Both the position numbers and the translations under genes were made by a program. The notes beneath the pieces were generated by a model. That model made no database searches. It was not told the origin of the DNA and saw nothing but the letters and a program-made list of their open reading frames with translations. This document shows, one piece after another, positions 1 to 64,000 of a stretch of 64,000 nt of DNA; the first letter of the stretch is position 1; the number at the start of each line of letters is the position of its first letter. The DNA lies in the NCBI GenBank assembly GCA_964543935.1, contig CAZJAK010000001.1:3912-67911 (forward strand), given 5' to 3'. The DNA comes from an uncultured Spirochaetaceae bacterium (lineage in GTDB: Bacteria; Spirochaetota; Spirochaetia; Sphaerochaetales; Sphaerochaetaceae).

Positions 1-88
1 CGACACTCAAGGCATGGCGGTACAAGCTTTCGTTGGAATTGTATTTCCGGTACAGCGCAAGGGCTGCTTCCCTATCGATTGTCGGCAT
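1..88 (-). CDS. HD-superfamily hydrolase, N-terminal fragment (gene runs off the left edge)
   Basis: The reverse complement of 1-88 reads ATG then MPTIDREAALALYRKYNSNESLYRHALSV and continues past position 1. A GGGAGGA Shine-Dalgarno (rc of 93-99) sits 4 nt upstream. From memory, the N-terminus resembles COG2316-type HD hydrolases. It is absent from the ORF track because it is truncated. Confidence 0.45.
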   Translation of the reverse strand, partial: MPTIDREAALALYRKYNSNESLYRHALSV

Positions 89-377
89 GGCGTCCTCCCG
101 TTGCCACCCGTTCTACTACACAATGGACCTGCAAGGCAACCCGCGCGGTGGAAAAACCATCAGGTGCGCAAGAACCTCTTCCTCACCGTCAGGTGTTGTG
201 GTAGACTGGCACAGTCCGGTCCCGTCGCGCGGCGGGTCAACGCCAAACAGTTGAAGGAGGATGCAATGTCTAGTTCAGACGAAGGCGGCAGTAGACGCCC
301 TCCGGCTTCATTTCATCGACATGCCATGCTCTCCCGCACCTGTTTGGTCCTCAATATGAACTGATATTGCGGATCTC

Positions 378-404
378 GGTTCCCGGAGGGCCCAAGGAGG
401 AACC
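378..404 (+). promoter_or_regulatory. Hairpin abutting the corA start codon that partly occludes its Shine-Dalgarno
   Basis: GGTTCC (378-383) is the exact reverse complement of GGAACC (399-404). The 3' arm overlaps the AAGGAGG SD (395-400) and ends 1 nt before the ATG at 405. It sits at the end of a 316-nt untranslated leader. Confidence 0.4.
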
Positions 405-1451
405 ATGATCACCATTCGCGATACGATTTCGCAACGGGTCCTGCCGACGGGAGAAACTTCCGCCGGATACAAGTGGGTTGATGCCAGGGAACTTACCCGT
501 GACGACATAACTGAGTTGGAGGAATCCTACGGCATCTCGTCGGAACTCCTCGCCGACATCATGGATATGGACGAGCAGGCCCGCATCGAGAAAGAGGACG
601 AGTACGTCGCCCTCATCGTCAGGTTGCCGGCTTTCGCCGACGACAGCCATGGAATCAATCAATATTGTGTACCGCTGGGCATTGTGATGTTCCCCGGCAC
701 CATCGTCACCATTTGTCAAAGCGACAGCGTCATCCTCGAGGATTTCGCCCGCAACCGTTTCAGGCAATACCCGGTGCAAACCCAAGAGGGCTTTGTCATC
801 AGCCTGATGGGTCGGGCAGCGATGGTGTTCATCCGTTTGTTGAAATACCTCAACCGTCAAAAAAACCTCATCGAGGAGGAGTTGCATCGCTCGGTCATGA
901 ACGATGAACTCATCCAGTTGCTCTCGATCCAGAAGTCGTTGGTCTATTTCACCACCTCGCTGACAACCAACGAGATCCTGCTGGAGAAACTGGTCAAGTC
1001 GCCGCTGTTCAAGGTCAACGACGAGGAGGAGCGCGAGTTTCTCGACGACGTCATCATCGACAACAAACAGGCTATCGAGATGGCCAACATCTACTCTTCG
1101 ATCCTGACGGGAACCATGGATGCTTTTGCTTCGGTTATCTCCAACAACTTGAGCATCATCATGCGCCGGCTTACGGTGATTTCAATAGCATTGATGTTCC
1201 CGACCTTTGTGGTGAGTTTTTATGGGATGAACGTCCAACTGCCATTTGACCACAATCCGCTGGCAGTCGTTGGAATCTTGGGCTTGTGCGTACTGTCAGC
1301 TGCAGGGGGGATATGGATCCTCAGCGACCACCGCAAGCGCAAGTTCAAGCGCACCGAAGAACCCTTGCGCGGGCGGCGTTTGCTACGCAATGAGAAACGG
1401 TTTGCGAAGAAAGCTCCAAAATCGAAGTCCAAAGCCAAGCCGGCCAATTGA
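405..1451 (+). CDS. corA: CorA-family Mg2+/Co2+ transporter
   Basis: 348-aa ORF with a strong SD (AAGGAGG). It has the YGMNV signature (GMN motif) just before two C-terminal TM helices, and a typical acidic cytoplasmic N-domain. Confidence 0.9.
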   Translation: MITIRDTISQRVLPTGETSAGYKWVDARELTRDDITELEESYGISSELLADIMDMDEQARIEKEDEYVALIVRLPAFADDSHGINQYCVPLGIVMFPGTIVTICQSDSVILEDFARNRFRQYPVQTQEGFVISLMGRAAMVFIRLLKYLNRQKNLIEEELHRSVMNDELIQLLSIQKSLVYFTTSLTTNEILLEKLVKSPLFKVNDEEEREFLDDVIIDNKQAIEMANIYSSILTGTMDAFASVISNNLSIIMRRLTVISIALMFPTFVVSFYGMNVQLPFDHNPLAVVGILGLCVLSAAGGIWILSDHRKRKFKRTEEPLRGRRLLRNEKRFAKKAPKSKSKAKPAN

Positions 1452-1490
1452 CCGTACTGGATCGTTTCCGCTACGCTGTGCCCCATAATC

Positions 1491-2156
1491 ATGACGATTC
1501 ACGAAGTATGCTCACGGTTGCCGGGGACTCTGGTGGCAGAACAATGGCAAGCATTGCTGACCCTCTACGATGAGATCGATCGCTATGCTGCGTCGTTCCA
1601 GAACCGCCATCGGGTGGCTTGTCCACCCGGCTGCGGCACCTGTTGCGAACATTTCACCCCCGACCTCACCGATGAAGAGGCCAGCTTGATGGCGGCTTAC
1701 CTGTTGTTCGTCAAACAGGATCAAGGTGCCATCGCCCGCTTGGCCCAATCAGGTGCCGACAGTCAATCGTGCCCGCTGTATGATCCCGAATCGACGTTCC
1801 ACTGCACCGTCTACCCGGCTCGGGGCATGATTTGCCGCTTGTTCGGGGCTTGTCCGTCGGAAGACAAACACCACCGGCCTGTCTTTAGGAAATGCAAGTA
1901 CAATACCTTGACCGACACCCCGGTCAAGTTGGAGATGAGCGATTTCGAGGGTGACGAGAGTCCTGTGCTTACCATGAATTCGTTCGGCATGCAACTGCAG
2001 GCTATCAGCATGCATGCTCAGACAATGCCGTTGCCCGAGGCACTCACCGTGGCGGCGATGCGTCTGCGGTTCTTGTTCAATAATGGCGGCTTCAATCCAA
2101 ACGACAACGATTCGGGACCCGATGTGCCCAACACACCAACTCCTGTGGCAAGCTGA
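1491..2156 (+). CDS. YkgJ-family (UPF0153) cysteine-cluster zinc/iron-chelating protein
   Basis: 221-aa ORF with the CPPGCGTCCEHF cluster near the N-terminus. Further Cys residues (CPLY, CTVYPARGMICRLF) are typical of the CxxCxxCC family. Confidence 0.65.
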   Translation: MTIHEVCSRLPGTLVAEQWQALLTLYDEIDRYAASFQNRHRVACPPGCGTCCEHFTPDLTDEEASLMAAYLLFVKQDQGAIARLAQSGADSQSCPLYDPESTFHCTVYPARGMICRLFGACPSEDKHHRPVFRKCKYNTLTDTPVKLEMSDFEGDESPVLTMNSFGMQLQAISMHAQTMPLPEALTVAAMRLRFLFNNGGFNPNDNDSGPDVPNTPTPVAS

Positions 2157-2167
2157 GGTGGCTTTCC

Positions 2168-3415
2168 TCACTCGATCAACGGTATCTCATGGTGTTCTTT
2201 ACGTTTGAAATGGCGCATGGCCAGCAGTGCTCCGACCATCAAGACCGGGTATATGGTGGCAAACAGCATTCCACTGCGCAATGCTGTCTGTTGGTCCGAC
2301 AGTGAAGAGAGCCAGGGGAATGCCTTCACTAAGGTCGGGTTGATGTCGGCGACCAAACCTACCAACCAAGGCCCCACTGCGGCCCCCGTGTCTCCGCCGG
2401 CCGCCAACAGGGCGAACAGCGAGGCTCCCGCCAATGGAAATCGGTCGGCGGCATTGACCACCGAACCGGGCCATAGTAACGATGTCCCCAAGCCGCACAT
2501 TGCACAGGCCGCCAATGAGACGAGCGGCCAAGGCGACAACGCCGCCACAAGGTAGCACCCAATGGTAAACAAAGATCCGGCCAGCATAACCTTGGATACG
2601 TCGATGCGGTGCCCCGACTTGCCGTAGATGGCCCGTCCAGTCCCTAAAAAAGCGGCGAACAAGCACAGTCCCGCCAAATCTCCGACTGCTTTGGGGAGGT
2701 TGAGCGAAGCCTCCACAAAAGCGGAAGTCCATTGCGACATCGATACTTCTGTGGCTCCCCCGAAGGCGATGCCGGCCACTACCGCCAAAAAGTAGGGCGA
2801 GCGCAGCAACACCCGCGTGCCGGTGCGGTGTTCTTCGGCTACCTGAGGAGCCAACGGGACACGCAGGAAGTTGATGAAATTGATCAACGGCAGCAGGCTC
2901 CACAGCAAGACGACCACTTGCCAGTTGTGTTCCCCGAAGATGGACAACATCAGTGTCGTCCCGACCACCACGGCGATGAATCCCCAAGCGTAGAACGAGT
3001 GCAACAAACTCATTGCCGACGCTTTGGCATCGGATGGGATTGCTTGGATGATGGCGCTGAGCAAAAGTTCCAACAATCCTCCACCACAGGAATACACTAC
3101 GGTGGCGATCATCAAGCCAAAGTAGGGGTGTCTTGCGAACAACACCGGTACGCCTGCCATCAGCAAAAATCCAACGAACACGCAGGCGTGACCCAAGGCG
3201 ATGAAGGGCCGTACCCCGTGACGGTCGACCGGACGGCTGAAGGCCAAATCGGCGACGATCTGGGTAAAAAAGTTTATCAAGGTCAACCGCCCGGCCTGTT
3301 CGAAGGTGATGCCGAAGTTGCCGATGAACAAGATGTAAAGCAGAGGGGCTAGGTTCGACATCAACGCACCGACGAAATTGCCGATATAACAGGCTTTGAT
3401 TGTTGAGCGGTACAT
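2168..3415 (-). CDS. MFS transporter
   Basis: Multi-TM ORF from the 2168-3547 track entry. I place the start at the internal Met (MYRSTIKACYIGNF...) at 3415, because the longer form would overlap the divergent gph-like gene. About 12 hydrophobic segments. Confidence 0.75.
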   Translation of the reverse strand: MYRSTIKACYIGNFVGALMSNLAPLLYILFIGNFGITFEQAGRLTLINFFTQIVADLAFSRPVDRHGVRPFIALGHACVFVGFLLMAGVPVLFARHPYFGLMIATVVYSCGGGLLELLLSAIIQAIPSDAKASAMSLLHSFYAWGFIAVVVGTTLMLSIFGEHNWQVVVLLWSLLPLINFINFLRVPLAPQVAEEHRTGTRVLLRSPYFLAVVAGIAFGGATEVSMSQWTSAFVEASLNLPKAVGDLAGLCLFAAFLGTGRAIYGKSGHRIDVSKVMLAGSLFTIGCYLVAALSPWPLVSLAACAMCGLGTSLLWPGSVVNAADRFPLAGASLFALLAAGGDTGAAVGPWLVGLVADINPTLVKAFPWLSSLSDQQTALRSGMLFATIYPVLMVGALLAMRHFKRKEHHEIPLIE

Positions 3416-3455
3416 GCGAGCGATTATAGAGCCGATGGATGCTCGTGTAAACATC

Positions 3456-3464
3456 TGGTATACT
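3456..3464 (+). promoter_or_regulatory. Extended -10 promoter element (TGgTATACT) immediately upstream of the gph-like ATG
   Basis: TG at 3456-3457 and TATACT at 3459-3464. Only 6 nt separate the -10 from the ATG at 3471, and no SD lies between them. Confidence 0.35.
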
Positions 3465-3470
3465 CGTGAC

Positions 3471-4148
3471 ATGAATGTAACAGCAAAGCGCGTGAAAGCA
3501 GTCTTGTTCGATCTCGATGGGACATTGGTGGACACCATTGGTGACATCGCTTATGCCCTCAACACTGTGTTGGCAAGTTTGGGCATCGCTAAAATCGAAG
3601 ATGCCACTTGCATGCGGTTTGTGGGAAATGGGCTGCGCAATACCCTGAAAGGAGCATTGCAGGCGGCTGGTAGCGATGTCGACGAGGCAGAGACAGACCG
3701 TTTGTTCGCTCTGTTTCTGGACGCTTATGCCCGCAAGCCGTTCGAGCGCAGCGTCCTGTATCCCCACATGCCAGCATTGCTTCAGAAATGTGTTGCCGCC
3801 GGCCTCCCGGTAGGGATACTATCCAACAAGGACGATGCGTTGGTCAGGGTGATTGTCAAAGCCTTGTTGCCCGATATCGCTTTTGCGTTCGTGCGTGGCG
3901 CTCTGCCAGGCGAACCGTTGAAACCTGCCGCCGACAGCGCGCTTCGGTTCGCACGCATGATCGGCCTCGATTCCGCTGACATCCTTTTGGTCGGGGACAG
4001 CGAGGTCGATGCGATGACTGCCAAGGCCGCTCACATGCAATTGGCCTTGGTCGGGTGGGGGTACCGCCCGTTGCAAGCGTTGGCTCAGGTCGGTTACGGT
4101 AGTCTGTGTAGGACGGTGGAGGAGTTGCAAGCGGAGGTGTTCGCATGA
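3471..4148 (+). CDS. HAD-superfamily phosphatase (phosphoglycolate phosphatase-like)
   Basis: MNVTAKRVKAVLFDLDGTLVDT carries HAD motif I (DxDGT). Also present are SNK (motif II region) and VGDSEVD (motif IV). The start is chosen at the Met 9 aa before the DLDG motif. Confidence 0.8.
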   Translation: MNVTAKRVKAVLFDLDGTLVDTIGDIAYALNTVLASLGIAKIEDATCMRFVGNGLRNTLKGALQAAGSDVDEAETDRLFALFLDAYARKPFERSVLYPHMPALLQKCVAAGLPVGILSNKDDALVRVIVKALLPDIAFAFVRGALPGEPLKPAADSALRFARMIGLDSADILLVGDSEVDAMTAKAAHMQLALVGWGYRPLQALAQVGYGSLCRTVEELQAEVFA

Positions 4149-5866
4149 AGTTTACCGATGAAGATCGCGTTGCATTGTACAAGAAAGCCCAGTCCTACAT
4201 CGATGCCGAAAGCCATTCCGATTTCCGTAACGAGGTGGTCCATGCCCTCGATGAACGGGCCGACGAGGACCTCTACGACCGTTTTTACACATCGCTGGCC
4301 TTCGGGACGGCCGGCATGAGAGGTGTCATCGGCGGCGGGACCAACCGGATGAACGTTTTCATGGTCCGCAAGGTGACCCAAGGTCTGGCCGATTACATCA
4401 CTGAAAGCACCGTCAAGGGGCCGGTGGTCATCGCCTACGACTCACGGCTGTACTCGGATGTGTTCGCCAAGGAGGCCGCTTTGGTGCTGTGTGCCAACGG
4501 AATCGCGGTCAAACTGTACGGAACCATCCATCCGGTGCCGATGCTCTCGTTCGCTGTGCGCTACCTCAAAGCAGTGGCCGGTATCGTCATCACCGCCAGC
4601 CACAACCCTGCCAAATACAATGGTTACAAGGTCTATTGGTCGGATGGCGGCCAGGTCACACCGCCGCATGATATCGGCATCGGTGCGAAGGTGGCATCAG
4701 TGCATGCCGAGCACATCCGCTCGATCGAGGCAAGTGCAGCTCGCAGCAACGGCTTGCTCGATTCCGTACCTGCCGAAGTGGACGAGGCCTATTACGCGAT
4801 GGTGGTGGCCAGCCTGAGGCGCCCGGCCCTGTTCAAGAACAGTTCCGTCAAGGTCGCCTACACTCCGTTGCATGGGACGGGCAACATCCCGGTCAGGACG
4901 ATTTTGGAGCGCGTGGGCATTGCCGTGGCGGTGGTCGAGCGCCAAGAATTGCCGGATGGGAACTTCCCCACCGTATCGATGCCCAATCCTGAAGACCCCC
5001 AGGCGATGCGCTTGGCGATCGAACTGGCCAAGCAACAGAAGTCCGACATCGTCTTGGGCACCGATCCCGACGCCGACCGCTTGGGCATCGCCATTCCCGA
5101 AAACGATACCAAGGAGACCTATCGGTTGCTCAGCGGCAACCAGATCGCGATCCTTCTGTGCGATTACTTGATCAACACCTGCAAAGAAAGTACACCCGAT
5201 ACCAAAAAGGTCCCGCTCGTGGTCAAATCATTGGTCACCACCGATCTGGTCAAGGCCATCACCGAGCGCAATGGGGGACAGTGCCTCGATGTGTTGACCG
5301 GGTTCAAGTACATTGCTGAAAAAATCGCCGAAGTAGAGGACTCGTCCGAACGCTTCTTCTTGTTCGGGTGCGAAGAGAGCTATGGGTATCTGAGTGTGCC
5401 GCACATCCGCGACAAAGATGCGGTATCGACAGCGGTATGCGCTGTCGAGATGATGTGCCATTACGCCACCAAAGGCATCACGTTGCAACAGCGGCTCGAC
5501 CAGATTTACCAAGAGTACGGATACCATACCGAGACAGTGCTTTCGTTCTCGTACGAAGGGAGCTCGGGGAAAGCCAAGATGGCGGCCATCATGGCCGACT
5601 TCAGGGCCAAACGGGTCGGTGACAGCTTCGCCGGCCACACGATCAACCGTGTCCAAGACCTGCTGACAAGCGACGGCAGTTCTGAATTCCCTTCCTCCGA
5701 TGTCGTGATCCTGTGGTTCGACAGCGGCGAGAAACTTGTCATCAGACCAAGCGGGACTGAACCGAAAATCAAGTATTACTTATTCTTCACAATCCCGGCC
5801 GATCAGCGCCACGCCTTCACGCAGTCGATGGCCGAGCGGATCGCCGGGTTCAAGGCAGCGCTATGA
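4145..5866 (+). CDS. Phosphoglucomutase/phosphomannomutase-family phosphosugar mutase
   Basis: 573 aa. It has the TASHNPAKYNGYKVY phosphoserine loop, the GTDPDADR metal-binding loop and the GCEESYGY sugar-binding loop. ATGA start/stop overlap with the upstream gene. Confidence 0.9.
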   Translation: MKFTDEDRVALYKKAQSYIDAESHSDFRNEVVHALDERADEDLYDRFYTSLAFGTAGMRGVIGGGTNRMNVFMVRKVTQGLADYITESTVKGPVVIAYDSRLYSDVFAKEAALVLCANGIAVKLYGTIHPVPMLSFAVRYLKAVAGIVITASHNPAKYNGYKVYWSDGGQVTPPHDIGIGAKVASVHAEHIRSIEASAARSNGLLDSVPAEVDEAYYAMVVASLRRPALFKNSSVKVAYTPLHGTGNIPVRTILERVGIAVAVVERQELPDGNFPTVSMPNPEDPQAMRLAIELAKQQKSDIVLGTDPDADRLGIAIPENDTKETYRLLSGNQIAILLCDYLINTCKESTPDTKKVPLVVKSLVTTDLVKAITERNGGQCLDVLTGFKYIAEKIAEVEDSSERFFLFGCEESYGYLSVPHIRDKDAVSTAVCAVEMMCHYATKGITLQQRLDQIYQEYGYHTETVLSFSYEGSSGKAKMAAIMADFRAKRVGDSFAGHTINRVQDLLTSDGSSEFPSSDVVILWFDSGEKLVIRPSGTEPKIKYYLFFTIPADQRHAFTQSMAERIAGFKAAL

Positions 5867-6642
5867 AACATGGATTCATGATTCGCAGGACAAAAGGGAC
5901 GACCCTCATCCTCTCTCCGTTTGAAAATCCGGTCACTGCCGGTTCGTGGGAGCCTCAGGAAGAGGTCGTGTGGTATGGAAGCACCATCCTCACCACCAAG
6001 GAAAAGGATGATGCGTTGTTCGTCATGTACAAGCACATCGACCGGGGTGTCGACCGCTGGATCCAAGACGCCCGCTATCTGCCACGCTTGTTGCTGTGCG
6101 CCTTGGCCTTCCTCATCACCTACTTTTTCTTCTCGTTGGCGGTCCGCGATCCATTGCCTATGTTGGACGAGCTGTTGCTGGCCGGTGGTGTGGCTTTCGC
6201 GCTGGGGGCTTTCCTGACCTCGCGCGACAAGAAAAGCGACATGGCCATGAAACGCCGCATGGAGCTCAAGCAGAACGCCTCGCGCAGTGATTTCCTCGTG
6301 GTGGAGGGGCTCGGCTCGTACGAGAAGTATGTGGACGATGCCGCCTATATCGACACCATCGAGTTGGCGGACCGGTTGGCGATGGTATCGGATCACCCCT
6401 TGGAACGCTTGCAGGTATCCGAACAACAATCTGGCGAGTGGCAAGCCGAGCTCGATCAACTGATCCGCGATCATTTCAAACTCACCGGCCGGAGCACATG
6501 GTTGTGGTACCGCAAGGTCATGGAGGCGCGTACATTGGGCAAAGCCGATGTCGGTTTGTCGGCCCGCTTGCTCAAGCTGGCCATGAACCAACAGATCGAC
6601 TTGTCCCTGCTGGCGCTCTTGGTATCCATTTCGAAGCAATGA
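5863..6642 (+). CDS. Hypothetical membrane protein (two central TM helices)
   Basis: 259-aa ORF with an ATGA overlap with the mutase stop. Hydrophobic segments are LLLCALAFLITYFFFSLAV and LLLAGGVAFALGAFL. I recognise no family. Confidence 0.55.
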   Translation: MKHGFMIRRTKGTTLILSPFENPVTAGSWEPQEEVVWYGSTILTTKEKDDALFVMYKHIDRGVDRWIQDARYLPRLLLCALAFLITYFFFSLAVRDPLPMLDELLLAGGVAFALGAFLTSRDKKSDMAMKRRMELKQNASRSDFLVVEGLGSYEKYVDDAAYIDTIELADRLAMVSDHPLERLQVSEQQSGEWQAELDQLIRDHFKLTGRSTWLWYRKVMEARTLGKADVGLSARLLKLAMNQQIDLSLLALLVSISKQ

Positions 6643-6666
6643 GAGTCTTGAGGGCATCGATCGAGT

Positions 6667-8160
6667 ATGCCCGATCGTTTCGTATCCAGCATCGATTCCT
6701 TCATGATGGCGAAGATCGGCACGATGTGCTTGGTCTTGGCTTGGCATCCCTCTTGTTTCCACGATATTCGCTTGGGTTTGTTGGTGGCCACGGCAGTAAC
6801 GGCTGTGTGCATTGCTGTCTCCCCGTGGGTGGTTCACCGCGTGGTGACGGCAGTCCTGTTGCTTTGTTTCATCTGGATGCTTACGATTGTGGGATTGCAG
6901 CAATCCTATTGGATGTCCAGACCATGGTTCGCCTTTCCACCCGAGAGCATCACAGCGGTCGAAGGAACGCTTGTCTCCGATTCGCATACGAGTATGAACG
7001 GGAATCTCACGGCGACTGTCGCGCTTTCAACCTGCACCTCCTGTTTTGGAGCACAGGGTGGGTGCGGTGGGACTGTCCAGGTTGTCGGCCAACGCATCGA
7101 TGGAATCATCCCGGCTGCAACCAAACTGACCATCGGCGGTACGCTGGAACTCATGCCGGACGGAACGTATCTTTTAGCAGCCGACTCGCTGATGCCTCTA
7201 GACTGTGGTGGAGCTCTGCGCACTGTCCGGGTGCGCATTCTGGCCGTAGTGTCGCACTCGTTGTGGCAGTTGGGCCCGCTTGCAGGTGAGTTGTCCAGCC
7301 AATTATTGCTTGGACGTAGCGATGAGCCCGGTTCCCCGTTACGGACCCTCTCGGTTGCCGCCGGCTGTTCGCATGTGTTGGCTTTGTCCGGGATGCATGT
7401 GCATGTCTTGGCAGGGTTGACCATCCTGGTGCTCTCATTGTTCATGGGACGGCTGCGGGCCCGTCGATGGTCGTTGGCCACGACGCTCCTGTTTGTCTGG
7501 ATTGCCGGACCGAAACCTTCATTGGTCCGCGCTGCGCTCATGCAAGTTTGCCTGGCGTTGCCGGCGAGAGCGTTCACGATCGAGGAATCGTTGTATGTGG
7601 CCTGTTCCGTTCAGATTCTGTTGTACCCGCTGCATGCGGCCAATGAGGCCTTCATCCTCTCATACGCAGCGTTGGCCGGCTTGGCGTTGTTTTCCAAGAG
7701 GTGGTCTGCTCTCTTGTCCCTGTTCTTGCCAGCGCCGGTCGCTGTGACGCTGGCGACCTCGTCGGCGACCCTTTCCTTGACGACCGCCTGTGCGTTGGCG
7801 ATGTTCGGCACGTGGCATCCGGTCGCGATCCTTAACGGTTGGTTGGCATCTGTGCTGGCCATGGGAGCCATGGTGGCGGGTTTGCTGTGGTTGGCCGCTC
7901 CAATCGCACCGGTGGCGGCTCTTGCACGGCTGGTCTCACAGTGCTACCTGGCAGTGGTGACGCATTCGGCCACGTGGTCGGAAAGCCATCCTCAGGCTGG
8001 CACGTTCGTTACCTATGTCGTCTTCGTCCTGGTCGTGTTGACTGTCCTCGCTCTTGTTGGGTATGCTGGCTCACGGATTGCGGCGAGGAGCACAGGTGAG
8101 CATGATGTGGGATTTTCCCTACGATTCAGAGAAAGCATTGGCGGCCCTCCTGGAGACTGA
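6667..8160 (+). CDS. comEC: ComEC/Rec2-family competence channel protein (no C-terminal metallo-beta-lactamase domain)
   Basis: 497-aa polytopic membrane ORF. It has the family-typical AAGCSHVLALSGMHVHVLAGL segment (compare the HLLAISGLH motif). Confidence 0.7.
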   Translation: MPDRFVSSIDSFMMAKIGTMCLVLAWHPSCFHDIRLGLLVATAVTAVCIAVSPWVVHRVVTAVLLLCFIWMLTIVGLQQSYWMSRPWFAFPPESITAVEGTLVSDSHTSMNGNLTATVALSTCTSCFGAQGGCGGTVQVVGQRIDGIIPAATKLTIGGTLELMPDGTYLLAADSLMPLDCGGALRTVRVRILAVVSHSLWQLGPLAGELSSQLLLGRSDEPGSPLRTLSVAAGCSHVLALSGMHVHVLAGLTILVLSLFMGRLRARRWSLATTLLFVWIAGPKPSLVRAALMQVCLALPARAFTIEESLYVACSVQILLYPLHAANEAFILSYAALAGLALFSKRWSALLSLFLPAPVAVTLATSSATLSLTTACALAMFGTWHPVAILNGWLASVLAMGAMVAGLLWLAAPIAPVAALARLVSQCYLAVVTHSATWSESHPQAGTFVTYVVFVLVVLTVLALVGYAGSRIAARSTGEHDVGFSLRFRESIGGPPGD

Positions 8161-8986
8161 AGGGTTGGCGATGACCAAAAAGTTCGGGCAGAACTTCCTG
8201 ATCTCGGCATCGGCACGCCGCAAGATTGTCGAGGCTATCGCAGTCGGTCCTGCCGACAGAGTCTGGGAGATTGGACCAGGTCTCGGTTCGTTGACGGCTG
8301 ATGTGTTGCGCACAGGGGCTTCGGTCACCGCCTTTGAAATCGATCATGGGTTTTGCCGGATCTTGCGGGAACAAGCTTTCAGCGGCCATGCCGCATTCAC
8401 GTTGATCGAAGGCGACTTCCTCAAGACGTGGGAAGGGGAATTCTCCCGCAACGGGGTGCCCGAGGTCATTTGCGGCAACCTTCCCTACAATGTCGGTTCA
8501 ATCTGCATCGCCCGCCTGATCGAAGGGGGCTGTGTGCCACACCGGATGGTCTTCACGCTGCAAAAAGAGGTCGCCGAACGGTTGGCGGCAACTGTGGGTT
8601 CCAAATCGTGGTCGACACTGTCAATCTTGACTCAATTGGATTATCGGGTGGGCAAGCTGTTCTCCATCGGGCCGGGATCGTTTTTCCCTCCTCCGAACGT
8701 GGAATCGGCAGTGGTCCTCCTGAGCAAACGTGAAGTTCCGCAAGTTGACGAAGGCCTGCGCAAATCGTTTCTCAGATTGGTGGACGACATCTTCACCCAA
8801 CGACGAAAAACCGTGCGCAACAACCTGCTTGGCGGCGACACCGGCCAGCGCTATGGCAAACAGCTCGTCCTACAAGCTTTGTCCCTAGCCGAAATTGAAG
8901 AATCCGAGCGCTGCGAGCAATTGGGAATCGATCGGATCAAGCAGTTGGCCGCAGTGATCGAGCGCATCAGTCTTTCCAGGCCCTGA
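8102..8986 (+). CDS. rsmA: 16S rRNA (adenine1518-N6/adenine1519-N6)-dimethyltransferase
   Basis: KKFGQNFL, WEIGPGLGSLT (SAM site) and GNLPYNVGS motifs. The start is placed at MMWDFPYDSEKAL (8102). The track ORF begins at 8054 and the true start is uncertain. It overlaps the comEC 3' end. Confidence 0.88.
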   Translation: MMWDFPYDSEKALAALLETEGLAMTKKFGQNFLISASARRKIVEAIAVGPADRVWEIGPGLGSLTADVLRTGASVTAFEIDHGFCRILREQAFSGHAAFTLIEGDFLKTWEGEFSRNGVPEVICGNLPYNVGSICIARLIEGGCVPHRMVFTLQKEVAERLAATVGSKSWSTLSILTQLDYRVGKLFSIGPGSFFPPPNVESAVVLLSKREVPQVDEGLRKSFLRLVDDIFTQRRKTVRNNLLGGDTGQRYGKQLVLQALSLAEIEESERCEQLGIDRIKQLAAVIERISLSRP

Positions 8987-10370
8987 TCCATCGTTTCTTG
9001 ACGAAGCGGTTCACATTGAGCACTCCCCGCACGATCAAGTCGGCCACCATGCAGGCCCAGGCTGCTTGCAAGCCCAAGTTGAACACTTTGAGCAAGACAA
9101 AGGCGGGCACGATGCGGATCAGCCACATGCCGATCAATGAATAGATGAACGGCCAGCGGGTGTCTCCGGCTCCGCGCAGGATCCCGGTGCCAACAATGGC
9201 AAGGGCGAAGAACGGTTCGGCAAAGGCTTCGATGCGCAACACCTGCGCTCCCAAGGCGACGACTGCCGCATCGGGTGTAAAAAAGCTCATCAAAGGCCGG
9301 GCGAAGAGGAACATGAGGCTGCCGGTGAAGGTCATCAGCAGGACGCCGAAGGTGAGGCATCGCCGGGCGAACGAGAGGGCTTGCTCCTCTCGACGGGCTC
9401 CCAGCGATTGGGCCACCAGCGTGGTGGCGGCTATCGAAAATCCGCTGACCGGCAGGTACGTGATCGATTCGGCCACGATAGCCAAATGGTGGGCAGCCAA
9501 GGCTGTAGTCCCGATACCGGTGACCAAGACGGTCAGCGTCACCTGTCCCAACGAGATGGTGGCCCGTTCCATCGCCAAGGGTACGGCCAGTTTCGTCACG
9601 CTGCGCCAGATGTCGGCTTGAGGTCGCCACGGTGCACCGGTGAAGACCCGGATGGAGGCTTTCCTGGTAAAGAGAACGAACAAGAGGATCGAACCGGCCA
9701 GCACGTTGGACAGGGCTGTCGAGATGGCCGCTCCGCTTACCCCCAGTGCGGCTCCCCACACGGTGAATCCATGGCCGTTGACGGTAATCTCCCGGGTGGG
9801 AAAAATCAAGAGGAAATTGCCGATGACGTTGGCGATGTTGGCAGTGATATTGGCGATCATCGGCGATTTTGTGTCGCCGGCGCTTCGCAGGAGATTGGCG
9901 ATGAACATGAAGGCGATGGTGAACGGAAACGAAAGCGCAATGTAGCGCATGTAGGAAACCGCATCGGGAACCACTTGGGGTTCCACCCCGATCCAATGGG
10001 GCAAACGACTTCCGATGATGAGCATCAAAGACAGCACGGCCAAGCCGAATGCAGCGATGGCCACGAGCGCTTGATGGACGATCCGGTCGACATCGGCTTG
10101 CTTTCCAGCACCGATGTTGCGTCCTGCCAGCACGGCGAAGGAGGCCCCGAAAGCGTACATGATCCCGTTCACCAACCAGATGGTCGAGGTGTTGGCCGCG
10201 ACCGCGGCGGTAGCATAAGCTCCGAGCGAACCGAGCATGGCCGAGTCGACATATTGCACCGCTGTCTGGAAGAGTTGGTCGACAATGGCCGGCCAGGCCA
10301 GCATCCAGATGACGGCCGACGGGCGGCGGGTACTGTCCAACAGGAAGTTGTTCTGGTGAGTTTGGTTCAT
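8967..10370 (-). CDS. MATE-family efflux transporter
   Basis: 467 aa with 12 predicted TM helices. The N-terminus WPAIVDQLFQTAVQYVDSAMLG is typical of MATE/NorM proteins. Confidence 0.88.
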   Translation of the reverse strand: MNQTHQNNFLLDSTRRPSAVIWMLAWPAIVDQLFQTAVQYVDSAMLGSLGAYATAAVAANTSTIWLVNGIMYAFGASFAVLAGRNIGAGKQADVDRIVHQALVAIAAFGLAVLSLMLIIGSRLPHWIGVEPQVVPDAVSYMRYIALSFPFTIAFMFIANLLRSAGDTKSPMIANITANIANVIGNFLLIFPTREITVNGHGFTVWGAALGVSGAAISTALSNVLAGSILLFVLFTRKASIRVFTGAPWRPQADIWRSVTKLAVPLAMERATISLGQVTLTVLVTGIGTTALAAHHLAIVAESITYLPVSGFSIAATTLVAQSLGARREEQALSFARRCLTFGVLLMTFTGSLMFLFARPLMSFFTPDAAVVALGAQVLRIEAFAEPFFALAIVGTGILRGAGDTRWPFIYSLIGMWLIRIVPAFVLLKVFNLGLQAAWACMVADLIVRGVLNVNRFVKKRWIRAWKD

Positions 10371-10397
10371 GGCGGGATTGCTGTCCTTGAAGTAAAC

Positions 10398-10418
10398 AGG
10401 GCGGCTTCAAGCCGCCCT
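10398..10418 (-). terminator. Hairpin downstream of pta (probable intrinsic terminator)
   Basis: AGGGCGGC (10398-10405) and GCCGCCCT (10411-10418) are perfect complements with a 5-nt loop. On the minus strand the hairpin is followed by GTTTACTTC. It lies 24 nt after the pta stop. Confidence 0.5.
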
Positions 10419-10441
10419 CTGGATGCGTTCCTAGGCAGGCT

Positions 10442-11440
10442 TCACGCGCCTGCTTGAGCCAAGGTGATGGCGGCTGTGACGACGATGTCTTCTACCGAAC
10501 ACCCGCGCGACAAGTCGCTGACCGGACGGGCGAATCCTTGCAGGATGGGGCCGTATGCTTCGGCTCCCGCCAACCGTTGCACCAGCTTATAACCGATGTT
10601 GCCGGCTTGCAGGTCGGGGAACACCAAGACATTGGCCCGACCGGCAACCGTGGAGCCGGGAGCCTTGCTCTTGCCGACCGACGGGACGATGGCGGCATCG
10701 AGTTGCAACTCTCCGTCACATTGTATGTCCGGCCTTTTGGCCTTGAGCAATTGATAGGCGGTGGTGACTTTGTCAACCAAAGGCCCTTTGGCTGAACCCT
10801 TGGTGGAATACGAGAGTAGGGCGACGATCGGCTCCACCCCGAGATAGATGCGGCAGGACTCGGCGGCCTCTTCGGCGATCTCGGCCAATTGCTCGGCGGT
10901 CGGTTCGGGGATGGTGGCGCAGTCGGCGAATATGAAACTACCCGAAGCGCCGTACTGGCCCTTGTCCGTGGCCATGACGAAGCATGAGGAGGCGCTCTTG
11001 ATACCTGGCTTGGTCTTGATGATGTTGAAGGAGGCCAACAGGACATTGCCGGTGGTGTTCTCGGCACCAGCGACCATGGCATGGGCCGCTTGCGTGCGGA
11101 CCATCATCGCTCCCCAGCGCAACGGGCTGACGATTCCGTCAAAAGCCTCTTGGGGTGTCATGCCTTTGTGCTTGCGCAACTCGTAGTATTCATCTGCATA
11201 CGCTTTGCGCAGCGAAGATTGTTCGGGGTCCACCACCAAGATGCCGTCGAGCGAGACATGTTGGGCTGCGGCTACCGCAGCCACTGCCTCTGGCTTTCCC
11301 AGCAACGTGACGGCGCTGGCGATGTTCTGGTCAATGATCAAGCGGGCGGCTGCAACCGTCCGGCTTTCTGTTCCTTCCGGAAGGACAAGGGCTTTCTTGA
11401 GGGCCCTTGCTTTGGCTTTCATGGTTTCTGCGAATGTCAT
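10442..11440 (-). CDS. pta: Phosphate acetyltransferase
   Basis: MTFAETMKAKARALKKALVLPEGTESRTVAAA is a classic Pta N-terminus, and there is full-length PTA_PTB-like similarity. The start is chosen at the internal Met (11440). Confidence 0.9.
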   Translation of the reverse strand: MTFAETMKAKARALKKALVLPEGTESRTVAAARLIIDQNIASAVTLLGKPEAVAAVAAAQHVSLDGILVVDPEQSSLRKAYADEYYELRKHKGMTPQEAFDGIVSPLRWGAMMVRTQAAHAMVAGAENTTGNVLLASFNIIKTKPGIKSASSCFVMATDKGQYGASGSFIFADCATIPEPTAEQLAEIAEEAAESCRIYLGVEPIVALLSYSTKGSAKGPLVDKVTTAYQLLKAKRPDIQCDGELQLDAAIVPSVGKSKAPGSTVAGRANVLVFPDLQAGNIGYKLVQRLAGAEAYGPILQGFARPVSDLSRGCSVEDIVVTAAITLAQAGA

Positions 11441-11577
11441 AGATGCTCCTTGGAGAGATGCAATCGGTGTCTTCCACCACCTGCTACGATAGCACATCGG
11501 GCCATGCGGGAAAAGCGTTCCACAGTATCCATGCGCTCGATGTTCATGCTATCATCCACAATCGTCGGAGCCGAGGG

Positions 11578-12747
11578 ATGGTCAAGAGTATCATTTTCGC
11601 CGCACTGGTCCCGTTCTCACTCGTTGGTACGGTCTTCGGACCGCTCGGCAGCGACATCATCGCCACGATGGGCATGACGGTCGCCGACCTCGGCAGGATG
11701 ATCAGCATCTCCCAAAGCGGTGTTTTCGTAGCATTCTTTTTGCAACCGCTTTTATTCAGATACCTGAAAGCGCTTGGCGTGCTGAAATTCAGCCTTGCTG
11801 CCTACGCTGTGGCTTTGGCTTGCATCGCGTACTCCAGCGACCGCACTATGTTGACCGCCTCCTATACGTTTCTGAGTTTTTCCTCGTATTTATTCTCCAA
11901 TGCCACATTCGTCGTACTGAACACCACCTATCCCGAACAACGCTCGGCAAACATTCCGTTGACCCACTTGGTGTACAGCATCTCCTCGATTGCTGCAGCC
12001 TGGTCGGTCTCTTGGTTCAAAGGCCCGCATTGGCAACGAGTCTATGTGTATGCTTCGGTTGCGTTCATGCTGTTGGCAATCTTCTCAGTGGTCGGCAAAT
12101 CACGACGCGAGCCGGCTAGGACGAGCGTCTCGAAAGGGACCAAGACGCTGAAGCACTTGATCACCCGCCAGGAATTTGTGGTGTTTTGCCTGCTGATGAC
12201 CGTGTATCTCGGCAGTGAAGGAAGTGTGGCCACCTTCTCTCCGATGTTGTTCGATTTCGTGTTGCACAGCAGTCCGGCCCAGACTGCTGCGGCGGTGATG
12301 GTCTTCTGGATCGGCATGACCGTCTCGCGGGCTGCCATCGTGCCGATGCTCAAGAAAGCGAAGGTGAGCCCGCATCTGTTCATGGCAGCATTGGTGCTGG
12401 CCTGCAGCGGTTCGGTGTGGTTGCTCAGCTCGGCGATGACCAATCGTTCGGCCAACTTGGCCATGCTGGCGACCGGTTTGTGCATCGGGCCGATCAATCC
12501 GTTGTTGCAGTTGATCATGGCTGAGTGGTACCCCGATTGGTTGGCCTTCATGTCCAATGTCAACCTGATGTGTTCCGTCATCGGACGGATGACCATTCCG
12601 GTGGTGGTGACAGCGCTCGCAGAACGAACCTCCATGCAGGGTGGGCTGAGAGTCGTGGTGCTCTTCCTTTTGGTTTCCATCATGCTTCTTATCGGAGCGG
12701 TCTCCTTACGCCGGCGCCAATTGAGGAGCGACGGCCAAACATGCTAG
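11578..12747 (+). CDS. MFS transporter
   Basis: Polytopic ORF. The start is placed at MVKSIIFAALVP (11578), since the upstream part of the track ORF is non-hydrophobic and overlaps pta. Confidence 0.72.
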   Translation: MVKSIIFAALVPFSLVGTVFGPLGSDIIATMGMTVADLGRMISISQSGVFVAFFLQPLLFRYLKALGVLKFSLAAYAVALACIAYSSDRTMLTASYTFLSFSSYLFSNATFVVLNTTYPEQRSANIPLTHLVYSISSIAAAWSVSWFKGPHWQRVYVYASVAFMLLAIFSVVGKSRREPARTSVSKGTKTLKHLITRQEFVVFCLLMTVYLGSEGSVATFSPMLFDFVLHSSPAQTAAAVMVFWIGMTVSRAAIVPMLKKAKVSPHLFMAALVLACSGSVWLLSSAMTNRSANLAMLATGLCIGPINPLLQLIMAEWYPDWLAFMSNVNLMCSVIGRMTIPVVVTALAERTSMQGGLRVVVLFLLVSIMLLIGAVSLRRRQLRSDGQTC

Positions 12748-12756
12748 GATGGGCCC

Positions 12757-13506
12757 ATGAAAGTTGGAATTTACGGTTTGGGGCGCTTCGGATCCTTTTG
12801 GGCTAAGGCGCTCTCATCGAATTGCGAGGTGGTGGCATACAACCGCACTGCCGGTAAAGACATTCCTGATGGGGTGGCCAAGGCGTCTCTTGACGAGTTG
12901 ACCGGATGCGACACGATTTTCTTGTGTGTGGCCATCTCCTCGTTTAAAGATGTCGTCAAGCAATTGGCGCCCCGTTTGAAGCCTGGCACGTTGGTGATGG
13001 ACACGTGCTCGGTCAAAACCTATCCTGCAGCGGTCATGACCGAGTGCCTGCCTCCAGGCATCTCCCTCATCGCCACCCATCCGATGTTCGGCCCCGATTC
13101 GGGCAAGGATGGTCTGAAGGGACTGCCGTTCGTGTTCTGCCCATTGCGGTGCGACAGTGCCAGAGCCGATCGTTGGCGCTCGATGCTCAGTGGCATGGGG
13201 TTGAAGGTTTTGGAGATGGATTGCGAACGGCATGACCGCGAGGCCGCCTATTCGCAAGGAGTGACCCACTTCGTTGGACGGGTGTTGGACGAACTGCACC
13301 TCAAACCGACTGAGTTGGCCACCGTAGGCTATAAGCGATTGATGTCGATAGTCGAACAGACCTGCAACGACCCGTTGCAGCTGTTTTATGACTTGCAACG
13401 CTACAATCCCTATGCACACAGCATGCACGTCGAGCTGAAACGAGCCCTCGAGACCGTCATACTGGCTTTGGACAGGCAAGATGCCGCCGGGTGGAAGCAG
13501 CCATGA
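12757..13506 (+). CDS. Prephenate (or arogenate) dehydrogenase, TyrA family
   Basis: MKVGIYGLGRFGSFWAKAL is a Rossmann GxGxxG. The conserved HPMFGP motif is also present. Confidence 0.8.
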   Translation: MKVGIYGLGRFGSFWAKALSSNCEVVAYNRTAGKDIPDGVAKASLDELTGCDTIFLCVAISSFKDVVKQLAPRLKPGTLVMDTCSVKTYPAAVMTECLPPGISLIATHPMFGPDSGKDGLKGLPFVFCPLRCDSARADRWRSMLSGMGLKVLEMDCERHDREAAYSQGVTHFVGRVLDELHLKPTELATVGYKRLMSIVEQTCNDPLQLFYDLQRYNPYAHSMHVELKRALETVILALDRQDAAGWKQP

Positions 13507-14846
13507 CCGTTTCCGTCTATACCTTGGGATGCAAGCTCAATCAATGTGAAAGCGAGGCGATCGCCGATGCGTTCGCCGCAGAGGGTTTTTCTGTCGTCGC
13601 TGGCGATGCACTGGCCGATCTCTATATCGTGAATACATGCACGGTCACCAGCAAGGCGGAACAAAAAGCCCGCCGGATGATCCGCAAGTACGCCACGGAG
13701 GGACAACGCCCAACGGTGGTGGTCACCGGGTGTTATGCCCAAATGGAGCGAAGCGCCATCGAAGCGTTGGCCGAGCGGGTGGTGGTAGTATCGTTGGACC
13801 GCAAGAGCTCTTTGTTGGGCTTGCCCGCCTTCCTCGGGACACGTCTGGTGGCGGGTATCGACGTGCTCGAAGCGGTGCGATCGTATGCCGCACAGCACGA
13901 GTCGGGTGGTGAGCGCGATGCCTTCGCTTACGATGCGGCCACCTTCTCGTACCATAGCCGGGCTTTCTTGAAAATTCAGGACGGGTGCGACAACACCTGC
14001 GCCTACTGCCGCGTAACGTTGGCCCGTGGCGCCGCGGTGAGCCTGGCAGCCGATGAAGTCGTGCAACGCGCGCTGGCCTTGGAGGCCCAAGGCTACCCCG
14101 AGATTGTTCTGACCGGGGTGAACATCACTGCCTACCATGCTGCGGGAATCGGGTTGGGAGCACTGCTGCAACGTTTGTGTGTTGCCATGGGGCCTACGAT
14201 GCGCTTGCGTCTCTCCTCGCTAGAACCCGACCGGTTGGACGACGAGTTGTTGGCGGCAGTCGCCGATTCCAGGATCCAACCTCATTTCCACATCCCGGTG
14301 CAATCGGCCTCGGATGTCGTGTTGGATCGCTGCAACCGCCATTATACGGCGGCAATGCTGGCTGAAGCCATCGCGCACGTGCGCCGTGTTAAGAACGATC
14401 CATTCATCGCCGCCGACATCATCACCGGCTTGCCGGGTGAGACCGACCTTGAATTCGAGCAGACCTTCGATTTCATCAAGCAACACGATATCGCTCAATT
14501 GCATGTGTTCCCGTATTCCCCGCGTCCCGGCACGGCCATGTTCCACGCAATCGACCGGGTCCCCGAATCGGTTCGCGATGCCAGGGCACAACGGTTGCGC
14601 AACCTGTCGGCCGTGCAGACTCAGCGGTATGTCCAGCGGCAGATCGGCACGACTTGCGAAGTCATGTTGGAAGAGCATTCGGGCGGGCAATGGTTTGGAC
14701 TGACAGGCAACTACCTTCGTGTCCGTTGTCTGGGAGTGCCGCCCGCTGCTGTCAGCGGCATGCGGGCGACGGTGACGCTTGAAGAAGGTGGTCCGCGCTC
14801 GGTACCGTTCGTACGCTGGCCGTCGTTGCCGCTTGTCAGGTCATGA
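13503..14846 (+). CDS. mtaB: tRNA threonylcarbamoyladenosine methylthiotransferase (MiaB-like radical SAM MTTase)
   Basis: MTVSVYTLGCKLNQCESE is the N-terminal MTTase Cys motif. CDNTCAYC is a radical-SAM CxxxCxxC, and there is a TRAM-like C-terminus. The ATG at 13503 overlaps the upstream TGA (ATGA). Confidence 0.85.
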   Translation: MTVSVYTLGCKLNQCESEAIADAFAAEGFSVVAGDALADLYIVNTCTVTSKAEQKARRMIRKYATEGQRPTVVVTGCYAQMERSAIEALAERVVVVSLDRKSSLLGLPAFLGTRLVAGIDVLEAVRSYAAQHESGGERDAFAYDAATFSYHSRAFLKIQDGCDNTCAYCRVTLARGAAVSLAADEVVQRALALEAQGYPEIVLTGVNITAYHAAGIGLGALLQRLCVAMGPTMRLRLSSLEPDRLDDELLAAVADSRIQPHFHIPVQSASDVVLDRCNRHYTAAMLAEAIAHVRRVKNDPFIAADIITGLPGETDLEFEQTFDFIKQHDIAQLHVFPYSPRPGTAMFHAIDRVPESVRDARAQRLRNLSAVQTQRYVQRQIGTTCEVMLEEHSGGQWFGLTGNYLRVRCLGVPPAAVSGMRATVTLEEGGPRSVPFVRWPSLPLVRS

Positions 14847-14876
14847 AATGGGGTCTATGCTGGTGGTGGAGGCTCT

Positions 14877-15596
14877 ATGGACGTGAATCCCGTCAGGTTG
14901 GAACTGCGCTGTTCGCTGGAGAACGACTTCATCAGGGCGATCACAGCCGGGAACCGGACCAAAGTCGAGGAACTGATCGCCTATCGCCTCACCATGTTCC
15001 CCAACCCCGAATGTCCTATGGCGACCTCGGCCAGCGATAAACTGCGCTCGTGCAAGAACGCGTTGATAGGGTTCGATGCGTTATGCCGGCAGGCAGCCCA
15101 TCAGGCAGGGGTGCCGCCATTGGCGCTGCAATCGCTCTCTGTCAAATTCATGGGGATGATCGAGGATGCCACTTCGGTCCAGTTCCTCCATGAGCGCTTG
15201 TTCGCGCAGATGGTGATCGAATACGTCGACATCGTCTTGGCGATGTCGGTCAAAGCCTACGGGACCGCTGTCCAACAGGCGATCGTCTATATCTGTTGCC
15301 ATATCGGGCAAGAGTTGTCTCTCAACGATGTCGCCTTGGTGTGCCACATGAACGGAGCCCATCTGTCCCGCCAATTCAAACGGGAAACGGGCATGACGAT
15401 GACAACCTACATCAATCGCCAACGGATTGCTTTGGCCAAGACGTGGCTCGAGTCGGGTAAAAGCAGCTTGGCCGAGGTCGCCGAACGGGTCGGGTTCGCC
15501 AACGCCGATTACTTCGGCAAGGTGTTCAAACGGGAGACCGGCCAGGCCCCTTCCGAGTACCTGCGCCATGTGCATCAACGCAAAACCTGCGACTGA
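14877..15596 (+). CDS. AraC-family transcriptional regulator
   Basis: C-terminal double HTH: LSLNDVALVCHMNGAHLSRQFKRETG ... LAEVAERVGFANADYFGKVFKRETGQAPSEY. Confidence 0.8.
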   Translation: MDVNPVRLELRCSLENDFIRAITAGNRTKVEELIAYRLTMFPNPECPMATSASDKLRSCKNALIGFDALCRQAAHQAGVPPLALQSLSVKFMGMIEDATSVQFLHERLFAQMVIEYVDIVLAMSVKAYGTAVQQAIVYICCHIGQELSLNDVALVCHMNGAHLSRQFKRETGMTMTTYINRQRIALAKTWLESGKSSLAEVAERVGFANADYFGKVFKRETGQAPSEYLRHVHQRKTCD

Positions 15597-15608
15597 GGGC
15601 AGGTCCCC

Positions 15609-16559
15609 TTACGGATTGAGCGGAGGACACTGCGCTGGTTGCGGCTTTTGCTTGATTTGCCGCAAGACAATCTTGGGATCCTCCATTTGCACCAAGGTGT
15701 TGGCCGGTATGCTCTCTTTGATCCACACATTCGAACCGATGGTGGTGTTGTGGCCGATGACGATGTCTCCCAACAATGTGGCGTTGGCATAAACGGTCAC
15801 GTTGTCTTCCAAAGTAGGGTGCCGCTTGGTGCCGCGGATGAGCGCACCGCAGGCATCCTTGGGGAAACTCAATGCGCCGAGGGTCACCCCTTGGTAGATT
15901 TTCACTTGATTGCCGATCACCGAGGTCTCCCCGATGACCACTCCGGTACCGTGGTCGATGAACAAGCACCGCCCGATTTTCGCTCCGGGGTGAATGTCGA
16001 TGCCGGTCTGTTTATGGACCGTCTCGCTGAGCATCCTTGGTACTAGCGGCACATGTTCGCCATGAAGGAAATGGGCGATGCGGTGGATGGTCAACGCCCG
16101 CAGGCCGGGATAGCAGATGAGGATCTCGCGAACCGATTTGGCAGCGGGGTCTCCTTCCAAGGCCGCCCTGGCATCCTCCTTCATCATCGCCCGCAGTGAG
16201 GGCAATGCATCGAGCAGGCGCATGACAGTCTCTTTGGCGAGCTTGAGGTAGGGCTCTTGTTCACTATCGGGCAGGCCGAGCGAATCTTCATGGTACCAGG
16301 CCAAGAACATCTGGCGTTCCAATCGTCGGGACACCTTTTCCATCGATTCACAGATGATGGAACGAACCGTCGTCTCGTCGTTCATCGGACGGCCCCCACG
16401 GCCGGGGAACAGCAGTTCCAACACCTCTTCGACCACGGTCTCGATCTCGGTCATGGACGGACTTGGCCTGAAGCCGATGAAATTGGTTTGACTGTAGCGG
16501 TCGAAACTCCTGAGATAGGAATCGATGAACGGTTCGATGGATGAAGACGTCTCGTGCAT
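15609..16559 (-). CDS. cysE: Serine O-acetyltransferase (long-form)
   Basis: Left-handed beta-helix hexapeptide repeats (IHPGAKIGRCLFIDHGTGVVIGETSVIGNQVKIYQGVTLGA). The start is set at MHETSSS (16559), which is preceded by AAGGAG 7-12 nt upstream. Confidence 0.85.
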   Translation of the reverse strand: MHETSSSIEPFIDSYLRSFDRYSQTNFIGFRPSPSMTEIETVVEEVLELLFPGRGGRPMNDETTVRSIICESMEKVSRRLERQMFLAWYHEDSLGLPDSEQEPYLKLAKETVMRLLDALPSLRAMMKEDARAALEGDPAAKSVREILICYPGLRALTIHRIAHFLHGEHVPLVPRMLSETVHKQTGIDIHPGAKIGRCLFIDHGTGVVIGETSVIGNQVKIYQGVTLGALSFPKDACGALIRGTKRHPTLEDNVTVYANATLLGDIVIGHNTTIGSNVWIKESIPANTLVQMEDPKIVLRQIKQKPQPAQCPPLNP

Positions 16560-16713
16560 GCCTGCAATCTCCTTCATGGTAGTGCAACAGTACACCCATG
16601 CCCACATTTGGACAATATGTCGGGGATGCGTGCGCCCCCTTGAAGAGGTCCCGGTCATTCCGTATAGTAGGACAAGCATGCGGCGACATGGTCCGCCTGC
16701 CGGGAGAATGGCG

Positions 16714-18483
16714 ATGCTCAATACGATTCGGATGCAATGGAAGTCTTTGGTGGAGCGGGAGCTGCACTCGTATGCCCAAGAGGTCGGCTTGGATCTGGCT
16801 TTGGTCGATGCAACGCCGGTCGTTGTGCAAAAACCACCCAAACCGGAACTCGGGGACCTTGCTTTTCCTTTGTTTGCCTTCGCAAAAGCCTTCCGGATGG
16901 CTCCGCCAGCTTTGGTGGCCGCTCTGAAGTCGCGCTGCGAGCGGCAAGCCGATGCTCCCAGCGGAGCCCTGTTGGCGGCCGGGCCTTACCTCAATGTCCG
17001 CATCGATACCTCCAGCTTGGCTGAGAAGGTGGCCCGTTGTGTCGCCGAGGAGGGCTCGCGCTATGGGCATGGTAGTGCATTGGCAGGCAAGCGCATGATG
17101 GTCGAATTCTCCTGCCCGAACACCAACAAACCATTGCATCTCGGCCACTTGCGCAACGATGCCATCGGCCAAAGCGTTGCCGCCATCCTCAAGGCCAATG
17201 GGGCCACGGTGCGTAAAGTGAACTTGATCAACAACCGTGGTGTCCATATCTGCAAGTCGATGCTGGCCTATATGAAATTTGGCCATGGCGAGACGCCCGA
17301 GCAAGCCGGCATCAAAGGCGACCACTTGGTGGGCAAGTATTATGTCCGCTTCGCCCAGTGGGAGAAAGAGGACCCGACCGCGTTGGAGCAAGCCCAAGCC
17401 ATGCTCAAACGTTGGGAGGAGGGCGACAGCGAGGTGCTTGAGTTGTGGCGCAGGATGAACGGCTGGACACTGGACGGCATCTCCGAGACGTATGCGAAAA
17501 CCGGTATCTCTTTCGACCAGTATTATTATGAGAGCGACACCTACAAGCTTGGCAAGGACAAGGTCCTCGCTGGACTTGAGGCGGGAGTGTTTTATCGCGA
17601 GGACGATGGAAGCATCTGGATCGATTTGGCCGATATCGGACTCGACAAGAAGGTGTTGTTGCGCAAGGACGGGACTTCGCTGTACCTGACCCAAGATATC
17701 GGCACGGCCATCGCCCGTCACAAGGATTGGCCGTTCGACTCGCTCATCTATGTCGTGGCCAGCGAGCAAGCCTACCATTTTAAAGTCCTCTTCCATGTAC
17801 TGTCGCGATTGGGCTACCCATGGGCCGAGGACTTGCATCACCTCTCCTACGGAATGGTGAACCTGCCCGAGGGAAAGATGAAGTCGCGCGAAGGGACCGT
17901 CGTGGATGCCGACGACCTGATCGAGGAGCTGACCGGCATGGCCGCCAATGAGATCAAGGACAAGGAACGCGAAGAGGCCGTCGAGGATGTCGGGGCGACC
18001 AGTTCCGCCATCGCTTTAGGAGCGTTGAATTATTATTTGCTGCAGGTGAATCCCTTGAAAGACATGGTGTTCAATCCGGCCGAATCGTTGTCGTTCACCG
18101 GCAATACCGGTCCGTACATGCAGTACATGGGAGCCCGCATCAGCAGCATGCTGCGCAAGTACGAGACCAGCGGGTCTGCGGTAGCTGCGGTGCCGTTCGA
18201 TGGCAGTGCCCTCGAATTACCCGAGGAACGGGAGTTGGTCAAACTCATCGCGGGCTTTTCTGAGACGGTGGCCCAAGCCGCTACCGATGTGGATCCCTCT
18301 TTGATAGGCGCTTACTTGTACGAATTGTCGCGCTCATTCTCGAAGTACTATCATGATCATCCCATCCTTAAAGCACCGTCCGACCGGTTGGTGAAAGCTC
18401 GTCTCACCCTTTCTTCGATGGTGCTGCAAGTCCTGAAAAATGCCTTCGAACTGCTTGGAATTCCTTTCCTAGAGACGATGTGA
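16714..18483 (+). CDS. argS: Arginine--tRNA ligase
   Basis: FSCPNTNKPLHLGHLRN (HIGH region), a GKMKSREG (KMSKS-like) segment and a DALR anticodon-binding C-terminus. The start is at 16714 (GGGAGA 6 nt upstream) or 16708. Confidence 0.9.
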   Translation: MLNTIRMQWKSLVERELHSYAQEVGLDLALVDATPVVVQKPPKPELGDLAFPLFAFAKAFRMAPPALVAALKSRCERQADAPSGALLAAGPYLNVRIDTSSLAEKVARCVAEEGSRYGHGSALAGKRMMVEFSCPNTNKPLHLGHLRNDAIGQSVAAILKANGATVRKVNLINNRGVHICKSMLAYMKFGHGETPEQAGIKGDHLVGKYYVRFAQWEKEDPTALEQAQAMLKRWEEGDSEVLELWRRMNGWTLDGISETYAKTGISFDQYYYESDTYKLGKDKVLAGLEAGVFYREDDGSIWIDLADIGLDKKVLLRKDGTSLYLTQDIGTAIARHKDWPFDSLIYVVASEQAYHFKVLFHVLSRLGYPWAEDLHHLSYGMVNLPEGKMKSREGTVVDADDLIEELTGMAANEIKDKEREEAVEDVGATSSAIALGALNYYLLQVNPLKDMVFNPAESLSFTGNTGPYMQYMGARISSMLRKYETSGSAVAAVPFDGSALELPEERELVKLIAGFSETVAQAATDVDPSLIGAYLYELSRSFSKYYHDHPILKAPSDRLVKARLTLSSMVLQVLKNAFELLGIPFLETM

Positions 18484-18586
18484 GAAGAATCGGAATGGCC
18501 AATAGGGTCTTCGGTCGAGGGTATTGCCAATATCGGGTGGTTGTGGTATAAGGAACCCTGCATATTTTTATAAGGATGTGATGGAC

Positions 18587-18898
18587 ATGTACGCATTGGT
18601 AGAAATTCTCGGAAAGCAGTACAAGGCCGAAGAAGGTTCGTTGCTGCTCGTCGACAAAATCGACATGGAAGCCGGCAAAACGCTGGAATTCGATACTGTG
18701 GTTGCAGTTGCCGACGGAGAGAATTCCGTGTTCGGCAAACCCTATGTCGAAGGGGCAAAAGTGGTCGCGACCCTGGGCGAAGTCGTCAAGGGTGAGAAAG
18801 TGAAGATCTTCAAGTATCACCGCAGAAAGGGATACAAGAGGACTCAGGGTCACCGTCAACAGTATTCGGTACTCACCGTCACCGCGATCAAAGCGTAA
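18587..18898 (+). CDS. rplU: 50S ribosomal protein L21
   Basis: MYALVEILGKQYKAEEGS...KVKIFKYHRRKGYKRTQGHRQ is a canonical L21. AAGGA lies upstream. Confidence 0.95.
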   Translation: MYALVEILGKQYKAEEGSLLLVDKIDMEAGKTLEFDTVVAVADGENSVFGKPYVEGAKVVATLGEVVKGEKVKIFKYHRRKGYKRTQGHRQQYSVLTVTAIKA

Positions 18899-18910
18899 GG
18901 AGAAACCACA

Positions 18911-19162
18911 ATGGCACATAAGAAAGGTGGCGGAAGCTCAAGAAACGGGCGCGATTCCAATTCACAACGTTTGGGCGTGAAGCGTTTCGGGGGACAGCAG
19001 GTGAAAGCCGGTGAAATCATCGTGCGTCAGCACGGGACCAAGTTCCATCCTGGCGAAAACGTCGGATGCGGCAGAGATTTCACCTTGTTCGCCAAGGTTG
19101 CCGGTGCGGTTGATTTCCACAAGAGGAACAATCGCCAGTACGTCCGCATCGTTGCGCTGTAG
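18911..19162 (+). CDS. rpmA: 50S ribosomal protein L27
   Basis: [29 protein letters not shown] is a canonical L27 N-terminus. There is no Prp-cleaved extension. Confidence 0.95.
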
Positions 19163-20845
<1,683 letters not shown>

Positions 20846-20865
<20 letters not shown>

Positions 20866-21430
20866 ATCATACCTAAGCACCTCAGTCTCACCCAAACGGG
20901 TCCGCCACAGCCTGTCCACTGCCGAAACCGCCCGTAACTTGGCCCGGCGCTTTTGCGATACGCACGTGTGTGCCGACGACGCCTACTTGGTGGGACTCTG
21001 GCACGACATGGCCCGTGAATGGAGTGGCGAGGCGTTATTGAACCATTGCTTGGTCCACCAACTGGCCATGGAGCAGGAGGAGAAGGCTTGCCCGATGCTG
21101 TTGCACGGACCGGTCGCTGCCGACCTGCTGCCGGCTCAAGTTCCCTGCGACAGCTCGTTGCAGCGAGCGGTGCGCTGGCACACCTTGGGTTCAGCCGGCA
21201 TGGGTGCGCTCGGAGCGGTATTGTTCATAGCCGATTACGCCGAACCGCTCAGAACCCATTTGGATGAAACGCAACGTCAAGCGATTTTCTCATTGGGGAG
21301 TCTCGAACAGATGTGCCTGCACATCGTCGCCATGAGTGCCGACTACATGCGTTGCCGCAAGGGTTTGCCATTGGCCGAGTCCACTTTGGACTTGCAACGG
21401 TACTTGCAAGCGGGGGGACGGTTTTCATGA
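20846..21430 (+). CDS. yqeK: HD-domain protein YqeK (bis(5'-nucleosyl)-tetraphosphatase family)
   Basis: RVRHSLSTAETARNLA and GLWHDMARE are the HD residues. The conserved position directly after nadD supports the call. Confidence 0.8.
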
Positions 21431-22059
21431 TGAGGTTTCGGCTCGTAGCCCTCGTGCTCCTCATGGCAGGCTTGTCCACCTTCGTGGGATGCCGACAGCA
21501 AGACGATGCGACGGTGTGGTATGCAGTGGCTGCTGACGGGGCCTACTTGGCCGTGCATCAAAAGCCCTCCCGCACACTCATGGTGGTGCGCTTGCCTGTG
21601 GACCTGTTGATGGCCTATCGCATTGGTTTGCAAGAACGTGAGGTGGTTTCCGATGAATTGGGAGCCTTGCAGCACCTCTTCGGATTGCAGGGAGACCATT
21701 ATCTGAGGGGTAGCGCCCAAGATTGGGAAGAAGTCACCGCAGTGGTTGAATCCTTGGCGGGTAGTGCCATGCAACGGCGGTTGAGCGTCCCTGAGCGCTT
21801 GGAATTGGTGCTTGCCCATGCGCGAGTCTTGAGTAATTTGCTGCCGCTCGATACACTGGACAGGCTCTCGGGACCACACACGAGCGGCGCAATCGTACAG
21901 GACGCTGTCGGTGGAATCCCGAAACAGATCTCAACCATCCAGTATTTCGATGCAGGGACCTTCTTGAACGGCTCCATGGGGGCCGACGCCTTGAAACAGT
22001 ATCTCACCGACTGGACGCGCCAGGCGGTTCAGTCGGTATTCGTTGCGAAACAACAGTAG
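21427..22059 (+). CDS. Hypothetical lipoprotein
   Basis: MMRFRLVALVLLMAGLSTFVGC is a signal peptide plus lipobox Cys. The ATG at 21427 overlaps the yqeK TGA (ATGA). I recognise no family. Confidence 0.6.
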   Translation: MMRFRLVALVLLMAGLSTFVGCRQQDDATVWYAVAADGAYLAVHQKPSRTLMVVRLPVDLLMAYRIGLQEREVVSDELGALQHLFGLQGDHYLRGSAQDWEEVTAVVESLAGSAMQRRLSVPERLELVLAHARVLSNLLPLDTLDRLSGPHTSGAIVQDAVGGIPKQISTIQYFDAGTFLNGSMGADALKQYLTDWTRQAVQSVFVAKQQ

Positions 22060-22070
22060 GAGTATGATCG

Positions 22071-22433
22071 ATGCTTGACGACACTATGAAACAGACCGCT
22101 AAGGAAATCGCCATGTTCATCGCCGACCACAAGGGGGCCGACCCCGTTGTCATCGATGTATCACGCACGAGCGGGTGGGCCGATTGTTTCGTGATCGCCA
22201 CGGTATCGAGTCTGGGCCACCTGCGCGGATTGACCCGCGAGTTGTGGGGCTTTCTGGCAGAGAAGAAGATCGAGGTGCTGCACCGCCATAAGAACGTCGC
22301 TGGAGACGGTTGGGAGCTCATCGATTGCGGTCCCATCATCATCCACTTGATGAGCGCCGAATTGCGCTCGTTCTACTCGTTGGAAAAATTATGGCACGAG
22401 GGCGAATCGTTCAGCGTCCCTGCCAGGACATGA
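22071..22433 (+). CDS. rsfS: Ribosome silencing factor RsfS (iojap-like)
   Basis: 120 aa. The ADCFVIATVSSLGHLRGL core is typical of RsfS/YbeB, and the position after nadD-yqeK is conserved. Confidence 0.9.
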   Translation: MLDDTMKQTAKEIAMFIADHKGADPVVIDVSRTSGWADCFVIATVSSLGHLRGLTRELWGFLAEKKIEVLHRHKNVAGDGWELIDCGPIIIHLMSAELRSFYSLEKLWHEGESFSVPART

Positions 22434-22458
22434 AAACGCCGGCAAAAAATCGCCGGCG
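22433..22458 (-). terminator. Intrinsic terminator after the minus-strand ABC operon
   Basis: CGCCGGC (22437-22443) and GCCGGCG (22452-22458) form a 7-bp stem with an 8-nt loop. On the minus strand the stem is followed directly by TTTT (rc of 22433-22436). It lies between convergent rsfS and the ABC ATPase gene. Confidence 0.5.
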
Positions 22459-22473
22459 CATGGTGGATTCTTT

Positions 22474-23271
22474 TCAGCGTGTCGAGAGCAGGCTCTCATC
22501 GTGATCGAATTCTTTGTTCTTGATCTGCTTGAACATCTCGACAAGACGATGGACAGTCAACTCTTTTTTCTGCCCGGCGGCCAAGTCCAACAGGATCCGC
22601 CCCTCATCCATCATCAACAAACGGTTCCCAAAGTCTATGGCATGCTGCATGTTATGGGTGACCATCAGGGCGGTCAGGTCATATCGTTTGATGAACTGCA
22701 TGGTCAGTTCCATCACGATTTGGGCATTGCGTGGATCGAGTGCGGCCGTATGTTCGTCGAGCAACAGCAAGCGGGGCTTGCTCATGACGGTCATCAGCAA
22801 TGTCAGCGCTTGGCGCTGTCCACCCGATAACAATCCCACGTTGTCCTTAAGACGCGAGTCCAAGCCCATCGACAACTGTTTGAGATCCTCGGCGAAGCGT
22901 TCGCGCAGTTCGCTGCTAAGGCTGATGCGCAATCCCTTCATCCCCTTGCGATAGGCCGTGACCAAATTGTCCTCGATCGACATTTTGGCTGCCGTTCCTT
23001 TCGTGGGGTCTTGGAAGATACGGCCGATGGTGAAAGCGCGGCGGTATTCAGGGGTGTTGGTGACGTCCTTCCCGTCAAGGACCAACTTACCCCCGGTGAC
23101 AGGGTAAGTCCCCGAGATCAGATTGAACAAGGTGCTCTTGCCCGATCCGTTGCTCCCTACGACGGTGATGATGTCGTGCTCGTTGACCACGAGGTTGATG
23201 TCCTCGAGGGCAGTCTTTTCGTTGACCGTGCCGGGATAAAATACTTTCGAGACCTGTTCAATCCTGAGCAT
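22474..23271 (-). CDS. ABC transporter ATP-binding protein
   Basis: Walker A GSNGSGKST, signature LSGGQRQ and Walker B LLLLDEHTAALD. Confidence 0.9.
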   Translation of the reverse strand: MLRIEQVSKVFYPGTVNEKTALEDINLVVNEHDIITVVGSNGSGKSTLFNLISGTYPVTGGKLVLDGKDVTNTPEYRRAFTIGRIFQDPTKGTAAKMSIEDNLVTAYRKGMKGLRISLSSELRERFAEDLKQLSMGLDSRLKDNVGLLSGGQRQALTLLMTVMSKPRLLLLDEHTAALDPRNAQIVMELTMQFIKRYDLTALMVTHNMQHAIDFGNRLLMMDEGRILLDLAAGQKKELTVHRLVEMFKQIKNKEFDHDESLLSTR

Positions 23272-24223
23272 GGCTGTCCCCCTTGCCGTTCTCGAGCGCT
23301 TCCCGGCGCTCTTTGTTCCGTTTCAACGCCTTTTTGCGGGCATCGGCCGATGAGGCCGCGCTGCGTGTCTGGGCGATGATCAGGGAGACGATAACCAAAA
23401 TTCCGGTAAGGAGTTTCAAGTCGCTGGGGGTGAGCTTGATATAATAACCGTAATAGCGGCCGAAGAACATCAATCCTTTGTAGATGATGGCCCCAAAAAC
23501 GACCCGCAAGGTGATGAACGAGATGCGGTTGCTGTCGAACAAGAACTCGCCGATCATGATGGCGGCCAAACCCTGCACGACCATGCCTTGGCCGAGGTTT
23601 GCATCGGCGAAGCCTTGGTATTGGGCCAACAACCCGCCCGACAGGGCGATCAGTGCATTGGAAAATCCGATTCCGATCACTTTCAACAACTTGGGGTCCA
23701 TTCCGAGGGAGATGACCATCTGCTCGTTGCTCCCCATCGCGCCGATGGAGATGCCCAAGTCGGTCCGGAAGAAGATATCGACGAGGGTTTTGACGAAAGC
23801 CACGATCACCAAAGTCCCGAGCAACAATGCCCACGCAGATGGTAGGAATCCAAACCACTGGGGTACTTTTGTGAACAACGTGGTGACCCTGAGCAACGGG
23901 ACATTGGCCCGGCCGCCCAAGATGCGGATGTTGATCGAATACAACATCGTCATCGTAAGGATGCCGGCCAAGAGTCCAGGCACCTTGAGCCGGTTGTGGA
24001 TGGTGGCGGTAACGACTCCCGCCAGGCCTCCTGCCGCGAAAGCCAGCAGGAGGGCGCTCGTCAGACCCCACCCGTTGATGATAGACATGGTGGCGACGGC
24101 CGCCCCCGTGGCGAACGAGCCGTCGCATGTCAAATCTGCAAAATCAAGGATACGGTAGGAGATCAGCACTCCCAAGACCATGATGGAAAAGATGAGGCCG
24201 TCTACAAAAATTCCTTCAAGCAT
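23258..24223 (-). CDS. ABC transporter permease
   Basis: 321-aa polytopic ORF. It overlaps the ATPase gene start and follows the binding-protein gene. Confidence 0.85.
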   Translation of the reverse strand: MLEGIFVDGLIFSIMVLGVLISYRILDFADLTCDGSFATGAAVATMSIINGWGLTSALLLAFAAGGLAGVVTATIHNRLKVPGLLAGILTMTMLYSINIRILGGRANVPLLRVTTLFTKVPQWFGFLPSAWALLLGTLVIVAFVKTLVDIFFRTDLGISIGAMGSNEQMVISLGMDPKLLKVIGIGFSNALIALSGGLLAQYQGFADANLGQGMVVQGLAAIMIGEFLFDSNRISFITLRVVFGAIIYKGLMFFGRYYGYYIKLTPSDLKLLTGILVIVSLIIAQTRSAASSADARKKALKRNKERREALENGKGDSHAQD

Positions 24224-24232
24224 CGGATGAAC

Positions 24233-25234
24233 CTACTTTACGATTTTTTTGCCACCTTCGATTGTGACGGCGGCTGTTGCCAGCAGGTCGGCCGGAATCG
24301 TGATGCCCAATTTCTTGGCGACATCAAGATTGAACCACAGCTCGAAGTCTTTTGGGTCGGTGAGGAAGACGGTGCCGACTTGGCCCGGTTTTTTCCCCTC
24401 GACCAGGATTTGTTCAACGATGCGGCCTGTTGCAAGACCGATCTTGTAATAGTTGAAGCCCCAGGCAACCAAGAAGTCGATCCCTTCGACGCCGGACGGA
24501 TCAGCAGACATCAACGGGACATTGTTCTTGGCGCAGACATCGGCGACAGAGGCCAAAGCACTGATGACCGTGTTGTCGGTGGCGATATAGACAGCTCCGA
24601 CCCGCTTCACGATCGCTTGAGTGGCTTGCATGACTTCCGAGGTATTGGCTACTGCGGAGGTGACGAACTCGACACCCAGCTTGGCGCAGGCTGCTTTGGC
24701 TTGCTCCATCAGGATCACTCCGTTGGCTTCGCCGCTGGCGTAGACGTTCCCGATGGCTTTGGCACCGGTGAGCTTGACCAACAAGGAGATCTGCGATTCA
24801 ACCGGGTTCATGTCGGAGACTCCCGCCACATTGCCGGCATGCGGCACGGTGTAGGAGGGGACCAGTCCCGCCGCCAACGGATCTGTGACAGCGGAGAACA
24901 CCACCGGCACATCGCTGAACGCGTTCGCCAAAGCTTGTGCGACCGGAGTGGCCACCCCGACGGTCAACGCGACTTTGTCGGCCTTGAACTTTTGTGCGAT
25001 CGAGTTGGCCGTGGAGATGTCTCCGTTGGCATTCTGGAAGTCGAAATTGACCTTGACGTTTTTGGAAGCCAAGTAATCCTGCATACCCTGTTCAACGGCA
25101 TCGAGGGCCGGATGGGTGATGATTTTTGATACCCCGATCGTGGGGATTGCCGCTTCCTGTACTCCAGCGGCGCCGAGCGTGGCGATCATCGAACAACCAA
25201 GCAATAAAACGAGCAGCATGCGGTTTCTTTTCAT
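24233..25234 (-). CDS. ABC transporter substrate-binding lipoprotein (ABC_sub_bind / PF04392-like), copy 1
   Basis: Signal peptide with an LLLGC lipobox. The periplasmic-binding fold pattern (ISKIITHPALDAVEQG, PVVFSAVTDP) is the same as in copy 2. Confidence 0.82.
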   Translation of the reverse strand: MKRNRMLLVLLLGCSMIATLGAAGVQEAAIPTIGVSKIITHPALDAVEQGMQDYLASKNVKVNFDFQNANGDISTANSIAQKFKADKVALTVGVATPVAQALANAFSDVPVVFSAVTDPLAAGLVPSYTVPHAGNVAGVSDMNPVESQISLLVKLTGAKAIGNVYASGEANGVILMEQAKAACAKLGVEFVTSAVANTSEVMQATQAIVKRVGAVYIATDNTVISALASVADVCAKNNVPLMSADPSGVEGIDFLVAWGFNYYKIGLATGRIVEQILVEGKKPGQVGTVFLTDPKDFELWFNLDVAKKLGITIPADLLATAAVTIEGGKKIVK

Positions 25235-25265
25235 GGGTCACTCCTTTGGCGGACGTTTGGACAAC

Positions 25266-25332
25266 TATAATCTGTTTAGGTCATTTTGTAAAGGACGTAT
25301 GCATTTGTATGTATAAAAATGCACAGATTATA
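25266..25332. repeat. Nested inverted repeat in the AT-rich spacer between the two binding-protein genes
   Basis: The outer arms TATAATCTGT (25266-25275) and ACAGATTATA (25323-25332) are perfect 10-bp complements. The inner arms are TGCATTT (25300-25306) and AAATGCA (25317-25323). Confidence 0.7.
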
Positions 25333-25348
25333 CAATCGGGCGATGTGA

Positions 25349-26359
25349 TCAACGAACCGTTTTATGGCCGCCTTCGATCAACACTGCCGCCGATTCCACG
25401 TGTTCGGCCGGGATGGTGATGCCCAGCTTTTTGGCCACATCAAGATTGAACCACAACTCGAAGTCCTTTGGATCGGTGGTGAAGATTGTCCCGAGCTGTC
25501 CGGCACTCTTTTGACCGGTCAGCACTTGATAGACAGCCTCTCCGGTTTTTCGACCGTGTTTGTAATAGTCGAAACCCCACACCATGAAGAATTCAAGCCC
25601 CTCGGCACTGGTCGGGTCGGCAGTGAAGAAGGGGATGCCGTATTGAGAGCACACCTCGCTAAGCGACGCGATGGCCGACACGACGGTGTTGTCGGTTCCG
25701 ATGTACAAGCCATCGATACGTTTGGCAATCGATAGAATCGCTGATTTCACTTCCGCTGAATTCGACACCCCTGCTTCAACGAAGCCAAGTCCGAGCTTGG
25801 CACACGAGTCGGCCACCATATCGCGCAGTTGCACGCCGTTGGCCTCGCCCGATGTGAAGACAATGCCGATCGTTTTCGCCCCGCTGAGTTGTGCGAAGAG
25901 CTCGACCTGTTCGTAGACCGGATTCTTGTCGGAGACTCCCCCCACGTTGCCGTCATTCGGATCATAGCTGGGCACCAAGCCAGCTTCGAGTGGATCGGTG
26001 ATCCCTCCGAATACTACCGGAACGTTCTTGAACACATTGGCCAAGGCTTGAGCGGTTGGCGTGGCTATGCCGACAACCAGGTCGGCGCGGTCTGCTTTGA
26101 ATTTTTGGGCGATCTGCATCGCTGTCGACACATCCCCGTTGGCGCTTTGTACGTCATAGACAGCTTTGATCCCTGCTTCGTCAAGATAATCGCGCATGCC
26201 CTGCTCGATGGCGTCGAGGGCTGGATGGACGACTATCTTGGAGATGCCGATCTTGAATGTCTTTTGGCTCGGTTGTTCGATAGTTCCTTTTGCTGTGACG
26301 ACATGTGTGAACAACAGCATGATGATGACAAGGTTGGTGAAGATGGTACGGATTTTCAT
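25349..26359 (-). CDS. ABC transporter substrate-binding protein (PF04392-like), copy 2
   Basis: 336-aa paralogue of copy 1. It shares an identical 23-aa C-terminal block, DPKDFELWFNLDVAKKLGITIPA. It has a signal peptide without a lipobox Cys. Confidence 0.82.
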   Translation of the reverse strand: MKIRTIFTNLVIIMLLFTHVVTAKGTIEQPSQKTFKIGISKIVVHPALDAIEQGMRDYLDEAGIKAVYDVQSANGDVSTAMQIAQKFKADRADLVVGIATPTAQALANVFKNVPVVFGGITDPLEAGLVPSYDPNDGNVGGVSDKNPVYEQVELFAQLSGAKTIGIVFTSGEANGVQLRDMVADSCAKLGLGFVEAGVSNSAEVKSAILSIAKRIDGLYIGTDNTVVSAIASLSEVCSQYGIPFFTADPTSAEGLEFFMVWGFDYYKHGRKTGEAVYQVLTGQKSAGQLGTIFTTDPKDFELWFNLDVAKKLGITIPAEHVESAAVLIEGGHKTVR

Positions 26360-26367
26360 GATCGTTT

Positions 26368-26389
26368 GTCCCTCTCTTTAGCGAGGGAC
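26368..26389 (-). promoter_or_regulatory. Hairpin enclosing the Shine-Dalgarno of binding-protein copy 2
   Basis: GTCCCTC (26368-26374) and GAGGGAC (26383-26389) are perfect complements. On the mRNA the GAGAGGGA SD lies in the 3' arm, 8 nt before the ATG (26359). Confidence 0.35.
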
Positions 26390-26403
26390 TATACACCATC
26401 GGC

Positions 26404-26425
26404 ATGTTTCTGTAAATAGAAACAT
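26404..26425. promoter_or_regulatory. 8-bp perfect inverted repeat (candidate operator) upstream of the ABC operon
   Basis: ATGTTTCT (26404-26411), GTAAAT, then AGAAACAT (26418-25). It lies 45-66 nt upstream of the copy-2 start. Confidence 0.35.
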
Positions 26426-26438
26426 CGTAAAGTTCGGG

Positions 26439-26469
26439 AAAAAATCGAAAGGACCGGTCGCCCGGTCCC
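26439..26469 (-). terminator. Intrinsic terminator of the acidic-protein gene
   Basis: On the minus strand, stem GGACCGG/CCGGTCC (26451-26457 and 26462-26468) has a 4-nt loop. It is followed by TTCGATTTTTT (rc of 26439-26449). It lies about 50 nt after the stop at 26519. Confidence 0.65.
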
Positions 26470-26518
26470 TTCGCCCATCGATAAAACCGGTCGATACCGG
26501 CCTAGGAAAGCGGGAAGT

Positions 26519-26788
26519 TCAGAAGTCGAACGGGTCTTCTCCTTCGAGCTCCTCGTCTTCCAATTCAACCTCTTCGTCCTCTTCTATCACTTCTGTCTCT
26601 TCGTCGTCGAGGAAGAACCCATCCATTTCGTCGTTCTCTTCCTCTTCGTCGTCCAGATCATCGAGTTCGTCATCATCGGTCAGGTCGCTGGGATCGAATT
26701 CGTCGTCGATTTCGTATTCAGCGTCCTCCTCCTCGGAATCTTCGTCGAAGTATCTGTCTTCCCATTCGTCTTCATCGCGGTACTTCAT
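26519..26788 (-). CDS. Hyper-acidic small protein (89 aa), function unknown
   Basis: The ATG at 26788 is preceded by GGAGGAG. The sequence runs MKYRDEDEWEDRYFDEDSEEEDAEYEIDDEF...EGEDPFDF. I count 54 Asp/Glu and 3 Lys/Arg in 89 residues. It has its own terminator. The upstream part of the 148-aa track ORF is not acidic and has no SD. Confidence 0.7.
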   Translation of the reverse strand: MKYRDEDEWEDRYFDEDSEEEDAEYEIDDEFDPSDLTDDDELDDLDDEEEENDEMDGFFLDDEETEVIEEDEEVELEDEELEGEDPFDF

Positions 26789-26967
26789 GGCAGTCTCCTC
26801 CACCAACGGATCGGATGGTTTTACAGTAGGCGAACTGAATGCTGTTGTCAATTGCCAATAACGCATGCATAGCATGGCTCGTGAACCCAAGCGACGTGGA
26901 AGAGCCCTGTATTGCACCGTTGTTACGATGTTGTTATAGTTGAGCGAAGAGAAAGCAGGGGGCAAGC

Positions 26968-27993
26968 ATGAGACGTTTGGCGGTGGTGGCTGTACCGATG
27001 GGCGATCCGGCCGGGATCGGGCCCGAGATCGTGCTGAAAGCGGTTGCTCACGGCGATTTGGCCGGTAAAGCGACTACGGTGGTGGTCGGGGACCGCCTCT
27101 TACTGCACAAAACGGCTTCCGATTGTGCTGTGCCGCTCATGTTCGATGCGGTGGTCGAGACAGATGCCGCTTGTCTCGAGGCAGTTGAGCGTGGGGTGGA
27201 CGCCATCCTCTACCATCTGCCCTTGGTGGATCTCGATGCGTTTTCTTATGGTAGAATCGATGCAATGTGCGGCAAGGCCGCTTACGAATCTATTGCCCGG
27301 GCGACTAGGTTGATCATGGCAGGCATCGCCGATGCCATGGCCACTCCTCCGTTGCATAAGGAATCGTTGCGGGCCAGCGGGGTGCCTTCGATCGGCCATA
27401 CCGAGATATTGGGGGATCTGACCGGGACAGTCGAGCCTGTCACGATGTTCCAAACCCTTTCTTTAAAAGTCTTTTTCATGACCCGCCACCTGTCGTTGCG
27501 CAAGGCTTGCGACGCGGTGACGTTCGACACTGTGCTGCGGTTCATTCAAACGTGCGACCGCATCGCCACCGGCAGCGCCTTCGACATGGATAAGCCGCTG
27601 GCCGTGGCGGGCTTGAATCCCCACTGCGGTGAGCACGGCTTGTTCGGGGACGAGGAAGTAACTGCCGTCACGCCGGCTGTCCAGGCCGCCCAGCGCGACG
27701 GCATCGCTGTGGTCGGGCCGATCGGTGCGGACTCGGTTTTCCATCAGGCCAAGATCGGCCACTACCGGGCAGTGCTCTCGCTGTACCACGACCAAGGCCA
27801 TATCGCCACCAAGACGCTCGATTTCGAACGGACTGTCTCGGTCACCTGGGGTTTGCCGTTCTTGCGTACCTCGGTAGACCACGGCACGGCCTTCGACATC
27901 GCCGGCAAAGGTATCGCTTCATCGATAAGCATGACGGAGGCCCTGTTGGTTGCTTTCCGTCATCTGACCTCTTCCAAGGAGTGGCAATCATGA
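26968..27993 (+). CDS. pdxA: PdxA-family NAD-dependent 4-hydroxythreonine-4-phosphate-type dehydrogenase
   Basis: MGDPAGIGPEIVLKA N-terminus, GHTEILG, and the HDQGHIATK and TSVDHGTAFDIAGKG metal and active-site motifs of PdxA. Its true substrate (PdxA versus a PdxA2-like paralogue) cannot be told from sequence alone. Confidence 0.75.
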   Translation: MRRLAVVAVPMGDPAGIGPEIVLKAVAHGDLAGKATTVVVGDRLLLHKTASDCAVPLMFDAVVETDAACLEAVERGVDAILYHLPLVDLDAFSYGRIDAMCGKAAYESIARATRLIMAGIADAMATPPLHKESLRASGVPSIGHTEILGDLTGTVEPVTMFQTLSLKVFFMTRHLSLRKACDAVTFDTVLRFIQTCDRIATGSAFDMDKPLAVAGLNPHCGEHGLFGDEEVTAVTPAVQAAQRDGIAVVGPIGADSVFHQAKIGHYRAVLSLYHDQGHIATKTLDFERTVSVTWGLPFLRTSVDHGTAFDIAGKGIASSISMTEALLVAFRHLTSSKEWQS

Positions 27994-28733
27994 TCAGGGT
28001 GGAACATCTCACCAAACGTTTCGCAGTGAAAGGTTCACGCAAAACGGTTCTCGACGGCGTCTCGTTCGAGGCCTACGACTCACAGGTATTCGGACTGCTC
28101 GGTCCCAACGGTGCCGGCAAGACCACGACGTTGCGGACAATCGCCACCTTGCTCAAGCCGGAAGAGGGGCGGGTGGAAGTGGACGGGTTCGATGTCGTCA
28201 CCTCAGGCAAGGAAGTTCGCAACAGGATCGGATTTTTGACTGGCGACATGAAATTGTCGGGGCATCTGACCAGCAGGGAGATGCTGGCTTACTTCGGGGC
28301 GCTGAACCATATGCCTACCGGCAAGGTCGCCGAACGGATCGCCCAACTTTCGGCTAGTTTGGGTATGGATGATTTCCTTGACAAACCGATCGCGAAATTG
28401 TCGGCCGGCATGACGCAGAAGACATCGATTGCCGTGAGCTTGTTGCACGACCCCCATGTGATCGTGTTCGATGAACCGACGAGCAACCTCGACGTGTTGG
28501 CGGTGAAGGTCGTCGCTGATTTCATCCGTGACGCCAAAGCAGCCGGGAAATGCGTGGTGTTGTCCACCCATGTGCTCAGCGAGGCCGAACGGTTGTGCGA
28601 CCGGGTCGGCATCATCCATGATGGCCGCTTGCTCTGTAGCGGCACCCAAACAGAATTGCTCGAGCGTTACGGCGTGTCTTCACTTGAAGATCTGTTTTTT
28701 AGCTTGGTGAGCAACGGGGAGGCTTCCAAATGA
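27990..28733 (+). CDS. ABC transporter ATP-binding protein (ABC-2/NatA-like)
   Basis: Walker A GPNGAGKTT, signature LSAGMTQK and Walker B VIVFDEPTSNLD. ATG 27990 overlaps the pdxA TGA (ATGA), with AAGGAG 8 nt upstream. Confidence 0.9.
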   Translation: MIRVEHLTKRFAVKGSRKTVLDGVSFEAYDSQVFGLLGPNGAGKTTTLRTIATLLKPEEGRVEVDGFDVVTSGKEVRNRIGFLTGDMKLSGHLTSREMLAYFGALNHMPTGKVAERIAQLSASLGMDDFLDKPIAKLSAGMTQKTSIAVSLLHDPHVIVFDEPTSNLDVLAVKVVADFIRDAKAAGKCVVLSTHVLSEAERLCDRVGIIHDGRLLCSGTQTELLERYGVSSLEDLFFSLVSNGEASK

Positions 28734-29887
28734 TGCGCGATGCCCTCATCATATTCCGCAAAGAGATCAAAGGACTCGTCAAGGACCGCCGGACGCTGTT
28801 CTCCACCTTCATCCTGCCGCTCCTGGTAGTCCCCATCATCTTCATCGGGATGGGGACGGTGATCGGCTCGCTGCAGACTGAGGCGGTCGAGCATGTCTAC
28901 ACGGTCCGTTTTTCCGGTATTCAGGACGAGCGTTTTTTTTCAGCGGTGGCCCAACGGCTGCAGTACTCGGTTGCTCCAGAGGGCTTGTTTGCCGATATGG
29001 AGGTGGTGTTCCCGTCCGGCTATAGTGGCGGGCAGAACGCGGTAGTGCGGCTGGTGTACGATTCGAGCAGTCAGAAGAACCAGTATGCCGCCGGACAACT
29101 GGCCGATGCCGTGCGTTCGTTCGAACAAATGATTGCCGCCGAGAAGCTCGCCAAGGCCGGTCTTTCGTTGGCTGATTTGTCCACCATCAAAGTCGAGATG
29201 GTCGACACGGCTCCCGAGCAAGCCCAGTCGGGCGGTTCGATGCTCGGCATGATGATGCCCTATTTCTTGATCTTGTTCCTGTTCGCCGGGTCGATGGGGG
29301 CCGGTTTGGATGTGACGGCCGGGGAGAAGGAACGGGGTAGCTTGGCCGCCTTGTTGGTCAATCAGGTCTCGCGCACCTCGATCGCGATGGGCAAGATCCT
29401 CCATGTGATGACCGTAGCGATCTGTTCGGCTTTCGCGACCTTCGCCGGCTTGCTCATCGCCATGTCGATGCCCAATAGCGCTCCCGTTTTTGGCGGCGGG
29501 AACCTGGGTTCGGCAACCTTTACGGCCGGCATGCTGGCGACCATCCTGTTCTGCTTGGTTGCGGCGGCTTTGTTCACCGCAACGGTGGTGACCTTGTTGG
29601 GCAGCCTTGCCAAGACTGTCAAAGAAGCCAATACCTATGTGATGCCGGTTTACTTGGTGGTGGTGGTCGTCGGTGTATCGACCATGTACATGGATCCGAC
29701 CTCCAATGTGTTGCTATTTGCCATCCCGTATGTGAATATTGTGTTCAGCATGAAGGAAGCCTTCATGGGTATGAGCGTGCCGCTCCATCTGGCGCTTGCG
29801 TTGGCATCCAACGTGATCTACGCCGCTGCCGGGGTGCGCCTGGTCTCTGCCCTGTACAATTCTGAACGGATCTTGCAGACCGTCTGA
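28730..29887 (+). CDS. ABC-2-type transporter permease (NatB-like)
   Basis: 385 aa. One N-terminal TM helix is followed by a large extracytoplasmic loop and then 5 TM helices. ATGA overlap with the ATPase gene. Confidence 0.8.
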   Translation: MMRDALIIFRKEIKGLVKDRRTLFSTFILPLLVVPIIFIGMGTVIGSLQTEAVEHVYTVRFSGIQDERFFSAVAQRLQYSVAPEGLFADMEVVFPSGYSGGQNAVVRLVYDSSSQKNQYAAGQLADAVRSFEQMIAAEKLAKAGLSLADLSTIKVEMVDTAPEQAQSGGSMLGMMMPYFLILFLFAGSMGAGLDVTAGEKERGSLAALLVNQVSRTSIAMGKILHVMTVAICSAFATFAGLLIAMSMPNSAPVFGGGNLGSATFTAGMLATILFCLVAAALFTATVVTLLGSLAKTVKEANTYVMPVYLVVVVVGVSTMYMDPTSNVLLFAIPYVNIVFSMKEAFMGMSVPLHLALALASNVIYAAAGVRLVSALYNSERILQTV

Positions 29888-29913
29888 CGATCTGAGGAGC
29901 CGCTGGAGGAGTC

Positions 29914-30999
29914 ATGAAACGAACATCCTTGATCTTGGTGCTCGTGGTGCTGGTCGCGCTGTTTGCCGCCAGCGGATGCGCTACGACCGTATCGGTCAGG
30001 CATTTGATACCGGCCGAGACCGACATGTCGGCTTACCGGAATCTCGCCGTGGCCTCGACCGAGCCTTTCTCGTTCGGATTTTTCAACCGGCCGTCGTCGA
30101 TCGTCCCCGATTATTCGGGCAAGTCGGGCCTGACTGTCGCGAGCGGCTTCGGCACCTTCACCGAGTTGTCCATCGCCCGCTACGCCACAACGCGGTTGGT
30201 GCAGTCGTTGGACCGGGCCGATTATTTCACGCTGTTGCCCCCTTCGCAGACCGATACGATCATGAAGGGCAAGAACCTCGGCTTCACCATCTCGGAGATG
30301 CTGATGCGCAATGGAGTCGAGGCGTTGTTCACTAGTTCGATTGATTATCTCGATGTGGATGAATACATCTATGCTGTCGAGAAAAACCTGCTCATAAGCA
30401 AGGACCCGGTCACCGGCAATCCGATCAATCCTCCGGTCAGCCAGAAAGTCATCGTGTATTACTTGATGCAGAAGGTCAGCTTGACCTACTCGTACGAGAT
30501 CGTCGATGCCCGCACCGGCAAGGTGATTGTGAGCCGGACCCTCCACGACAGCCAGGAGCGCTCCTTTGACCTCACCGGAAAACCGGCCAAAGGCTATGTG
30601 GCTCCATCGTTGGAACCGATGATCGAAGAGATGTTGCAGGATTTGATCGATCCAGTTGTCCAACAGATTGCACCGAGGTGGGAGACCACCACGTTAAGCC
30701 TGATGAAGAATGAACCCGAGCGAAAGAACGTTGAATTCGCTTGGGAGGAGGTGCGGCGAGGAAACTTGGCCATCGCACTGGAAGCTTTCAAAAAGGAATG
30801 GAACCGCAGTGGCCATATCCCTTCAGGCTATAACGCTGCCTTGATCATGGAAGCAATGGGAAACCTTGAACAAGCTATCGACTTGATGGAAGATGTCTAT
30901 CAAGAGAGCGGCAACAATTCGATTTATTCGATGCTGCGCAGGATGCGCCAGCGTTTGCAGGACCAAGCCGAGGCCGAAGCACAGCTGTTGGGGCAATAA
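29914..30999 (+). CDS. Hypothetical lipoprotein with helical (TPR-like) C-terminus
   Basis: MKRTSLILVLVVLVALFAASGC is a signal peptide plus ASGC lipobox. I recognise no family. Confidence 0.62.
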   Translation: MKRTSLILVLVVLVALFAASGCATTVSVRHLIPAETDMSAYRNLAVASTEPFSFGFFNRPSSIVPDYSGKSGLTVASGFGTFTELSIARYATTRLVQSLDRADYFTLLPPSQTDTIMKGKNLGFTISEMLMRNGVEALFTSSIDYLDVDEYIYAVEKNLLISKDPVTGNPINPPVSQKVIVYYLMQKVSLTYSYEIVDARTGKVIVSRTLHDSQERSFDLTGKPAKGYVAPSLEPMIEEMLQDLIDPVVQQIAPRWETTTLSLMKNEPERKNVEFAWEEVRRGNLAIALEAFKKEWNRSGHIPSGYNAALIMEAMGNLEQAIDLMEDVYQESGNNSIYSMLRRMRQRLQDQAEAEAQLLGQ

Positions 31000-31010
31000 G
31001 GGAATCCTCC

Positions 31011-31547
31011 ATGGCGAAACGGGTGAGCTTGTTGATGGTCTACACAGGTGATGGCAAAGGCAAGACCAGTGCCGCGATGGGCTTGGCGTTGCGGTGTTAC
31101 GGCCATGGCGGCCACTGTGCCGTCGCCCAGTTCATCAAAGCGCCCGAGGTGGAGACTGGCGAACGGCGCGCAGCTGTGTCGCTCGGGATGGAGTGGCGCA
31201 ATTTCGGATCTGGTTTCACCTGGATGCAAGCCGACGATACAGCCAATCGCGAGGCATGCCGGCTCGGTTGGGAAACCGCCAAGGAATGGATGCAGTCGGG
31301 CCGTTTCGACATGGTCGTCTTGGACGAATTCACCTATCCATTGTCATTGGGCTATCTTGATGTGTCCGCTGTCTGCCTTTGGTTGGCAGACCACAAGGGA
31401 TTGGAGCATTTCCCCCATGTGGTGGTCACCGGCAGGAACGCCCCCGCACCGTTGCTGGCAGTTGCCGACTTGGTCAGCGAGATTGTGGAAGTGAAACACC
31501 ATTGGCGCACAGCACGGACCAAGGCTCAAGCGATGGTGGAATATTGA
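31011..31547 (+). CDS. cobO: Cob(I)yrinic acid a,c-diamide / cob(I)alamin adenosyltransferase (CobO/BtuR type)
   Basis: VYTGDGKGKTSAAMGLALR P-loop, FIK...GE, and the LDEFTYPL motif typical of CobA/CobO. Confidence 0.85.
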   Translation: MAKRVSLLMVYTGDGKGKTSAAMGLALRCYGHGGHCAVAQFIKAPEVETGERRAAVSLGMEWRNFGSGFTWMQADDTANREACRLGWETAKEWMQSGRFDMVVLDEFTYPLSLGYLDVSAVCLWLADHKGLEHFPHVVVTGRNAPAPLLAVADLVSEIVEVKHHWRTARTKAQAMVEY

Positions 31548-31594
31548 TTTTTGTGAAAACATAGCCGCTTGTGCAAGTAAGCCCTGATTTTTCT

Positions 31595-31622
31595 TCTACA
31601 AACTCAAGAAACAGGATATAAT
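31595..31622 (+). promoter_or_regulatory. Sigma70-like promoter of the PHP-ATPase-RloB-LuxR cassette
   Basis: Perfect TATAAT at 31617-31622. TCTACA (4/6 match to TTGACA) sits at 31595-31600 with a 16-nt spacer. A GAGG SD is 8 nt before the ATG at 31643. Confidence 0.4.
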
Positions 31623-31642
31623 CGCCGCATGAGGTTCTGCTG

Positions 31643-32296
31643 ATGGGATTCATCGAAGTTCATTCACACCTGTTGCCTTTCGTCGATGACGGGGTCGGAA
31701 CCAAAGAATCCTGCCTGGCGGTCCTCGAAGCGTACGCCGCAGCAGGTTTCGACCGCGTGGTCGTGACGCCGCACTTGTACAACCCGTATGTATCCACCAG
31801 GACACAGAACATCAGGGCCATGTATGCGTGGGCGGCGCAAGAGGCCAAGCGGATGGGGCTCGCGTTGTATTTGGGCAGCGAAATTTACGTGGGGATGTCC
31901 GACAGCACCAATGTGTTGCCGTTCATGGGCAGGTTCGTGCTGGTTGAGGTCGATTACTATTCTGAACCGTTGTTCCTTGTCAACCACGCCTACACATTGC
32001 TCAAACGGGGTTACCATGTGGTGTTGGCTCATGTCGAACGGTACCGCTGGTTCTCGACAAAGAGCCCTCTGGCTGTGAAGCTGCGCGAATTGGGTGTCCA
32101 TTTCCAATGCAATGTCGACGGGGTCGAATCGGGTGTCGCCGCCAAATGGATGGCTAGTGGCTGGATAGACGTTCTGGCGGGCGACAATCACGGGGATGCT
32201 GGTCTGCCGGCCAAATTGGCCGCCATGTTGCAACGTTATCCAGAAATATCGGCTAGGATGGAATCTCTGTTCATCGCCGATGAAGCAATCATATAG
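31643..32296 (+). CDS. CpsB/YwqE-type PHP-domain protein-tyrosine phosphatase
   Basis: IEVHSHLLPFVDDG, TPHLYNP, GSEIY, LAHVERY, QCNVDG and GDNHG match, in order, the metal-binding His/Asp motifs of the CpsB family (from memory of the family pattern). Confidence 0.8.
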   Translation: MGFIEVHSHLLPFVDDGVGTKESCLAVLEAYAAAGFDRVVVTPHLYNPYVSTRTQNIRAMYAWAAQEAKRMGLALYLGSEIYVGMSDSTNVLPFMGRFVLVEVDYYSEPLFLVNHAYTLLKRGYHVVLAHVERYRWFSTKSPLAVKLRELGVHFQCNVDGVESGVAAKWMASGWIDVLAGDNHGDAGLPAKLAAMLQRYPEISARMESLFIADEAII

Positions 32297-32308
32297 GGAG
32301 GGGCTCAT

Positions 32309-33541
32309 ATGCTGCTCGACTTGACGGTTTCCAACTTCCGTTCCGTTCAGTCACCGCAAACGATCTCGTTCGAAGCCGTCAAGGACAATCGGCTTCCCGA
32401 ATCAAAGGTGGTGAGGGTTTCTGACAAATTGAAAGTGATCAAGACCAGTGCGATCATCGGTCCCAACGGAGCCGGAAAGAGCACGATGGTCAGGGCTCTG
32501 GAAGCCCTCAAGGCGATCATCGTAGCGCCGGCAGAAGTGGAGAATCCCCTTCAATTGCTGGCCGGCACTTCGTTCGCCTATTCGGAGACGAAAGGCGGTC
32601 CTGCCAACATGGTGTTGGATTTGATCCTGGGCAGCGACGAGGCTTCCGGCTTGCCCATTGTCGGCCGTTTCACCTTCGTGGCCGACCGTGAGAAGGTCTT
32701 CGAGGAGTCGTTCTACCACATCATCGGACGTTCCAAGAAACTGATGTACGAGCGCAAGCTGATCGACGGCGACGCAGAAACCCTCGCGTACCGCTATCGT
32801 TGGGGCAAGCTGTTCAGGGGCGAAAAGAAACGGATGCTTCCCAAGGTCACCCCGAAACAACTCTACTTGAGTGCAGCCGCCCGCAAGGGCAGTCCGACTT
32901 TGACCCCGTTGTTCCAGTGGTTCTCGGAGTCGTTGATGATCCTGCCTTTCGGGCTTTCGACCCAGAGCGAAAAGGTCATCGTGGAACAGCTGGTCAAGCA
33001 TCCCGGCTGGAAAAAGCAGTTGATCGATTTCCTGTGGAGCATCGATATCACCGACATCCGTGATGTGCGCATCCAGGATGACAAGGTTGTCTTCGTCCAC
33101 ACCAACGTCAATCAGCATTATGCCTCGTATTTCTCCAGCGAGTCGCTCAGCCTCAGGCGTTTGACCTCGATCGCGATGGCGATGTTCGAGAGTTTCTCCA
33201 GTCCGCGCTGCTTGGTGATAGACGACTTCGGGATGCTGCTCCATCCGGCCGCCTTGGAACATCTGGTGAGCGTGTTCGAATCGGGCAATGTCGGCAACGG
33301 TTCCCAAGTGTTGGCGGTCGATTGCAATCCTTCGTTACTGCGCGACGGGCTGCTCCGGCGCGATGCCGTGTGGTTCGCCGAGAAAAACAAGGAATCGGCG
33401 ACAGTGTATTACAGCTTGGCCGACTTCAAGTTCTCTCGGTCCAAGGAACGGACGGAGATGCTCTACCTCAATGGCGCTTTCGGGGCCTTGCCGATCACCA
33501 GCGAATACAGCTTTTCCGATGACGTGAAGAAGGAGCGTTGA
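32309..33541 (+). CDS. ABC/SMC-like AAA ATPase (AAA_21/AAA_15 type, AbiLi/AriA-like)
   Basis: N-terminal LTVSNFRSV...TISFE strand motif, Walker A GPNGAGKST, signature-like ESLSLRRLTS, and a Walker B/H-loop CLVIDDFGMLLHP. A GGGAGGGG SD is 5 nt upstream. The gene starts 12 nt after the PHP gene stop. Confidence 0.85.
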   Translation: MLLDLTVSNFRSVQSPQTISFEAVKDNRLPESKVVRVSDKLKVIKTSAIIGPNGAGKSTMVRALEALKAIIVAPAEVENPLQLLAGTSFAYSETKGGPANMVLDLILGSDEASGLPIVGRFTFVADREKVFEESFYHIIGRSKKLMYERKLIDGDAETLAYRYRWGKLFRGEKKRMLPKVTPKQLYLSAAARKGSPTLTPLFQWFSESLMILPFGLSTQSEKVIVEQLVKHPGWKKQLIDFLWSIDITDIRDVRIQDDKVVFVHTNVNQHYASYFSSESLSLRRLTSIAMAMFESFSSPRCLVIDDFGMLLHPAALEHLVSVFESGNVGNGSQVLAVDCNPSLLRDGLLRRDAVWFAEKNKESATVYYSLADFKFSRSKERTEMLYLNGAFGALPITSEYSFSDDVKKER

Positions 33542-33543
33542 AC

Positions 33544-34188
33544 ATGAAGAGAAAAAAAGTCCATCAAGAGCCAAGGAAATCGATGTTGATCGTAACCTCG
33601 ACCGAGGCGGAGGCACTCTACTTCTCCCAGATGCGCAAAGATTGCCGTTACACCAACTTGACGGTCCGCTGGGGTGAAGGTGCGGCGAGCCTCGATGAAT
33701 TGATCTCCGAGACGGCCCGCATCCGTACAGCTGGAAAATTCGACAACGCTTGGGCGGTGTTTGGATTCGACGCCTTCACGGTCACATGGGATCACGTCAG
33801 AAGCGCCTTGGAGAAAGCCGAAACCAAGAAGATCAAGCTTGCGTGGAACAATCCTGGTTTTCCATTGTGGTACCTGTTGCATATCCAAGCTCCCCGCTTG
33901 CCGATCGGCGACATGGCAGTGGTGGTGAACTCGTTGCGTGGCCATCTGGCAAAATTCGATCCGGGGGCCCAGTATCTGTTGCAAGAAGGCAACTCGCTCC
34001 ACCTGCGCCTGTTCCCGTTGAAAGCTCAGGCGGTGTTGAACGCTGGTGCCTACAACGCCTTGACCGAGCGGCGCAATGGAGGAATGCAGTCGACCACGAT
34101 GGTCCGTCTGCTCAGCGAAATCACCGAATGGTGCGGCTTGGCCGACATCTCCCATAACCAAAAACTGATCGGATTGAAGAATTCATGA
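33544..34188 (+). CDS. RloB-like (Toprim-related) protein, AbiLii-like, apparently degenerate
   Basis: MLIVTSTEAEALYF, AWAVFGFD and KLAWNNPGFPLWYLLHIQ line up with my recollection of the RloB pattern (LIVCEGxxTExxYF ... VFDxD ... SNPCFElWlLLH). The ATG at 33544 has AAGGAG 8 nt upstream, inside the ATPase 3' end. Confidence 0.65.
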   Translation: MKRKKVHQEPRKSMLIVTSTEAEALYFSQMRKDCRYTNLTVRWGEGAASLDELISETARIRTAGKFDNAWAVFGFDAFTVTWDHVRSALEKAETKKIKLAWNNPGFPLWYLLHIQAPRLPIGDMAVVVNSLRGHLAKFDPGAQYLLQEGNSLHLRLFPLKAQAVLNAGAYNALTERRNGGMQSTTMVRLLSEITEWCGLADISHNQKLIGLKNS

Positions 34189-35075
34189 CGATGCTCGGAC
34201 AGGGGCTTTCCATCCTGTTGTACATGTTTGCTTTCGCCACGGGGTGCATGACCTTGGTGCTCTCCGTGGTGTTCCATTTGCGTGAATCGTACCAATGGAC
34301 TAAATACTTCATCGTCTTCCATTCATCGCTCCTGCTGGTCATCGTGTTGCAAGTCCTGCACGTGTTCGTCAATGTATTTGTCGGCGATACGCTCGGGGCG
34401 GTCCTTTCCTATGTGATCAAAGCTTTGTTGGCGGCCAATGTCAGCTTCCTCATGGTGTTCATCCCTTATTTCACCACTTGGGTGATCGCGCAACCGTGGC
34501 GCAATCCCTACAAGGCCGTATTTTTCTTAATTGCGGCGGCCTACACGGCCTTGTCGGTCCTCGACACGGTGTTCCTCACCATCAAAGCGCTTGAATCATG
34601 GATGGTGGTCGTCTTTTGCTTGGTGATCTTTTTCTGCGTCGGCACGATCGTGGTCAACCTCAAGACCATCAAGCGCCACGACGTGCGCACGGTGAGCAAT
34701 GCCATCATCATCCTCTCGTTCGTCATGATGCCGTTGCTGGTAGTCAGCGTGTTCATCCCGACTGTGCGCTACATCACCTATCCGTTGTACTTCATGGCCT
34801 TCTCGATCATCATCCTGGTCTACCTGTTCATTTACTTCCGACGCATCCCGCAAGAGGTGCCCAAAGTCCTGACCATCGAGAGCTTGGAGAAGTATCACAT
34901 CACCGAACGGGAATTCTCGGTGATCCAGTTGATCAAGGCCGGGCAGACCAACAAGGAAATAGCCGACAAGCTTGACATCTCGGTGAACACGGTGAACAAT
35001 CATGTGGCGAACATCTATGCCAAGATGCAGGTACGCAGCCGTATCGACTTGTTGAACGCGCTGCATGAAGCCTGA
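34185..35075 (+). CDS. Membrane-anchored (about 7 TM) LuxR-family transcriptional regulator
   Basis: About seven hydrophobic helices span residues 1-225. They are followed by a LuxR/GerE HTH: ITEREFSVIQLIKAGQTNKEIADKLDISVNTVNNHVANIYAKMQV. ATGA overlap with the RloB-like stop. Confidence 0.8.
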   Translation: MTMLGQGLSILLYMFAFATGCMTLVLSVVFHLRESYQWTKYFIVFHSSLLLVIVLQVLHVFVNVFVGDTLGAVLSYVIKALLAANVSFLMVFIPYFTTWVIAQPWRNPYKAVFFLIAAAYTALSVLDTVFLTIKALESWMVVVFCLVIFFCVGTIVVNLKTIKRHDVRTVSNAIIILSFVMMPLLVVSVFIPTVRYITYPLYFMAFSIIILVYLFIYFRRIPQEVPKVLTIESLEKYHITEREFSVIQLIKAGQTNKEIADKLDISVNTVNNHVANIYAKMQVRSRIDLLNALHEA

Positions 35076-35088
35076 CGGAGGGACCGTT

Positions 35089-35892
35089 ATGGAAGGCCAA
35101 GCGTTGCCTCAAGTGCGCCGGTGCGCGCGTCCGATCGTGTTGACCCACCCAGAGGGTGCCGACAGGGCCATCGTGGCCTGCCATGGGTTCACCGGGTATG
35201 CCGGGGAGTTGGCTTTGCCCGCCAAGCGGTTGTTCGAAGCAGGGTTCGACGTCTATGTGCCGCGCTATCCGGGACACGGCACCAACGGCAAGGATTTCAT
35301 GGCCAGCACTGCTGAGGATTGGATGGGTGCTGCCGAGCGCCAACTGGACGAACTGGAAGGCAAGTACCAGGGCATTTCATTGATGGGCCATTCGATGGGA
35401 GGTGCCATCGCCGTCGTCGCAGCCCGGCATCGGAACATTGAAAAGATGGTCCTCTATGCACCAGCGTTGGCGTTGCCGACCATTCCGGTCAGAACGATAA
35501 GGTTTCTCAGCCATTTCATCAAGCGCAAAGGCCGCCCGTGGGCTCGCGATCCACGCTATGTGTTCTTCGATGAACGCGATCCGGATGACGACGAGTTCCT
35601 CGGACGCGAGTATTGGTCGTACCTCTATCCCGCCCAAGTGCTGGAATTGTTGCGGATCAAGGAGCGCGCAGTGGAAGCTTTGCCTGAAGTGAAGGCCGAT
35701 ATCTTGGTGTTCACTGGCGGCGAGGATGCGGTGATACCGCAGGAAGTCGGCCCGCTTGTCTTGTCGACCGGCAAAGGCAAGAACAATTGGATCCATCTGC
35801 CACTGGCCAGCCATTTGATTCCCTATGATAAGGATGAAAGTTCGCGCGAACAGGCCATGAACCGCACGGTGGCATGGTTGACCCAGTCATAG
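35089..35892 (+). CDS. Alpha/beta hydrolase (esterase/lipase-like)
   Basis: GHSMGG nucleophile elbow and HGFTG oxyanion region. The ATG at 35089 has a GGAGGG SD 6 nt upstream and lies 13 nt after the LuxR stop. Confidence 0.8.
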   Translation: MEGQALPQVRRCARPIVLTHPEGADRAIVACHGFTGYAGELALPAKRLFEAGFDVYVPRYPGHGTNGKDFMASTAEDWMGAAERQLDELEGKYQGISLMGHSMGGAIAVVAARHRNIEKMVLYAPALALPTIPVRTIRFLSHFIKRKGRPWARDPRYVFFDERDPDDDEFLGREYWSYLYPAQVLELLRIKERAVEALPEVKADILVFTGGEDAVIPQEVGPLVLSTGKGKNNWIHLPLASHLIPYDKDESSREQAMNRTVAWLTQS

Positions 35893-37128
35893 CCGCACGA
35901 TTGTCTCGACGACCGTATCGATCCCGTTGCGGATGTCCTCGGCATCAAGCTCAATTTCCACATCGGGCATCAGCGAGCCATCTGGTGCGCCATCGGCATG
36001 GAAATATTTGGTCGAATACCCGACTTGGTGCAAGCTAGCCGGCAACGTGAAGCGTTTGACCTCGCCGTAATGACTGGCACTGCCTCCAGAGGGGGTGCCC
36101 GCGAGGGTGCAATCGGTCCGGGCTTTGAGATGCAATGCGTTGAGGATCGCCGATGAGAAGGTCGAGCTGCCGATCAGAGCGAACAGTTGAAAGCCGTAGG
36201 ACTTCTGGAGTCGGCCCAGCAACTTCACTGTTGGTTCGAACAGGCGTGAATCGCCCCCACCGTTGTAACGCAGGTCCACGATGACTTTTTGCGGATGCTT
36301 GGCCATGATGGCTTGCTCGATGTCGGCATTGAAGTCGTCCAGTGGGTAAGCGTTGTCCTCGGAGCACCGGTTGTATTGGATGAACACCACCGCAGATGTC
36401 CCCATGTCAACGATCCGGTAGAATTCGGTCCCCGGGGATGTCGGAGGACGATTGGTTTGCAAGTAGCTGTATTCCATCCCCGGTTCGGCAAGCGGGATGG
36501 TCACTTCAATCTCTTGGCCGTCGGTTGTGATGGTGAACAGGCAACTGCCAACTTGGTCGATGATCCGGCAGTGCCCAAGCGCAGAAGCGTTGCGCATCAG
36601 ACGGGCACACTGCTGCATCCGCCACACCTCGTTGTCCGCACTCACATATGATTCTAGGACGCGGGCGACATCCTCGATCGGTGTACCGTTGATGGCAGTC
36701 ACGCAACCTCCCACCAGATCAGCATAAGGTGAGGCAATGGCCGTGACAACATGACGTCCTCCGATTGGAGTGAGTTGGATAGCCAGATAGCGCATCGAGG
36801 AGGCCACCGCCGTAGAAGCAGTGACCGTGGTGTGCGAATCCCCCATCAAGGCGGCCAACCGACAGAGCGCAAAGTAAAAGGCGGTCTGGTCCAAATTGTC
36901 TGCTTGGCTGAACACCTCTGCGCACGCATCAGCGAACACATCGGCCTTGACGTTGGCCCACGGGTTTTTATGGCGGTCCGCCAACGTCGTGGCGAAGGTC
37001 TTCAAGTCGGATGCTTGCGAGAGCGCTAAAGAGCTCTCATTGAGAAACGGATGGTGCAACTGCGCACGAGCTGGACCGATTGCCCCGAACACGGCAACGG
37101 TGAGCAGCATCAACCTGAAAAGGAACAT
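35887..37128 (-). CDS. S41-family (tail-specific/C-terminal processing-like) peptidase, secreted
   Basis: VIVDLRYNGGGDS and GSSTFSSAIL are S41 catalytic-region motifs. The start is set at MFLFRLMLLTVAVFGAIGPARA (signal peptide, 37128). Confidence 0.72.
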   Translation of the reverse strand: MFLFRLMLLTVAVFGAIGPARAQLHHPFLNESSLALSQASDLKTFATTLADRHKNPWANVKADVFADACAEVFSQADNLDQTAFYFALCRLAALMGDSHTTVTASTAVASSMRYLAIQLTPIGGRHVVTAIASPYADLVGGCVTAINGTPIEDVARVLESYVSADNEVWRMQQCARLMRNASALGHCRIIDQVGSCLFTITTDGQEIEVTIPLAEPGMEYSYLQTNRPPTSPGTEFYRIVDMGTSAVVFIQYNRCSEDNAYPLDDFNADIEQAIMAKHPQKVIVDLRYNGGGDSRLFEPTVKLLGRLQKSYGFQLFALIGSSTFSSAILNALHLKARTDCTLAGTPSGGSASHYGEVKRFTLPASLHQVGYSTKYFHADGAPDGSLMPDVEIELDAEDIRNGIDTVVETIVRL

Positions 37129-37199
37129 GTCCCGATGATAACGCGTTGCGATTCGTGATGCAATCGGGGTGATTGTTGGCTGTCTGTCGATGTTCAATG

Positions 37200-37226
37200 T
37201 TGCCACTTTTTCCTTTTTGCTATAAA
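37200..37226 (+). promoter_or_regulatory. Candidate gltX promoter (TTGCCA, then 15 nt, then TGcTATAAA)
   Basis: TTGCCA at 37200-37205 and an extended -10, TGCTATAAA, ending at 37226. The ATG is at 37279. The spacer is shorter than optimal. Confidence 0.3.
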
Positions 37227-37278
37227 ACTGTAGCAGCCGGGCCATCAAGGCACCGGGCAGTCAGGAGGAAGCCTTTCC

Positions 37279-38760
37279 ATGGATGTTCGGGTCCGCTATG
37301 CCCCGTCACCGACGGGATTGCAACACATCGGCGGCGTCAGGACGGCGCTGTTCAACTATTTCTTTGCCAAAAGTCAAGGCGGCACCTTCATCCTGCGGGT
37401 CGAAGACACCGATCAGGGACGTTCCACCGACGAAGCATTGCAGGACCTCTACGACACGCTGCAATGGTTGGGTGTCAAGTGGGACGAGGGTCCCATCGTG
37501 GGCGGCCCCTATGGTCCGTACATCCAAAGCGAGCGCTTCGCAATCTACCAGGAATATGCCCGGCAGTTGGTCGAGTCGGGCAAGGCCTATCCGTGTTACT
37601 GTTCGGAGGAGCGCTTGGAACAGGTCCGACAGCAACAGGTTGCCGCCAAAGCCCAGGAGCAGGGCTACGACCGCCACTGCCGCAACCTCGACGCCGACCA
37701 AAAGGCCGCCTATGAGCGACAAGGCCTCAGGCCGGTCATTCGGTTGAAGGTTCCCCTCGAGGGGAGCACGACCTTCCACGATGTGCTGATGGGTGACATC
37801 ACCCGCAAGAACCGCGATGTCAATCCCGATCCGGTATTGCTCAAGTCGGACGGATTCCCTACCTATCACTTGGCCAACGTCATCGACGATCATCTGATGG
37901 GCATCACCCATATCATGCGGGCTCAGGAATGGATTCCTTCGGGACCGTTGCACATCCTGCTGTACGAAGCGTTCGGCTGGAAAGCCCCGCTGTACTGCCA
38001 TTGGCCCAGGGTGATGGGCAAGGACGGCCAGAAACTCTCCAAGCGGCACGGATCGACTTCGGTGCGTGAATTCAAGGAGAAGGGCTACTTGCCCGAAGCC
38101 CTCATGAATTATGTGAGCATGGTCGGGTGGTCTTACGACGGGGTCAAGGAGTTCTTCAGCAAGGAGGAACTCGAACGGCTGTTCGTGTTGGAGAAGATCA
38201 ACAAAGCTCCCGGAGTGTTCGACTACAAGAAGCTGGATTGGTACAACGGGATGTACATCAGGGCAAAGAGCGATGCCGAGTTGGTTGCGTTGATCACGCC
38301 CTACTTGGTGCGGTCCTCGTTGGTGGCCGACCCGCCGACGGAGGCCCAACATGCCACGATTCTTGCTTTGGTGCCGGTCGTGAAAGAACGCCTCAAGGTC
38401 CTATCCGACGTGGTCGACATGACCCGCTTCGTCTTTGCCGACATTCCCGCTCCGTCGGTCGAGGAATTGTTGCCCAAGAACCAAGATGTCGCGACGACTC
38501 TGGCGGCATTGCAAAAGGCGGTAGCGGTTATCTCGGACATGGGCCGGCGCAGCGACGAGGAACTCGAACAGGAGATGGCTTCGATCGCCCAATCGATGGG
38601 GATCAAGATCAACGGGATTTTCATGCCGGTGCGCATGGCTGTCACCGGCAGCACGGTGAGCCCTCCTCTGTTCGATTCAATCAGATTGTTGGGTTTTGAG
38701 CACGCAATGGTCCGCCTAGAACGGGCGGTAGCGATACTTACGCGAGAAATGGGGAAGTGA
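37279..38760 (+). CDS. gltX: Glutamate--tRNA ligase
   Basis: RYAPSPTGLQHIGGVRTALFNY (HIGH) and KLSKRHG (KMSKS). Confidence 0.95.
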   Translation: MDVRVRYAPSPTGLQHIGGVRTALFNYFFAKSQGGTFILRVEDTDQGRSTDEALQDLYDTLQWLGVKWDEGPIVGGPYGPYIQSERFAIYQEYARQLVESGKAYPCYCSEERLEQVRQQQVAAKAQEQGYDRHCRNLDADQKAAYERQGLRPVIRLKVPLEGSTTFHDVLMGDITRKNRDVNPDPVLLKSDGFPTYHLANVIDDHLMGITHIMRAQEWIPSGPLHILLYEAFGWKAPLYCHWPRVMGKDGQKLSKRHGSTSVREFKEKGYLPEALMNYVSMVGWSYDGVKEFFSKEELERLFVLEKINKAPGVFDYKKLDWYNGMYIRAKSDAELVALITPYLVRSSLVADPPTEAQHATILALVPVVKERLKVLSDVVDMTRFVFADIPAPSVEELLPKNQDVATTLAALQKAVAVISDMGRRSDEELEQEMASIAQSMGIKINGIFMPVRMAVTGSTVSPPLFDSIRLLGFEHAMVRLERAVAILTREMGK

Positions 38761-38777
38761 ACATGGGTGAAGTTACG

Positions 38778-40088
38778 ATGGACAAGCTGGTCTCTTTGTG
38801 CAAGCGGCGCGGTTTCATTTATCAGTCGAGCGAAATTTATGGTGGGCTCACCGGCGCTTACGACTACGGCCCGCTTGGTGTGCAATTGAAAAACAACATC
38901 CGTGATTTCTGGTGGAAGGAGATGACCCAGCTTCACGACGACATCGTCGGCCTGGACGCCTCCATCCTCATGCATCCGCGTGTCTGGGAGGCCTCCGGCC
39001 ATGTCTCGAACTTCACCGATCCGATGGTGGACTGCAAGCAATGCAAGAGCCGCTTCAGGGCCGACCAAATCGACCTCAACGGGGCCTGTCCGACGTGCGG
39101 GACCAAAGGATCGTTCACCGAGCCGCGCAACTTCAACTTGATGTTCGCCACCCATATCGGCCCGGTCCACGACGACGCCTCGATCGTGTACTTGCGTCCT
39201 GAGACTGCTCAAGGCATCTATGTCGATTTCAAGAACATCGTGCAAAGCAGCCGGGTGAAGGTCCCCTTCGGTATCGCCCAAGTCGGCAAGAGCTTCCGCA
39301 ACGAGATCACCACCAAGAATTTCATCTTCCGCTCGTGCGAGTTCGAGCAGATGGAGATGCAATTCTTCTGCAAACCGGGTACGGACGAGCAGTGGTTCCC
39401 GTATTGGCGCCAGCAGCGCATGGCCTTTTATCACAAAATGGGCATCAAGCCCGATTCGTTGCGCTGGCACCAGCACGGTCCGGATGAGTTGGCCTTCTAT
39501 GCCAAGGACGCCTACGACATTCAATTCTTGTTCCCGATGGGTTGGCAAGAGCTTGAGGGTGTGCACAGCAGGACCGATTACGATTTGTCGCAGCACCAGA
39601 AATTCAGCGGCAAAGACATGACCTACCTCGACCAAGAAAGCGGCGAGCGCTACATCCCCTATGTGGTGGAAACCTCGGCTGGCTTGACCCGCAACGTCCT
39701 GATGGCCCTATCCGACGGTTACGAGGAGCAACAACTCCCCGATGGCGATGTGCGGACCGTCCTGCATTTCCATCCGGCCATCGCTCCGGTGACCGTGGCG
39801 GTTCTACCGTTGGTCAAAAAGGACGGGCTCGGGGAATTCGCTGAAAAACTCGAACATGACTTGCGTGAGGATTTCACCACCTTCTTCGATCTCAGCGGGG
39901 CCATCGGGCGTCGTTACCGCCGGATGGACGAGATCGGTACCCCGTATTGCGTGACAGTCGATTACCAGACCTTGCAGGACAACACCGTGACCTTGCGCTT
40001 GAGGGATTCCATGGAACAGCTGAGGGTGTCGATCGATGCATTGCCATCCGAGATCCGCAAGCAGACCAAGCAGTACAAACGGGTGTAG
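38778..40088 (+). CDS. glyQS: Glycine--tRNA ligase (dimeric GlyQS type)
   Basis: MDKLVSLCKRRGFIYQSSEIYGGLTGAYDYGPLG is a canonical N-terminus, and class II motifs are present. Alternative starts are at 38757 (GTG, overlapping the gltX stop) and 38763. Confidence 0.9.
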   Translation: MDKLVSLCKRRGFIYQSSEIYGGLTGAYDYGPLGVQLKNNIRDFWWKEMTQLHDDIVGLDASILMHPRVWEASGHVSNFTDPMVDCKQCKSRFRADQIDLNGACPTCGTKGSFTEPRNFNLMFATHIGPVHDDASIVYLRPETAQGIYVDFKNIVQSSRVKVPFGIAQVGKSFRNEITTKNFIFRSCEFEQMEMQFFCKPGTDEQWFPYWRQQRMAFYHKMGIKPDSLRWHQHGPDELAFYAKDAYDIQFLFPMGWQELEGVHSRTDYDLSQHQKFSGKDMTYLDQESGERYIPYVVETSAGLTRNVLMALSDGYEEQQLPDGDVRTVLHFHPAIAPVTVAVLPLVKKDGLGEFAEKLEHDLREDFTTFFDLSGAIGRRYRRMDEIGTPYCVTVDYQTLQDNTVTLRLRDSMEQLRVSIDALPSEIRKQTKQYKRV

Positions 40089-40094
40089 GAGAAG

Positions 40095-41348
40095 ATGATG
40101 AACAAAGGTTTACAGGTCCTCATGGACCGAGGATTTGTCCGCCAATGCACCGATCTGGAGGGTTTGTCCGACTTGATGGACAAGCAACCGGTCAAGTTCT
40201 ACCTGGGAGTCGATCCGACCGGCCGCAGCATCCATATCGGCCATATGGTGCCCTTCTTCGCCATGCACCACCTCCAGGAAGCGGGGCACTGCCCGGTGGC
40301 TTTGGTCGGGGACGGCACCGCCATGATTGGCGACCCGTCGGGCAAGACCGAGATGCGCAAGATGCTTTCGATCGAGGAGATCCGGGCCAACAGCGCAGCC
40401 CTGAAGGACCAGTTGGGCACCGTCGTCGATTTCAGTGATAATCCCGATGGCGGCAAGGGCAGGGCCATCATGCTCAACAACTACAGTTGGTTGGGGCAGT
40501 TGAACTATATCGAGTTCCTGCGCGACATCGGCAAGCACTTCTCGGTCAACAGGATGCTGACCTTTGAATCCTACAAGCAGCGTTTGGAACGGGGCTTGTC
40601 GTTCATCGAATTCAATTATCAGCTGCTGCAATCGTTCGATTACCTGACTCTCTACCGCAACGAGGCTTGCCGCTTGCAAATTGGCGGAGATGACCAATGG
40701 GGCAACATCGTGGCCGGGATAGAATTGATCCGCAAACTCGAAGGAGCGGAATGTTATGGGTTGACCTTCAACCTCATCACTCGTTCCGACGGACAAAAAA
40801 TGGGCAAGAGCGAGAAGGGGGCGGTGTTCCTCGACCCCACTCTGTTCAGCCCGTACGATTTCTTCCAATATTGGCGCAACGTGAACGATGACGACGTCAT
40901 CAAGTTCATGAAGCTGTTCACGTTCCTCCCGTTGGATGAAATCGAGTCTTACGCAAGACCCGCTGTCAACATCAACGATGCCAAAGAACGCCTTGCCTAC
41001 GAGCAGACCAAGATCATCCATGGCCAAGAAGAGGCCGAAAAAGCCCGCCGTGCAGCAAAGGCGTTGTTCTCGGCAGCCTCTCCAGCAGCCGACAGCGAGG
41101 GGATCCCATCGATTGAACTGGATGCAGAGCGGCTTAAAGCGGGTATCGGCGTCCTGGAGTTATATGCCATGACCGATCTGTGCAAGACCAATTCCGATGC
41201 CCGGAGGTTGATTGAGCAGGGTGGGGCTTCGATCAATGAACAAAAAGTCACCGATTCGAAACAAATGGTCGACCTTGAGTGGGTCAAGGACGGGCATTTA
41301 TTGCTGAAAGCGGGCAAGAAGCGTTACTTCAAGATATCGGTGCGCTGA
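40095..41348 (+). CDS. tyrS: Tyrosine--tRNA ligase
   Basis: GVDPTGRSIHIGHMVP (HIGH), QKMGKSEKG (KMSKS) and a C-terminal S4-like domain. It starts 6 nt after the glyQS stop. Confidence 0.95.
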   Translation: MMNKGLQVLMDRGFVRQCTDLEGLSDLMDKQPVKFYLGVDPTGRSIHIGHMVPFFAMHHLQEAGHCPVALVGDGTAMIGDPSGKTEMRKMLSIEEIRANSAALKDQLGTVVDFSDNPDGGKGRAIMLNNYSWLGQLNYIEFLRDIGKHFSVNRMLTFESYKQRLERGLSFIEFNYQLLQSFDYLTLYRNEACRLQIGGDDQWGNIVAGIELIRKLEGAECYGLTFNLITRSDGQKMGKSEKGAVFLDPTLFSPYDFFQYWRNVNDDDVIKFMKLFTFLPLDEIESYARPAVNINDAKERLAYEQTKIIHGQEEAEKARRAAKALFSAASPAADSEGIPSIELDAERLKAGIGVLELYAMTDLCKTNSDARRLIEQGGASINEQKVTDSKQMVDLEWVKDGHLLLKAGKKRYFKISVR

Positions 41349-41397
41349 AGCAGGGTGAGCCGGCCACCCTGAAAACCGCCGGTCCAAGGGGTGTGCG

Positions 41398-42393
41398 ATG
41401 AAAGGGAAACGTTCTTTATTCAGGACGGCACTCACTGTTTTGTGCCTGTGTCTGTCGGCTGTCGGCCCGTTGTTGGCGAAGGGGGCTTCCGAACTGGTCC
41501 CCGCCACCACGGTGAGGATGGCGGTGATGCAAGGTCCCTCCGGTTTCGCCAGCATCGGGTTGGAACGCAACGACGGTTGGATCACAGATGCCATCAGGGT
41601 TGACGTGGCCGTGTATCCATCACCGACGGAGGTGATTGCACGTTTGACCAACGGGGAGCTCGACATCGCCGCCTTGCCGACCAATGTGGCTGCCAACCTG
41701 TACAACAAAGGAGTCCCGATCAAAGTAGCGGCGACCTTGGGCGAAGGGATGCTGGCTTTGGTAGGCATCGAGCAGGGGCTGAAGACCATCGAGGATCTGG
41801 CTGGAAAGACGATCAACATCCCCGGAGCGGGCAGCACCCCCGACCAAATGACCCGATTGCTCATTCAGGCATTGGGTTATGATGCATCGGTCGATGTGAC
41901 GCTCGATTACAGTGTGGCGGCACCCGCCCAACTCGCCCAGATGCTCGTTGCAGGAAAAGCCGCTCTGGCTGTCCTGCCCGAACCCTTCGTCTCGATGGTG
42001 TTATCTGCCAATAAGAACATCAAAGTCATGCTCGATGTCCAGCATTTGTGGACGTTGCTCACGGGTGTCGACAATTACCCGATGACCGTCTTGGTCGTCT
42101 CCAACTCGTTCAGGCAGAACCAGCCTGAACAATTGAAGGCCGTGTTGGATTCTTTGCGCGACAGTGTCGCCTGGATCTTGGCCAATCCGGTGGAAGCGGG
42201 GGCTTTGATCGAACAGAAAAGCATCATGAAAGCGGCTTTGGCCATCCCGGCCATCCCCAATTGCAACCTTGTCTACCGACCGGTCAAGGAGGGCAAGGCT
42301 GCTGTGCACGATTACCTGATGAACCTGTATTGGTTCGAATCGCAATCAATCGGTGGAGCGATTCCAGATGCGGCGTTCTACATGGACAACTAA
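41398..42393 (+). CDS. ABC transporter substrate-binding protein (NMT1/THI5, nitrate/sulfonate/taurine class)
   Basis: Signal peptide plus an SsuA/NMT1-like pattern. It is followed by a matching permease and ATPase. Confidence 0.78.
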   Translation: MKGKRSLFRTALTVLCLCLSAVGPLLAKGASELVPATTVRMAVMQGPSGFASIGLERNDGWITDAIRVDVAVYPSPTEVIARLTNGELDIAALPTNVAANLYNKGVPIKVAATLGEGMLALVGIEQGLKTIEDLAGKTINIPGAGSTPDQMTRLLIQALGYDASVDVTLDYSVAAPAQLAQMLVAGKAALAVLPEPFVSMVLSANKNIKVMLDVQHLWTLLTGVDNYPMTVLVVSNSFRQNQPEQLKAVLDSLRDSVAWILANPVEAGALIEQKSIMKAALAIPAIPNCNLVYRPVKEGKAAVHDYLMNLYWFESQSIGGAIPDAAFYMDN

Positions 42394-43165
42394 GATAGTC
42401 CTAGCCTTATCGATCATCTTGTTGCTCGTCGCTTGGCATGTCGGATCGGTGTTGCTAGCTGCCCCGGTGATTTTACCGGCCCCACTCGAGGTCGGTTCAG
42501 CATTCTTCAGGATTGTCACCTCGTCGCCATTTTCGTTGAACATCGCCGCTACCGTCGTGCGGGCGCTGGAGAGTTTTGTCATCATCGTCTTTGTCGGTAC
42601 ATTGTTGGGCATCGCGGCTGGTTACTCGGTTCATGTGCAGGTTTTCTTACAGCCTTTTCTCGCTCTCTGCAAAGCCACGCCGGTCATGTCGGTCATCCTG
42701 TTGGCCTTCATCTGGTTCTCAAGCGGGACAGTCCCGTTGTTTTCCGCTTTCCTGATGGGTTTTCCGGTCATGTTCATCCAAGTGGAATCTGGGGTGGGCC
42801 GGATTTCCAAGAAATTGGTCGAGATGGCCCGCATGTATGGCTTGGGGCCGATCGACCGGATACGGCATCTGGTGTTGCCGGCACTGGCACCCTCCATCGC
42901 TACCGGAGCGAAATCGTCGCTTTCAATGGTGTGGAAGGTGGTCATCGCCGCAGAAGTGCTCACCGTCCCGCGCCATGGGGTGGGTTCACGCCTTCAGCTG
43001 TCGCAAATCAACTTGGAAACCGCCGATGTGCTTGGTTGGACATTGGTGGCCATCGGTTTGACCGTCTTGGGCGACTTGCTCTTCGATGCGGCTCTCAAAC
43101 TGCCCGGGCGGATTGTTGAGCGCAAACACAGGAAACTGGCCGGTTTCCCACAGGAGTCGCCATGA
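42353..43165 (+). CDS. ABC transporter permease (nitrate/sulfonate/taurine class)
   Basis: 270 aa with 6 TM helices and an EAA-like loop (MARMYGLGPIDRIRHLVLP). Coordinates are taken from the ORF track. An alternative ATG lies 5 codons in. Confidence 0.8.
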   Translation: MERFQMRRSTWTTKIVLALSIILLLVAWHVGSVLLAAPVILPAPLEVGSAFFRIVTSSPFSLNIAATVVRALESFVIIVFVGTLLGIAAGYSVHVQVFLQPFLALCKATPVMSVILLAFIWFSSGTVPLFSAFLMGFPVMFIQVESGVGRISKKLVEMARMYGLGPIDRIRHLVLPALAPSIATGAKSSLSMVWKVVIAAEVLTVPRHGVGSRLQLSQINLETADVLGWTLVAIGLTVLGDLLFDAALKLPGRIVERKHRKLAGFPQESP

Positions 43166-43893
43166 AAATAGAACGGTTGTCAAAATCGTTCCAGCGCTCC
43201 AGCGGGACGTTGGAGGTGCTCGACAACGTCGATTTTGAAGCTCCTGTCGGCGGCATCACTGTTTTGATGGGTCCTTCTGGATGCGGCAAGACGACGCTAT
43301 TGCGGATTGCCGGAACATTGGAAAGCCCCGATGAGGGAAGGGTCGTCCTTGACCCGCACGAACAAGGTCCTATCGCCTATCTGTTTCAGGAACCGCGTTT
43401 GTTGCCTTGGAAGAGTGTGTTTTCCAATGTGGAGGTGGTGTTGCGTTCCACCATGCCGGACAGCGCCGAGCGCCGTGAACGGGTCATGCATGTCCTGCGG
43501 ATGGTGGATTTAGAGCGGTTCGCCCGCTTCAAGCCCGATGAACTTTCGGGCGGCATGCGCCAGCGGGTCGCCATAGCAAGGGCCTTCGCCTATCCTGCCC
43601 GCCTGATGTTGCTCGATGAACCGTTTCAGGGTTTGGATCATCCGTTGCGCTTTGCCTTGTTGCACTCGTTCTTGACGATGTGGTCGCACGAGCGGCGCAC
43701 GGTCTTGTTCGTGACGCATGAGGCGACCGAGGCTGTCCTGGCAGCCGACCGCATCGTCATGCTCGGGCCCTTGCCAGCCGCTGTGGTCGACACCTATGTA
43801 GTCTCGGGTGAACAATTGGCACGACGGTTGGACGATCCGGCCATGCTGGAACTGCAAGGCCGGATCTACCATACTGTCGAGCATCACACATAA
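43162..43893 (+). CDS. ABC transporter ATP-binding protein (nitrate/sulfonate/taurine class)
   Basis: Walker A GPSGCGKTT, signature LSGGMRQR and Walker B LMLLDEPFQGLD. ATGA overlap with the permease gene. Confidence 0.9.
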   Translation: MKIERLSKSFQRSSGTLEVLDNVDFEAPVGGITVLMGPSGCGKTTLLRIAGTLESPDEGRVVLDPHEQGPIAYLFQEPRLLPWKSVFSNVEVVLRSTMPDSAERRERVMHVLRMVDLERFARFKPDELSGGMRQRVAIARAFAYPARLMLLDEPFQGLDHPLRFALLHSFLTMWSHERRTVLFVTHEATEAVLAADRIVMLGPLPAAVVDTYVVSGEQLARRLDDPAMLELQGRIYHTVEHHT

Positions 43894-45242
43894 CCTTGGT
43901 CGACCATCGCGTTGGCGACCTTGAGGAAACCGGCAATGTTGGCTCCGTCCACCAAGTTGCCTTTTGTGCTATAGCGTTCTGCCGCTTGGCTGGCCGATGT
44001 ATGGATCCCCTTCATGATTTTCTGCAATTGTAGGTCGACTGCTTCGGCGGTCCATTGGATGCGCGAACTATTCTGAGCCATCTCGAGGCCACTGACCGCC
44101 ACACCGCCGGCATTGGCAGCTTTGGCCGGGGCGAATTTTACACCGTTGTCTTGCAATACCCGCACTGCTTCGGTTGTGGTTGGCATGTTGGCCCCTTCGG
44201 CTACCAGCTTCACCCCATTGGCCACCAGGTGGCGGGCGTCAAGCTCGTTGATCTCGTTCTGGGTTGCGCAGGGGAAGGCACAGTCGGCAGGAAAATCCCA
44301 GACTTGGTTCGACTTGACCTCATTACGGGGGAAGTAGGTGCTCGAGCGGTAATGCTCGGCATACTGTGCAATCCTGCCGCGGGCGATGTTCTTGAGGGTT
44401 TTCACATAGGCCAGCTTGGTTGCATCGATTCCTTCGGGATCGTAGATGCATCCCGAGGAGTCGGAGAGCGTGATCACTTTGGCTCCCATCGCATTCAATT
44501 TTTCTACCGTGTACTGGGCGACATTGCCACTGCCCGACACCAGGCAGGATTTGCCTTGGAAGGTTTGACCTGACTCCTGCAACATGGCGGCGGCAAAATA
44601 GACTAAGCCGTAACCAGTCGCCTCGGGTCGGATGTAGGAACCGCCCCAAGCCGGTCCCTTACCGGTCAACACACCGGTGAACCGGTTCTGAAGGCGTTTG
44701 AATTGCCCGAACAAGAAGCCGATCTCGCGTGCGCCGACCCCGATGTCCCCAGCCGGCACGTCGGTGTCTTCTCCGATATGGCGGGACAACTCGGTCATGA
44801 ACGATTGGCAGAAGGCCATCACCTCGGTATCGCTTTTCCCTTTGGGATCGAAATCGGAGCCTCCTTTGGCTCCTCCCATCTGCAATCCGGTCAGACTGTT
44901 TTTCAAAACCTGTTCGAACGCAAGGAACTTCATGATGCTCAAGTTCACGGAGGGGTGCAGGCGCAAGCCGCCCTTGTAGGGGCCGAGGGCACTGTTCATC
45001 TGGACCCTGAAGCCACGGTTCACGTGCAGTTCGCCTTGATCGTCCACCCAAGGGACGCGGAACATGACGACCCGCTCCGGTTCCACCATCCGATCGAGAA
45101 TCCTGTGGTGGATGATGTGGGGCAGGTCAAAGATGATCTTGTCTATCGAAGACAAGAACTCACCGACTGCTTGATGGAATTCGGCCTGGTCTGGATCGAT
45201 CCGTTGGATTTTTGCGAACAATTCGGATGTGGTCTCGTGCAT
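43884..45242 (-). CDS. gdhA: NADP-specific glutamate dehydrogenase
   Basis: 452 aa. GGAKGGSDFDPKGKS is the GDH active-site signature, and a GSGNVAQY dinucleotide-binding motif is present. Confidence 0.95.
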   Translation of the reverse strand: MHETTSELFAKIQRIDPDQAEFHQAVGEFLSSIDKIIFDLPHIIHHRILDRMVEPERVVMFRVPWVDDQGELHVNRGFRVQMNSALGPYKGGLRLHPSVNLSIMKFLAFEQVLKNSLTGLQMGGAKGGSDFDPKGKSDTEVMAFCQSFMTELSRHIGEDTDVPAGDIGVGAREIGFLFGQFKRLQNRFTGVLTGKGPAWGGSYIRPEATGYGLVYFAAAMLQESGQTFQGKSCLVSGSGNVAQYTVEKLNAMGAKVITLSDSSGCIYDPEGIDATKLAYVKTLKNIARGRIAQYAEHYRSSTYFPRNEVKSNQVWDFPADCAFPCATQNEINELDARHLVANGVKLVAEGANMPTTTEAVRVLQDNGVKFAPAKAANAGGVAVSGLEMAQNSSRIQWTAEAVDLQLQKIMKGIHTSASQAAERYSTKGNLVDGANIAGFLKVANAMVDQGYV

Positions 45243-45379
45243 GGAATCCTCCTGCTTTGACTGGCGACTATATCAGTCAATTCCAGCTTGGTAAAGTGGG
45301 GTGGCTGAAGAAATCCCTAGGTGAATGGATGGCTTCACTGCGTTAAAATCGATCAAAAAATAGCATTAATTGAGGTTCA

Positions 45380-45452
45380 CATCAATTATTATTAGGTTAA
45401 ATTGATGTATTAATCAATGTATAAATATACAAAAAATATTCAATTTATTGAT
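45380..45452. promoter_or_regulatory. AT-rich array of ATTGAT/ATCAAT half-sites upstream of gdhA (candidate multi-site operator)
   Basis: CATCAATT (45380-87) and AATTGATG (45400-07) are 8-bp complements. ATTGAT (45401-06) and ATCAAT (45413-18) form a second pair. TCAAT (45440-44) and ATTGA (45447-51) form a third. Confidence 0.5.
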
Positions 45453-45460
45453 TATACAGG

Positions 45461-46399
45461 TCAGAAAAATCCGAAAGCCATCAGGAGTGCAATCCATAAG
45501 AACATCGTGATGATTGAGAATACCGTGGTGAAGACCACCAATTGTCCAGCCAGCTCCCCGTCACCATCCATCTGCATCGCCATCGTGTAGGATGAGACGG
45601 CGGATGGAGAGGCGAACATCGCCATCAGGATGACCAGCTCGATCTCCCTGAAGCCCAAAGCGACCGCCACCGACAGCCCTGCCATCGGGACGAGGACCAG
45701 GCGGGCAATCACGGCAGCGGTGAGCTGGACCCGGTTGTTCCGAATCGAGCTGAAGGTCACCGACCCACCGAGGATGACCAATGCCAAGGGGGTGGCGATG
45801 TTGGCCATTTCACCCAAGAACTTTTCGATGATGGAGGGAAGTTTGACTCCGAAGATGACGAGCACCAAAGCCGAGACGGCACCAATGATGATCGGGTTGC
45901 CGATGATTCCTTTGAGGACCTTCTTGAGACTCGGTTTGGAGCCCCTGAAATACTCCAAGGCGATGACCGAAAGGGTATTGATCAGCGGGACGACCACACC
46001 GACTAGGATCGAGGCGACGCCCAGGCTTTTCTCTCCGTAGAGTGCAGTAGCCACCGGGATGCCGAACAAGATGAAGTTGCTGCGGCTGATGCCTTGCACG
46101 AGCACCCCACGCTTGCGGTTTTCCTTTTCAAAGCGCGGAACGATTATCATGGCGATGATGAACAGGACGACCAATGAGGAGCAGGCAAAGGCAATCAACC
46201 TCGCCGAGACGGCCTCTTCAAGGTTGGCTTGGTAGATGTTCATGAACAGCAGTGCAGGGAAAAAGGAGCGGAAGATGACGTTGTTCATCTCCTTGAAACT
46301 GCGTTCACTCATCAACTTGGTCTGCTTGAGCACATAGCCGAGCGCCAGCTTGAGGAACAGCGGGAACACCACCAAGAAGGATGTCTTCAAATATTCCAT
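45461..46399 (-). CDS. AEC-family (auxin efflux carrier-like) permease
   Basis: Polytopic ORF. The MEYLKTSFLVVFPLFLKLALGYVLKQ N-terminus is typical of the family. An alternative start lies at 46417. Confidence 0.78.
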   Translation of the reverse strand: MEYLKTSFLVVFPLFLKLALGYVLKQTKLMSERSFKEMNNVIFRSFFPALLFMNIYQANLEEAVSARLIAFACSSLVVLFIIAMIIVPRFEKENRKRGVLVQGISRSNFILFGIPVATALYGEKSLGVASILVGVVVPLINTLSVIALEYFRGSKPSLKKVLKGIIGNPIIIGAVSALVLVIFGVKLPSIIEKFLGEMANIATPLALVILGGSVTFSSIRNNRVQLTAAVIARLVLVPMAGLSVAVALGFREIELVILMAMFASPSAVSSYTMAMQMDGDGELAGQLVVFTTVFSIITMFLWIALLMAFGFF

Positions 46400-46400
46400 G

Positions 46401-47471
46401 TCAGCGCCTTTGAGCATCCAGCCGGATCCGTTCGATGTGCTCTTTGTACGGAGGCCGGATGATGCCCGCCTCGGTGATGATCCCGGTGATGTGTTGGTGC
46501 GGCGTCACGTCGAAGGCAGGATTGTACACCGCCATGCCCTCGGGAGCTACTCGAACGCCACCAGGATGGGTCACTTCAGTCCCATCGCGTTCCTCGATGG
46601 GGATGTCGGCTCCGCAGGCGATGGAAAAGTCGATGGTCGAGACCGGCACGACGCTGTAGAAGGGTACCCCATACAGCTTGCACAAAGCGCTGAGCATGAA
46701 GGTGCCGATCTTGTTGCAAACGTCCCCGTTGGCCGCGACGCGGTCGCCGCCGAGGATGACCAAGTCGATTTGCCCGTCACGGATCAAGGTGGCCGCAACG
46801 CTGTCGGCGATGAGCTTGGAAGGAATCTTGGCTTGGGTGAGTTCCCATGCGGTCAGGCGGGCGCCTTGGAAACGCGGTCTGGTCTCATCGGCGTAGACGA
46901 AGATCTTCTTGCCGCTGTAGAAGGCCTCCTTGATGACTCCCAGAGCGGTTCCCCACCCGGCGGTAGCCAATGCCCCGGTGTTGCAATGGGTCAGTATGGT
47001 TGCTTTTTGCGGTACGATCTCGTTGCCGATGCGGCTGATTGCCTTATTGGTGGCGATGTCCTCGCTGCGGATGGCATGGGCCTCCTTAAGCAAGGCGGCC
47101 ACCATGGCCGCGCTTGAATTCCAGCGGGTGCTGTCATAACGGGCCAGCATCCGTTGCAGGGCCCAATGGAGGTTCACAGCCGTAGGCCGTGATGCATCGA
47201 GGAAATCGCAGGCCTCTTGGAGCCGGTGGCGGAACGGCCTCTCGTCGGCGGCAGAGAACAAAGGGCTGAACTCGGTGGCGGCCATGACCACCCCGTAAGC
47301 CGCTGTCGCCCCGATAGCCGGGGCGCCGCGCACCACCATGTCGCGGATGGCGAATTCGACATCTCGGTATGTGCGGCAGGTGAAGGTTTCACAGGACGTG
47401 GGCAAGACCCGTTGGTCGATCAAGTGTAAATGGCCGTCACGATATTCGAGCGTGATGAAGGATTCGTCCAT
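46401..47471 (-). CDS. mtnA: S-methyl-5-thioribose-1-phosphate isomerase
   Basis: 356-aa eIF-2B alpha/beta/delta-like fold. It has VVRGAPAIGATAAYG, THCNTGALAT and GADRVAANGDVCNKIGT. Confidence 0.88.
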   Translation of the reverse strand: MDESFITLEYRDGHLHLIDQRVLPTSCETFTCRTYRDVEFAIRDMVVRGAPAIGATAAYGVVMAATEFSPLFSAADERPFRHRLQEACDFLDASRPTAVNLHWALQRMLARYDSTRWNSSAAMVAALLKEAHAIRSEDIATNKAISRIGNEIVPQKATILTHCNTGALATAGWGTALGVIKEAFYSGKKIFVYADETRPRFQGARLTAWELTQAKIPSKLIADSVAATLIRDGQIDLVILGGDRVAANGDVCNKIGTFMLSALCKLYGVPFYSVVPVSTIDFSIACGADIPIEERDGTEVTHPGGVRVAPEGMAVYNPAFDVTPHQHITGIITEAGIIRPPYKEHIERIRLDAQRR

Positions 47472-47504
47472 GAAGGGTTCCTCGTTTTACGGTAGTCGAC
47501 CGCC

Positions 47505-48794
47505 CTAAGGGCAGTCGGTCAAGCGGTTCCAATTCCGTCCGGCATCGTCGACGACCTGTTGCAAGTCGATCGATCTCAAGATTCGGTTTTTCATCAAGAT
47601 GTTCCCTTTGCAGATGGTGGTGTCGACATCGCTGGAAGCGATTGCGAACACCAACGCCGAATAGGGGTCGTTGAGCGGAGTGAGATGGGCTTTACGGGTG
47701 TCGACGAGCAGGATGTCGGCGTCTTTACCGACCTCCAACGTTCCGCATTCATCGGCGCGCCCCAAGGCCCTCGCACCCTCCACCGTAGCCATGCGGAGTA
47801 TCCCGTAGGGGGGTATGGCCATCGGATTGCCGTTCTGCACCGAGGCGAGCATGGCGGCCAGGCGCATCTCGCGGAACATATCGAGGGTGTTGTTCGAGGC
47901 CGCTCCATCGGTTCCCAAAGCAACCGGAATCCCGGCTGTGCGCAACTTGGTGACGGGGGCGACCCCGCTGGCAAGTTTGCAGTTGCTGCTGGGATTATGG
48001 ACGACGACCGTTCCGGTATCGGCCAAGATGGCCATATCGTCGTCCTGAGGATGCACGCAATGGGCTAGATAGGTTGATCGTCCAAGGAATCCGAGCGAAT
48101 GTAGGTGGGCGATCGGGGTTTTGCCATAGCTTGCCCGGCAACGTGACACCTCCACAGCTGTCTCGCTGGCATGGCTGTGCAGACCGAATCCGTGTTCCTT
48201 GGCCACAAGAACGGCATGGCGGTAGGTCTCGGGAGTGCAGGTGTACACGGCATGGGGTGCCACGTCGATGTGTATCAAGCCATTCGAGCAGGAGGCCGCT
48301 TGTTCGAGTGCTTCCAGATTCTCGGCGCAACGCTTGAGGGTGTCATCGATGCCGCCGAAGAGCGTCAAGCCGATGTTGGCCTTGATGCCGGCCTCCAGGA
48401 CTGCTTGGCAAGTCGAATCAGCGAAGAAATACATGTCGGCCACACAGGTGGTGCCGGACATGATTGCCTCAGCCAAGGCAAGGCGAGACCCTACCAAGAC
48501 ATCTTGCCGGGTGAGTCGGTCCTCCAACGGCCAAATTTTTGACAACCAGTCATGCAGATCACTGACGGTATCTTGGTAATTGCGGAAGAACGTCATGCTC
48601 AGGTGAGTGTGGGCGTTGACCAGGCCAGGCATGGCGATCATGCCGGTGGCGTCGATGACCTGGTCAGATTCTACTTCTGTTTTCGACGGTCCGCAGGCGA
48701 CGATCTTCCCCCCCTGAATGGCTATGTCGCCGATGACGGGAGGCTGTTCGCCTGTCATCGGCACGATTGTCGCATTGCGGATGAGCAAGTCCAT
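47505..48794 (-). CDS. mtaD: 5'-methylthioadenosine/S-adenosylhomocysteine deaminase-type amidohydrolase
   Basis: GLVNAHTHLSMT metal-binding motif, plus HASE and GTDGAASNN motifs of the MtaD/TRZ-ATZ amidohydrolase group. Confidence 0.82.
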   Translation of the reverse strand: MDLLIRNATIVPMTGEQPPVIGDIAIQGGKIVACGPSKTEVESDQVIDATGMIAMPGLVNAHTHLSMTFFRNYQDTVSDLHDWLSKIWPLEDRLTRQDVLVGSRLALAEAIMSGTTCVADMYFFADSTCQAVLEAGIKANIGLTLFGGIDDTLKRCAENLEALEQAASCSNGLIHIDVAPHAVYTCTPETYRHAVLVAKEHGFGLHSHASETAVEVSRCRASYGKTPIAHLHSLGFLGRSTYLAHCVHPQDDDMAILADTGTVVVHNPSSNCKLASGVAPVTKLRTAGIPVALGTDGAASNNTLDMFREMRLAAMLASVQNGNPMAIPPYGILRMATVEGARALGRADECGTLEVGKDADILLVDTRKAHLTPLNDPYSALVFAIASSDVDTTICKGNILMKNRILRSIDLQQVVDDAGRNWNRLTDCP

Positions 48795-48833
48795 GTGGTG
48801 ATAGTACCATGAAAGCGTGCCATTGTCACTCGA

Positions 48834-48853
48834 GCGCCGCCCGAAAGCGGCGC
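48834..48853 (-). terminator. GC hairpin between fucI and mtaD (possible terminator, no U-tract)
   Basis: GCGCCGC (48834-40) and GCGGCGC (48847-53) form a 7-bp stem with a 6-nt loop. No T-run follows on either strand. Confidence 0.25.
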
Positions 48854-48864
48854 ATCAATACCAA

Positions 48865-50691
48865 TCAATACTGGCCGTACAAGGGGCCGTAGGCGGCACA
48901 GGCGCGGTAATCGGCCCCCTCCTTGTCCATTCCGAATGCATTCCAAGAGCTAGGTCGGAAGATGTCTTCTTCGGCTACATTGTGCATGCAGACAGGGATG
49001 CGCAGCATGGCGCACAAGGTGATCAAATCGGCGCCGATATGACCGTAGCTGATGGCGCCATGGTTGGCACCCCAACTCGCCATGACCGAATAGACATCTT
49101 TGAAGGGCCCGTCCTTTCCGTCAGTGCGCGGCACGAACCACGTCGTCGGCCAAGTCGGGTCGGTCCGCTTGTTGATTTTCTCGAACACTTCGGCGGGAAT
49201 GTCGCAGGTCCATCCTTCCGCAATCTGCATGACGGGTCCGATCCCTTTGACGATATTCAAGCGGCTCATTGTCACCGGCATCTCTCCATCGGTGAGGAAG
49301 GTGGAAGAATACCCGCCGCCGCGGAAGTAGCCGCCGTTGGCGACGCTGAACTCAGTATGGGCAAGGGTCTGCTCGACATCCGTTTCGGTGATGTCCCAAA
49401 AGTGCTTCATGACCGGTTTTCCTTGCCCGTCTTTCATTCGTCCGGCAGCGTCGAGGGTGGTCGCGCCTGAATTGATGAGGTGGATGAAGCCCTCCTTGGC
49501 GCGGCCGACCGGCTTCCAACCGGTGACACGCTCAATGGCCGCCGGACTCCAATAGGTGCGCACGTCGCTGAAGATCTGGGCCCGGTTGGTCAACAATTTG
49601 CCGAACACCATCGCCGTCCCGTTGCAAAAGTCGTTCTCAGTGGCCATGATGAACGGCTCGCGGATGCCGTTCCAATCGAAAGAGGTGCACAACATCGTCT
49701 CCATGAAATCGCCGTTGGGCCAATGGTCGGTCCATTGCCGCTGGCCTTGGAAACCCGAGAACAAAGCATTGTGCCCCAAGGCTTCTTCAGGGAAGCCGAG
49801 CTTGGCCAGGTTGGGATTGCCGATCATCAAGTCTCGCCCGATCATCACCATCTTGATGCAATATTCCCAATCACCCTTGCGCTCTTGCTCTGATCGTTTC
49901 CAAGCGGGGAGGTTGACCGTGTCGGGTGCTTCCTTGCAATGTTCGTTCACCCATCTGCCGGCCAAGGCGTATTCTTCAGGATCGAAAATTTCCTCTTCGA
50001 CCCGACGGGCTATCTCGCTCATGTCGACCACTTCGGTGCGCATGCCAAGGTAGGCTTGGAGAAAGTCTTGGTCGACGATCGAACCGGCGATGCCCATCGA
50101 GCAACCGCCGATCGACAAGTAGCTCTTGTCACGCATGGTCGCTACAGCCAGGCCGGCGCGGGCAAAACGGAGGATTTTTGCTGACACGTCTGACGGAATG
50201 CTGCTGTCGCTTGAATCCTGCACATCGCGGCCGTAGATGCCGAAAGCGGGCAAGCCCTTTTGGGCATGGGCCGCCAAGACCGCCGCAAGATAGACCGCTC
50301 CCGGCCGCTCGGTTCCGTTGAAACCCCACACTGCTTTGACGGTGGTGGGGTCGGCATCGAATGTTTCGGTGCCGTAACACCAGCACGGTGTCACGGTCAA
50401 TGTGACGGCGACGTTCTCCTGTTTGAATTTGGCATGGCATTGGGCGGCTTCGGCGACTCCTCCGATGGTGGTGTCGGAAATGATGCACTCGACGGGCAAG
50501 CCATTGGAATGCTTCACCTGAGAGCTGATGAGGAAGGCTGCCGCTTTAGCCATCGCCATGGTTTGGCCTTCGAGCGATTCACGAACGCCCCGGTGCCTTC
50601 CGTCGATGACGGGGCGGATCCCAATCTTGGGCAACAAGCCCGCGTAGCGCTGCTCGGGGCCGACATTGTCTATGTGGAAATTTTTTGCCAT
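48865..50691 (-). CDS. fucI: L-fucose isomerase
   Basis: 608 aa. [33 protein letters not shown] closely parallels the E. coli FucI N-terminus as I recall it. An AGGAGG SD is present. Confidence 0.9.
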
Positions 50692-50818
50692 AACATGCCT
50701 CCTATGGTATATAATGAGCGGGTATAGCCGATGTAATCGTTTACAACCTTAAGTATGGCACAGGGTGGGCGATTGCGCAATGGAAAACACGCCGACACCA
50801 CCCTACGGGAGAACAGAC

Positions 50819-51247
50819 ATGCTCAAGAACATCCCCTCGATCCTAAGCCCTGAATTGTTGAAAATCCTCATGGAGATGGGGCACGGGGACGAGATAGTCA
50901 TCGCTGACGGAAACTTTCCCGCCGCCTCGTGCGCCCAACGTTTGGTCCGCCTCGATGGGTGTGAAGCCTGCGATGTGCTCAAGGCAATGTTAACGCTGTT
51001 TCCACTCGATTCGTATGCCGACAACGCCTTTTTGATGGAAAAGGTCCCGCATGACCCGGTCGAGACCCCGATTTGGGAACGCTATGGAGCGATAGCGCGA
51101 CGTAGTGACGAGCATTTCAGCCGCTTCACGTTCATCGAACGGTTTGCCTTCTATGAACGGGCCAGGCAAGCATATGCCATCGTGGCCACCGGTGAGAAAG
51201 CCCTCTACGCCAACCTCATCCTGAAAAAAGGGGTGGTCAAATCCTGA
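50819..51247 (+). CDS. fucU: L-fucose mutarotase (RbsD/FucU family)
   Basis: MLKNIPSILSPELLKILMEMGHGDEIVIADGNFPA is a canonical FucU N-terminus. GGGAGA lies 6 nt upstream of the ATG at 50819. Confidence 0.85.
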   Translation: MLKNIPSILSPELLKILMEMGHGDEIVIADGNFPAASCAQRLVRLDGCEACDVLKAMLTLFPLDSYADNAFLMEKVPHDPVETPIWERYGAIARRSDEHFSRFTFIERFAFYERARQAYAIVATGEKALYANLILKKGVVKS

Positions 51248-51251
51248 CTGG

Positions 51252-52991
51252 TTAAAAGTCCAACACCTTGCCAGATGTGCGGCTGACCTTGCCGCGTTGG
51301 ATTTTGCGGGTGCTGGTCATTGCCATGGGTTTTTCCACCAACGTCACCCGCGAAATTTTCATGCTGTGGCGCATCTTGCGGTTGACTTCCGTCACGATGC
51401 GGGCAATGTCTTGTTCGATGGCGGCATTGTTGAAGCCGAGGTTGCGGTAATGTTCGGCATTGGGATGGATCACCGCCTCGATGCCCTCGGCTTTGACCGC
51501 CTTTTTGGCCAAGTAACCACGTACCAGCACTTGTTCGATTTGACCGTAGAGCTGAAAGGCATCCTCGATCTCTTCAGGGTAGACGTTTTTGCCCCCCTCG
51601 GTGACGATGATGTTCTTGGCCCTTCCTTTGAGGTAGAGGTAATTGTCCTTGTCCAAGCTGCCGAGGTCACCGGTTTTCAACCATCCATCGGCCGTGAACA
51701 ACGCACCCGTGTTGACCGGATCCCGGTAATACCCCAGGCAAATGTTCGGTCCTTGCACTTGGACTTCACCGACTCCGAACAGGTCCGCCTCCCCGATGCG
51801 CATCTTCACCAACGGGAACACTTTCCCCACCGAGGCGACCTTGAATCGGCTAACCGGGTTGAGGGTGAGGATCGGGGCGGTCTCGGTAAGGCCATACCCT
51901 TGGATGAAGTCGATGCCGAGTTGCTGATATCTGCGGAAGGTTTTAGGCGAAAGTGGCCCGCCTCCGCTGATGCAGATGCGGATGTTGGTCATGCCGATGC
52001 CTTCCAACATCGCGTGGAACCAGCGCCGTCCAGGATTCTTGCCGGTGAGGGTGCGTATCAAACCGTTGACGAACAATAACGAACGCACCACTACATAGGC
52101 AGCCAGTCCCTTTTCGCGGACTTTCCTAAATAAGCCGGCCAAGAGCTTGTTGTATAACAGCGGGATGGCCAGGAACATCGTCACCTTGCCTTCGCGCATG
52201 TCGCTCAAGATCCGCGAGACGACCATGCCTTGGCCGAAGATGATCTCGCATCCGTACATCAACGCCACCAGGAACACAGCTGTCATGGAATACGAGTGGT
52301 GCAACGGAAGCAGGGCGTAGAAGACGTCGGTCTCGGTGATGGTCAAGAATTCCCGATCTCCCGCTTGGTACACGTCGCTGACGATGTTGCGGTGGGAAAG
52401 CATGACTCCCTTCTCATTGCCGGTGGTGCCGCTGGTGAACAAAATGGCGGCCAAGTCATGTTCGTCAGTCTTCACCACCTTGAAGCCTTTGCCTGCTCGG
52501 ACACTGTAGATGTCGGGTTTCCCAGTCTCGTGTTGACCGTCGAGGGAGATGGCCCCCTTCAGGCTTTCGAACCACTGGTCGCGCTTGCATGCGACGATGA
52601 CGTCCGAATCGGCCAGCATGAAGGATGCGCCCGCGAACGATCCCAAGGCATTGACCCGCTCTGCTTGCATCTGATTGTCCAGCGGTACGATGACAGCTCC
52701 GCAAAACAACGTGGCCAGGTATCCTATGGCCCATGCGGGGGAGTTCTTTCCATTCAACAAGACCCGGTCCCCTTTGCCGACGCCTTGTTCCTGCATGTAG
52801 GCGGCCACCCGCAGGATTTCCTCGTTCAGTTGACCGTATGTGAATGTCTTGCCATTGGCACCGAGTGTCGTGAATGACTTGCGCTGTGCATGGCGTTCCA
52901 CCGTAATGGAGAACATGGTGCTAATGGAAGGCCAATCGCCTTCGAACAGTCTGCCTCGATAGGTCTCCAAAATGTCCCATGATCGTTCCAT
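51252..52991 (-). CDS. AMP-dependent long-chain acyl-CoA synthetase/ligase
   Basis: ILFTSGTTGNEKGVMLSHRN (AMP-binding signature), GYGLTET and a GDLG...GRAKN core. Confidence 0.85.
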   Translation of the reverse strand: MERSWDILETYRGRLFEGDWPSISTMFSITVERHAQRKSFTTLGANGKTFTYGQLNEEILRVAAYMQEQGVGKGDRVLLNGKNSPAWAIGYLATLFCGAVIVPLDNQMQAERVNALGSFAGASFMLADSDVIVACKRDQWFESLKGAISLDGQHETGKPDIYSVRAGKGFKVVKTDEHDLAAILFTSGTTGNEKGVMLSHRNIVSDVYQAGDREFLTITETDVFYALLPLHHSYSMTAVFLVALMYGCEIIFGQGMVVSRILSDMREGKVTMFLAIPLLYNKLLAGLFRKVREKGLAAYVVVRSLLFVNGLIRTLTGKNPGRRWFHAMLEGIGMTNIRICISGGGPLSPKTFRRYQQLGIDFIQGYGLTETAPILTLNPVSRFKVASVGKVFPLVKMRIGEADLFGVGEVQVQGPNICLGYYRDPVNTGALFTADGWLKTGDLGSLDKDNYLYLKGRAKNIIVTEGGKNVYPEEIEDAFQLYGQIEQVLVRGYLAKKAVKAEGIEAVIHPNAEHYRNLGFNNAAIEQDIARIVTEVNRKMRHSMKISRVTLVEKPMAMTSTRKIQRGKVSRTSGKVLDF

Positions 52992-53162
52992 AACGGTTCC
53001 TTCGTCGCAAACCAGCCATAGTCTGAATTGACTATATGGGCATGATAAGCGACAGAACCATTATGAGTCCGGGTGGAAGCTTGTTGTCAACAATTCATCT
53101 AAGTATTTTCAAAAAAAACAATTGTAATGGATAGTAGATTATAACCATATCGCGTTCGAGCC

Positions 53163-53858
53163 TTACAAACCCAAATGTTCCTCACCCAACTGCCGTACAT
53201 AGATTGCCAAGGCGTAGAGTGGTGCATCATGCAAGCCCTTGTCAGATAACAGCGGACTTGCCCGTTCGAAAGCGCTTTTGTTGTTCTCCCAATACGAGGC
53301 AATGGTCCGCAAACCCGCGACGCTCAGAGAATCGGGACTCAATGAGAGCAACCGCATGCCTTTGCGCACGAACGGATCATACGGTAGTATGCAGGCAGTC
53401 GAACCCCATAAGATGGTGGTGGCAACTGCATCGTCGTCGATCGGCCCGCAGATGCCTTGATCGCGTAAGAATTTTTGGATGTCCGCAACGGTCTTGATGA
53501 TGGTCCGCTGTATCGCTGCGTCGGTCAATCGAACGGGGTCGCAATCCCGCAACGCGGATACTTCCTCCAGTCGCAGGATCTCGGCTAACGGCATGAGGAC
53601 TTTGGCATCCGAGGGTAGCAATGCATGACCCGGACTCAATGCCCACGCAGTCATGAACAGCTGCAAGTCAGACGATACATGAAGCAGGTCGTCGCCGCAC
53701 GATTCGGCCAAGGAGCGGTATAAGCGCTCCATGGAGCGATACTTTGGATTGATGTTCGGTTGTGAGCGGAGGATGAAGCGTTTCAGCGTTGGTTCGATGT
53801 CAAGGCTGGCGGCCTCTTGGGTGTGTCGTCTGAGAGCTCGTACGGGATTGATTCGCAT
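53163..53858 (-). CDS. Hypothetical protein
   Basis: 231-aa ORF with no recognisable motifs. It lies on the same strand as xylBA but after their terminator, and it is followed by an AT-rich spacer. Coding status rests on length only. Confidence 0.45.
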   Translation of the reverse strand: MRINPVRALRRHTQEAASLDIEPTLKRFILRSQPNINPKYRSMERLYRSLAESCGDDLLHVSSDLQLFMTAWALSPGHALLPSDAKVLMPLAEILRLEEVSALRDCDPVRLTDAAIQRTIIKTVADIQKFLRDQGICGPIDDDAVATTILWGSTACILPYDPFVRKGMRLLSLSPDSLSVAGLRTIASYWENNKSAFERASPLLSDKGLHDAPLYALAIYVRQLGEEHLGL

Positions 53859-53912
53859 GGTTCCAATGTAGCTGATTCACTGCGCTTCGTTAAGATGGGT
53901 AAGGCGCTTGGA

Positions 53913-53943
53913 TGAAAGAAACGGAGCGGGAAAGCCCGCTCCG
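53913..53943 (-). terminator. Intrinsic terminator of the xylB-xylA operon
   Basis: CGGAGCGGG (53922-30) and CCCGCTCCG (53935-43) form a 9-bp stem with a 4-nt loop. On the minus strand TTTCTTTCA (rc of 53913-21) follows. It lies 24 nt after the xylA stop. Confidence 0.72.
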
Positions 53944-53966
53944 TCTCGCTCGAAAAAAATACATGG

Positions 53967-55298
53967 TCATGAAAAGAGGTATTGGTTCACCAAGTTGTTG
54001 AGCAACTCCTGCTTTCCGCTGACGGCAGGGGTATGAACGGTTTTGCCGAGTTCGGCAAGCTTGGCGAAATCGAGCTTGCCTTGTTCGAACAGCTTTCCGT
54101 CGCCATGGTCGAAGGAGCTATAGCGCTTTTGTTTCATTGCATCGATTTTCCCTTCGGAAAGGATGCGGTCGGCTGCCAACAAGCCGAGGGCGAAAGCGTC
54201 CATTCCCCCGATGTGGGCGATGAACAGGTCGGCCAAGTCGGTTGAATTGCGCCTTCGTTTGGCGTCGAAGTTCAAACCGCCCTCGTGCAAGCCACCATTG
54301 CGCAAAATGATCAGCATCGCCTCGGTCGTCTCGTACACATTGGTCGGGAATTCATCGGTGTCCCACCCGTTCTGGGAGTCGCCTTGATTGGCGTCGACGC
54401 TCCCGAGCAATCCATTGTCGGCGCAGACTTGCAGGTCGTGGGCGAAGGTGTGTCCGGCCAATGTGGCGTGGTTGTTCTCGATGTTGCACTTGAAATCCTT
54501 CTCAAGGCCGTTGGCACGGATGAAACCGATAGCGGTCGCCGCGTCGAAGTCGTATTGGTGCTTGGAAGGCTCCATCGGTTTCGGTTCGATATAGAAGGTT
54601 CCCTTGAAACCGATTTTCCTGCCGTAATCGCGGGCAAGGCGAAGGAAGGCTCCGAGATGCTCGAGCTCGCGTTTCGTATCGGTGTTCCACAGGGTCATGT
54701 AGCCTTCGCGGCCGCCCCAGAAGGTGTAACCGGCTCCGCCGAGCAGGACGTTGACGTCCAAGCTGGTCTTGACTTGATGGGCCGCCCTGGCCAAGACGCC
54801 GAATTCGGGATTGGTGGCAGCCCCGTTCATGTAACGGGGGTGGCCGAACAGGTTGGAGGTGTTCCACAACAGCTTCACACCGGTCTGGTCCTGCAGTTTC
54901 TTGAGGTACTGAGCCATCTGCAGGTAGTTCTTCTCGTACTCAACGGCCGATTCGGCATCGGGGGAAGCATCGATATCGTGGAAGGCATAGTACGGAGCCC
55001 CCAGCTTGGTGATGAATTCAAACGCTGCCTCGGCTTTGTTGCGGGCGTTCTGCATCGGATCGTCGTGCTTCCACGGGAACACCATGGTCGCCTTGCCGAA
55101 CGGATCGGTCCCGTCAGCGCAAAAGCTGTGCCAATAAGCGACCGAGAAACGCAAGTGCTCGGCCATGGACTTGCCGCGAACGATTCTCTGCGGGTCATAG
55201 AATTTGAAGGCCAACGGGTTGTCCGATGTGGCCCCTTCGTAGGTGATTTTCCCTATTCCCTTGAAATATTCTGTATTACCGACAAAATAACTGCCCAT
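53967..55298 (-). CDS. xylA: Xylose isomerase
   Basis: 443 aa. It has [16 protein letters not shown] and EPKP motifs. Confidence 0.95.
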
Positions 55299-55326
55299 AA
55301 TGCTCTCCTTCCATGTTTGATGGTAA

Positions 55327-56817
55327 TTATGAGAATAACGGTTCCATGGCCTTCACATAGTCCATGTACCGTCCATACGCCACACCATACTGCCGAACGC
55401 TCTCTGCATCGGGCAGGTATTTCTTACCCTCCATCACGACGTGCGAATCGACAATCTCCTCCAACGCCACCTGCTCGCCACACGAATGGCGGTAAGCCCA
55501 CCAGGCTTGCAGGGCGGCCCCGAAGGCGGCTGCCTCGGCGACAGCGGGTACCTGTACCGGCACATCGCAGGTATCGGCCGTCATCTGCCGCCACAATTCA
55601 GATTTCGCCCCTCCTCCGATAAGTTGGATGCCGCGAGGCTCGAATCCCAGTTCCCTGAAAGCATCAAGGCCATACCTCAGGCCGAATATTGCGCTTTCCA
55701 TGGCTGAACGGGCGATGCATTCCTCGTTCATGTTGTCCAACGTGAACCCCATCAGGCACCCGCGCCCATGCGGATAGTCGGGAGTGCGTTCCCCGTTGAA
55801 GTAGGGCAGCATCACCACTCCTTTGGATCCGATCGGGGCTTGGGCCGCCTTGCGGTCGAAATCCTTGACTCCCAACGAGAATAGCGTGCGGGTCATCTCG
55901 GTGGCAACCGTGCAGTTCATCGTGCACAACAGCGGCAGCCACGAGCCGCTGGATGAGCAGAATGCAGCCAAGCGGCCTTGGGGGTCGATGATCGGCTTCG
56001 ATGATGAGCCGAACACGGTCCCGGAAGTCCCCAAGCTCATCGCCAGCATGCCGTCGCGCACGACAGCGGTCCCGATGGCTCCCATCATGTTGTCCCCGCC
56101 TCCGGCTGAGACGAAGATCCCCTCGGGGATGCCCAAACGTTTTGCTGCGGCCGCATTGACTGTACCGGCGCACCCGTCGGCGTCGATCAGCGGCGGGAGC
56201 GCCTTCGACAAATCCCGCTGTGGATCGAGGATTTTTAGCAACCGTTGCGACCACTGGCGCTCTCTGATGTCCAGTAGCGCCGTGCCTGAGGCGTCGCCGT
56301 GTTCCATGACATAGGTACCCGTAAGGAGGAAGTTCACCCAATCATGCGGCAGCAGGATTTTCTCCATGCGGTCGTACAGGTCACGGTGATGGGTGCGCAG
56401 CCATAAGATTTTAGGAGCGGTGTAACCGGTTAAGATCAGGTTGCCCTCGTTGGCCAACAAATTGTATTTGCCACCGGCAGCGGAGGTGATTTCATTGCAT
56501 TCAGAGACAGTGGAGGTGTCGTTCCAGAGCTTCACCGGGCGTAGGACTGTTCCTTCGCCGTCGAGTGGCACGAAACCGTGCTGCTGTCCCGAGACTCCAA
56601 TCGCAGTGATGTCGCGGCGCACGTGCTCGGGTAACTTGGCGAAGCACGTGGTGATGGCCTCTGCCCACCAGGAAGCCTCCTGTTCGCGCGTACCGTCCTC
56701 CCGTGCGATCAACTCGTGAGGGGCTTGCGTGAGCCCTACGATGGAACGCGTTTGCGTATCGTAGGCGAGCACTTTGGTGCTTTGCGTCCCTACGTCGATT
56801 CCTACCACTATGGCCAT
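55327..56817 (-). CDS. xylB: Xylulokinase (FGGY family)
   Basis: [21 protein letters not shown]-terminus and GGGAKS near the C-terminus. It lies directly upstream of xylA. Confidence 0.88.
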
Positions 56818-56929
56818 GTTTGGTTCCTCCGTTGATAAAAACCGCCCCCAGAATCCCTATATGAATAGTTTAGCCACAACGATTCACATTGAATAGACAA
56901 AATTGCCAAGGCATGTATATTATTGACCT

Positions 56930-57784
56930 ATGGACATTCTTGACGCGGTCTTCGTCTATCAGATGCGCCAACGGGATGAACTGCGCTGGCACGGGCGCAC
57001 CCACTGCCATCGCGACAACGAGTTCGAAGTCCATTATTTCCTCGGGGGAGAAGGCGAATTCGTCAACGGCAAGACCTGTTTCGCCATCCGCTCTGGCTCG
57101 CTGTTCATCTCCAGTCCGAGCACGGTGCATGCCATCAAGGCGACCGCCCGTGATCCGGTGACGTATTACGCCATCCTGATGAACCTTGCGCCCGACGAGA
57201 CGCTGCTGATCGATACCTTGGCCGAATTGGAACGGCACATGCCGTACCACATCGGGACCAACTACCGCTTCTTTTTCGAAGAAGTCAAGGAGAAGGGGCT
57301 CTCATCGGTCGGGCAACGCCGCCAGTCGGCTTGCCACCAAATGTTCTCACTGTTGTTCCAACTCAATGCTGAGGGCTCCCAAGTCGGCGGCAACGATTCC
57401 GACAGCCGCCACCTCGAACGGGCTTTGCGGATCATGCAGAAGAACGTCATGGGCACGTTGACGTTGGGAGAACTTGCCGCCGAATTGAACCTGACCCGCT
57501 CCTACTTCATCCGGCTGTTCGAAAAGCGCATGCATCAAACCCCGATGAAGTACTACATGAAGCTCAAGATCGAAGCGGCCGGGGCGTTGCTCACCTGTAC
57601 AGACTTGTCTGTCAAGGAAATATCAGCCCGACTTGGCTTTTCCAGCGAGTTTCATTTCAGCAAGCAGTTCAAGCTGAAGACAGGCCTGGCCCCGACTCTG
57701 TACCGGCGCAATTACTTGCAACAACTTGGCGAGACGATCGGGCAGAATCCTCAGATCGAAGATGGCGTTACAACAACAAGGTGA
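56930..57784 (+). CDS. AraC-family regulator (cupin sensor plus HTH), divergent from xylBA
   Basis: Cupin-like N-domain (HCHRDNEFEVHYFLGGEG). The C-terminal HTH is LTLGELAAELNLTRSYFIRLFEKRMHQTPMKY...ARLGFSSEFHFSKQFK. Confidence 0.85.
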   Translation: MDILDAVFVYQMRQRDELRWHGRTHCHRDNEFEVHYFLGGEGEFVNGKTCFAIRSGSLFISSPSTVHAIKATARDPVTYYAILMNLAPDETLLIDTLAELERHMPYHIGTNYRFFFEEVKEKGLSSVGQRRQSACHQMFSLLFQLNAEGSQVGGNDSDSRHLERALRIMQKNVMGTLTLGELAAELNLTRSYFIRLFEKRMHQTPMKYYMKLKIEAAGALLTCTDLSVKEISARLGFSSEFHFSKQFKLKTGLAPTLYRRNYLQQLGETIGQNPQIEDGVTTTR

Positions 57785-58445
57785 TGGCGACGGTTGCCAA
57801 ACCGGTCGCGAACACGGCGATGCTGCTCATGGCACCCTGTACTTCACCGAGCTCGATCGCCTTGGTCGTCCCGATCAGGTGCGTGCTCGCCCCGATGGCG
57901 AGCCCTTGCGCGACTGGATCGTTCGGGCAGAAAAGCTTGATCATGTAGGGGATCACTAAAACACCGAATATCCCGGTGACCAGTACCGCCAAGATTGTCA
58001 GCGACGGCACTCCGCCGAGCATGTCCGAAAGCTCGACAGCGATGGCGTTGGTCACCGATTTGGGGATGAGCGAGGCTTTCAACACATCACCGAGGTTGAA
58101 CAAACGCGCACCGAGCAGCACGATGCCGATCGAAACCGCCGCGCCCACGGCACATCCAAGCGTGACGGGAAGCCAATACGCCTTCAAGTCAGCCAATTGG
58201 CGGTAGACCGCCAAACCGAGCATCGAAGTTGCCGGCACGATCATCATGACCAATAAGTCACCGCCTTTTTGGTAACTTGCCAAGGGGAGCCCGGTGAGCT
58301 TTATCGTGGCTATGACGATGGCCATGGCGATGACGATCGGGTTTGCCAACGGCGAACGGACCTTTCGTTGCACGGCCAGCGCCACCACGTACGAGCCCAA
58401 AGTGAGTCCCAAACCCATGAATGGCGATTCCAGCAGGCTATTCAT
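57768..58445 (-). CDS. lrgB: LrgB/CidB-family membrane protein
   Basis: 225-aa polytopic ORF. It overlaps the lrgA-like gene by 8 nt, which is the typical lrgAB arrangement. Confidence 0.82.
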   Translation of the reverse strand: MNSLLESPFMGLGLTLGSYVVALAVQRKVRSPLANPIVIAMAIVIATIKLTGLPLASYQKGGDLLVMMIVPATSMLGLAVYRQLADLKAYWLPVTLGCAVGAAVSIGIVLLGARLFNLGDVLKASLIPKSVTNAIAVELSDMLGGVPSLTILAVLVTGIFGVLVIPYMIKLFCPNDPVAQGLAIGASTHLIGTTKAIELGEVQGAMSSIAVFATGLATVAITLLL

Positions 58446-58812
58446 GCATCCTTCCTTTCGGTGAGCCGATCTTGAGAAACCTGATCATCCGGACCGTTAC
58501 GGCGGTTGAGGCGAAAGCTCCGATGGTGCTCGCGACACAGATGAGCAGAAACGGCACCAAGTGGCCTTTGAGCAAGTCGAACCGTTCGATGAGCCCCACA
58601 CAAGCGGGCACGAAGAACAGGCCCATGTTTTTCAACAGGAAGTCGCCGACATCGGAGATGTGGCTGGTTTTCAAGACTTTCGTCGTTAACAAGACTGTCG
58701 TGAGGATCATGCTCACGATGCTGCCAGGAATGGCTGGGACAAGGTAGAGGGAGATGGCAGCTCCGGCGAGCGCGATCAGACTGATGATGGTGGCTTGGAT
58801 CAAGATGCGCAT
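58438..58812 (-). CDS. lrgA: LrgA/CidA-family holin-like membrane protein
   Basis: 124 aa with 4 TM helices. It lies directly upstream of lrgB. Confidence 0.8.
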   Translation of the reverse strand: MRILIQATIISLIALAGAAISLYLVPAIPGSIVSMILTTVLLTTKVLKTSHISDVGDFLLKNMGLFFVPACVGLIERFDLLKGHLVPFLLICVASTIGAFASTAVTVRMIRFLKIGSPKGRMHE

Positions 58813-58890
58813 GGGATTCGCCTCCAGCGAGGGTTGTGGATAAAATGTAGCCGGTATGTCGAACGAAGTGCAAGGGGGCGCAGGAGCACC

Positions 58891-59262
58891 TCACTCTTGC
58901 TCGGGCCTGAATCCAAGGCTCTCAAGCAACTGCCGTGTATGTGGCGGGAAACCGGACGAGCGCATGGTCATCACGGTGCAGGCATGGCTGTATCGGGCTA
59001 CTATGAATGTGGCCAGAGTCCGCTCGTAGGCGCATCTTTTCGATGAATCGACCGTCGCCAAGATGCGTAAATCGCAACTGCTGTCGGCCTCCGTGGTGAC
59101 GATTACCGCCGAGACTGCTCTGCCGTGCTCTTCCAACACGAACATCTCTCCATCGGACAGCAGGATGCGCACATCCTCGATCAGATGGCCGGCCGTTTCG
59201 AGCAACGGGTAATACAGTTCTTGTTCAAGGTGCGATGTGACATGCCGGATGCAGACAGCCAT
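58891..59262 (-). CDS. Small GNAT-like acetyltransferase-fold protein (tentative)
   Basis: The start at MAVCIRH (59262) has a GGAGAA SD. The C-terminal LLESLGFRPE resembles the end of GNAT folds. There are no firm motifs. Confidence 0.4.
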   Translation of the reverse strand: MAVCIRHVTSHLEQELYYPLLETAGHLIEDVRILLSDGEMFVLEEHGRAVSAVIVTTEADSSCDLRILATVDSSKRCAYERTLATFIVARYSHACTVMTMRSSGFPPHTRQLLESLGFRPEQE

Positions 59263-59420
59263 CTTCGATTCTCCTTCCAAGGATAAGATACCCAGGGAGA
59301 GACGAAATGCCAAATCATGCTGTTATTATTATTCGAAACTGTTTCCTCTTGTAAATGAAAGTAAAACGAAATATAATTGAAAGCAAAATCAAGGATAATG
59401 AAAATTATCAGGAGGTTTCC

Positions 59421-60176
59421 ATGGTCGGTCTTTCCCGACGCGAGGAACAAATCATAGAATTGCTTCAAGGTGAAGGCGAACTGTCTGTAACCGAGTTGAG
59501 CAAACAGCTCGGAGTCTCGGCGGTGACGGTCAGGACCGACTTGCGCAGCCTTGCCGCGAAGGGGATGCTGTTGCGGACCAGGGGCTCGGCTGTAGTCGCT
59601 TACCATCCGCTGTTGCTGGAAAAACAAGCCAGCAATCCAACTGCCAAGGAAGCCATCGCCAAAGCTGCGGCAACGTTAGTTTCGGACGGCGACCGCCTGA
59701 TGATCACCAACGGGACGACCAGTGCCTTGATCGCCCGTTATTTACTCGGCAAACGAGACTTGCAGGTAGTCACCAACTCGACCCTCCTGATACCCTATGC
59801 GAGGACAAACACCAACATGTCGATGACCATCGTGGGAGGTGAGTTCCGGCCCTCTGCCGAGGCGCTGGTTGGACCGAACGCCATCAGGCAACTGCAAGAG
59901 TACCATGTCGCCATCGCCTTTACCGGTACGGATGGATTCACCTTGGAGCATGGCTTGACCACCCATTTGGTCGAGAATGCCGAGATTGTCCGTAAAATGT
60001 GTGCCCAAGCGGTGAAGAAGGTGCTGGTGGCCGACTCATCGAAATATGGAAAACAAGGATTCGTCAGGATTTTCCCCATGTCGGAGATCGATGTGCTGAT
60101 CACCGACAAGGCCTTGCCCGCCGAAGCGGTGCAGCGCCTGACCGACATGGGAATCCAAGTCATGATAGCCGATTGA
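59421..60176 (+). CDS. DeoR-family transcriptional regulator
   Basis: REEQIIELLQGEGELSVTELSKQLGVSAVTVRTDLRSLAAKGML is a DeoR HTH, followed by a C-terminal sugar-phosphate sensor domain. AGGAGG lies upstream of the ATG at 59421. Confidence 0.85.
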   Translation: MVGLSRREEQIIELLQGEGELSVTELSKQLGVSAVTVRTDLRSLAAKGMLLRTRGSAVVAYHPLLLEKQASNPTAKEAIAKAAATLVSDGDRLMITNGTTSALIARYLLGKRDLQVVTNSTLLIPYARTNTNMSMTIVGGEFRPSAEALVGPNAIRQLQEYHVAIAFTGTDGFTLEHGLTTHLVENAEIVRKMCAQAVKKVLVADSSKYGKQGFVRIFPMSEIDVLITDKALPAEAVQRLTDMGIQVMIAD

Positions 60177-60192
60177 TTCAATCAGGAGGGGG

Positions 60193-61467
60193 ATGCCGAT
60201 GGCTGTACAAGTAGTGATGCCGAAACAAGGGAACTCGGTCGAGAGTTGTGTGATCCTCGAATGGAAAAAGGGCGAGGGCGATACCGTCGCCGTGGGTGAG
60301 GTATTGTGTGAAGCCGAGACCGACAAGTCGACCATCGAGGTCGAATCGACCGCACAAGGCATTGTATTGAAGCTCTTGTATGGCGTGGGAGAGGAAGTGC
60401 CAGTGCAACAACCCATCGCCATTGTCGGCGAAGCGGGAGAACGGCTGGATGCGCCGCAAGAGGCCCCGCCCGGCGGGGTATCCCCGCGGGCGCGTGCGGC
60501 TGCCCACGCGGTTGCGGTCGACCTTGGCACTGTCATTGGCAGTGGTGCGAAGGGCAGGGTGATCGAGCGCGATGTCCTTGCTGTCGCTTCCAGTCATGAA
60601 CCGCTTTCTCCAGCCGCCTTGGATAAGGTGCGTGACACGCAAGCAACAGTCCCTGCCTCGGGAACGGGTATTGGTGGCAGGATCGTCCTGGCCGACTTGG
60701 ACACACCGGCTTCCCCTGCCATCCAAAAGATCAATTCCGATGCAGCACCCAAGGTAGCCGATTTCCCTGGGGCTCTGCTTGAAAAACAGCTCAAGAGCGT
60801 GCGCAAGGTCATTGCCAAACGGATGCGCGATTCGTTGTCGACCACTGCCCAACTTACCTTGAACGCCTACGCCGATGCGACGGCCCTCAAGTCGTTGCGG
60901 GCCCGTTTGAAAGGCAGCGACGAGAGCCTTGGATTGCGCAACGTCACTATCAACGACCTGGTGTTGTTTGCCGTTTCGCGCACATTGCCGCTATTTCCCT
61001 CTCTGAACAGCCATTTCCTGGGAGATGTCTGGCGGGAGTTCGAACATGTCCATCTTGGTTGTGCTGTAGACACACCCAAAGGCTTGCTGGTCCCGGTCGT
61101 CCGGTTTGCCGACACCCTTTCGCTTGCGCAGCTCAGCGCCGAGTTCAAGCGCCTCTCGAGTGCTGCCATCGACGGAAAAGCTAGCCCCGATGATCTCTCG
61201 GGCGGAACATTCACCGTGACCAACTTGGGTTCACTCGGGATCGACACCTTCACCCCCGTGCTCAATACTCCGGAGGTGGGCATACTCGGCGTTGGCGGCA
61301 TTTCGAGCCGACCAGTCGAGGACGAGGAGGGCGACATCGCCTTCATTCCCCATATCGCGTTGTCGTTGACCATAGACCATCAAGTGGTCGATGGAGCTCC
61401 TGGGGCCCGTTTTCTCAAGGCATTGTGCACCAATATCGCTTCGATCGACGTGCTGTTGGCGAGGTAG
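60193..61467 (+). CDS. Dihydrolipoamide acyltransferase (E2) of a 2-oxoacid dehydrogenase complex
   Basis: Lipoyl domain with the EAETDKSTIEVES lipoyl-lysine motif, then an Ala/Pro linker, then a catalytic domain with DHQVVDGAPGARF. The start may be the second ATG at 60199. Confidence 0.9.
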   Translation: MPMAVQVVMPKQGNSVESCVILEWKKGEGDTVAVGEVLCEAETDKSTIEVESTAQGIVLKLLYGVGEEVPVQQPIAIVGEAGERLDAPQEAPPGGVSPRARAAAHAVAVDLGTVIGSGAKGRVIERDVLAVASSHEPLSPAALDKVRDTQATVPASGTGIGGRIVLADLDTPASPAIQKINSDAAPKVADFPGALLEKQLKSVRKVIAKRMRDSLSTTAQLTLNAYADATALKSLRARLKGSDESLGLRNVTINDLVLFAVSRTLPLFPSLNSHFLGDVWREFEHVHLGCAVDTPKGLLVPVVRFADTLSLAQLSAEFKRLSSAAIDGKASPDDLSGGTFTVTNLGSLGIDTFTPVLNTPEVGILGVGGISSRPVEDEEGDIAFIPHIALSLTIDHQVVDGAPGARFLKALCTNIASIDVLLAR

Positions 61468-61476
61468 GAGGGCAGG

Positions 61477-62829
61477 ATGGAGACGTATGATGTGATCGTA
61501 ATCGGCTCCGGCCCCGCTGGCTACGTGGCCGCGGAGCGATCGGGGAGCTTGGACAAAAGAGTCTTGCTGATAGAGAAGGATCAACTTGGCGGGGTGTGCA
61601 CCAACCGAGGGTGCATCCCGACCAAGAGCTTGTTGCATGCGGCCAAGACTTATCGCCATGCCCGTGATGGGGAGAAACTGGGTGTGGTGTGCCAGCAGGT
61701 TTCCTTCGACCTTTCCGTTGCGATGGCGTGGAAACGCGAGACTGTAGAAACACTGCGCTCCGGCATTCAGTTTTTGATGAAGAACAACAAGGTCGAAGTG
61801 GTTAGCGCCGAGGCCACATTGGTGGACGCTCACCACGTCAAGGCGGGTGAGGCGGTGTATGAAGGGGCCTCCATCATCATCGCCACCGGATCTTCGCCGG
61901 CGGTACCCCCGATCCCGGGAGCCGATCGTCCCAATGTAGTCACCAGTGATGGGATTTTGGAAATCGAGGCCTTGCCCGCTTCCTTGGTCGTAGTGGGAGG
62001 CGGTGTCATCGGCATCGAGTTCGCCTCATTCTTTTCCTCGGTCGGAGTGCAGGTGACCGTCATCGAGATGATGGACGAGATCTTGCCGATGATGGATGCC
62101 CAAATGGCCAAGCTGATGCGCCGTGAGTTGAAGGATGTCACCTTCCAGCTTGGTTGCAAGGTGCAAAGCATCACCGCAGAGGGGGTCGATTTCACCGATT
62201 CGAAGGGGAAATCGGGTACTGCCCACGGGGAATTGGTGTTGCTGAGCGTCGGGCGTCGTCCGAACTTGAGAGGGACCGAAACGTTGGGATTGGCGGTGAA
62301 CCGCTCGGGTATCATCGTCGACGACCGGTTGCAGACCAATGTAGCTGGTGTCTATGCCATCGGGGATGTCAATGGCCGTTCCTTGCTGGCCCACAGCGCT
62401 TCACGGATGGCAGAAGTGGTCGTCTCGAACTTGTTCGGGACCAAGACGATGCGCATGCGCTGGAATGCCATCCCGTGGGCTGTGTACGGGCTTCCCGAAG
62501 CAGCCGGGTGCGGGATCACTGAACAGGAAGCCACCAAGCAAGGGCGAAAGGTTCTCGTCGGTACCGTGCAGATGCGTTCGAACGGACGGTTCTTGGCAGA
62601 GAACGGCAAACGTGCGACCGGGCTGTGCAAAGTGATCGCCGATGAGGCGACCAAGGTCATCCTGGGCATCCACTTGCTCGGGCCGTACAGCAGCGAGATC
62701 ATTGCCGCCGCTGTCCCGATTATCGAGGCGGAGTTGCGGGTCAAGGACGTCAAGGAAATCGTATTCCCCCATCCAAGTGTCGCAGAAATCATCAAAGATG
62801 CGGTCTACGCGATAGACCACACCCTGTAA
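61477..62829 (+). CDS. lpdA: Dihydrolipoyl dehydrogenase (E3)
   Basis: [14 protein letters not shown] site, the [16 protein letters not shown] redox disulfide and a C-terminal HPSVAE motif. Confidence 0.95.
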
Positions 62830-62851
62830 TGTAGAGAGGAGCCAAGCAACC

Positions 62852-64000
62852 ATGTCCAAACAACTACCATTCGAACCGTCCAATCTCAGGAAACAAGGGA
62901 TGCTCAGTATTCCCCAGATTCCTTTGAACCAGTATGTACCCGATTTCAAGCAGGAGCTCAAACGCTACGGCAAAGAACGTTTGCTCAGGGTCTACTACGA
63001 TATGCTCGTCATCCGTGAGTTCGAGACGATGCTCGATGCAATCAAGAAGGAGGGTGTCTATCAGGGCATCCAGTACAACCACAAGGGTCCGGCCCACTTG
63101 AGTGCCGGTCAGGAATCGGCAGCGGTCGGACAAGCGATGAACCTCGACCCTGAGGACTTCATCTTCGGGTCGCACCGCAGCCATGGCGAGATTTTAGCCA
63201 AATGCCTTTCCGCCATCGCCAAGATGGACGATACAGCCATCACGGCCATCCTTGAAGACTACATGGGTGGGGAGACGTATGCCGTAGTGCGGCAACGGTT
63301 TGCCGGATCGAGTGTCAAAGACACCGCCGAAAACTTCATCATCTACGGGACATTGGCCGAAATCTATGCCAAACGGACTGGTTTTTCGCGAGGCCTCGGC
63401 GGTTCGATGCATACCTTCTTCGCTCCGTTCGGTAGCATGCCGAACAACGCCATTGTCGGCGGTTCGGGTTCGATCGCCTTCGGAGCGGCTTTGTTCAAGA
63501 AAATCAACCGTAAAAAGGGAATCGTCATCGGCAACATCGGGGACGGAGCCTTGGCGCGCGGACCGGTCTGGGAGGCAATGAACATGGCCTCGATGGATCA
63601 GTACCAGACCTTGTGGAACGAACTTCCGGGAGCTCCGCCCTACATGCTCAACGTGTTCGACAATTTTTACGGGATGGGTGGGCAACCGGTTGGCGAGACG
63701 ATGGGGTTCGGCATCGCCGCCCGCATCGGGGCGGCCCTCAATCCGGATGCCATGCACGCCGAACGGGTCGACGGTTTCAATCCGTTGGCGGTTGCCGATG
63801 CGGTAGCCCGCAAGAAGGAGCTGCTGCTGGCCGGCAAGGGGCCGGTCTTCATGGACACCATCACGTACCGCTTCAGCGGGCACAGCCCTTCCGATGCGAT
63901 GACCTATCGTACCAAGGAAGAGTTGGATGCCTTCAAGGCCCAAGACCCATTGGCAGCCTATGGTTCCTATATCTGCACCAATGGTGTGGCGAATGAACAG
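62852..64000 (+). CDS. TPP-dependent 2-oxoacid dehydrogenase E1 alpha subunit (3' end beyond window)
   Basis: My own translation from the ATG at 62852 (SD GAGAGGAG) reads [15 protein letters not shown]...[11 protein letters not shown]...[12 protein letters not shown]...[15 protein letters not shown]...[10 protein letters not shown]. The frame is open to 64000. It is not in the ORF track because it has no stop. Confidence 0.85.

Follow-up and report, generated by a model that had tools for sequence, protein, structure and literature searches.

Organization of the five-gene cassette

The window, that is, the whole 64-kb stretch of DNA that was analysed, carries five co-directional genes with tight junctions behind a promoter, an arrangement proposed in an earlier note on this DNA and confirmed by ORF calls and by reading the junctions from the sequence. 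The promoter is of the sigma-70 type (31595..31622, +), with TCTACA and TATAAT separated by a 16-nt spacer; it lies inside the 95-nt spacer between CobO and the first gene of the cassette, and it matched 10 of 12 consensus positions. Because the consensus scan of the sequence returned 5 matches where 3.1 were expected, a lone match is little proof. The TATAAT box upstream of the first gene was also kept at the equivalent position in nearly all orthologous loci.

Gene 1 (31643..32296, +) encodes a short, 217-aa PHP phosphoesterase of the CpsB/CapC type (Pfam CpsB_CapC), followed by an AbiLi-type Rad50/SMC-like ABC ATPase (gene 2, 32309..33541, +; PADLOC AbiLi, Pfam AAA_21) and an RloB/AbiLii-like Toprim-fold protein starting with ATG (gene 3, 33544..34188, +; Pfam RloB, PADLOC AbiLii). 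Gene 4 (34185..35075, +) encodes a membrane-embedded LuxR/GerE transcription factor, recognized by a GerE match and hydrophobic segments, and gene 5 (35089..35892, +), also starting with ATG, an alpha/beta serine hydrolase (Hydrolase_4/Abhydrolase_6; Pfam Hydrolase_4). Profile searches with Pfam and PADLOC thus upheld the domain calls made previously for all five proteins, and the motifs quoted with them (GPNGAGKST, CLVIDDFGMLLHP, VFGFD and NNPGFPLWYLLH) were all found.

The PHP and ATPase genes are separated by 12 nt containing GGAGG, and the ATPase and RloB genes by 2 nt, with AAGGAG placed within the 3′ end of the ATPase gene. The RloB and LuxR genes share an ATGA in which stop and start codons overlap, and 13 nt, again containing GGAGG, lie between the LuxR and hydrolase genes. 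A single conserved promoter serves these five translationally coupled genes. The end of the cassette is convergent with an S41 peptidase gene, as had been noted; this S41-like gene (35887-37248, −) and the hydrolase gene overlap by 6 nt at their 3′ ends.

Conservation of position and content

The cassette occupied the same chromosomal place in about 30 Sphaerochaetaceae/Spirochaetales lineages, where lineage numbers, here and below, count the loci examined and not the whole family, the genome scan finding exact peptide words only. It is usually flanked by lipoprotein/CobO genes on one side and GltX-GlyRS-TyrRS on the other, and complete genomes with the syntenic cassette include those of S. 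pleomorpha (CP003155) and Parasphaerochaeta coccoides (CP002659). All orthologous loci that we looked at, from 20 species genomes and additional lineages, showed the same gene order and tight spacing, with the RloB-LuxR junction within −4 to +6 nt across 20 orthologous loci. Recurrence of the neighbours in so many genomes rules out the chance juxtaposition of five genes that the earlier note had allowed for. Most loci have GltX downstream of the hydrolase gene; the S41-like gene takes this place in the window locus and in S. pleomorpha, L058 has FecCD, and still other genes follow in L004 and L008. Because these neighbours vary among loci, the conserved block ends after the hydrolase.

The five genes form a unit that can be divided. 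The PHP gene was missing from at least four lineages (L014, L049-51, L052 and L056), and the LuxR and hydrolase genes from two (L047 and L052), in which the ATPase/RloB pair persists, standing alone with GltX immediately downstream in L052 and followed by a DEAD-box helicase gene in L047. Since PHP, LuxR and hydrolase are each missing somewhere, none of them is obligatorily coupled in function to the pair. Reading frames of the pair were intact in every lineage.

Pairwise identity of the ATPase followed that of GltX/GlyRS with r = 0.95. The dN/dS was 0.01-0.05 for the ATPase, 0.04-0.15 for RloB and 0.01-0.07 for the synthetases, values that are approximate because dS is near saturation (above 1). 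Purifying selection acts on the ATPase and RloB with the same strength as on the synthetases GltX and GlyRS. A large score gap separated the ATPase subfamily from generic AbiLi proteins (E 3e-88, then 1e-41), and all named members of the subfamily were from Sphaerochaetaceae or Spirochaetales. No relative of the pair was found in the viral contigs scanned. In the flanks, checked at 19-31 kb and 40-53 kb, the genes were of housekeeping type; no domain of an integrase or transposase was seen there, nor any defence gene next to the cassette, and neither a tRNA nor any Rfam family was found within the 64-kb window; the previous remark that no integrase, transposase or tRNA flank is visible therefore held. 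Rather than the plasmid, phage or defence-island location or the patchiness of accessory genes, we observed a fixed, syntenic locus with housekeeping flanks.

Degenerate motifs in the ATPase/RloB pair

The ATPase matched the PADLOC AbiLi profile with E 4.7e-58 and scored 40.1 bits (cut-off 27, E 6e-10) with Pfam AAA_21, in agreement with its earlier assignment to AAA_21. Its AlphaFold2 model was confident (pLDDT 92), and the best PDB fold matches by Foldseek were Rad50, PtuA, OLD and SMC heads (E 1e-10 to 1e-9), at a sequence identity of only 10-14%. The P-loop was intact (GPNGAGKST), as previously described. The reading of CLVIDDFGMLLHP as an intact Walker B/H-loop did not hold, since D replaces the catalytic Glu there (D306; E in 33 of 34 canonical relatives) and the true H-loop position lies about 30 residues further on, where the window protein has Cys (C339; H in 30 of the 34). 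The signature Gly, present in all 34 canonical relatives, was likewise replaced by Ser (S281), so that the Walker B Glu, signature Gly and H-loop His of a catalytically competent ABC ATPase are all changed. Asp is sometimes able to replace the Walker B Glu. The arm insertion of canonical relatives, about 45-65 residues long, was absent, and many residues were invariant within the subfamily. The ATPase thus keeps a Rad50/SMC-head fold and P-loop together with degenerate catalytic motifs.

The assignment of gene 3 to RloB/Toprim was borne out by matches to Pfam RloB (61.6 bits, cut-off 31.5, E 1.5e-16) and PADLOC AbiLii (E 8.4e-11). Alignment with 15 canonical RloB proteins showed that the canonical CEG has become T-S/A-T/S and the canonical DxD G-F-x in this subfamily. 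None of the 29 subfamily sequences read has the catalytic Glu, its place being taken by Ser, Ala or Thr; the first Asp of DxD has given way to Gly, Ser or Asn in all of them, and only about half retain the second Asp. The 15 canonical proteins all had an acidic residue at the Glu position (Glu in 14, Asp in 1) and an unbroken DxD. VFGFD, quoted in the earlier note as an RloB-type block, is present and corresponds to the decayed DxD site. In Toprim domains the catalytic Glu follows beta1 and the DxD follows beta3, the role of these residues being given in PMC12065111, and in the AlphaFold2 model of the gene 3 product (pLDDT 90.7) the altered positions fall after beta1 and beta3. The subfamily also has invariant motifs of its own (FxQMRKDCRYxN, NLHLxL and CGxADxSHNQK). 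Judged from these replacements, gene 3 encodes a predicted pseudo-nuclease that keeps the Toprim topology, and the loss of the Toprim Glu and of an intact DxD supports the earlier guess that the output may be non-nucleolytic.

Partner proteins

The PHP protein scored 90.2 bits with Pfam CpsB_CapC (cut-off 27, E 1.8e-25) and 45.4 bits with the NCBIfam Cps4B equivalog, far under its cut-off of 400. Its metal ligands (HxH, DDG, TPH, E, AHxE and DxH) were kept in orthologues and degenerate in L018, and the product is probably a phosphotyrosine phosphatase. About 94 clusters make up this lineage-restricted subfamily, and a gap separates them from canonical CpsB proteins of 260 aa. In the deepest lineage, L061, the PHP gene lies directly 3′ of a gene for a Wzc-like BY kinase (912 aa, Wzz+GNVR+AAA_31 with P-loop), with sugar-nucleotide genes also upstream, a kinase linkage seen in one lineage only (L061/L062); no kinase or polysaccharide gene was found among the window ORFs scanned or in most other loci.

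GerE was matched by residues 240-289 of the LuxR protein (67 bits against a cut-off of 23.5, E 1.1e-18), which has about seven hydrophobic segments between residues 7 and 222. Its N-terminal 220 residues had no Pfam or NCBIfam match, and no known sensory module (receiver or autoinducer-binding domain) was recognized. L061 has a full-length LuxR homologue of 43% identity, and the hydrolase is present there as a remnant. The hydrolase (Pfam Hydrolase_4, 78 bits, E 7.7e-22) has a triad of Ser102 (in GHSMG), Asp213 and His242 that was invariant in 20 orthologues. The PHP, 7TM-LuxR and hydrolase proteins retain their catalytic or DNA-binding residues.

Comparison with known systems

The closest likeness is to AbiL (AbiLi + AbiLii), an abortive-infection system of Lactococcus, and its PADLOC/DefenseFinder family, in which an AAA_21/Rad50-like ABC ATPase is followed by an RloB-type Toprim-fold protein encoded by an overlapping or adjacent gene. 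The strong profile matches to both components support the earlier proposal that genes 2 and 3 derive from an AbiL-type pair. In contrast to AbiL, the Toprim Glu is gone from the cassette RloB and its DxD is broken; the ATPase is without the arm insertion and is altered at Walker B (E->D), the signature (G->S) and the H-loop (H->C); and the pair has descended vertically at a core locus, not as a plasmid or defence-island gene. It also sits in a five-gene operon with PHP, 7TM-LuxR and hydrolase, whereas none of about 30 canonical AbiL loci had a PHP, TM-LuxR or hydrolase gene of the cassette subfamilies.

PARIS (AriA + AriB) similarly combines an ABC ATPase as scaffold or sensor with a Toprim partner (PMC11464382; reviewed in PMC13064643), and PMC11464382 also describes tRNA cleavage by the Toprim protein, which is catalytically active there, unlike the cassette RloB with its missing catalytic residues. 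The AriA profile matched the ATPase partially and weakly (E 1.5e-9, residues 48-173), profile searches of gene 3 gave no AriB or DUF4435 match, and we reject membership of PARIS on these grounds. Septu PtuA and OLD-family proteins are structural neighbours of the ATPase model, although the cassette has no HNH partner as in Septu, and its ATPase and Toprim domains are on separate genes instead of fused as in OLD and Gabija. With domains not fused and matches to the GajA and Old profiles marginal (E 6e-4 to 1.6e-3, covering the P-loop only), membership of OLD/Gabija was rejected, as was an rloA/rloB pair of a type I restriction-modification system, there being no hsdR/M/S locus around the cassette and no restriction-modification domain in the scanned ORFs, which cover about 19-53 kb of the window.

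As a functional analogy, and with no claim of sequence relationship, RecF-RecR also is a vertically inherited SMC-like ABC ATPase with a Toprim-domain partner. RecF-RecR is a housekeeping pair whose Toprim-domain partner does not act as a nuclease; RecR carries a zinc finger, and its Toprim domain retains the acidic residues, and we know of no linkage of RecF/RecR to a membrane LuxR, PHP or hydrolase gene. Gene 1 resembles the phosphatase of CpsB/CpsC/CpsD (Wzc-type) capsule phosphoregulation, being a CpsB_CapC PHP with all metal ligands that in L061 directly follows the BY kinase and sugar-nucleotide genes, but it falls about 45 residues short of the canonical CpsB length, and the window and most other loci have no kinase or polysaccharide gene.

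Origin and possible function of the cassette

The loss of catalytic residues together with vertical inheritance suggests a defence module co-opted for a task in the cell, probably a regulatory one, in place of active anti-phage defence. We consider the best explanation, held with modest confidence, to be that the cassette is a vertically inherited chromosomal operon, lineage-specific to Sphaerochaetaceae and close Spirochaetales relatives, and that the pair at its core is derived from AbiL and was exapted to a non-nucleolytic part in a signalling operon. The earlier framing as a new defence system or a sensor/effector variant found no support in a fixed housekeeping locus with synthetase-like evolution, and was further undercut by the absence of relatives from the viral contigs scanned and by the degenerate ATPase motifs.

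An anti-phage AbiL-type system that became fixed in the family, with the pair still sensing infection and LuxR-driven transcription, the hydrolase or the PHP protein as a phosphoesterase effector giving the output, would agree with the strong AbiLi and AbiLii matches, the Rad50/PtuA/OLD-like fold, the intact P-loop and the tight coupling of the pair to three further genes for intact enzymes or a regulator. We think it unlikely, because defence genes are usually patchy in distribution and fast-evolving, whereas this locus is fixed among housekeeping genes, vertically inherited and constrained like the synthetases, with nuclease and ATPase catalytic residues gone, no defence genes next door, no relatives in the viral contigs scanned, and candidate effectors that are dispensable (PHP in at least four lineages, LuxR and hydrolase in L047 and L052). 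Somewhat less likely again is a housekeeping nucleic-acid role of the pair, RecF-RecR-like or tRNA-related, with PHP, LuxR and hydrolase as mere syntenic neighbours. The persistent position beside GltX-GlyRS-TyrRS suggests a tRNA-related role, and the pair standing alone upstream of GltX (L052) or of the DEAD-box helicase (L047), the strongest constraint falling on the ATPase, the conserved basic patch of RloB (RKDxR), the RecF/RecR analogy and the tRNA cleavage by the PARIS Toprim protein (PMC11464382) speak for a nucleic-acid role of the pair; against this, the RloB stop and LuxR start overlap or lie no more than 6 nt apart in 20 orthologous loci, LuxR is retained in the deepest lineage, and the hydrolase forms the exact end of the conserved block. 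The degenerate catalytic motifs of both proteins would also suit a functionless, decaying AbiL remnant held by linkage only, a reading that is highly improbable and already contradicted by purifying selection (dN/dS 0.01-0.15), by intact reading frames in every lineage, by many invariant residues with subfamily-specific motifs among them, and by confident AlphaFold2 models of both proteins.

In the signalling operon that we favour, the ATPase would bind ATP and hydrolyse it slowly or not at all, and with its pseudo-Toprim partner it may form a nucleotide-dependent switch or scaffold rather than a nuclease toxin, working with the co-translated 7TM-LuxR regulator and an active serine hydrolase. 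The PHP protein would be a genuine CpsB-type phosphotyrosine phosphatase whose ancestral partner was a Wzc-like BY kinase; such a partner would connect the operon with envelope or exopolysaccharide signalling, and the operon is possibly linked to the envelope. More tentatively, an AbiL/PARIS-class module may have been domesticated when Sphaerochaetaceae arose or earlier, giving a non-nucleolytic ATP-gated complex that feeds LuxR and tyrosine-phosphorylation control of the envelope. Domestication, if true, would be, as far as we know, the first described exaptation of an AbiL/PARIS-class defence module into a core cellular function. It counts against a non-nucleolytic pair that the new invariant residues of the RloB partner (RKDCR, HNQK and two Cys) could form an unrecognized active site.

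Organization of the five-gene cassette and its surroundings

Five co-directional genes, encoding PHP, ATPase, RloB, TM-LuxR, and hydrolase proteins, were found at positions 31643-35892 of the window. Their number, their tight junctions, and their convergence with an S41 peptidase gene, all reported in the earlier note, were confirmed by ORF analysis and direct reading of the sequence. The PHP and ATPase genes are separated by 12 nt containing GGAGG, and the ATPase and RloB genes by 2 nt, with AAGGAG lying inside the ATPase 3′ end; RloB and LuxR genes share an ATGA stop/start overlap, and the LuxR and hydrolase genes are 13 nt apart, again with GGAGG. Profile searches (Pfam, PADLOC) supported each of the domain calls: CpsB_CapC PHP for the first gene (E 1.8e-25), AAA_21 (E 6e-10) and PADLOC AbiLi (E 4.7e-58) for the second, RloB (E 1.5e-16) and PADLOC AbiLii (E 8e-11) for the third, a GerE HTH domain (E 1e-18) located C-terminal to about seven hydrophobic segments for the fourth, and Hydrolase_4 (E 8e-22) for the fifth. 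LuxR also matched CARF3/CasR (PADLOC) and EpsA (NCBIfam), and these matches were set aside as evidence because they span the HTH only and lie well below cut-offs. The single good promoter proposed for the unit, TCTACA-16-TATAAT at 31595-31622 upstream of PHP, is a mere consensus match in the window itself, but nearly all orthologous loci keep a TATAAT box at the corresponding place 5′ of PHP.

The S41-like gene (35887-37248, - strand) lies between the hydrolase gene and GltX, with 6 nt of overlap between its 3′ end and that of the hydrolase gene. It scores only 24.1 bits in Pfam, at the cut-off, a weak match. A counterpart occupies the same place in Sphaerochaeta pleomorpha (36% identity) and is missing from the other 20 orthologous loci, and the gene is thus regarded as a lineage-variable insertion. 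Directly downstream of the cassette region, the GltX, GlyRS, and TyrRS genes follow in a row (37279-41348), and most lineages, also the deepest (locus L061), have this trio 3′ of the cassette. All checked flanking genes are housekeeping genes, among them those for Obg, NadD, PdxA, ABC transporters, CobO, GltX, GlyRS, TyrRS, and glutamate dehydrogenase. No mobile-element domain was found among the checked genes around the cassette, and scans of the whole window returned no Rfam family and no tRNA, hence no riboswitch, T-box, or tRNA integration site; the absence of a mobile-element or tRNA flank had been noted from the sequence and holds.

Distribution and vertical inheritance

Among genomes sampled at one per GTDB species, 20 Sphaerochaetaceae species and one truncated contig carry the ATPase (51-85% identity). 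A tblastn search with all window proteins showed that the neighbours named in the earlier note do recur beside ATPase homologues in other genomes, with the same five-gene order in 18 of 20 loci; the exceptions are L014, which has no PHP, and L002, whose contig stops inside the LuxR gene. In these loci the cassette is preceded by a lipoprotein gene, usually with CobO as well, and is followed in most by GltX-GlyRS. Junction spacing is also maintained across orthologous loci (-8 to +2 nt for ATPase-RloB and -4 to +6 nt for RloB-LuxR). The locus is also contained in two complete genomes, both from cultured species: in S. pleomorpha Grapes (CP003155) gene order is exactly that of the window, S41-like gene included, and in Parasphaerochaeta coccoides (CP002659) PHP is missing.

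Pairwise ATPase identity was strongly correlated with mean GltX/GlyRS identity (r = 0.95). Nei-Gojobori dN/dS, approximate because dS exceeds 1, was 0.01-0.05 for the ATPase, 0.04-0.15 for RloB, and 0.01-0.07 for the two synthetases. Divergence and selection thus both point to a chromosomal locus of vertical descent. ATPase matches drop from E 3e-88 (41% identity) to E 3e-41 (at most 32% identity), with fragments alone in between; 144 subfamily clusters came from the RloB search and about 94 from that with PHP, and all named members belong to Sphaerochaetaceae, Spirochaetaceae, or Spirochaetales. By these searches, the cassette protein subfamilies are discrete and lineage-restricted. Viral contigs scanned with the ATPase by exact peptide words, a search of limited sensitivity, yielded no relative.

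Loss of catalytic signatures in the ATPase and RloB

Motifs of the ATPase were set against those of 34 canonical relatives. Walker A (GPNGAGKS), present in the canonical proteins, is invariant in the subfamily; the Walker B catalytic residue is Glu in 33 of 34 canonical proteins and Asp in all 7 subfamily members, the signature Gly (34/34) is Ser in 6 of 7, and the H-loop His (30/34) is replaced by Cys or Val. An insertion of about 45-65 residues seen in canonical AbiLi relatives is missing. The structural model (pLDDT 92) presents a compact head of Rad50/SMC type, whose best PDB fold matches are Rad50, Septu PtuA, an OLD nuclease, and SMC heads (E ~1e-10), and a PDB sequence search gave P-loop-level matches only.

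As defined in the literature, the RloB domain belongs to the Toprim superfamily, with a catalytic Glu on the β1-α1 loop and a DxD motif after β3 (PMC12065111). Fifteen canonical RloB proteins were taken from genes lying 3′ of distant AbiLi homologues, and all 15 have [CA]-E-G at the first site (D in one) and D-x-D at the second. The catalytic Glu occurs in none of 29 subfamily proteins, which have Ser, Ala, or Thr there; all 29 have also exchanged the first Asp of DxD for Gly, or more rarely for Ser or Asn, and only about half keep the second. The lost sites map to the ends of β1 (residues 14-18) and β3 (68-74) in the AlphaFold2 model (pLDDT 90.7). As judged by alignment, catalytic signatures are therefore lost in both AbiL-derived proteins. 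A PDB sequence search with RloB found no match even at E 10, and Foldseek with the model returned just generic folds of the Rossmann-like type, none of them below E 0.01, so that the Toprim assignment rests on Pfam/PADLOC profiles, alignment, and strand order.

The RloB subfamily has invariant motifs of its own: FxQMRKDCRYxN (residues 27-38, window 33622-33657), NLHLxL, and the C-terminal CGxADxSHNQK (residues 197-207, window 34132-34164). The first and last of these contain a basic patch, a conserved His, and two Cys that never vary, and might constitute a new metal or binding site. CGxADxSHNQK was also considered as a LuxR docking peptide and rejected, since it showed no clear correlation with LuxR presence; L049, where LuxR is present, has partly lost the motif, and L052, without LuxR, partly keeps it.

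At L053 1077-8378 lies the closest canonical AbiL pair, with genes for a DUF1156 protein and a large SMC-like ATPase after it in the same orientation. Its ATPase is 32% (HMMER) or 28% (tblastn) identical to that of the window, and its RloB has CEG and DRD intact. In contrast to the window cassette, this pair lies in a typical defence-island context.

Partner genes and the most divergent lineage

Several observations favour attachment of the three other genes to the pair: translational coupling is kept family-wide, and the promoter lies upstream of PHP. The conserved block also stops right after the hydrolase gene, where GltX comes next in most loci; in its place stand the S41-like gene in the window and S. 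pleomorpha, a FecCD transporter gene of opposite orientation in L058, and other genes in L004 and L008. Gene losses speak against a unit of five obligatory genes. PHP is missing from L014, L049-51, L052, and P. coccoides, and LuxR and hydrolase from L047 (PHP-ATPase-RloB-DEAD helicase) and L052, in which GltX directly adjoins the ATPase/RloB pair (ATPase-RloB-GltX). The constant core is therefore the pair, and the full five-gene cassette is the usual state. Two further points favour attachment. None of about 30 canonical AbiL loci carried a PHP, TM-LuxR, or hydrolase of the cassette subfamilies. PHP metal ligands are conserved in orthologues, degenerate in L018, and hydrolase Ser102, Asp213, and His242 are invariant; from these residues both partner proteins look functional.

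L061 and L062 form the most divergent lineage sampled, with GlyRS 70% identical to that of the window, compared to 82-90% within the family. Gene order in L061 is PfkB, NTP-transferase, a 912-aa Wzz+GNVR+P-loop protein, PHP, ATPase, RloB, and TM-LuxR, then DUF6051, a 66-aa hydrolase remnant, an opposite-strand HTH gene with a 140-aa ORF, and GltX-GlyRS-TyrRS. Its RloB likewise lacks catalytic residues, and its TM-LuxR is 43% identical to that of the window over the full length. The 912-aa protein is a Wzc-like BY tyrosine kinase, a class of enzyme with which CpsB-type phosphatases are canonically partnered. Its adjacency to PHP in L061 suggests that PHP is a real phosphotyrosine phosphatase. 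The same single lineage, L061/L062, suggests that the operon originated beside, or as part of, a polysaccharide/envelope phosphoregulation module. When the kinase, DUF6051, and the 140-aa ORF were sought in the window and all loci, the kinase was found in L061 only. The DUF6051 gene (L061 11258-12853; 410 aa, E 2.5e-88) stands in place of the alpha/beta hydrolase gene, and the 66-aa fragment next to it is 53% identical to the window hydrolase. PHP as a replacement effector was rejected, since the pair persists in five lineages whose PHP is lost or degenerate and since in L061 PHP adjoins its canonical kinase partner.

Possible function of the cassette

In the best-supported reading, which we consider somewhat more likely than not, the cassette core is an exapted AbiL derivative, in which the ATPase/pseudo-Toprim pair would bind ATP as a switch or scaffold rather than act as a toxin. 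A serine hydrolase, a membrane LuxR regulator, and in most cases a CpsB phosphatase are expressed together with the pair. The non-nucleolytic output suggested in the earlier note fits the RloB data (no catalytic Glu in 29/29, DxD not intact), and an immune sensor still active with such an output is conceivable but unlikely. Framing the cassette as a new defence system does not fit a vertical housekeeping locus with lost catalytic residues, and the pair is probably no abortive-infection nuclease system.

A RecF/RecR-like housekeeping role of the pair on nucleic acids, with the remaining genes as mere neighbours, seems somewhat less likely again. That the locus is a remnant without function is very improbable, being contradicted by purifying selection. 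Returning to exaptation, we believe that the cassette is a credible, testable example of domestication of an AbiL/PARIS-class module, with a function that we infer from sequence. It offers a clean case of a defence-type ABC ATPase/Toprim pair turned into a constrained, lineage-defining cellular module, in which immune-module exaptation and the roles of pseudo-ATPase/pseudo-nuclease pairs become directly testable. The conserved operon, with its 7TM-LuxR, serine hydrolase, and CpsB phosphatase, may concern how the envelope is regulated in Sphaerochaeta, which are atypical spirochaetes of non-spiral shape.

With the window proteins matched by both PADLOC profiles, PADLOC/DefenseFinder would probably label the pair 'AbiL' in those Sphaerochaetaceae genomes in which it occurs. 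Such labels are a probable systematic false positive and may inflate defence inventories, given that the pair, on the sequence evidence, is probably no such nuclease system. Annotations in public genomes are generic only (AAA family ATPase, RloB domain protein, HTH regulator, CpsB/CapC phosphatase), and a literature search turned up nothing published on the locus or on defence systems of Sphaerochaeta.

Additional features of the locus

Long antisense ORFs (214-301 aa) on the - strand shadow the cassette genes at 31664-32308, 32402-33307, and 33463-34161, and are likely by-products of coding sequence with 55-56% G+C. Upstream, a 361-aa predicted lipoprotein with a lipobox (AASGC) and no Pfam match is encoded at 29914-30999 (+ strand). 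Its gene precedes the cassette in nearly every lineage, even those without CobO or PHP, and may be a functional part of the operon or simply syntenic. CobO is altogether missing in L012-L020, and remnants of 105-125 aa, 27-29% identical to part of CobO, lie between the lipoprotein and PHP genes in L058 (560-937) and L059 (889-1206).

Follow-up and report, generated by a model that had tools for sequence, protein, structure and literature searches.

A Degenerate AbiL-type ATPase-RloB Pair in Sphaerochaetaceae That Seems to Have Passed from Defense to a Cellular Role

The Locus and Its Neighbors

The window, meaning the whole 64,000-nucleotide stretch of DNA that was analyzed, comes from an uncultured member of the Sphaerochaetaceae and carries a cassette of three adjacent genes that encode a PHP phosphoesterase, an ABC-type ATPase, and an RloB-family protein. 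These genes, the signals near them, and the gene that follows are listed below.

31595–31622, + strand: promoter-like site TCTACA-16-TATAAT, 5' of the PHP gene (consensus scan, 10 of 12 matches; a consensus match only)
31643–32296, + strand: short CpsB/YwqE-type PHP phosphoesterase, 217 amino acids, first gene of the trio (Pfam CpsB_CapC, 1.8e-25)
32309–33541, + strand: AbiLi-like ABC/SMC-type ATPase, 410 amino acids, with a degenerate nucleotide site (PADLOC AbiLi, 4.7e-58)
33531–33535, + strand: Shine-Dalgarno sequence AGGAG, 8 nt 5' of the ATG at 33544, read from the sequence
33544–34188, + strand: RloB-family (Toprim-superfamily) protein without metal-A ligands, 214 amino acids (profiles, AlphaFold2 model, hhalign, tree)
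34185–35075, + strand: membrane protein with a C-terminal LuxR/GerE helix-turn-helix, a neighbor and not an obligate partner (GerE, 1.1e-18)

The RloB-family ORF runs from an ATG at 33544 to a TGA stop ending at 34188, and its product has 214 residues. The ATPase stop codon (33539–33541) sits between the AGGAG Shine-Dalgarno sequence and this ATG; if translation began instead at the TTG at 33538, the spacer after the AGGAG would shrink to 2 nt. No credible terminator was found inside the cassette by consensus scan, and an Rfam scan of positions 28000–38000 (E up to 0.1) returned nothing. Gene order is the sole basis on which we infer co-transcription of the three genes and physical interaction of their products.

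The start of the LuxR/GerE gene overlaps the stop of the RloB-family gene (ATGA). The 7TM-LuxR regulator was considered as an obligate partner on account of this overlap and was rejected, since it is kept in genera without the trio and is missing from two pair-bearing genomes. Genera that lack the pair have the order lipoprotein-cobO-LuxR-gltX-glyS (cobO was not detected in 2 of 5 such loci), so exactly three genes are missing from them. The trio of PHP, ATPase, and RloB-like genes is the unit, and its members are lost together.

The PHP gene has cobO and the ATPase gene as its neighbors, and not a BY-kinase or capsule locus. Its product matches the solved CpsB (2wjd) and YwqE (3qy6) proteins at about 1e-8, and none of the PHP metal ligands (H.H, D, H, H.R, and D..DNHG) varies among 22 orthologs. 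Judged by its sequence, it is the sole member of the trio with an intact catalytic center. In its family match and its metal ligands, the protein resembles the CpsB/YwqE protein-tyrosine phosphatases, but it is about 30–45 residues shorter and is found only beside the degenerate ATPase-RloB pair. The NCBIfam Cps4B model scores 45 bits against it and does not reach the equivalog cut-off of 400; for neither protein of the pair does NCBIfam hold a model. The PHP gene is present in 16 of the 19 genomes that hold the pair, always adjacent to it, and in none of the 22 that lack it (Fisher p 9e-9), and close homologs of the protein are confined to the spirochete clade that carries the pair. Three genomes keep the pair without the PHP gene (G003, G008, and G024), so this gene is not indispensable.

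Identity and Fold of the RloB-family Protein

The ORF at 33544–34188 genuinely descends from the Toprim nucleases of the RloB/AbiLii family. The preliminary description, made from the sequence before this analysis, proposed a formal alignment with Pfam RloB (PF13707); the 214-residue protein scores 61.6 bits against this profile (cut-off 31.5), which it covers end to end (positions 2–195 of 195). It also matches the PADLOC AbiLii model (8.4e-11). An hhalign comparison of the clade alignment (A1) with 50 canonical RloB proteins (A2) gives a probability of 99.95% and an E value of 1.2e-38, and it confirms the motif losses described below.

One study places RloB in the Toprim superfamily, with Glu and a DxD motif conserved (PMC12065111); the link between RloB and Toprim rests on it and on a second study (PMC10440598). 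The AlphaFold2 model of the window protein (pLDDT 90.1) has a beta-alpha-beta-alpha-beta-alpha-beta core with strands at residues 14–18, 39–43, 68–74, and 98–102. The order of these elements is consistent with the Toprim fold, in which helices flank a four-stranded parallel sheet. Residue 19 follows directly after strand 1 in this model and residue 74 lies at the end of strand 3, which are the places of the Toprim Glu and the DxD motif. The model matches that of a phage RloB-like protein with a TM score of 0.64. Foldseek of the window model against the PDB returned zero significant matches and no Toprim protein among the best 50, and a PDB sequence search with the protein found nothing. A PDB search with the canonical RloB profile retrieved only TEV-tag artifacts, because TENLYFQS resembles the TE..YF motif of the family.

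Conservation in the protein is highest in helix 1 (YFSQMRKDCRY). Near the C terminus lies a clade-specific motif beyond the end of the hhalign match to canonical RloB.

34132–34164, + strand: C-terminal motif CGLADISHNQK, residues 197–207, clade-specific (absent from canonical RloB)

Within this motif, Cys197, Gly198, Ala200, Asp201, and Asn205 are invariant in alignment A1. The two sister families of the Sphaerochaetaceae read CGxC(F/Y) at the same position.

Loss of Active-site Residues

Three catalytic blocks of the RloB family are altered in the window protein. Column counts were taken on 119 proteins of the clade and 94 canonical RloB proteins.

33598–33612, + strand: codons S19-T20-E21-A22-E23, with Ser19 replacing the Toprim Glu and Glu23 as the kept second Glu (hhalign, column counts)
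33763–33771, + strand: codons G74-F75-D76, DxD changed to GxD (hhalign, column counts)
33862–33864, + strand: codon of Pro107, replacing the Glu of the NPCFE.W.LLH block (hhalign, column counts)

The first block reads MLIVTSTEAEALYF (residues 14–27). The preliminary description held that the glutamate of its CEG motif had been replaced, and hhalign indeed places Ser19 there, in a column that is Glu in 82 of 94 canonical proteins and Ala (96) or Ser (21) in the 119 of the clade, none of which has an acidic residue at this position. It also read the VFDxD block as VFGFD, with the first Asp changed to Gly. This too is borne out: the second block is VFGFD (residues 72–76), and Gly74 falls on an Asp found in 93 of 94 canonical proteins, whereas the clade has Gly (100), Ser (16), or Asp (1) at this position. 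The third block, NNPGFPLWYLLH (residues 102–113), had been called well kept. Pro104, Trp109, and His113 are retained, but the Glu is lost and this further acidic loss had been missed; Pro107 stands where 93 of 94 canonical proteins have Glu and where the clade has Pro (58), Ser (22), Ala (13), Glu (11), or Asp (8).

Glu23 and Asp76 are the only two of the five acidic positions that the window protein keeps. Glu23 aligns with the glutamate of the “TE” motif (93 of 94 canonical proteins, 115 of 119 in the clade), and Asp76 aligns with the second DxD position (Asp in 66 and Glu in 27 canonical proteins). The preliminary description had allowed that a Glu of TEAE and the Asp of GFD might turn out to occupy the active site. 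They do correspond to the second conserved Glu and the second Asp, but the Toprim Glu and the first Asp are without equivalent; Glu23 has the spacing of E404 of the Burkholderia pseudomallei OLD nuclease (BpOLD), a metal-B helper, and not that of the Toprim Glu. All five acidic positions are filled in 81 of 94 canonical proteins versus 0 of 119 in the clade, and both metal-A ligands are present in 83 of 94 versus 0 of 119.

Biochemical studies of related enzymes bear on what these losses may mean. The metal-A ligands of BpOLD are E400, D455, and D457, and its metal-B ligands are E404, T506, and E508; triple mutation of either metal site abolishes cleavage of linear DNA, and with one metal site intact some nicking of supercoiled DNA remains (PMC6755086). 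The AriB E26A mutation abolishes PARIS activity (PMC11464382). With both metal-A residues gone (the Glu of Toprim and the leading Asp of the DxD motif), and the third acidic motif with them, the window protein most likely cannot cleave nucleic acid via the two-metal Toprim mechanism. The earlier proposal of a fold-retaining, probably nuclease-dead Toprim partner is thus supported by the alignments and, for the fold, by the models described above.

Some active-site function may persist, because the invariant Trp109/His113 block of canonical RloB is retained. It is nevertheless quite improbable that the protein is still a nuclease acting through a remodeled site, composed of Glu21, Glu23, Asp76/77, His113, and perhaps new Cys or His residues and using one metal or another mechanism. 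Glu21 and Glu23 are each conserved in 115 of 119 close relatives, 102 of 119 have an acidic residue at position 76 or 77, Trp109 and His113 are invariant as in canonical RloB, and the new invariant residues Cys34, His153, Cys197, and Asp201 could form a site; the nicking by BpOLD mutants without any ligand of one metal site is a precedent for residual activity (PMC6755086). However, not one of the 119 members has both metal-A ligands, and residues 21 and 23 vary in more distant syntenic orthologs (Gln, Ser, Asn, Pro, Leu, Arg, Gly, or Ile), being non-acidic in a number of genera where the gene is kept and still under selection (QSS at locus L018, PAL at L022). Across the full set of orthologs, every acidic position varies in at least some members. 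The secondary structure of the model puts Cys34 at the far end of helix 1, at the sheet edge opposite the Toprim site. The acidic positions of the RloB-like clade appear to be under relaxed constraint.

The Partner ATPase

The upstream partner is an ABC/SMC-type ATPase whose nucleotide site is likewise degenerate. Pfam AAA_21 matches it with 40 bits only, over profile positions 3–110, versus 109 bits over positions 1–304 for a canonical ATPase copy in the same genome. The AlphaFold2 model (pLDDT 83.5) has PtuA, Rad50, SMC heads, and the Thermus scotoductus (Ts) OLD protein (6p74) as its best Foldseek matches, each with probability 1.0. Relative to canonical AbiLi, the window ATPase lacks about 55 residues ahead of the signature motif. 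The state of the nucleotide-binding motifs is as follows.

32459–32482, + strand: Walker A GPNGAGKS, residues 51–58, intact (invariant in 40 orthologs, present in all three families)
33140–33160, + strand: ABC signature region ESLSLRR, residues 278–284, with Gly changed to Ser (canonical ESxGTxR; alignments)
33212–33226, + strand: Walker B LVIDD, residues 302–306, with Asp306 in place of the catalytic Glu (alignments)
33317–33325, + strand: H-loop position VDC, residues 337–339, with the switch His changed to Cys339 (alignments)

The preliminary description noted that Walker B is followed by Asp rather than Glu. This reading holds beyond the window: the stretch is CLVIDDF (residues 301–307), and the motif is DD in 25 of 25 syntenic orthologs from three families versus DE in the 9 canonical AbiLi proteins compared. 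At the H-loop, all 9 canonical AbiLi proteins have T/S-T/S-H, whereas the sequence there is D-C in the family of the window and G-V or D-S in the sister families. The signature Gly is kept in sister families f7 and f20 and lost in the family of the window.

A Walker B Asp can support slow hydrolysis. Absence of the Walker B Glu is a hallmark of degenerate, hydrolysis-poor ABC sites (PMC7544095). Since the P-loop is kept while the Walker B Glu, the switch His, and the signature Gly have become Asp, Cys, and Ser, the ATPase should bind ATP and would be predicted to hydrolyze it slowly or not at all.

Distribution, Inheritance, and Selection

The pair is single-copy and always lies between cobO and gltX. 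Gene order is identical at 16 loci from 16 genomes of Sphaerochaetaceae (15 genera) and at 9 loci of the two sister families. Within Sphaerochaetaceae, the ATPase is present in 237 of 258 species genomes and in 143 of the 148 of high quality, nearly always in one copy. A sample of 301 genomes of the class has the pair in three families only, Sphaerochaetaceae and the two sister families. When a collection of 185,579 species was scanned with a pattern, 185 relatives emerged, and the best 80 of these 185 are all spirochete records.

Phylogenetic evidence points to vertical descent. In the tree, a single clade with SH-aLRT 100 unites the syntenic orthologs; it is nested within canonical RloB, and the branching inside it follows taxonomy. 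Pairwise distances of the pair correlate with those of GltX (Spearman 0.74 and 0.67; GlyS 0.77), and GC content is flat across the region. A recent horizontal acquisition was considered and rejected on the flat GC content, the conserved synteny, and the divergence tracking GltX. The gene set belongs to a whole spirochete order-level clade, in which it is single-copy, syntenic, vertically inherited, and tied to the PHP phosphoesterase.

Canonical and derived copies can be compared within one genome. The genome of the window has a second ATPase-RloB pair on another contig that retains every canonical residue (106 and 109 bits), and canonical RloB copies in genomes that have the derived pair are sporadic and lie on other contigs. 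The losses in both proteins are fixed clade traits, not private mutations, and both sets of changes arose once, at the base of the ortholog clade, with vertical descent since. An order of loss can be read from the alignments. The Walker B Glu, the H-loop His, and the Toprim Glu went first, together with a change of the first DxD Asp to Asn; this position is Asn in the two sister families (N-P-x-D) and Gly, Ser, Thr, or Ala in the family of the window. The signature Gly and the third Glu followed later; the third-motif Glu (position 107) is still present in f7 and f20.

Loss of catalytic residues in both proteins could suggest a decaying, functionless remnant of a defense module, and in-frame stops do occur in one RloB ortholog (G017) and one PHP ortholog (G023). 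Such decay is barely credible and is contradicted by the conservation seen: nearly all of the 237 genomes have intact reading frames, dozens of residues outside the catalytic motifs are invariant, and the pair is kept in a genome of 1.2 Mb. For the closest pair of orthologs, dN is 0.11 for the ATPase, 0.21 for RloB, and 0.15 for gltX, the ATPase thus being slower than gltX; saturation of synonymous sites, present already within the genus, is why dN is given alone and not as dN/dS. The pair appears to be under purifying selection as strong as that on the neighboring housekeeping genes.

Near-universal syntenic presence argues against a typical mobile defense system and is compatible with a fixed one. 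In a defense system fixed in the lineage, the effector could have been swapped: the ATPase and the dead RloB protein would serve as sensor and adaptor, and the PHP protein (or some other protein) would be the effector that is released or activated on infection. Ancestry from AbiL fits this scheme, as does the strict co-occurrence of the pair with a PHP gene whose metal site is intact, and effector-domain swaps on ABC-ATPase defense scaffolds are well documented (PMC10440598, PMC12065111). We consider it unlikely, however. The pair is single-copy at a fixed site, occurs in almost all members of three families, and has diverged in step with housekeeping genes, whereas canonical RloB is sporadic. 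Its neighbors are cobO, gltX, and glyS and there is no defense-island context; the supposed sensor ATPase itself is without hydrolytic residues, and the pair persists in the three genomes that have no PHP gene.

Comparison with Known Systems

AbiL (AbiLi plus AbiLii, from Lactococcus) and the RloB family have the same two-gene layout as the window locus: first an AAA_21/ABC ATPase, then an RloB protein of about 200 residues whose translation is coupled to it. The two PADLOC AbiL models are matched by adjacent genes that lie 2 nt apart. The toxic nuclease effector of AbiL needs an intact site, whereas the RloB-like protein of the window is without metal-A ligands. Other differences are the replaced catalytic residues of RloB protein and ATPase, the deletion of about 55 residues in the ATPase, and the added CG.AD.SHNQK motif. 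AbiL is sporadic or plasmid-borne; the window locus, in contrast, is chromosomal, near-universal in one lineage, and PHP-linked.

PARIS systems are mobile and often phage-borne. They too combine an ABC ATPase (AriA) with a separate Toprim-superfamily protein, the nuclease AriB. The PADLOC match to AriA is weak (1.5e-9), and neither AriB (PADLOC) nor DUF4435 (Pfam, E up to 1) was found for the window pair. AriB is of the DUF4435 type, and its E26, D30, D88, E90, and E122 are present and required, but the window protein is without equivalents of E26, D88, and E122. The helix that follows the Toprim Glu contacts the ATPase in PARIS (PMC11464382); its equivalent in the window protein is the highly conserved helix 1. 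The preliminary description expected the substitutions to alter how an AbiL/PARIS-like module works. The residue changes are real and extend more widely than it listed (third Glu, H-loop His, and signature Gly), but the locus is not simply an altered defense system, being a fixed and vertically inherited gene set.

OLD nucleases, such as the class 2 enzyme of B. pseudomallei and the class 1 enzyme of T. scotoductus, follow the same logic of ABC ATPase plus Toprim, and the E400/E404 spacing of BpOLD is that of positions 19/23 in the window protein. Unlike the window proteins, which are encoded by two ORFs in different frames and have no metal-A ligands, OLD is one polypeptide with a complete two-metal site.

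RecF-RecR is the nearest precedent for the proposed way of working of the window pair, as it joins a housekeeping ABC/SMC-type ATPase to a Toprim-fold protein that binds DNA and does not cut it. A Toprim domain in RecR was reportedly described by Aravind and colleagues in 1998. The window proteins are not homologous to RecF and RecR at the family level, and RecF has an active Walker B motif. Replacement of RecF/RecR by the pair was considered and rejected, with recR present in 37 of 41 and recF in 41 of 41 related genomes, that of the window included.

In heterodimeric ABC exporters, which are membrane transporters, a degenerate site is paired with an active one, and TAP1 is an example of such a degenerate nucleotide-binding site. 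The window ATPase differs in having a soluble SMC/Rad50-like head, so that every site of a homo-oligomer would be degenerate. The likeness lies in the residues: in exporters such as ABCB11 and MRP1 the Walker B Glu is lost and the switch His and the signature are altered, and such a site binds ATP and hydrolyzes it poorly (PMC7544095).

A Proposed Cellular Complex

We think it fairly probable that the window pair is an exapted AbiL derivative, that is, a vertically inherited combination of an ATP-binding switch and a non-cleaving Toprim subunit with a role outside defense. An ancestral AbiL-type module, in which an ATPase held a toxic nuclease, would have been exapted into a cellular, non-defense complex. 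Within it, the ATPase may serve as a switch that binds ATP, or as a scaffold. The RloB-like protein, which keeps the NP..LW.LLH block and the conserved surface of helix 1, would be a binding or adaptor subunit that does not cleave, and all chemistry of the complex would come from the PHP enzyme.

A more specific version of this exaptation is conceivable, and we put it forward tentatively. The trio may be a lineage-specific cellular machine that derives from an AbiL-type immune module domesticated at the root of a Sphaerochaetales-like clade. Its dead Toprim protein would be the part that binds the substrate, either nucleic acid or phosphoprotein; access would be controlled by the ATPase in its ATP-bound state, and the phosphoester chemistry would fall to the PHP protein.

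Implications

Research on ATPase-nuclease pairs such as AbiL, PARIS, OLD, Septu, and Gabija treats them as mobile immune systems. Few old examples of the recruitment of such modules to host functions are known to us, among them RecF/RecR and SMC relatives. At the locus described here, a former defense module seems to have been converted to a cellular job. The transition from defense to host is caught in sequence, as canonical and degenerate copies coexist in one genome, and the derived pair, now joined by a new catalytic partner, has become almost part of the core genome. The cultured hosts are Sphaerochaeta pleomorpha, S. halotolerans (strain 4-11), and Pleomorphochaeta; S. pleomorpha Grapes carries SpiGrapes_2998 as its ortholog of the ATPase.

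There is also a practical consequence for genome annotation. The PADLOC AbiL models will flag this locus as AbiL in hundreds of spirochete genomes, and the AbiL call that defense-finder tools make on such loci is probably wrong. If the domesticated machine proposed above is real, the trio would give the first instance on record of an ATPase-Toprim defense pair turned to a core non-immune function, parallel to RecF-RecR or SbcCD.

An AbiL-type locus

Published accounts of RloB describe a Toprim effector that carries a conserved Glu and a DxD (PMC12065111, PMC10440598). A full-text literature search turned up no account of a degenerate RloB clade or of Sphaerochaeta, and no NCBIfam model exists for the protein. 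PADLOC and Pfam matches of two adjacent ORFs identify the locus by homology as an AbiL-type ATPase and RloB pair, in agreement with the preliminary description.

Features of the locus
31643-32296, + strand: short CpsB/YwqE-type PHP phosphoesterase, directly upstream of the ATPase (family match, metal ligands)
32309-33541, + strand: ATPase, 410 aa, upstream of RloB (PADLOC AbiLi, 4.7e-58; Pfam AAA_21)
33544-34188, + strand: RloB-like protein, 214 aa, ATG to TGA (Pfam RloB; PADLOC AbiLii, 8.4e-11)
34185-35075, + strand: membrane protein with C-terminal GerE/LuxR HTH, its start overlapping the RloB stop
35887-37248, - strand: 453-aa ORF between the hydrolase gene and gltX (marginal Peptidase_S41, 24.1 bits against a cut-off of 24)

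The RloB-like protein is an RloB family member by homology, matching Pfam RloB (PF13707) over the full profile length with 61.6 bits (cut-off 31.5). An AGGAG lies 8 nt ahead of its ATG, and the ATPase stop (33539-33541) falls between the two. A consensus-matching, promoter-like site lies ahead of the PHP gene; within the cassette, no notable terminator-like site was found. The family motif TE..YF, here in residues 23-30 (EALYFSQM, 33610-33633), resembles the TEV protease site ENLYFQS; owing to this likeness, the canonical RloB profile, searched against the PDB, matched only expression tags (TENLYFQSM, in unrelated entries), an artefact.

Loss of the metal-A ligands

The profile of 144 close homologs of the window RloB, searched against 1.84 billion representative proteins, retrieved 2640 RloB relatives, with just 29 representatives in its own subfamily. 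A further alignment comprised 50 more distant, ordinary RloB proteins, and profile-profile alignment of the degenerate clade with canonical RloB gave a probability of 99.95.

Acidic positions in 94 canonical RloB and 119 clade members
Ser19: canonical CEG glutamate; E in 82/94 canonical, acidic in 0/119 clade
Glu23: canonical TE glutamate; 93/94 canonical, 115/119 clade
Gly74: first Asp of canonical DxD; D in 93/94 canonical; clade G100, S16, D1
Asp76: second Asp/Glu position; canonical D66, E27; clade variable
Pro107: Glu of canonical NPCFE; 93/94 canonical; clade P58, S22, A13, E11, D8

All five positions are filled in 81 of the 94 canonical proteins and in none of the 119 clade members. The AlphaFold2 model, with a confident pLDDT of 90.1, places residue 19 directly after strand 1 (14-18), residue 74 where strand 3 (68-74) ends, and residue 107 where the helix following strand 4 begins; these are the sites at which Toprim proteins bear their acidic residues. 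Both the missing acidic residues and the retained fold that had been proposed at first sight are thus borne out at the level of sequence and model, with Ser19 aligned to the Glu and Gly74 to the first Asp.

In the Burkholderia pseudomallei OLD nuclease, metal A is held by E400, D455, and D457 and metal B by E404, four residues beyond E400, with T506 and E508; removal of either set abolishes linear-DNA cleavage (PMC6755086). The AriB counterparts are E26, D30, D88, E90, and E122, and the E26A substitution abolishes activity (PMC11464382). Positions 19 and 23 of the window RloB share the E/E+4 spacing of E400/E404, and judged by this spacing in the alignment the protein would lack one metal-B ligand as well as both of those that hold metal A directly. 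A still-active nuclease with a remodelled site, a reading on which Glu23 and Asp76 might bear, appears quite improbable beside these losses.

The canonical counterparts are also present in the window's own genome, where a second AbiLi/RloB pair (contig C42, 95-1450 and 1441-2043, both + strand) served as an internal control. It keeps every catalytic residue (CEG..TE, DKD, and FEFW in RloB; ESEGT, IDE, and TTH in AbiLi) and has family scores of 109 and 106 bits, far above the window locus. The residue deviation is therefore specific to that locus.

A degenerate ATPase site

Alignment of 25 syntenic ATPase orthologs with 9 canonical AbiLi from related genomes displays an intact Walker A. Walker B is DD rather than DE in 25/25 orthologs, extending to all of them the Asp-for-Glu change first noticed in the window. 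A missing Walker B glutamate characterises degenerate ABC sites that hydrolyse ATP poorly (PMC7544095). At the H-loop, the window's family has Cys for His and the sister families have Val or Ser; the canonical signature ESxGTxR becomes ESLSLRR in the window's family, and ∼55 residues ahead of the signature are deleted relative to canonical AbiLi. The model (pLDDT 83.5) matches the folds of PtuA, Rad50, SMC heads, and Ts OLD.

Order of decay and retained surfaces

The two sister families represent an older state of decay, and the window's family is further along. In sister-family RloB, position 19 is A/S/C and DxD reads N-P-x-D, but the third Glu is retained; the ATPase has DD, no His, and the signature Gly. 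The window's family adds G/S at RloB 74, P/S/A at 107, and Ser in the ATPase signature; several of its genera have also lost E21 and E23 (QSS, PAL, EAN, ELI). No acidic position is invariant across the whole orthologous RloB group. (Nearly) invariant segments are helix 1 (YFSQMRKDCRY.N), NP..LW.LLH, Y..G..H..LF, and a new C-terminal segment, CG.AD.SHNQK. Early loss of catalysis with continued selection on binding surfaces would be expected to leave this combination. Cys34 (33643-33645) and Cys197 (in C197-G-L-A-D201, 34132-34146) are invariant in this clade only, and the C-terminus reads CGxC in the sister-family loci (L045-L052) versus CGxAD in the window's family. These cysteines could form a metal site or a disulfide tying the new tail to the core.

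Vertical descent and selection

The order lipoprotein-cobO-PHP-ATPase-RloB-LuxR-hydrolase-gltX-glyS is conserved at 16 loci in 16 genomes from 15 genera of the window's GTDB family, and PHP-ATPase-RloB is contiguous in both sister families too. The ATPase occurs, nearly always as one copy, in 237/258 species genomes of the family (143/148 high-quality ones) and is confined to three families among 301 genomes sampled evenly across the class. Scanned with a pattern, 185,579 species genomes yielded 185 relatives, and the best 80 of these are without exception records of Sphaerochaeta, Sphaerochaetaceae, Pleomorphochaeta, or unnamed spirochaetes. In a maximum-likelihood tree, 25/25 syntenic RloB group as a single clade (SH-aLRT 100) that sits on a long stem within canonical RloB, with branching that mirrors the three families. 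Pairwise distances correlate with those of GltX (Spearman 0.74 for ATPase, 0.67 for RloB, 0.77 for the GlyS control), and GC content is flat over the region. The residue losses are clade traits, inherited vertically from a single origin.

Synonymous sites are saturated even within one genus, and dN is 0.11 for the ATPase, lower than the 0.15 of gltX, and 0.21 for RloB; strong purifying selection thus acts on both. A remnant without function, the reading that residue decay might evoke, is scarcely credible beside such constraint. Single in-frame TAA codons in one RloB ortholog (G017:C8:5336-5968) and one PHP ortholog (G023:C8:17933-18568) may be lineage-specific pseudogenes or assembly errors.

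An inherited trio

The PHP gene, with metal ligands invariant in 22 orthologs, is present, always adjacent, in 16/19 genomes with the pair versus 0/22 without it (Fisher p 9e-9, without correction for phylogeny), and close homologs of its product are restricted to this spirochaete clade. Five small-genome genera lacking the pair have lipoprotein-cobO-LuxR-gltX-glyS (cobO undetected in 2/5 loci), and the genes gone are exactly PHP, ATPase, and RloB; in a sixth case (G007) the apparent absence reflects the end of a contig. The inherited unit is this trio.

The LuxR-type membrane regulator, despite its overlap with RloB, was rejected as an obligate partner: it is retained in pair-less genera and absent from two genomes with the pair, and is a mere neighbour. 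It is conserved across almost all genomes of the family whether or not the trio is there, and several of them carry more distantly related paralogs at other sites (26-29% identity). The hydrolase-gltX gap is only ∼240 nt in the closest relatives (L011, L012), so the 453-aa ORF looks like an insertion specific to the window's genome.

Possible function

The trio combines a protein of RloB ancestry and retained fold that has lost its metal-A ligands, an ATPase that has lost its catalytic residues, and vertical co-inheritance under purifying selection with an intact PHP enzyme. The ATPase may be a switch or scaffold that binds ATP without hydrolysing it efficiently; the RloB-like protein probably no longer cuts and may serve as a binding or adaptor subunit; and the PHP enzyme would supply the chemistry. 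The role of the trio is probably cellular rather than immune. A defence system that became fixed and exchanged its effector would also accommodate the intact PHP enzyme and the defence-family ancestry, and is considered unlikely beside near-universal vertical inheritance. Functionally, the closest precedent is RecF-RecR, in which an ABC-type ATPase is paired with a Toprim protein that does not cut; replacement of RecF-RecR by the pair was rejected because recF and recR are present (in 41/41 and 37/41 related genomes).

The locus is not classed as a functional AbiL system, since examination found the defining catalytic features absent, although PADLOC AbiLi/AbiLii models match 32309-34188. Such matches make AbiL calls by automated annotation probable, and defence annotation of this kind would probably report AbiL in hundreds of Sphaerochaetaceae genomes that lack the residues for its activity.
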